A stretch of DNA of 63,011 nucleotides, the filler included, from Octopus bimaculoides (taxonomy: Eukaryota), in the NCBI RefSeq assembly GCF_001194135.2. It is 9 parts of 7 records of this genome, joined end to end, with 100 filler letters (N's around TTAATTAATTAA, not from the genome) between each part and the next. Parts side by side here need not be neighbours in the genome. Positions count along the whole stretch, not along the records: positions 29,576 to 45,075 come from NC_068989.1; 8 more parts are not named here. One strand, 5' to 3'. Below, piece by piece: positions 1 to 63,011 of this stretch. Positions within the stretch are counted from its first letter, which is position 1. Each line of letters starts with the position of its first letter. Under the pieces are notes generated by a model that was given only the letters and a program-made list of their open reading frames with translations, did not search any database and was not told the DNA's origin. The translations under genes and the position numbers were made by a program.

Positions 1-26730: not shown

Positions 26731-26992
26731 AAAAAACTTCACCACAGTTTTCCCAGGTTCCACCAGTGGGGCATATGCCCCATGTTGGGAATCACTACTT
26801 TAGCATTTAAACCGGCCATATCCGGTCCAAGTATTCAACCTGCTTGTGTTCAAATCAACCAGATCCAGCATCTCACACCTACCCTACAATGTTATTCTAA
26901 AAATACAAAATCAGATCATCAAAACCTCGAAACCATGAGATAATGTATGATAATTCAAGAGAATGTGAATAAATAAGTATTACATTTGATAA

Positions 26993-27245
26993 GTGAAGGT
27001 GTATGGCTTAGTGGTTAGGGTGTTGGACTCATGATTGTAAGATTGTGGTTTCGATTCCTGGACCAGTCAATACATTGTGTTCTTGAGCAAAACACTTCAT
27101 TTCACATTGCTCCAGTCCACTCAACTGGCAAAAATAAGTAATCCTGCGATGGACTGGCATCCAGCCCAGATGGGGAATAGATACGTTACTGAAACTAGGA
27201 AATCAGCCTTTATAAGTCTATGACTCAAGAAGGAGCTTTACTTTA
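26993..27245 (+). mobile_element. tRNA-derived SINE family C
   Basis: A box TGGCTTAGTGG, B box GTTTCGATTCC, gtgttcttgagcaaaacacttcatttcac central domain. Confidence 0.8.
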
Positions 27246-27297
27246 CTTTTGATAGAGTAATCTGAATACCCAAGAGTTAAATATTCAAATACACCTT

Positions 27298-27443
27298 ATT
27301 TACATTATTCACATTTGATGGATATTTGTCCCCATCTTTTTTGTTGTTAACATATTTCGGCTGATATACCCTCCACCCTTCATCAAGTGTCTTGGGGAAA
27401 TTTCGAACCTGGGTTCTCATTCTTAAGATATATTTTTCGCTGT

Positions 27444-27490
<47 letters not shown>

Positions 27491-27680
27491 TAATAACAAC
27501 AACAACAACATCAACAACATCGAAAAATATCTTAGGAATGAGAACCCAGGTTCGAAATTTCCCCCAAGACACCTAGAGGGTATATCAGTCGAAACGTGTT
27601 AACAACTAAAAAGATGAGGACAAATATCCGTCAAATGTAAATAATGTACATAATTCTTCATCTCTTAAATATAGAACTGT
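27298..27680. mobile_element. Second copy of the hammerhead-tailed element as a fold-back around (AAT)n/(AAC)n
   Basis: 27298-27444 is the inverse of 27516-~27650; homologous to 2145-2590. Confidence 0.8.
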
Positions 27681-27879
27681 ATTAAATACACCTGGTTTAA
27701 CCTTATGAACAATGAGCACACTTTAGCGGGTTCGATTTCATTTGGCTATACCCATAGAAAACACAAAAATGGGTGCTCACACGCTTTGTGATTACGACTG
27801 AAAATAACTATGTTTCTGCTAACTAATGAACTGTATTCACAAAACCATTTGACTGCCTGATTTTACGACTTCCAGGAGT

Positions 27880-28030
27880 AATTTAAGCGCATCGCTCCCT
27901 GTGGAACGTAGGCCATCGATGACGTTTCTCCATGATTCTCAACCTTCACTTGTCAGGACTACTTCGTCACGAGGGAGGGGTATCTTCGTATGTTTCTCTA
28001 GGTCACGTTGGTTTTGAGGTGTCATCGATG
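27880..28030 (-). mobile_element. RTE-like LINE 3' end fragment
   Basis: Degenerate WR..IDGLRSTGS-type 3' terminus on the minus strand. Confidence 0.45.
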
Positions 28031-28049
28031 TTCCTGTAACTGCTGATTT

Positions 28050-28680
28050 CTAGACATGATTACGGGCCCTATGCAAACCTGCTTTTACCTTTGGAACGAG
28101 CTTGTACATATTAGTATGGTCTCTCAGCATTAAGGAGTTGCATTCTCTCTCCAAGAACACAAGTTCAGCCATACTTAGCCCTAGACGAGTTGGTATATAT
28201 TCCGTTGCTCCAATAAAGTATGAAGCTAAAAGTGTACCTTTGGGGACTGGATTTGCAAACTCCCTTTCAATGGTCCATAGATGTTCTCTTTCTCTTGTAC
28301 TATTCTCACAACATTCGTGTCTCAGAGGGCAGCTAATTTCCGCAAGAGAGCACATCTTTTCTTTGTGCTTCCTACACAACAATATCTGGCTGACTGTGTT
28401 TCAGCTTGATGGCTGTTTTAATCTTCAAGTTCCACCAGTATTCTTTTGAGCCATCGGTCTCCATATGGTCAGCTTCGTTTGAAGGTATTTTCTTTTTTAA
28501 TTAACCTGTTCCAGACCGTTTTGGTCACTGCATTATGTCTCATGGGAAGTCAATATCTGGAAGACATTCTCTCAGAGCTGGCAATAATGTGGTTGATGTC
28601 CTCAGTCTTGGTCTTGCAAAGCCTACATTTCTTGTCTCTCATTGTTCTCTGCCTTTTATGCTGTAGACACTTGGTAGGAA
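28050..28680 (-). mobile_element. R4/Dong-type (restriction-like endonuclease) non-LTR retrotransposon 3' fragment
   Basis: CRLCKTKTEDINHII...RHNAV zinc knuckle; QPDIVV...EISCP..EKENIYGPL; FIGATEYIP. Confidence 0.8.
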
Positions 28681-28739
28681 TCATGTATGTGTGTATGTAT
28701 GTATGTATGTATGTATGTATGTATGTATGTATGTATGTA

Positions 28740-29220
28740 CCGCAAAGGCTGTCTCAGGATAATCTTCAGTTATTCACTAAAAGACAGAGTATCTAATGTC
28801 GACCTGTTTAGCAAGTGTAAGATTGGTGGAATCAAGAGCTTCCTTATGCAGTCGCAACTGTGCTGCGCTGGCCGTGTCGCCAGAATGAGTGATGAAAGAA
28901 TACCCAAAGTCCTGATGCACAACCATATTGGTCGACCAAGGCTCAGATTTAAGGACAAGCTAAAGAGTAACCTCTGAGCAGTCAATATAGCTCAAAACAC
29001 AGCCGTGGAACGAACAAAATGGAAATCGTCATGTCAAAATGGTATAAAGGACTTTGCTTCAACCAGCATTAACAGAGTTAAGGGTGCAAGGCAAAGGAGA
29101 AAACTGGCTGCAGATATACCGCTTGCGCTAACTCTTAATCTTCATACTTGTAATATTTGCAGGCTTCTTTGCTAATCATTGGCGGGACTCAACAAAAATC
29201 ACATTCGACATCAGCATTAT
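28740..29220 (+). mobile_element. RTE (BovB-like) LINE 3' fragment
   Basis: IKSFLMQSQLCCAGRVARMSDERIPK...GRPRLRFKDKLKSNL. Confidence 0.85.
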
Positions 29221-29670
29221 GACTGACAAAGAAAGTGTAGGTTGTTGGATCCTCATACGTCGAAATCGACGGGAGAGTCCATCATGTATGTATAGTGGAG
29301 TCGTCGACGACTAAACTGGCGCCCCGCGAGTGAGGAGGGTTGCTAAAATCACAGTAGGACTAAAAACACAACCTGTCATAGAGATCAAGGGGATCTTTTT
29401 TAAAACGGGGGCCACATTTTTCATTAATGTTTTACGTAGTGTTTTTGGTACCGAAAGACTTTCAAACTTCGTATANNNNNNNNNNNNNNNNNNNNNNNNN
29501 NNNNNNNNNNNNNNNNNNNTTAATTAATTAANNNNNNNNNNNNNNNNNNNNNNNNNNNNNNNNNNNNNNNNNNNNCCTGTATCCATATATGCATGTATGT
29601 ATACATATAGATGTAGGTATGTACATATATGTATGGATATATGCATATATTTATATATTATTTAAGTTAT

Positions 29671-29711
<41 letters not shown>

Positions 29712-30354
29712 GAGAATATACAAATAATAACAACAGACGAGGACAGGTGGTGTAAATAACAAAAGTATATATTAGTATATATATATATATATATATATAT
29801 ATTCATGTATACATTTGCACATGCATGTAGATATGTGTGTTCTCTTCAACTTTTAAATATTTGAAAACTTCCTGTAAGGAAGGAGCTGGTTTCTAGCAAA
29901 AATACGAATTTCCATCATTGGAATGTAGATAACAAAAACTACGTCACATTCAGAACTTGAGAAAAGTTTTCCATATTTCTACTGACTATATGTGTAATGC
30001 GTGAGTTAGCTGGTCGATTTCTTATTCTGAAAGCCCTAGCTGTATGCATGTATCTATGCATGTATATATGCAGGTAAGTAGGTAAGATAGGTAGGTAGGT
30101 AGGTGGGTAGGTAGGTAGGTAGGTAGGTAGGTATGTATGTGGGTAGGTAGGTAGGTAGGTAGGTAGGTAGGTAGGTAGGCAGGCAGGCAGGCAGGCAAGT
30201 AGGCAGGCCGACAGACAGACAGACAGGCAAACATTGGATCTATCTACTCTATTGGGTTGGATAACGCTTCGTGAGTACAAAAATTCCCAATAGACATCAG
30301 TAATTTCGATTACTTCTTTTGTCTAAAATTCATGTTAATATGGAAGTTAATTTA

Positions 30355-30570
30355 AGGGCGGTGAGCAAGCAGAATCGTTAGCACGCCTGGCAAAATGTTT
30401 AGCGGCATTTCATCCGCCTTTACATTCTGTGTTCAAATTCCACCGAGGTCGACTTTGCCTTTCATCCTTTCGGCATCGATAAAATAAGTATCAGTTGAAC
30501 ACTGGGGTCGAGGTAATCGAATTAACCCCTCCCTCGAAATTGCTGACCTGGTGCCTAAATTTGAAACTAA
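30355..30570 (+). mobile_element. tRNA-derived SINE family A, near full length
   Basis: gggcggtgagcaagcagaatcgttagcacgcc...gttcaaattccaccgaggtcgactttgcctttcatcctttcgg. Confidence 0.85.
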
Positions 30571-30833
30571 TGGTTCTTTGAGTATTTCTTTCTTTCTTTT
30601 TTTCCTTTTTGCTTGAACACATATGCCGCTTTTTATCAAGCATGTTACAATAAAACAGAAAATTCATATCGATTTGTTATATTCATTAAATGCATTAGTA
30701 CAAATATATGTACAAATATATTTTGAATCTAATTTTACTGGATCCTAATGAAGTTGAGAAAGAAGTATAGTTAGTGTGATCGAAACTAGGACTCATCTTC
30801 CACACCTAATTGCATTTATTTCACATTCCTTAC

Positions 30834-30904
30834 TTCTCTGATAGTCTTGGGAGAGGTATGAACGTCTCTAATGATGAATTATAAAGCAATTGGCCTATAA
30901 CTAC
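30834..30904 (-). CDS. RGSL1-like: Candidate next coding exon of the RGSL1/RGS22-like gene (VVIGQLLYNSSLETFIPLPRLSE)
   Basis: Acceptor aatatttag, donor gtaagg, open in phase 0 matching the upstream CQP| exon; resembles VFGQ..Y...F...P after the conserved Pro. Confidence 0.5.
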
Positions 30905-33063
30905 CTAAATATTTTGACTAAATGTCTCTTCATCCGTCTTTATAACTGAATTAAACTAGGATTGAAATAAACGATTGATTTTTCAAAAGTTTAGAAAGAA
31001 TACATTTTTAGATTTGGAACTAAGTGTAAACATAAGGGGTTATAATAAGTTTCGGAATCTGGAATTCATTTATATTCACCTCCATTTGTCTTTAATAAAT
31101 ACTTAATATAAACTATATTACGTTCATTTAGTATTAAACAATTCATGTTCAGATTCATGTTCATATCATATGAATAGATATGAATATATCTATTCATATC
31201 TATAGATATGAACAGATATATTTATATCTATTAAATTTAAACATTCACAAAGAAAAGTTAGGAAGGCACAAGCATGCTGATCCATAGGAAAGCTTGACCT
31301 GCGAGAAAAGCAACAAAAGTCCCTACGATCTTAAGTAAGGTATGATAGAAGACGCAGTCTTACTTGACCTTAAAAGCAAATAAAGGTACGGCTGAAATAA
31401 TTATAAAGGTGTGTTTACTCGATCAAGACCTTGAGTGTAAACAAGCGAGATCTAGAATCGGTTATAATATAATATTTGCATTTGAGCAAACTATGTCAGT
31501 ATCTTCATAATACCCGAACAACAATAAATAATCATTTATATCGTTTACTAACTTATTGGGTACACGCAAACTGTAAGAAAATTACCCGCAGCATCTGGAA
31601 GCTTTTAACCGCTTCTGCAATACCTGCAGTCTAAAGATTTTTTAATACTACACAAATTGCAATACAACCTCATCTGTACATCACAATATATACAATGCAA
31701 TAGGCCACTTTACTGTCAATAAACAACACCACTGTATATCACACTTCACCAAACCATGATACAACAGTTTATACATCTAACTTCAACACAGTATAAAGTG
31801 ATATATACTTTTATCTTTACATCCTTACCGAACCGTACAACATACTGGGTCGTCATTACTAGCACCCTCCCTGAGCCGTTATTTGGTATATACACAATCA
31901 TATTTGCCTTATATGCATCACAAAATATATACGCAATACACTATATTATATGTAGTTTCTTACATAACGGTTTATAACCACATTATACACACCATGTACT
32001 ATCCAATATTCTGCAGTATATATACTATAATATATGATGTAAATTACAATACTCGAGAGTATAGAGGACATTTTCGGTGTATTTGAGGAGTGGAAGATGT
32101 GGTGGGATCTCTGTGTACGTTCCCAATGAAGCAATGTTGAAAGGAATAAATTATTCACTGAAATAGTGGCGTACGTATACACAACAATACACCGTTGTCC
32201 TCCACAATATATAGAACACAGCCCATCACAATATAAACACCGCAATACTACAGTATATACATCCCAGTATGATCATCATCACTCAAAGCTGAGACTTGTA
32301 CAGTGAAGTATTCGACTTTACCATACAAATCTAGCGGGCCACGAACAGTTTGTAGAACATTTTAACTTATTTTGTCTCCTTAAAAGTTCTTGTGCTCATT
32401 CATAGCGTAATGCATAAAATATTTGCTTCCTTTTAACCCATGTATACTGTATATTTTAGAAGAATGAAATGGAAGGTTGTATGATGTTGCAGTGTTTTCT
32501 CCTAGAAACAATTAATGAAATGAATGACTTCAAACAAGGAGTGGCATGTCGCAGTTCAGATTGCCAGCAGTAGTTTAGCTACTGCTCCACTATGCTCAAT
32601 CGCTTAAAGTAATTTTGTGAAATACGAATTGCTGCAAAAATATCATTTGTTGAAGACTTATGCATGTTTAATGGTCTGGATATCTTATCGGTGTAAATAT
32701 TTGAACACGCTCGAAAATTATTGAATTTTTTTATCTACATTTTAAAACTCTGCTTTTCTTCCAGGAACTTAGTGTAATTAGTGTCTTGGAAATCAACTCT
32801 AAACAAAACTATTGAGAAAATGTTTTGTTGTGTCAGCTCATGTGTCGAGCTTTTAAAGTTGGTGTGCTTTTGGACAGGAAACGTAGCTCTATTTCCCTTA
32901 CTTACCGTTATAAATAGATATCAAAACTTCAAAATATATTTGTTGTTCTCATGGTTAACTGAATTATGCAATGAGAATATATTCCAACAATTTTAAGCTT
33001 TTAGTATATAAAGATGGCATTAGCAAAAAAGACAAACTATTTTTATTTTTACACAAATTCTCA

Positions 33064-33069
33064 TTTATT
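33064..33069 (-). promoter_or_regulatory. Possible polyadenylation signal AATAAA of the PHM-like gene
   Basis: AATAAA on the minus strand ~80 nt after the stop; the motif is common in AT-rich DNA. Confidence 0.3.
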
Positions 33070-33148
33070 TCTTCGTGAAACTACTCACTATAGTCATTTC
33101 GTAAATTGTTTTTCATCTACCTTTTCCATGTTACTAAAAAAATGCATT

Positions 33149-33371
33149 CTAGTACCTATACGCAGTTTTCGTAACATTAAAAGGCGATAACAACTTTTTA
33201 TAGCCCTCTTTATCTGGAAGTGTTGATTCTTGTGGTAGACGTGCGAAAATGTTATACAAACTTGATTTCTGGGCGTCTCCAGGACAAACGACGTGTTTCT
33301 GTTTCTTGTAAGCATCGAATTTGATACCGTACAAGAAATACATGTCACACATTTCGTCCGAATGGCCGTTA
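33149..33371 (-). CDS. PHM-like: PHM-like last exon (NGHSDEMCDMYFLY...AYRY*), contains the CuM Met
   Basis: Acceptor ctattttag, phase 2 start, TAG at 33149-33151; matches PHM GTSSDEMCNLYIMYY...MFRTIPAEANIP. Confidence 0.9.
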
Positions 33372-35723
33372 CTAAAATAGAAAGTACAAATTATAAACGA
33401 CTGACAATAAATAATTATAGTAAAGATTAATTTCAAATTTTGGCACTAGGCCCGTAGTTCCGGGGAATGGGTGAGTTGATTACATTCGACCCCCTACTTA
33501 TTTTATCGACCCGAGAAGGATGAAAGGCAAAGTCGAACTCAATGGAATTTGAACTCAGTACGTAAAGACGGACGAAATGCCGCTAAGCATTTTCCCCGGC
33601 GTGCTAACGATTCTGCCAGCTTGCAGCCTTCAATTATGGTAAAGATTAAGAATTTTGTGTAATCTCAATATATATCTTATTTTCATGTTTCGCTTTAATA
33701 ATTGCTTATTTGCCGAGGTGGTTTTAATGCATTCCACTTAAATTTATATTCATATTCCATGAGAAAACGTACTTAAAAAGCTTGAAAAATGCCAAGATGG
33801 AAATTTCTATGTTCTTTAGTTTGCCCTTCAATGATCCAGAATTAAAACATGAATCACGTACCGATATTGACGTAATCAATTATACACTTCTCATAATCTA
33901 ATCGATTATACATGTTGTAGATTATGCTACTATATGGAATCTATGTCGTCAATAATGATATCATTACTGGATTAAATGTATTACAGTTAATGCGATAATG
34001 ATTATAACATATATGATCTGGTACTGATCATATATGTCTAATTATCTAATAAATGAATAATATTTCTGTTTTAATTGTAGTACTAAACAAATTAATGAAA
34101 ACAAAGGTATTTCAGTTAACTTGTTCAGTGAATGTCTGCTACACATGATGATATTCATAGTTTCTCCTACAGCAATTGTTAACTCGATTAACATCATTTT
34201 ATCATCATTTTATCATCATTTTATCAATAAAAATTGAATAAATGCAGCTGCCTAGCAGCAAACAAGTGAAGGTATCGGAACGATGCTTTCACTATTCATG
34301 ACTGCGTGGTTTGCAATCCCGCCTCTCACTTAAGTCATTAGCAAAAGATTTGTTGATTTAGTCACATGATGATAAGTAAATTCTTTCACAAATGTCAGCT
34401 TCTGGATATGATTCAAAACGAATGTAGTTAAAATTTAAAAATAAAATAAGCTACAATAATATAGTTAGAAAGTTTTAACAAAATTTAACACAATATAGCA
34501 ACAATATACTAAATTTTACATAATCCAAAGATTATTATAATCCAGTTTCATTCATGGGTGAGTGGATAATTCGCCACCATTCTGTCTCAGAGGGTCGTCC
34601 ATTACCATGATTCACCTTTGTTTGAGATATTTTATTAGCATTGTATTTCTATTAGATTCTTTAGACTGTAACCGCACTAAAATAATTACATTCATTAACC
34701 ATAAGGTACCACTTTTTGGTGAATAGCTCTAAGTTGTTCCAATCTGCATTGTATGTTAGAACTCTGGCAGATTTATACACCATATCCAGCATTTAGTTAA
34801 CTGGAAAAACGAAAACCAATACCTTATATAACTTACTTCAATTGTCAATTCGTAATATTTCAAATTATAATAAAGAAAAATAAATGCGCCCTTTTAAAAC
34901 CTATCCAGGATCATGGGCTCGGTTTCCCGGTTTCAATGGCGTATGTGTTCCCCGGCTGGACGGGACACCAGTCTATCGCAGCGTTACTCATTTTTGCCAG
35001 CTGAGTGGACTGGAGCAACGTGAAATGAAGTGTTTTGCTCAAGAACACTATGCGTCGCCCGGTTCAGGAATCGAAACCACAATCTTACGATCATGATGCT
35101 GACACCCTAACCATCAAGCCACGCGCCTCCACATTTCAAATTATAGTATTATCAAAATCCTGTAACAATAAACAGGTTATTGTTCCAACAGTTAGATTTT
35201 ATATAGTGTTATGTGGGATACTTACCCAAAATTAACATCCCATCTATTCGGGTTGGTTAATGTACAGCGCATTATCTGCAATAAATGATAATTATGCGTT
35301 AGATATTTTGAAGTTCATAAATAATAGTTTTCTCTGAAAAAACAACGCATTATGATAGAGATAATACTTGAATTTCTATGCTCATATTTCGTGTTCACTT
35401 TTTGGCAATATACAAGTGTACAGTAATCCCTCGACTATTGCGGGTGTTACGTTCCAAAATCCACCGCGATAGGTGAAAATCTGCGAAGTAGAAACAGTAC
35501 TGTATATTTTTTATTAGTATTATTTTTATAATTTGCATATATTTATCTTATTATAAATACAAAACAACACCACGAAGTAATTAACGTAAGCTTCAATAAT
35601 AAACCGCGATAGGTGAACCATGATATGGGGAGGGATTACTGTATATGTACATACATGCATGCATACATACATGTGTGTGTGTATATATATATATATACAT
35701 GTATACATACACACATATATATA

Positions 35724-35782
<59 letters not shown>

Positions 35783-36034
35783 TTGCGTATGTGTATGATG
35801 TGGATTCTGTGAAAGGTGTGAATGGTTAAACGTTTATGCATAGATTTTTTCTGGGGTTAGTTCTTTGCGTTGGTGTGGTTGCGCGCGCCTTGGAAGAGGC
35901 TGGCCATATTACAAGTTTATGACTCTTCATCTTTCATTCTAATAACGCAAGAGAATAAATGATTTATCAAGCAATGTACTATAATTCACACACATATATG
36001 CAAAGCACATAAACGTACACGCGCACGCGCACGC

Positions 36035-36087
<53 letters not shown>

Positions 36088-37261
36088 CGCAAAGCATGAG
36101 GACATTTATGCAATCTATTTATCATCTATCTTTCTAACTAGCTGCATAGATGTGTATGTATACATATATCTATACGATTTACTGAAATTTTGTGATTGAA
36201 ATAAATAAAACTAAATAGAAAATTAAAATTAGAATTGGAGATATAAAGACTCCCTTGTTGATTCGAGATTATTGTACAAGGATAGTATAAGCCATTCAAT
36301 AATCATTAATATATTTCTGCTACTTATGGCGGCGAGCAGGCAGAATCGTTAGCACGCTGGAAAAATGCTTAGCAGCATTTCGTCCGTTTTTACGATCATA
36401 TTTCACCGAGGTCGACACTGCCCATCATCCTTTCGGGGTCGTTAAAATAAGTATCAGTTGAGCACTGAAGTGGATGCATATAGTGTTATTTCATAATCTG
36501 AAATAACACCAATACCTTCAAACAAGAGGAGGACATATTAAATAACTGGATAAGCTTAAAGAATTGAATGGTCAAGACTAAAATTGCCATTTTATCATTA
36601 AGCTTTATTAGTCATGGCTCATCAAGTGTTAAACAGCAAAAACAATTGCAAAAGGAAGAAAATTTTAGCCAACCAGTTGTGATTTAACTGAGATAAGAAC
36701 AAAATGGGATAAAAGACAATCATTTCTCTAAGTAACAAATCAACTTTGCGGCATTTTTCAGACTTCATTGTCGTGATTGAACAGGGAAGGACATAACTCA
36801 CTAAAAATTGATGGACTGCTTTAATATTAGAAATATAAAAAAAAATTATATCGAAATATTAGCAGAAGAATACTTTTACAGCTCCTATGCAATGTCTGGT
36901 GAAACCGCAGTTGCTACAAAGAAAGTATATCTAAACACTGACTGTCTGCTGTTATTTTTAAATTATTTACTTCAACAGGAAGACAAACATAACTGATTGC
37001 TTACCAAAATATCGGTGCTTTGTAATGTTATATTCCGAGAAGAAATGTCGATCGTTACCTAGAAAGTAAATGTAAAGTAAAACATATAGCAAATATGATT
37101 CAGGATAGATGGACGATTAGTTCTATGTGTGTAAATATATACATACATACATACATACATACACATTTTAAAATATTAAAAGTGAGAGAAGTCATGCTTC
37201 TTCATTCATATTCGAACACGCTTCTAATCTGTTGCTCGGCCGATAGCGGCAAAGATATATA

Positions 37262-37301
<40 letters not shown>

Positions 37302-37728
37302 NNNNNNNNNNNNNNNNNNNNNNNNNNNNNNNNNNNNNNNNNNNNNNNNNNNNNNNNNNNNNNNNNNNNNNNNNNNNNNNNNNNNNNNNNNNNNNNNNNN
37401 NNNNNNNNNNNNNNNNNNNNNNNNNNNNNNNNNNNNNNNNNNNNNNNNNNNNNNNNNNNNNNNNNNNNNNNNNNNNNNNNNNNNNNNNNNNNNNNNNNNN
37501 TTATTGAATGTGTTACCTAGAATTCAATAACACTATAAAAAGAGACAGCCTCCCAAGGTGAAATCAAAATTTTAAAACCCTACTAGACTAGGTGAAAGCG
37601 CTAATTTACAAAACATGTGACATATGAATAAAAATCTGTAAATATACAACCATCCAGACATCTGAGTACCTGATTATCATTTTTTCGAATATATAACTCC
37701 TGTACATCACCTCCAAACATTCCAATAT

Positions 37729-37795
<67 letters not shown>

Positions 37796-39075
37796 TAGTT
37801 TAAAAAACCAAACTCCATGCGAGTTGAATGGCCGTTGTTTTTAAATAAAACAAGGGCATTTTTAACTGCTCTTCTCCCAATTCTACAGAATGAAACGCCT
37901 TTGTCAGATCAATAAAAACTTAATATAAATCCAGATCTTCATATCTTGTTCGATGCACGTTCCTTGTAGCCATCTAGCTGAAAATATCATATTCCTAGTA
38001 CTCTTATCGCCTCTAAACCCTCATTGTAATTCTGGTAAAACCTCATTACCAATGTGCAGATGCAATCCACCCAGTATTAACCTACAAAGTATGTTTCCAG
38101 TCACAGCTAACAGACAGATGCCACGAAAACTATCGCAGACATTCTTTCCGCCTTTCGATTTATAGAGTATCTCCATAATCGCATCACGCCAATCCTGAGG
38201 GACCACTTCGCTGTGCCAAATCCTCTGAATCACGCCTGTCAACATTGTACAGAGGTATTCACCACCATATTTATATATTTCTGCACCTAACCCAAACATA
38301 CCAGGGGCTTTTCCATTGTTCAATTTCACGATAGCCGCTTTTATTTCAGCCAGGTTTAGAACCTCGACTAAAAAAGGTTTTGTTGGTCTTTCTGGTATAT
38401 TATCAAGAACAAAGAGGTTAACTTCGGCGGGTCTATTGAGTAACTCATCAAAGTGCTCTTTCCATCTCCCAACAAGTGAAGCAACCGTTGATGAAGTTAA
38501 ACTATAAACTTTTTCAAGAGAGAAAGTAAAAAAGTTCTGAATTGTTAGCGTTTGAAGTTTCTACACCACAAATTTTACATACATACATGCAAACATACAT
38601 ACATGCAAACATACATACATGCAAACATACATACATGCAAACATACATACATACATATACATACATATATACATGCTACATGCATCTCTCTTTCCTTTCC
38701 CGAGTGTCTAGTAACACTATCCGTATCACGTCCTCACGTTGTTGTTTTTTGTTATTGTTTTTTGTCTTTTTTTTAACTTATATATATAATCCTTTATATA
38801 TTTAATCCTTTATACTGAACACTCAATATTTCATATATTCAATAAGACATATTCCATATATTCAATAAGACATTCAATACTTCATTTCATTGTACCATCC
38901 ATTTTTATATTATATATTGTATATTCCATATTCTATATCCCACATTAATTTTACAAGAATATAAATAAAACATAAAAAAACAGACAGAGTTGGAACTCTT
39001 TTAAATAATATATATATTCCTCTATACACAATCATACAAAACCCCTTTTTTGTATTTATTTTTACTCACACACAC

Positions 39076-39110
<35 letters not shown>

Positions 39111-42100
39111 CATATTACACACACACACACACGCACACACACATATACACTCAGTGTTACTCATAATGATGATGATGATGAACATGATGAAGATGGTGAG
39201 GGCATGTACGAATGCATATTAAATGTTGACGGCGTATATTAACCGTACTTTAAATGCCATATGCAATTTAACATATAGTTATTTTGGAATGTGTGTGACT
39301 TACTTCTGGGTAAGAGGGGTCTGCTCGGAGTAGCTCGATGAACTGGTTATTTCGATAAATATAACCAGTGATTGCTGTAGCTAAAACAAATAGTACAAAA
39401 ATACATATTTGAAAAATATTCTAAGTGGATGTCAAAATATCACTTTTATTAATGTCGTTACAAAATCAAAATCAAGTCTGCTAATAAAAACTCGGTTTTA
39501 TGATTTTAAAAAAAATTTAAATAGCCAGTTTATTAAAAGCTTTCTCGACATAGAGGATCATTGTTTATAATCAACACTTACCCATTTTGTGAGAATGGAT
39601 AGATAAACCATGCAGTAGCGTATTGTCAAATGGCCATCGACAAAATGCGTCTGCTGTGAAGTCTATAAAACGAAAAAGAATTCTTTAAATTCATTCTGAA
39701 AGATTATAGATATTATTTGTTACCTAGATACACATGATCAAAAATAGTTGAATAGTTAGGATGCCAGATTTGCAACTGATGTTCGAGTATTTACAACCCG
39801 CTACAAGATACACACTGTATTCGTATTCATAACCATAGTACACGCAAGGACAATATGGTGAGGTTGAACCGGGAAGTGACTGTGACTCTCCACACCACTT
39901 AGATAAAAAAAAAAAAAAAGGTGGGGGTGACTGTTTATATATCAACTATTTGCAAGTATATCGAGATATGATGCTATGTTGTTTTGTGTCAAGATACTAC
40001 AATGTGATCTATCTGAAATAACATTGTTAAAAACATTCGGTTCTTCAGATGTGCTTCACATCCAAATAGATCAGAGATTTCTCTGAAGATGACTACTAGT
40101 ATTCCTAAAATATATTGCTTATATAACACATTTTATTCAATAGTGTAAATAAAAATTGGTTCTTTTGATAATTTTAACAAATGTTCCTAAAACATTATAA
40201 ATGTAATGTGATTGTAAATGTTCGAACATGCACAAAATTAATGTCATAGAATTCTTACCTTTTGTATTAGCAGGAATATATCCGATAATGCCATAAATGG
40301 CTATATCTGACCGATAGGTAGGTCTAGAAATGAAATAATATATTTTATGATATTCTCATGTTAAATATAAGGAAATGTTATTTGTTTGTGTAAAAACATT
40401 ACATTGCCAAACTTACTTTCTGTCAGTGAGTCCGATCCGAATTCCAGTGCTATTAAAGGACGAGGTACTTTCAACTCGAAAATGAAAAGAAATTTCAGAA
40501 TACAGCCCACAGTTTTATGAAAATGAGATATGCATTTGAATATTACCATTGTTATCATTTATCGAGCATATTAAGGTATGTCTTGTATGCTTATTTGTAC
40601 CCTAAACAATTACAAGAGTATATCAATCTTTAAGTCTACATTGGTATATAACTACACAAGGGCTATAATGCAACCGATCAAAATATTGCAATACTTTTAC
40701 TTAAAATAAAATTTACAAACAAATGCACAACCGATTTACAAATTGTTCAGGGTTCTCCAAAGAAAGATTAGGTATAGTGGATGTAGGCATTAAGTGGTTT
40801 TTATCCATTTTGCAATTATCTCAATTAGGATTAGCCGTACATAACGAATATCCAGTATAATTCGGGCTCGTTGCATCCGCAGGAGTTTAGGTCACTTGTT
40901 TGAAACCATGTCGCCGATTCACATTTTGAATTATACATATTTGACAACACAAATAAACCGTTTCAGATTCGGAGAGTCAAGAGAGGTGATCTGAAAGAAA
41001 TCTTCTAGAAAATTAGAAGAATCTGTCGTATGCTGTAAAAGATTTTACTGAACATTGCAATAACTGTACAGAATGTAGAGTATCGGGCAACAAGATACCC
41101 CATTGTGAATGATTTAACTTTCTTTAACTTTCATTGGCTAATTTAATGCAGTTTCAGATAAGACCATTATAATTTTGGCATTACGAGTCATCAAAAAGTC
41201 TATGTGACATCATCCGTTAAGTAGAAACGGCTATTTAGGGATTGTTTCAACTTGCTGAACACGGAACAGCCCACTCCTTGGTGCTACTTTCGAATAAAAT
41301 AAGTGATGAATAAGGCACTTGCTAATAATAGAAGCCTTGATATCACTGCATTGATTGACGAATGGAAAACGAGAAATACAAGCAACATATTTGATTAGTT
41401 AGAACAAAGAAATAGTTCTTGAGTTCGTTGATAAGTATACAAACGTATGGATAGCTTTTATGAAAGAAATATCTTTTGGATGATATAAGTTACGTTTAAT
41501 TTTATTCCTTAAGTAGTAATTGGAGCAAACTGGGCGTAATTCTTAGAGAGAAAAGAGATTACGTACTTTTATCAAAGGAAGACTTCTTACACTCAAGTGT
41601 ACTAAAGAATTATGTATTAATTTTAAATTCATAGCAGTTTAAATAGTAGTATGTATTATAATATTGTATGGTAGATGGTGAGTAACTATTCTCCGAGCCA
41701 AATGTAAAGTTTATAGTGTTAGGGAAGAAACCTCTGTTCTATGTGTTGTGTCGAAACCCCCCAAGCGAAGAAGTAGGATCGCCTAAGACATATAAATAGA
41801 GGTAGTCTGGCCGTGGTAGGGTTGAGTAGCTGACGAGGAGCAGTCGAGTAGCGGTTGAGTAGAGATCATCCGAAGGTGCTAGATAGCAGTAGCTTGAGAC
41901 ATAACACTATGGCATAGGACGTTTATACTTTTTTTACCACGGTTTTCATAGTCAAACATGAGTGAAATGAATATTTGATGTCTCAGTAAACTATGTTTTG
42001 GGAAGAAAGATTTTTATAGCTTCCGTAATTGTATAAATATGCTTCTCTTTTGTCAATATGGTAAGTGTTAAATTTTTTTCGGTATTATTTAAGGATGTTA

Positions 42101-43379
42101 TGAAAAATACACCTGATCTGCATCCTTCTAGCAATGCTATGAAAATTGTTTCTTGACTAGTATAATTTTTGTCAGAGGGGAAAGCAAACCATTATGGATG
42201 GTGTTGATGATCTTTACAGAACTGATATATTTTTAGTAAGAGAAATATTTCACTGTTTATTTTTTTAAATATGAGAAAGAATCCACTTGATGTAGTACCA
42301 AAAGAAACCAAGTAACAGCAACAGCTGTAATTCTTTATCATTTCAAGGTATAGATAACTCTTCAGTTTGCATTTCAACTTACCTTAGATAACAATAACCG
42401 CTTAATTTGAAGGATAAATCAATTTATCGTATCTCTCCGCATATAATCTTTTCTATTTACTTAAACCTATCCTCTCTAACATCGTGAGAAGTTCACTGTG
42501 AACGTTAATTCGAGAGCATCCATTTAACGCTATTTAATCAATACACACATGTAAGCCTTTTTTGTTTAACGTCATAAGTTAAGTTTTTTTTCTTATCTAT
42601 CACTGTCTAATTAAAAACCACACTTGACCAGGCTTTGAAAGTACACTTTCTATTTAACTATTTAGGTTATAATACAACCAAGCCGGACGATATTTACACT
42701 TCTGGTATAAGAGATGATAAAAGTATCATGAGGAACATATTGCACATCCATATTCCTTACAATTTCATACAATCAGTAGTAATGATGTAGAATAGATGCA
42801 CCAGGTGACAACACTAGTGACAGTTAACGTGATTCACTGAACACATGTTGTGACATGCAGTTTTGTTTCATATATTCGTTAAAATTTGTTCCACTGAAGA
42901 AATACAGAAATTAGGGAATTTCAGAAAGAAAGAATTACTACAATGAAGAAAGTCGGTAAAAGTATCCATGATACCCTCGACAAATGCATGCTGTGGAACA
43001 GACCGTTACAGTATGTATTTCCTCAAACTTGATTTCAGGCTAAGGAAATACAACAGAGAATAAAGAACATCAGATAGAAAGGCTTTTATTTTGTTAAAGA
43101 AGCCGCCGCTATTAAATGGAACAATTCCAGACAAAATGTCAGCAACATTAAGTTACAATACTTTATATTTTGACTTCAAACCATGCCGAGGCTAACCTGG
43201 CATTTCATCACTTGGATAGATAAAATGAAGTACAAATTAAATGCTGATATCGTTGTATATATCTGTAATGAATGCTTTGTGTGTATAGAGATGACGATAA
43301 TACTCACGTGTCATATTTGGTGGAGCGTGGACCTGCACAACAAGGTACCGCTTCTTAGATCCTACTGGGATTGCGAATT
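33149..43379 (-). CDS. PHM-like: Divergent PHM-type (copper type II ascorbate-dependent) monooxygenase, 8 C-terminal exons, 5' exons unresolved
   Basis: All seven junctions are GT-AG and phase compatible. Spliced product: FAIPVGSKKRYLVVQVHAPPNMTLESTSSFNSTGIRIGLTDRKPTYRSDIAIYGIIGYIPANTKDFTADAFCRWPFDNTLLHGLSIHSHKMATAITGYIYRNNQFIELLRADPSYPEVTIDISSRNITLQSTDILIMRCTLTNPNRWDVNFGNGHSDEMCDMYFLYGIKFDAYKKQKHVVCPGDAQKSSLYNIFARLPQESTLP...AYRY*. Confidence 0.9.
33445..33630 (-). mobile_element. SINE family A in a PHM-like intron
   Basis: Reverse complement of the family A consensus. Confidence 0.8.
34885..35132 (-). mobile_element. tRNA-derived SINE family C, full length
   Basis: Minus strand gtggaggcgcgtggcttgatggttagggtgtc...gtttcgattcctg head with A/B boxes. 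Confidence 0.85.
35226..35275 (-). CDS. PHM-like: PHM-like exon (IMRCTLTNPNRWDVNFG)
   Basis: Acceptor atttattgcag, donor gtaagt, phase 0 to 2; matches AARCVFTGEGRTEATHIG. Confidence 0.88.
35421..35641. mobile_element. Tc1/pogo (Tigger-like) MITE
   Basis: TA-CAGTAATCCCTCG ... GGAGGGATTACTG-TA. Confidence 0.85.
36325..36470 (+). mobile_element. SINE family A
   Basis: ggcggcgagcaggcagaatcgttagcacgc...cctttcggggtcgttaaaataagtatcag. Confidence 0.75.
37005..37058 (-). CDS. PHM-like: PHM-like exon (VTIDISSRNITLQSTDIL)
   Basis: Acceptor tttactttctag, donor gtaagc, phase 0 to 0; aligns to AFYPVEHPVDVTFGDIL. Confidence 0.85.
38020..38510 (-). mobile_element. RTE (BovB-like) LINE reverse-transcriptase fragment
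   Basis: KLNNGKAPGMFGLGAEIYKYGG...VPQDWRDAIMEILYKSKGGKNVCDSFRGICLLAVTGNIL. Confidence 0.9.
39304..39380 (-). CDS. PHM-like: PHM-like exon (TAITGYIYRNNQFIELLRADPSYPE)
   Basis: Acceptor atttgttttag, donor gtaagt, phase 1 to 0; ungapped to KVVSGYRVRNGQWTLIGRQNPQLPQ. Confidence 0.9.
39582..39662 (-). CDS. PHM-like: PHM-like exon (FTADAFCRWPFDNTLLHGLSIHSHKM), CuM His-x-His
   Basis: Acceptor tttcgttttatag, donor gtaagt, phase 1 to 1; matches VNADISC...FAYRVHTHHL. Confidence 0.9.
40259..40323 (-). CDS. PHM-like: PHM-like exon (PTYRSDIAIYGIIGYIPANTK)
   Basis: Acceptor tttcatttctag, donor gtaaga, phase 2 to 1. Confidence 0.85.
40417..40474 (-). CDS. PHM-like: PHM-like exon (ESTSSFNSTGIRIGLTDR)
   Basis: Acceptor ttttcattttcgag, donor gtaagt, phase 1 to 2; aligns to DCSGVSVHLTR. 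Confidence 0.8.
41744..41906 (+). mobile_element. 163-bp solo LTR (TRIM-sized)
   Basis: TGTTGTGTC...GACATAACA inverted ends, perfect 5-bp TSD CTATG (41739-41743, 41907-41911), internal TATAAATA. Confidence 0.8.
43308..43379 (-). CDS. PHM-like: PHM-like exon (FAIPVGSKKRYLVVQVHAPPNMT), CuH His172 equivalent
   Basis: Acceptor gcaataag, donor gtgagt, phase 1 to 1; matches GFRVGGETGSKYFVLQVHY. Confidence 0.82.
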
Positions 43380-43478
43380 CTTATTGCAAACATATTGATA
43401 AAAATATGCAAATTACAAAAACATTTGAGGCATAGATTAGATCAATTAAAATAAAATAATTTTCAAGTTGGGGTTATG

Positions 43479-43601
<123 letters not shown>

Positions 43602-43688
43602 TACACACACACACACACATATACAGGTAGATAGAGAAAGAGAGACAGAGACACTAAGAAATGAAAGAAAATTACAAGATTTTGTGTG

Positions 43689-43724
<36 letters not shown>

Positions 43725-46700
43725 CATGTATATATGTATACATGTATTAATCCATACAAGCACACCTATACTTCCCACATATATCCTAACTAGCACAGTA
43801 TCAGGAGAGAAAGATAATATAATAACGTAAAATGATAAAGGTTTTAATCAGTAGTGCCACATGCTAGGAATAGACGCCAACTGGCTCTAAGAACTAAATT
43901 ATTTACCCCATTAGCACGGGTTGAAAGCGAGGAACGTAAACAAAGATTTTTTAAACGGTTTAACTATAGGTCAATTTCTAGTTTGGAGATGCAAAATCTC
44001 TTTACCGTCATCAGTATAGTATAACACATTGTACATAATTATAAACATTTATACATACCCATACGAATAACCCGCATTCACAAGCGCATATACAAATATT
44101 CACATTTATATACATGCTACATCTAATTCATTCACCTCAACCACGTGCGTATACGACCAAATATAATACTGGAGAGAATATATTAGTATATAAACGTGAA
44201 CATTTGTATATGGAAAAAAAACTCAACGTCATTAAAAGTGACTAAGGGTGTATGGCAGCACCAGCATTGCTAGAAATAAGACTCAAAGACTCTTTAGCCA
44301 TGAACAAGTATAGTCCTATGTACTGACAAGGGAGACAACCTCCCCATAGCATGCAAAATCATCAGATTGGTACGCCAATTTCGCATGAAATTAATGCTCA
44401 TTAGAGATGCTAGTCTGTTGCTCGTGGTGAAACTGAATTCCACTTGTCAGTATTCATAATATTTACCATAGGTATCAATAGCTGATTCAGTAAAATGGAA
44501 ATGGGAAAATTATAAAATCGTTAAGGTGGCTAGACGCAATAGTATATGCTGACATACACTTCCTATATAAATTTACAAATAAATACATAGATATAGTTAT
44601 TGTATAAGCACATATGTGCATTTGTATATGTTGGTGACTGTAGATTCCTTCAAAAGTCGATATTGAAACATATTGAACCATTTAAAAACATTAATTTAAA
44701 AACATTCCTTAAGTCTCCAGACCTGTCCTGGAGACTTAAGGAAGGCAGAGTGCAATACAACATCACATAAACGATCATAGAAACGCATATCCATATAATA
44801 CGTTCTCAAGTTCTTGCAGTCTCTATTCCGAAGAAGTTCTATGCATTATAAGGAGTGAAGATACACTTGTAAACAGGTACCCCGAAAGAGTTATAAGATG
44901 CAACTGCAAAATAAAACGTTCATTTTCGCAGTTATGTAACGATAAATAACGTTTGAACCTCTATCCATTCGACATACTTCAATCTTTCTCTCTCGGTCAT
45001 ATTGTATGTATTTGTCTCGGGTTTTTAAAAATAGTTAAGTGTATGTGAGAAGAATATACACCAGTGTGCATATATNNNNNNNNNNNNNNNNNNNNNNNNN
45101 NNNNNNNNNNNNNNNNNNNTTAATTAATTAANNNNNNNNNNNNNNNNNNNNNNNNNNNNNNNNNNNNNNNNNNNNTTTACCACTCCAGCACAAATTTTCT
45201 TTAATTTCCCTCCGCTCATGCTGTGAATTGCGAGCATGGCCTTTGACATGTGGGCGTGAACACTATTAATGCACATCCCCTTTTTTGATGTGCACATTAG
45301 TGTTTACTAACCCCACCCCCTATTACTTATGCCCTCCCACTTCAGCTTCTTATTTGGTGTGAGTGACTGCTTTTACTACGTCCCTAGTGTTTATCCACTT
45401 CCCCTCACCATTATCGCCGACTGTCATAATGCCCCCTTTCCACCACCCTCTTCCTTAATGACATTATGTCAACGGTCTGCCAATAAGAGGTGAACTGTGA
45501 ACATGACCATTGACCTATGCTCGTGAACACTATTGTTTTTCTACTGTAATGAGCCCGTCCAATCAATTCTCTGACTGAATTTCATTGGTGGAACACTGTT
45601 CACCTGATCATACCAGTGTCAAATCGTAATTATTCATGCGCGTTTGTGCATATCTGATACGTGGTTCGGCTTACAAGTTTGGCCTAACATTTGACGTACA
45701 TTATTGCTTTGTTGAAATTTTTCGTCGTTCCCATACTCAATTAAGTTAACTCCTTCACACTGTTGCCGCCTACCAGTTTTTAGCTTACATGTCATTTAAG
45801 AGTACTGTATTCAGTGACTTTATGTCCACATAGTTAGCTGTCTGAAATGTGTGGAGTTCTACTGTAGTCTTGTTTCAAAGTTACTAACCTTCCTCAGCCA
45901 TGTTTCATTTCCTTTGTCCAACCTGTTTGTAATCTGTTTTCACAGAGTTTCACATTTCGTAGCAACAGTTCCGTTGCTTTCGGTGTAAACGAAACAAAGG
46001 CCCTATTCAGAGTCATTTTACATACGATTGATACATCACCTGGGAACGCATTACAGCCCCTTTCAGGGCTACCACACCCGTGATTGTTACACCGTCTGGG
46101 AACACATCAAAACCCTTCTCAGGACTTCGTATCAAACTGTTACCACTTGGCTTCAGCGGTATATATATATATATATATATATATACGTGTGTGTGTGTGT
46201 GTGTGTGCCAGAAAGTAGCATAGGCTAGAGTGGGGGAGGGGCGGGGAGCGATAAATGAGATTAGTAGCCCCGTTATCTACATATCGAAAACAATAGGGAG
46301 AATGTTGTCTTCAAAACATCAAAAATTAGATGTTTAGGAAGTTATAAGTTAATTAGTATCATGACAGACCGTTCTACTGTCTGAGAAAATGAAACTTTAC
46401 ATCCGGCTATATCAACACCAAAAGGATAGGTCATGAAGTGGTAAACGAGAATGTCTGATGGGCGAGTGGTGATATCAGAAAAAGAGAAGTGGGGACAGGG
46501 ATGGCCAATAAAGCATATTTTGATTGTCATCTTAAAGGGTAGGAAAAAGTGAACTGCCAAAACGAATACCTCTTAAAGGATTATGGGTGGAATATAAATT
46601 GAAGCAGTAAGTTTTAACCTTAGTTTACGTATACCGTTAAAGCAAAATGCAAATATATAAATATATAAAGGCTAGAAAGAAATTTCAGAATTAACTAGAT

Positions 46701-47256
46701 AAGGGTATAACGTATAATTTAATATAGGATAAAATATGGTTGCAGCGTATGGTGATGATGACAAGAAAACCGTATGATCGTATGTACATGTATGTAAATG
46801 TAAATGAATATAGCCAAGGAAAATATTAGGGAAGAATAAGTATTTCCTTCACTACACATCCTGTCTGTTTCTTTGTGATGCTTGAAGTAAGTGAAAAAAA
46901 ATCGTGTTTACGTTTCGTCTGTTTGGAAGAGAATAAAAACAAACTGATAACATGAAGAGAAATAATATATAAACGCAAAACTTCAAAAGTATAAAGCGTC
47001 CAGTCCTACTGTGAGGTTCTTCAATACTTATGTAAGCTTTCCTTTACAGCGTCAACAACAAAAATGACCAGAAATAGTAGCAACAGTAGCAATCACAATA
47101 GAAATCACAATAGCAAATGAGAAGACTTTCGTGGTTAATATAACCTAATATACTGGATGAAAGAGAACTGGGCAAGAAGGCATACATTTGTCTTTTCTTG
47201 TTTCTATGCTATCGAACAAGGTGCTAGAAATAGAAGCTAAATCGCTATTGAATGGC

Positions 47257-47297
<41 letters not shown>

Positions 47298-48264
47298 CTT
47301 TTGGCTTTCTAACCTTCGTCAGACAGCATGACGAAAGATAACTAACTAAAAGAACTTGTAATAGCATCAAACTTTCGTCGTAGTTGCCTATTCGTCAGTC
47401 TGCACGATTTCTTTGGATTTTTCAGCGTTTTCCTATAAGTTTTGCTACTTCCTACAGATGTGGCATAGTGATTACTTGCTAGTTGTGGTTTAACAGTGCA
47501 TTTTTTTGTGATATATGAAGAAATATCTTTATGGATAGTTTCATTCGATGAGCAGAAAAATGTTATTACGAAATGAAAGAAGTGGGAGAAGAATAATGAA
47601 GTGTAAGATGAGGACTGGGAGAAGAAAAAGCGGGTAAAAGGGAGGTGTCAGTAAAAAAGAATAACAAGGTAATGAAACATTGTTCCGCTTGAGTAGGTGT
47701 CTTAGTTTATTTCAAGATAGCTATCATCCACTTAAAATAGTTATATTTAGTGAAGTCAATGATCGGTTTTTCTATTTCTGTTTGGGTTCATTCACGCGTG
47801 TACATTAATATAGATGCGTGAGTATAAATTTGTGTGGGGTTACAGGTCAAATAAGGTCATGTTCTCTGTTTTTACTTTGTTTGTTGCAAGGTCATTTTCC
47901 AAGCATATATTCAAGTGGACAAAACGTTATTTTGAAATACTGGTTCGTGTAAATATGGGAAGGATAAATATTTGATGACTGTAAATATTAGACAAATTTT
48001 TTTTATGCACTCTCGCGTACATATTCACACACAATCAAAATATATCACGTATACAGATATACTTGCCAGTACACACACACACATACACACACACAAACAC
48101 ATAGCGGTAAGGAGGTGACAAGAGAGCTGAACAGCAGGTTCCAGAGAAGCCCCCCCCACTCAGGCAAGTGCTTTGGCCTTTAACTTCTTACACTGTAACT
48201 GGACTGGGCCTCATCCAGGTCATGACTTCTGGGTGCCCTTCTGCTGACACGTTTTTGCATATGT

Positions 48265-48331
<67 letters not shown>

Positions 48332-48504
48332 GAGAGAGAGAGAGGAGAGAGAGAGAGATACATATTACATATATACATACATACACACATGCACACAGAC
48401 ACGCACACACACGCACACGCTCTCTCACACACACACGTTATATTTCTTACTTTTCAGTACGTTACTTGGTTCATGTTTATAGCGTTTATCAGTTTGTTCA
48501 AATC

Positions 48505-48650
48505 CTAGTTTTCTACATAGCTCCCAGTGGATTACTCTCGTTAGATTGTCATGTCTTTTCTTGTATTCTTTCTGTGCCAGCAGGCTACAGTCAGTTACTA
48601 TATGAGTAACGCTTTCCTCTTTTGATTTGCATAATCTACATTGGGAATCT
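48505..48650 (-). mobile_element. R4/Dong-type non-LTR fragment (zinc knuckle)
   Basis: CRLCKSKEESVTHIVTDCSLLAQKEYKKRHDNLTRVIHWELCRKLG. Confidence 0.85.
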
Positions 48651-48653
48651 ACA

Positions 48654-48863
48654 GGTGGGGCCCTGATCAATTTAGATCAATCGAAAGCTTTCGATAGGGT
48701 AGACCATCAATACTTGGAGGCTGTCCTCATGGCGGCCGGCTTCGGTCCCATTTTCCGCGGCTGGATGGCTGCCTTGTACAGGGGCATCCGTTTGGTAGTT
48801 CGCGTCAATGGGCACCTATCAAGACCATTCGACATTACACGTTCGGTCCGTCAGGGATTCCCC
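48654..48863 (+). mobile_element. L1/Tx1-type reverse-transcriptase fragment
   Basis: GALINLDQSKAFDRVDHQYL...GFGPIFRGW...VRVNGHLSRPFDITRSVRQG. Confidence 0.85.
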
Positions 48864-48963
48864 NNNNNNNNNNNNNNNNNNNNNNNNNNNNNNNNNNNNN
48901 NNNNNNNTTAATTAATTAANNNNNNNNNNNNNNNNNNNNNNNNNNNNNNNNNNNNNNNNNNNN

Positions 48964-49025
<62 letters not shown>

Positions 49026-49556
49026 GAGAATGTGAGAAAATGTAGAGAGGGACAAGAGATATGAGGTATATCTTTGTTGTTATACCTTTTTAATATGTTC
49101 TGTTATTGAAATATTAATGAAACTCATTAGTGTCATTTTATAAATTTAAAATAATATAATGTATATGTATATTAATGTATATCCATATATAAGATAAGGC
49201 ATACGTAATGCAACATAAACTCTTAATCACACACAAATACATACACACACATACACACACATAAATGAATATATGTATGAATGCACATATTTTTATATAT
49301 ATATGTACATAACAGGTTAGAAATAATAAAGATGAGAAAAAGAACTCAATACATAGGTATAATCCTTTACATTTTTAATGAGTAAAACTTTGCAAAAGTG
49401 TGTCAAGATCCAAATGTGTTTCTTTTTTAAGACACTCTTATCAGGCAGGAAAATCCTGGCACTACAGTCGCTCTGCTAACTTTCTGTTGACAGAAAAAAA
49501 AACAAAAACAAAACAGACAAACAAACAGAATGCATATGTATATATTTGATACACAC

Positions 49557-49603
<47 letters not shown>

Positions 49604-49944
49604 AATATACCCATGTGTACATATGTGTGTACATGGTTGTATATTTATATAAGTATCTATATGTGTGTGTTTATATATGCATATACCCATACGTACCTGG
49701 GCAAATATATATATACATATATATATATATGTCTATATATATGTATAACATCCATAAAATGCTCAATGTATATCAAATATATAAAGAATATAATGTATGG
49801 AAGCTAAAGTGCATGTATGTATCTATCTCTCTCTCTCTCTCTCTCTCTTTCTCTACATATAAATATATATCATATATACATATGTGTGTGTATAATATAT
49901 ATACACATACACACATGCACACACACACACACATACATATATAT

Positions 49945-50059
<115 letters not shown>

Positions 50060-50356
50060 CATATTTATACACACATGCATGCACTAATTTATAGACTTAA
50101 GAGATATTATTTCAGAGAATACATATATATATTGTATCTAAACTGGTTCTATATTATTATGTATCATGTGTTTTCTCTTACATTTATAACATCTATTATG
50201 TCTCTGAACACTTGCATATATAATAAACACCCACCCATTTATTAAATGTTATTATCCAATAATATGTGTATTCCTGTATTTACCCACAAATTCTATATTA
50301 CATATATATATATATATATATATACATATATATATACATACATACATATATATATT

Positions 50357-50392
<36 letters not shown>

Positions 50393-50884
50393 TAAATAGA
50401 TAGATATATCAACATATATATATTCTAAATGTGTATATATATATATATATATATATNNNNNNNNNNNNNNNNNNNNNNNNNNNNNNNNNNNNNNNNNNNN
50501 NNNNNNNNNNNNNNNNNNNNNNNNNNNNNNNNNNNNNNNNNNNNNNNNNNNNNNNNNNNNNNNNNNNNNNNNNNNNNNNNNNNNNNNNNNNNNNNNNNNN
50601 NNNNNNNNNNNNNNNNNNNNNNNNNNNNNNNNNNNNNNNNNNNNNNNNNNNNNNNNNNNNNNNNNNNNNNNNNNNNNNNNNNNNNNNNNNNNNNNNNNNN
50701 NNNNNNNNNNNNNNNNNNNNNNNNNNNNNNNNNNNNNNNNNNNNNNNNNNNNNNNNNNNNNNNNNNNNNNNNNNNNNNNNNNNNNNNNNNNNNNNNNNNN
50801 NNNNNNATATATATATATATATATGCATAGGTCAGATGGACTTCAGTGTGGACTATGTTCCACGTCCAGATGCCCTCCTTTGCA

Positions 50885-51200
50885 CCAATTATAGCTGCAG
50901 GTATGACTGTGTGGTAAGAAGCTTGCTTCCCAAAAACATGGACCTGAGTTCAGTTCCACTGCATGGCACCTTGGGGAATTTTGTTCTACTCTTGCCTTCA
51001 GCTGACCAAAGAATTGTAAGTGTATTTGGTAGATGGAAACTGAAAGAAGCCTGTTTTATATATGTAGATATGTATATATTTTATGTGTGTGTTTGTGTGT
51101 GTCTGTCTTTGTCCTCCCACCATCGTTTGACAACCGATGTTGGTGTGTTCATGTCCTTACAAAAGAGACTGATAGGATAAGTACTAAGCTAACAAGACTT
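50885..51200 (+). mobile_element. SINE family B
   Basis: tgtgtggtaagaagcttgcttccc...ggcaccttggg...gaaactgaaagaagcc. Confidence 0.75.
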
Positions 51201-51598
51201 CAAAGATTGTGATATACATTTACATTTTTTGTGTCTATAGATCTTGATATCAAAACGCATAGAGACAGCATATACCCACAAACACATAAATACACACAAG
51301 CATGCATGTGCACACACACACACACACACACACCTATATACATAGATACATATATGTTTAACACTTATACAAACAATTTGCATCAATTGGCTTACTGTTA
51401 TAAGTATGTACCATGGGTGCTCAGTTTGGTTTACCACTAAAACTGATTTGAGCTGCAATATATAGTGTTGAAATTGACTATCAGAGGTGGCTATAAGTGG
51501 TTTATCATTGAGCCATTATATTGTTACGTATTTTTTATAATTACTCTGTACCATGTTTATTTTATATAAAAAATTTATTGTTCTCGAATGATGTCAAA

Positions 51599-63011: not shown

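What the first reader, a model, noticed from the sequence alone, without database searches (positions are those of the whole stretch)
33149..43379. Divergent PHM-fold copper monooxygenase with intact metal sites but a rewired substrate pocket
Seen: the spliced product aligns without gaps to rat PHM (recalled) over residues 240-273. It keeps Q170, H172, H242, H244, M314, Y318 and the Cys equivalents of the C227-C334 and C293-C315 disulfides. It changes R240 to S, N316 to D, Q272 to E and Y173 to A. Known: R240 binds the carboxylate of the C-terminal Gly and N316 binds the substrate amide in PHM. Inference: likely still a copper enzyme but not a standard peptide-amidating one, with a possible new substrate. 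Four N-glycosylation sequons (NMT, NST, NIT, NVT) fit a secreted or luminal protein. None of this is visible in the ORF track.
Basis: partly seen in the sequence, partly recalled or inferred. Interest (0 to 1): 0.85.

Follow-up and report, generated by a model that had tools for sequence, protein, structure and literature searches.

The report
Divergent octopus PHM-like copper protein gene
This is the 3' two-thirds of an already annotated Octopus bimaculoides gene for a secreted relative of the peptide-amidating copper enzyme PHM; it belongs to an unstudied mollusc-wide side branch that keeps the oxygen-activating copper site but has lost the residue that grips peptide substrates and, in cephalopods, one histidine of the second copper site.

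Summary
Eight minus-strand exons (43379..33149, all AG/GT) splice into residues 14-238 of NCBI model XP_014772774.1 (Octopus bimaculoides). The assembly gap lies in an intron and hides no exon.

HMMER alignment to solved rat PHM confirms the following:
- Kept: Q170, H172, H242, H244, M314, Y318, C227, C293 and C315.
- Changed: Y173A, R240S, Q272E and N316D.

- Metal sites are not all intact. The exon for H107/H108 lies outside the piece. In the annotated full-length isoform H107 is Asn, and it is Arg in O. vulgaris and O. sinensis.
- The gene is not unique. It belongs to a strongly supported, mollusc-wide clade of about 335-residue secreted stand-alone PHM-like proteins (chiton, bivalves, abalone, octopus). 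These coexist with canonical PHM.
- The clade keeps five of six copper ligands in every member. It loses R240 in 13 of 14 members and Y173 in all 14.
- Q272E also occurs in canonical PHMs. N316D is restricted to one cephalopod subclade.

The gene is not a pseudogene, but it evolves fast (dN/dS 0.68 against O. vulgaris). Most likely it is a secreted copper protein that no longer hydroxylates peptidyl-glycine. Its substrate is unknown.

The parts
43308..43379 (-). First exon inside the piece (72 nt): (E)FAIPVGSKKRYLVVQVHAPPNMT. It carries Q170, the CuH ligand H172, A173 and the NMT sequon. Acceptor ...caataag|AA, donor C|gtgagt (phase 1).
40417..40474 (-). Exon (58 nt): LESTSSFNSTGIRIGLTDR. The NST sequon sits where PHM has C186, so the C47-C186 disulfide is absent.
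40259..40323 (-). Exon (65 nt): KPTYRSDIAIYGIIGYIPANTK, the interdomain linker and the start of the C-terminal domain.
39582..39662 (-). Exon (81 nt): DFTADAFCRWPFDNTLLHGLSIHSHKM. It carries the C227 equivalent, S at the R240 position, and CuM ligands H242 and H244.
39304..39380 (-). Exon (77 nt): ATAITGYIYRNNQFIELLRADPSYPE. It ends in phase 0 with E at the Q272 position; donor gtaagt.
37302..37500 (.). Assembly gap (199 N), flanked by TA/TG microsatellite, inside the intron between the previous and next exon. No coding sequence is lost.
37005..37058 (-). Exon (54 nt, phase 0 to 0): VTIDISSRNITLQSTDIL, with the NIT sequon.
35226..35275 (-). Exon (50 nt): IMRCTLTNPNRWDVNFG, with the C293 equivalent.
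33149..33371 (-). Last coding exon (223 nt): NGHSDEMCDMYFLYG...SPFNVTKTAYRY*. It carries CuM ligand M314, C315, D at the N316 position, Y318, the family-invariant Cys that pairs with C227, the NVT sequon and the stop TAG at 33151-33149.
33042..33069 (-). Two AATAAA hexamers 80-105 nt downstream of the stop. This is a plausible polyadenylation signal (inference only).

Best explanation
Shown: the window holds the last eight coding exons of an annotated Octopus bimaculoides gene (XP_014772774.1 / XP_052826668.1). Its product is a roughly 335-residue stand-alone two-domain PHM-fold protein with no PAL domain, DOMON domain or membrane anchor. The O. vulgaris orthologue carries a signal peptide. 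It belongs to a mollusc-wide paralogue clade that exists beside canonical PHM.

Shown: the clade keeps H108, H172, H242, H244 and M314 in every member. It has lost R240 and Y173 and replaced I306 by Phe. Cephalopod members have also lost H107 (Asn here). This subclade has Asp for N316.

Inferred mechanism: the protein still binds copper at the CuM site and probably at a two-His CuH site. It no longer docks a peptidyl-glycine C-terminus. If catalytic, it uses CuM-bound oxygen on a substrate that has no free alpha-carboxylate. That substrate could be neutral or cationic, given S240, D316 and E272. It may also be a secreted macromolecule. Electron supply would run through a weakened CuH site.

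The substrate and the level of activity are unknown.
For: Gene identity and exon structure.

Fold: Pfam; HMMER against PHM chains at E about 1e-26, against DBH at 1.6e-5; AlphaFold2 model of the O. vulgaris orthologue with pLDDT 91.4 and Foldseek TM 0.72-0.83 to PHM structures.

Clade:
- 100% NJ bootstrap.
- Named members are chiton, scallop, ark clam, unionids, abalone and Octopus.
- The same species also have a canonical PHM.

Residue pattern:
- 32 of 32 canonical domains keep H107, R240, Y173, N316 and Y318.
- The clade keeps five of the six Cu ligands in 14 of 14 members.
- It loses R240 in 13 of 14 and Y173 in 14 of 14.

Literature and comparison:
- R240 is the salt-bridge partner of the substrate carboxylate (PMC12164859).
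- Human DBH, which hydroxylates an amine, also lacks R240 (Gln) and N316 (Val) at the aligned positions.

Constraint:
- No frameshift in 675 coding nt, where about 5.8 indels are expected from the intron rate (P about 0.003).
- Related intron-free transcript contigs of about 1.1-1.4 kb give dN/dS of about 0.1, with dS saturated.
Against: - Single H107A, H108A or H172A mutants of rat PHM keep at most about 5% activity (PMC12164859; PMC6123673). A natural N107 or R107 protein may therefore be a very poor catalyst.
- Position 107 differs even between Octopus species (N against R).
- Pocket positions 240, 316 and 318 vary freely across the clade. This fits loss of a defined pocket as well as it fits a new substrate.
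- dN/dS against O. vulgaris is 0.68 and is not significantly below 1 (P=0.17).
- I found no transcript of the O. bimaculoides protein itself in the contig index.
- There is no biochemical or expression data and no literature on the clade.
Confidence: 0.5

Rival explanations
1. Pseudoenzyme or copper-binding protein. The fold and most ligands are kept for structure or metal binding (for example copper handling, or a binding role in a secreted matrix), but the protein no longer catalyses hydroxylation.
For: - The H107 ligand is lost and the replacement is not conserved: N, R, K or L.
- CuH single mutants of PHM are at most about 5% active.
- Substrate-contact positions 240, 316 and 318 drift across the clade.
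- Protein evolution is fast: 80% identity at dS 0.10, dN/dS 0.68.
Against: - H108, H172, H242, H244, M314, D312 and C315 are invariant in 14 of 14 clade members spanning chitons to cephalopods. That is hard to explain without a working dicopper or CuM chemistry.
- Basal members keep all six ligands.
- Long-term purifying selection is seen in related transcripts.
Confidence: 0.3
2. An ordinary peptidylglycine alpha-hydroxylating monooxygenase, as the automatic annotation says, with other residues compensating for R240 and H107.
For: - NCBI names it PAM/PHM-like.
- Its best structural and sequence match is PHM.
- Y318, Q170 and the CuM site are kept.
Against: - R240, N316, Y173 and H107 are invariant in 32 of 32 canonical PHM domains from cnidarians to vertebrates, and all four are changed here.
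- In other molluscs the canonical PHM is a separate gene in the same genomes.
- The clade is separated with 100% bootstrap and long branches.
Confidence: 0.1
3. A decaying gene (pseudogene) in O. bimaculoides.
For: - dN/dS of 0.68 is not significantly below 1.
- The exon mismatch rate (7.3%) is close to that of alignable introns (7.7%).
- The NCBI isoforms lack a proper signal peptide.
- No exact transcript is on record.
Against: - The reading frame is open through all eight exons, with canonical splice sites.
- There are no frameshifts where about 5.8 indels are expected (P about 0.003).
- All conserved Cys and the remaining ligands are intact.
- The orthologue is intact in O. vulgaris and O. 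sinensis.
Confidence: 0.04

Closest known systems
Peptidylglycine alpha-hydroxylating monooxygenase (PHM, catalytic core of PAM; rat structures 1PHM/1OPM/1SDW)
   Same: - Two beta-sandwich domains (Pfam PF01082 and PF03712).
- Foldseek TM 0.72-0.83.
- CuM ligands H242, H244 and M314, and CuH ligands H108 and H172.
- Q170, D312, Y318, and four of the five disulfides.
- A secreted or luminal protein.
   Different: - H107 is Asn (Arg in sister species).
- R240 is Ser, N316 is Asp, Y173 is Ala, I306 is Phe, and M109 is Ile.
- The C47-C186 disulfide is lost.
- Only about 25% identity.
- No PAL partner domain.
- Fast evolving.
Canonical stand-alone mollusc/lophotrochozoan PHM (e.g. Patella, Lottia, Haliotis, Mizuhopecten, Aplysia PHM)
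   Same: - Same size class (about 340-375 aa), with a signal peptide and no PAL domain.
- A shared C-terminal tail motif (C..DAQ..H/W...P.D/ES).
- The divergent clade groups next to these proteins in the NJ tree, with weak support (38%).
   Different: The canonical proteins keep the complete PHM signature. They are 50-70% identical to each other, but only about 28% identical to the octopus protein.
Dopamine beta-hydroxylase / tyramine beta-hydroxylase / MOXD1
   Same: - The same copper monooxygenase superfamily.
- Like the octopus protein, human DBH lacks Arg at the R240 position (Gln) and Asn at the N316 position (Val), as expected for a substrate without a carboxylate.
   Different: - The octopus protein has no DOMON domain and no C-terminal dimerisation domain.
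- The sequence match is far weaker (E 1.6e-5 against 1e-25 for PHM; TM about 0.6).
- The DBH region I aligned (the CuM half) has the HTH and M motifs. Its CuH residues were not examined here.
Engineered PHM variants H107A (6ALV, 5WJA) and Q272E (8DSL)
   Same: They carry single changes that the octopus protein carries naturally. In the sequence search the best-scoring PDB chain is the Q272E variant.
   Different: These are laboratory mutants of an otherwise canonical enzyme. H107A is nearly inactive but still binds two coppers.

Membership tests
PHM (peptidylglycine monooxygenase, EC 1.14.17.3) | Two-domain Cu2_monooxygen plus Cu2_monoox_C fold | tested here: met
   - Pfam PF03712 E=1.5e-15 for the window product.
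- Both domains score above cut-off in the full-length orthologue.
- AF2 model with Foldseek TM 0.72-0.83 to PHM.
PHM (peptidylglycine monooxygenase, EC 1.14.17.3) | CuM site: H242, H244, M314 | tested here: met
   All three are present in the window-encoded exons and invariant in the clade.
PHM (peptidylglycine monooxygenase, EC 1.14.17.3) | CuH site: H107, H108, H172 | tested here: not met
   H172 (in the window) and H108 are present. H107 is Asn in isoform X1 (P0164, exon outside the piece) and Arg in O. vulgaris and O. sinensis. It is His in 32 of 32 canonical domains.
PHM (peptidylglycine monooxygenase, EC 1.14.17.3) | Peptidyl-Gly docking residues R240 (carboxylate salt bridge), N316 and Y318 | tested here: not met
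   R240 is Ser and N316 is Asp; Y318 is kept. All three are invariant in 32 of 32 canonical domains. The role of R240 is taken from PMC12164859. The roles of N316 and Y318 are from my own recollection of the 1OPM structure.
PHM (peptidylglycine monooxygenase, EC 1.14.17.3) | Ascorbate- and O2-dependent hydroxylation of C-terminal glycine | not testable with these tools
   This needs a recombinant enzyme assay.
DBH / TBH / MOXD1 | N-terminal DOMON domain before the catalytic core, and closest similarity to DBH-type sequences | tested here: not met
   - In the 338-aa orthologue the catalytic core follows the signal peptide directly.
- Pfam finds only PF01082 and PF03712.
- DBH E=1.6e-5 against PHM 1e-25; TM 0.60-0.62.
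Mollusc divergent PHM-like clade (defined here) | Groups with chiton, bivalve, abalone and octopus PHM-like proteins. Has a non-Arg at 240, a non-Tyr at 173 and Phe at 306. Keeps H108, H172, H242, H244 and M314. | tested here: met
   NJ bootstrap 100% for the clade and 100% for its cephalopod part. Residue table. Species names.

The most novel reading that the evidence does not exclude
A mollusc-wide clade of secreted PHM-fold copper enzymes has switched from peptidyl-glycine to a different substrate class that has no free carboxylate. Candidates include an amine such as tyramine or dopamine, or residues in a secreted matrix protein. Its cephalopod members would work with only two His at the electron-transfer copper site. 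That would be a natural case in which H107, essential in mammalian PHM, is dispensable.
Probability: 0.25. Interest if true: 0.7.

Novelty: new variant of a known kind. Interest (0 to 1): 0.45.

Why it matters
PHM, DBH and TBH are the textbook non-coupled dicopper monooxygenases. All six copper ligands and the R240/N316/Y318 docking triad are treated as invariant in PHM.

A clade conserved from chitons to octopus breaks that pattern. It keeps the CuM site, drops the docking arginine, and loses H107 in several lineages. That gives a natural test of two questions: what the CuH site needs, and how substrate specificity is set in this fold.

It would also correct a systematic misannotation, since these proteins are all named PHM or PAM in mollusc genomes. 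For octopus biology it is a fast-evolving secreted copper protein of unknown role.

The caveat is that all of this rests on sequence inference. The gene model itself is not new.

Tried and rejected
- I used a recalled rat PAM sequence only as a lead for tblastn. It found three exons and differed from the PDB sequence at one residue, so I replaced it with the sequence printed from PDB.
- I first read exon 6 (37058-37005) in the wrong frame and considered a CAG acceptor at about 33402 for the last exon, which would give 'SFIICTFYF...'. The database protein and its orthologues refuted both.
- The exons upstream of 43379 (H107/H108 and MSKDAPGWHLPK) are not in the piece: tblastn finds nothing in 43380-45075. 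In O. vulgaris the nearest upstream exon is 2.8 kb away.
- Rfam and tRNA scans of the piece found nothing.
- Pfam gave no hit on the intronic RT-like ORF.
- Literature searches found nothing on this clade. I searched octopus plus peptidylglycine, shell matrix, cephalopod, the protein accessions and the SRR run ids. The only lead is a Cu2_monooxygen protein (PU1) in the Pinctada prismatic shell matrix. It is 53.6 kDa and is not shown to belong to this clade.
- I could not identify the canonical Octopus PHM/PAM within the capped searches.
- Amino-acid replacements between the two Octopus species are mildly enriched on the CuM-bearing strands (10 of 33 replacements in 36 of 220 positions, P=0.03). 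I chose the regions after seeing the data, so I give this little weight.
- Paralogue B is not in tandem. It lies 51 Mb away on the same chromosome in O. vulgaris.
Full report
WHAT IS THERE

The piece (29576-45075) is 33% G+C and rich in microsatellites, with one 199-N gap. Stop-free segments on the minus strand contain PHM-like peptides.

A protein search with a draft splice product returned P0001 = XP_014772774.1, 'peptidyl-glycine alpha-amidating monooxygenase-like isoform X2 [Octopus bimaculoides]'.

Eight exons, all with AG acceptors and GT donors, translate exactly to residues 14-238 of that protein, ending at TAG 33151-33149:
- 43379-43308
- 40474-40417
- 40323-40259
- 39662-39582
- 39380-39304
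- 37058-37005
- 35275-35226
- 33371-33149

The exons further upstream are not in the piece. These include the exon that would carry H107/H108.

THE GAP

The gap at 37302-37500 lies in the intron between exon 5 (ends in phase 0 with ...SYPE) and exon 6 (VTIDISS...).

- The whole piece, introns included, is colinear with the O. vulgaris orthologous locus L001 at 80-97% identity.
- The blocks on either side of the gap map 263 bases apart in O. vulgaris, with no exon between them.
- Orthologues and more distant relatives read ...YPE|V/PxIDIS... without extra residues.

The coding sequence is therefore continuous and in frame across the gap.

CHECK OF THE RESIDUES

HMMER alignment of the O. bimaculoides product (P0164) and of the O. 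vulgaris orthologue (P0002) to solved rat PHM chains gives E about 1e-26.

- Kept: Q170, H172, H242, H244, M314, C315, Y318, C227 and C293.
- Changed: Y173A, R240S, Q272E and N316D.
- The alignment is ungapped over residues 240-273.

I fixed the numbering on the PDB sequence itself. The four sequons are in the translation.

Pfam finds Cu2_monoox_C in the window product and both domains in the full-length orthologue. An AlphaFold2 model of the orthologue has pLDDT 91.4 and pTM 0.88. It matches PHM structures at TM 0.72-0.83 and DBH at about 0.6.

The longer NCBI isoform of the same gene (P0164, XP_052826668.1) reads ...HTINHISTVIC... where rat PHM reads ...DTVHHMLLFGC.... H107 is therefore Asn.

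O. vulgaris and O. sinensis have Arg at this position. I confirmed this in O. vulgaris genomic DNA. M109 is Ile.

The CuH site thus has two of its three histidines. In rat PHM, single H107A, H108A or H172A mutants still bind two coppers but keep at most about 5% activity (PMC12164859; PMC6123673).

THE FAMILY

An exhaustive HMMER search found 378 relatives. It gave a graded series of close hits. The named ones are:
- chiton (Liolophura);
- scallop (Mizuhopecten);
- ark clam (Tegillarca);
- unionids (Potamilus, Sinanodonta);
- abalone (Haliotis);
- two Octopus paralogues, A (this gene) and B (XP_014770957.1).

In a neighbour-joining tree these proteins form one long-branched clade with 100% bootstrap. 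The octopus sequences and three unnamed transcript assemblies form a 100% subclade within it.

The same bivalve and abalone species also have a canonical stand-alone PHM. The clade is therefore a paralogue, not the mollusc version of PHM.

In O. vulgaris, paralogues A and B are 51 Mb apart on one chromosome.

RESIDUE PATTERN

In 32 canonical PHM domains, from cnidarians to vertebrates, these positions are all invariant: H107, H108, Q170, H172, Y173, R240, H242, H244, D312, E313, M314, C315, N316 and Y318.

The 14 clade members compare as follows (wider table):
- H108, H172, H242, H244, D312, M314 and C315 are kept in every member.
- Y173 is lost in all 14.
- R240 is lost in 13 of 14; abalone keeps it.
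- I306 is Phe in 13.
- Q272 is Glu in 11.
- H107 is kept in the chiton, scallop and unionid proteins and in two unnamed members. It is Lys, Leu, Arg or Asn in the others.
- N316D occurs only in cephalopod subclade A.
- Y318 varies (Y, N, H, L, E, S).

Q272E also occurs in proteins that are otherwise canonical, so it is not diagnostic.

Human DBH acts on an amine. At the aligned positions it has Gln for R240 and Val for N316. Loss of these two residues therefore matches what a family member looks like when its substrate has no carboxylate.

SELECTION

Against O. vulgaris, over 219 codons:
- dS = 0.10, dN = 0.070 and dN/dS = 0.68.
- There are 14 synonymous and 34 non-synonymous differences.
- This is not significantly below neutral (P = 0.17).

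The exon mismatch rate (7.3%) is about the same as in alignable introns (7.7%).

Those introns carry 84 gap openings in 9.8 kb. About 5.8 indels would therefore be expected in the coding part, and no frameshift is seen (P about 0.003). The frame is under constraint, and the gene is not a pseudogene.

Two related intron-free transcript contigs are 69% identical in protein. They give pN 0.19 against a saturated pS of 0.72, which indicates long-term purifying selection.

Protein identity between the Octopus species is 80% for paralogue A and 87% for paralogue B. Both evolve fast.

INTERPRETATION

Shown:
- The product is a stand-alone PHM-fold protein. Its O. vulgaris orthologue has a signal peptide.
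- It belongs to a distinct mollusc clade.
- Its CuM site is intact.
- Its CuH site is reduced to two His.
- The carboxylate anchor is lost.

Inferred:
- It is not a peptide-amidating enzyme.
- Five of six copper ligands are invariant from chitons to octopus, which argues that copper chemistry is still the selected function.
- The loss of R240, together with acidic D316 and E272 near CuM in this subclade, would suit a neutral or cationic substrate.

Equally open: the free drift of positions 107, 240, 316 and 318 may mean the cephalopod proteins are poor catalysts or pseudoenzymes.

I found no paper on this clade in the searchable library. A Cu2_monooxygen protein in the Pinctada shell matrix is only a lead.

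VERDICT

The 'intact metal sites' claim fails outside the window. The feature is a clade trait of an already annotated gene rather than a singular find. Interest is moderate.

Noticed in passing
window 38024-38560 (minus strand), continuing to about 37900: A 179-codon open frame inside the intron between exons 5 and 6 looks like the N-terminal part of a non-LTR retrotransposon reverse transcriptase (...NNGKAPG...IWHSEVVPQDWRDAIMEILYKSKGGKNVCDSFRGICLL...). That identification is from my own recollection; Pfam gave no hit. The same insertion is present in the O. vulgaris intron at 87% identity, so it predates the split of the two species.
   Followed up: partly
window 30348-30590, 33406-33636, 36328-36467: There are three copies (77-82% identical, two orientations) of a 150-240-base interspersed repeat. 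The O. vulgaris locus holds more than ten copies. One copy ends about 35 bases upstream of the last exon's acceptor. ARAGORN and Rfam found no tRNA or known RNA family in it.
   Followed up: partly
window 37100-37301 and 37501-37800; also 35600-36130, 38560-38780, 39060-39220, 43450-43800, 29576-30250: Long TA/TG/CA-type microsatellites and (TACC/TGCC)-like repeats produce many spurious open frames (YIYIYI, CVCVCV, LPTYLPTY). The assembly gap sits inside one of these tracts.
   Followed up: no
related proteins P0005 and P0155 (Logan transcript assemblies, species unknown): Two otherwise identical 337-residue relatives differ only at A265T, E274Q, N277D and S279Y. The last three are PHM positions 313, 316 and 318 on the CuM strand: DEMCNFS against DQMCDFY. 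This could reflect alleles, recent paralogues with gene conversion, or a chimeric assembly. It hints that the pocket residues are variable within a species.
   Followed up: partly
proteins P0001 and P0164 (NCBI models of this gene): Neither O. bimaculoides isoform has the signal peptide seen in O. vulgaris and O. sinensis (MVISTVFLWLSLCCIVTTFA...). X2 starts inside the N-terminal domain and X1 starts with MHPIPAHRNNN. The 5' end of the O. bimaculoides gene model is probably incomplete.
   Followed up: no
PDB search results: The best-scoring solved chain for the octopus proteins is 8DSL, the engineered Q272E variant of rat PHM, because the octopus protein naturally has Glu at that position. The review read reports that this variant crystallises in a more open interdomain conformation.
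   Followed up: partly
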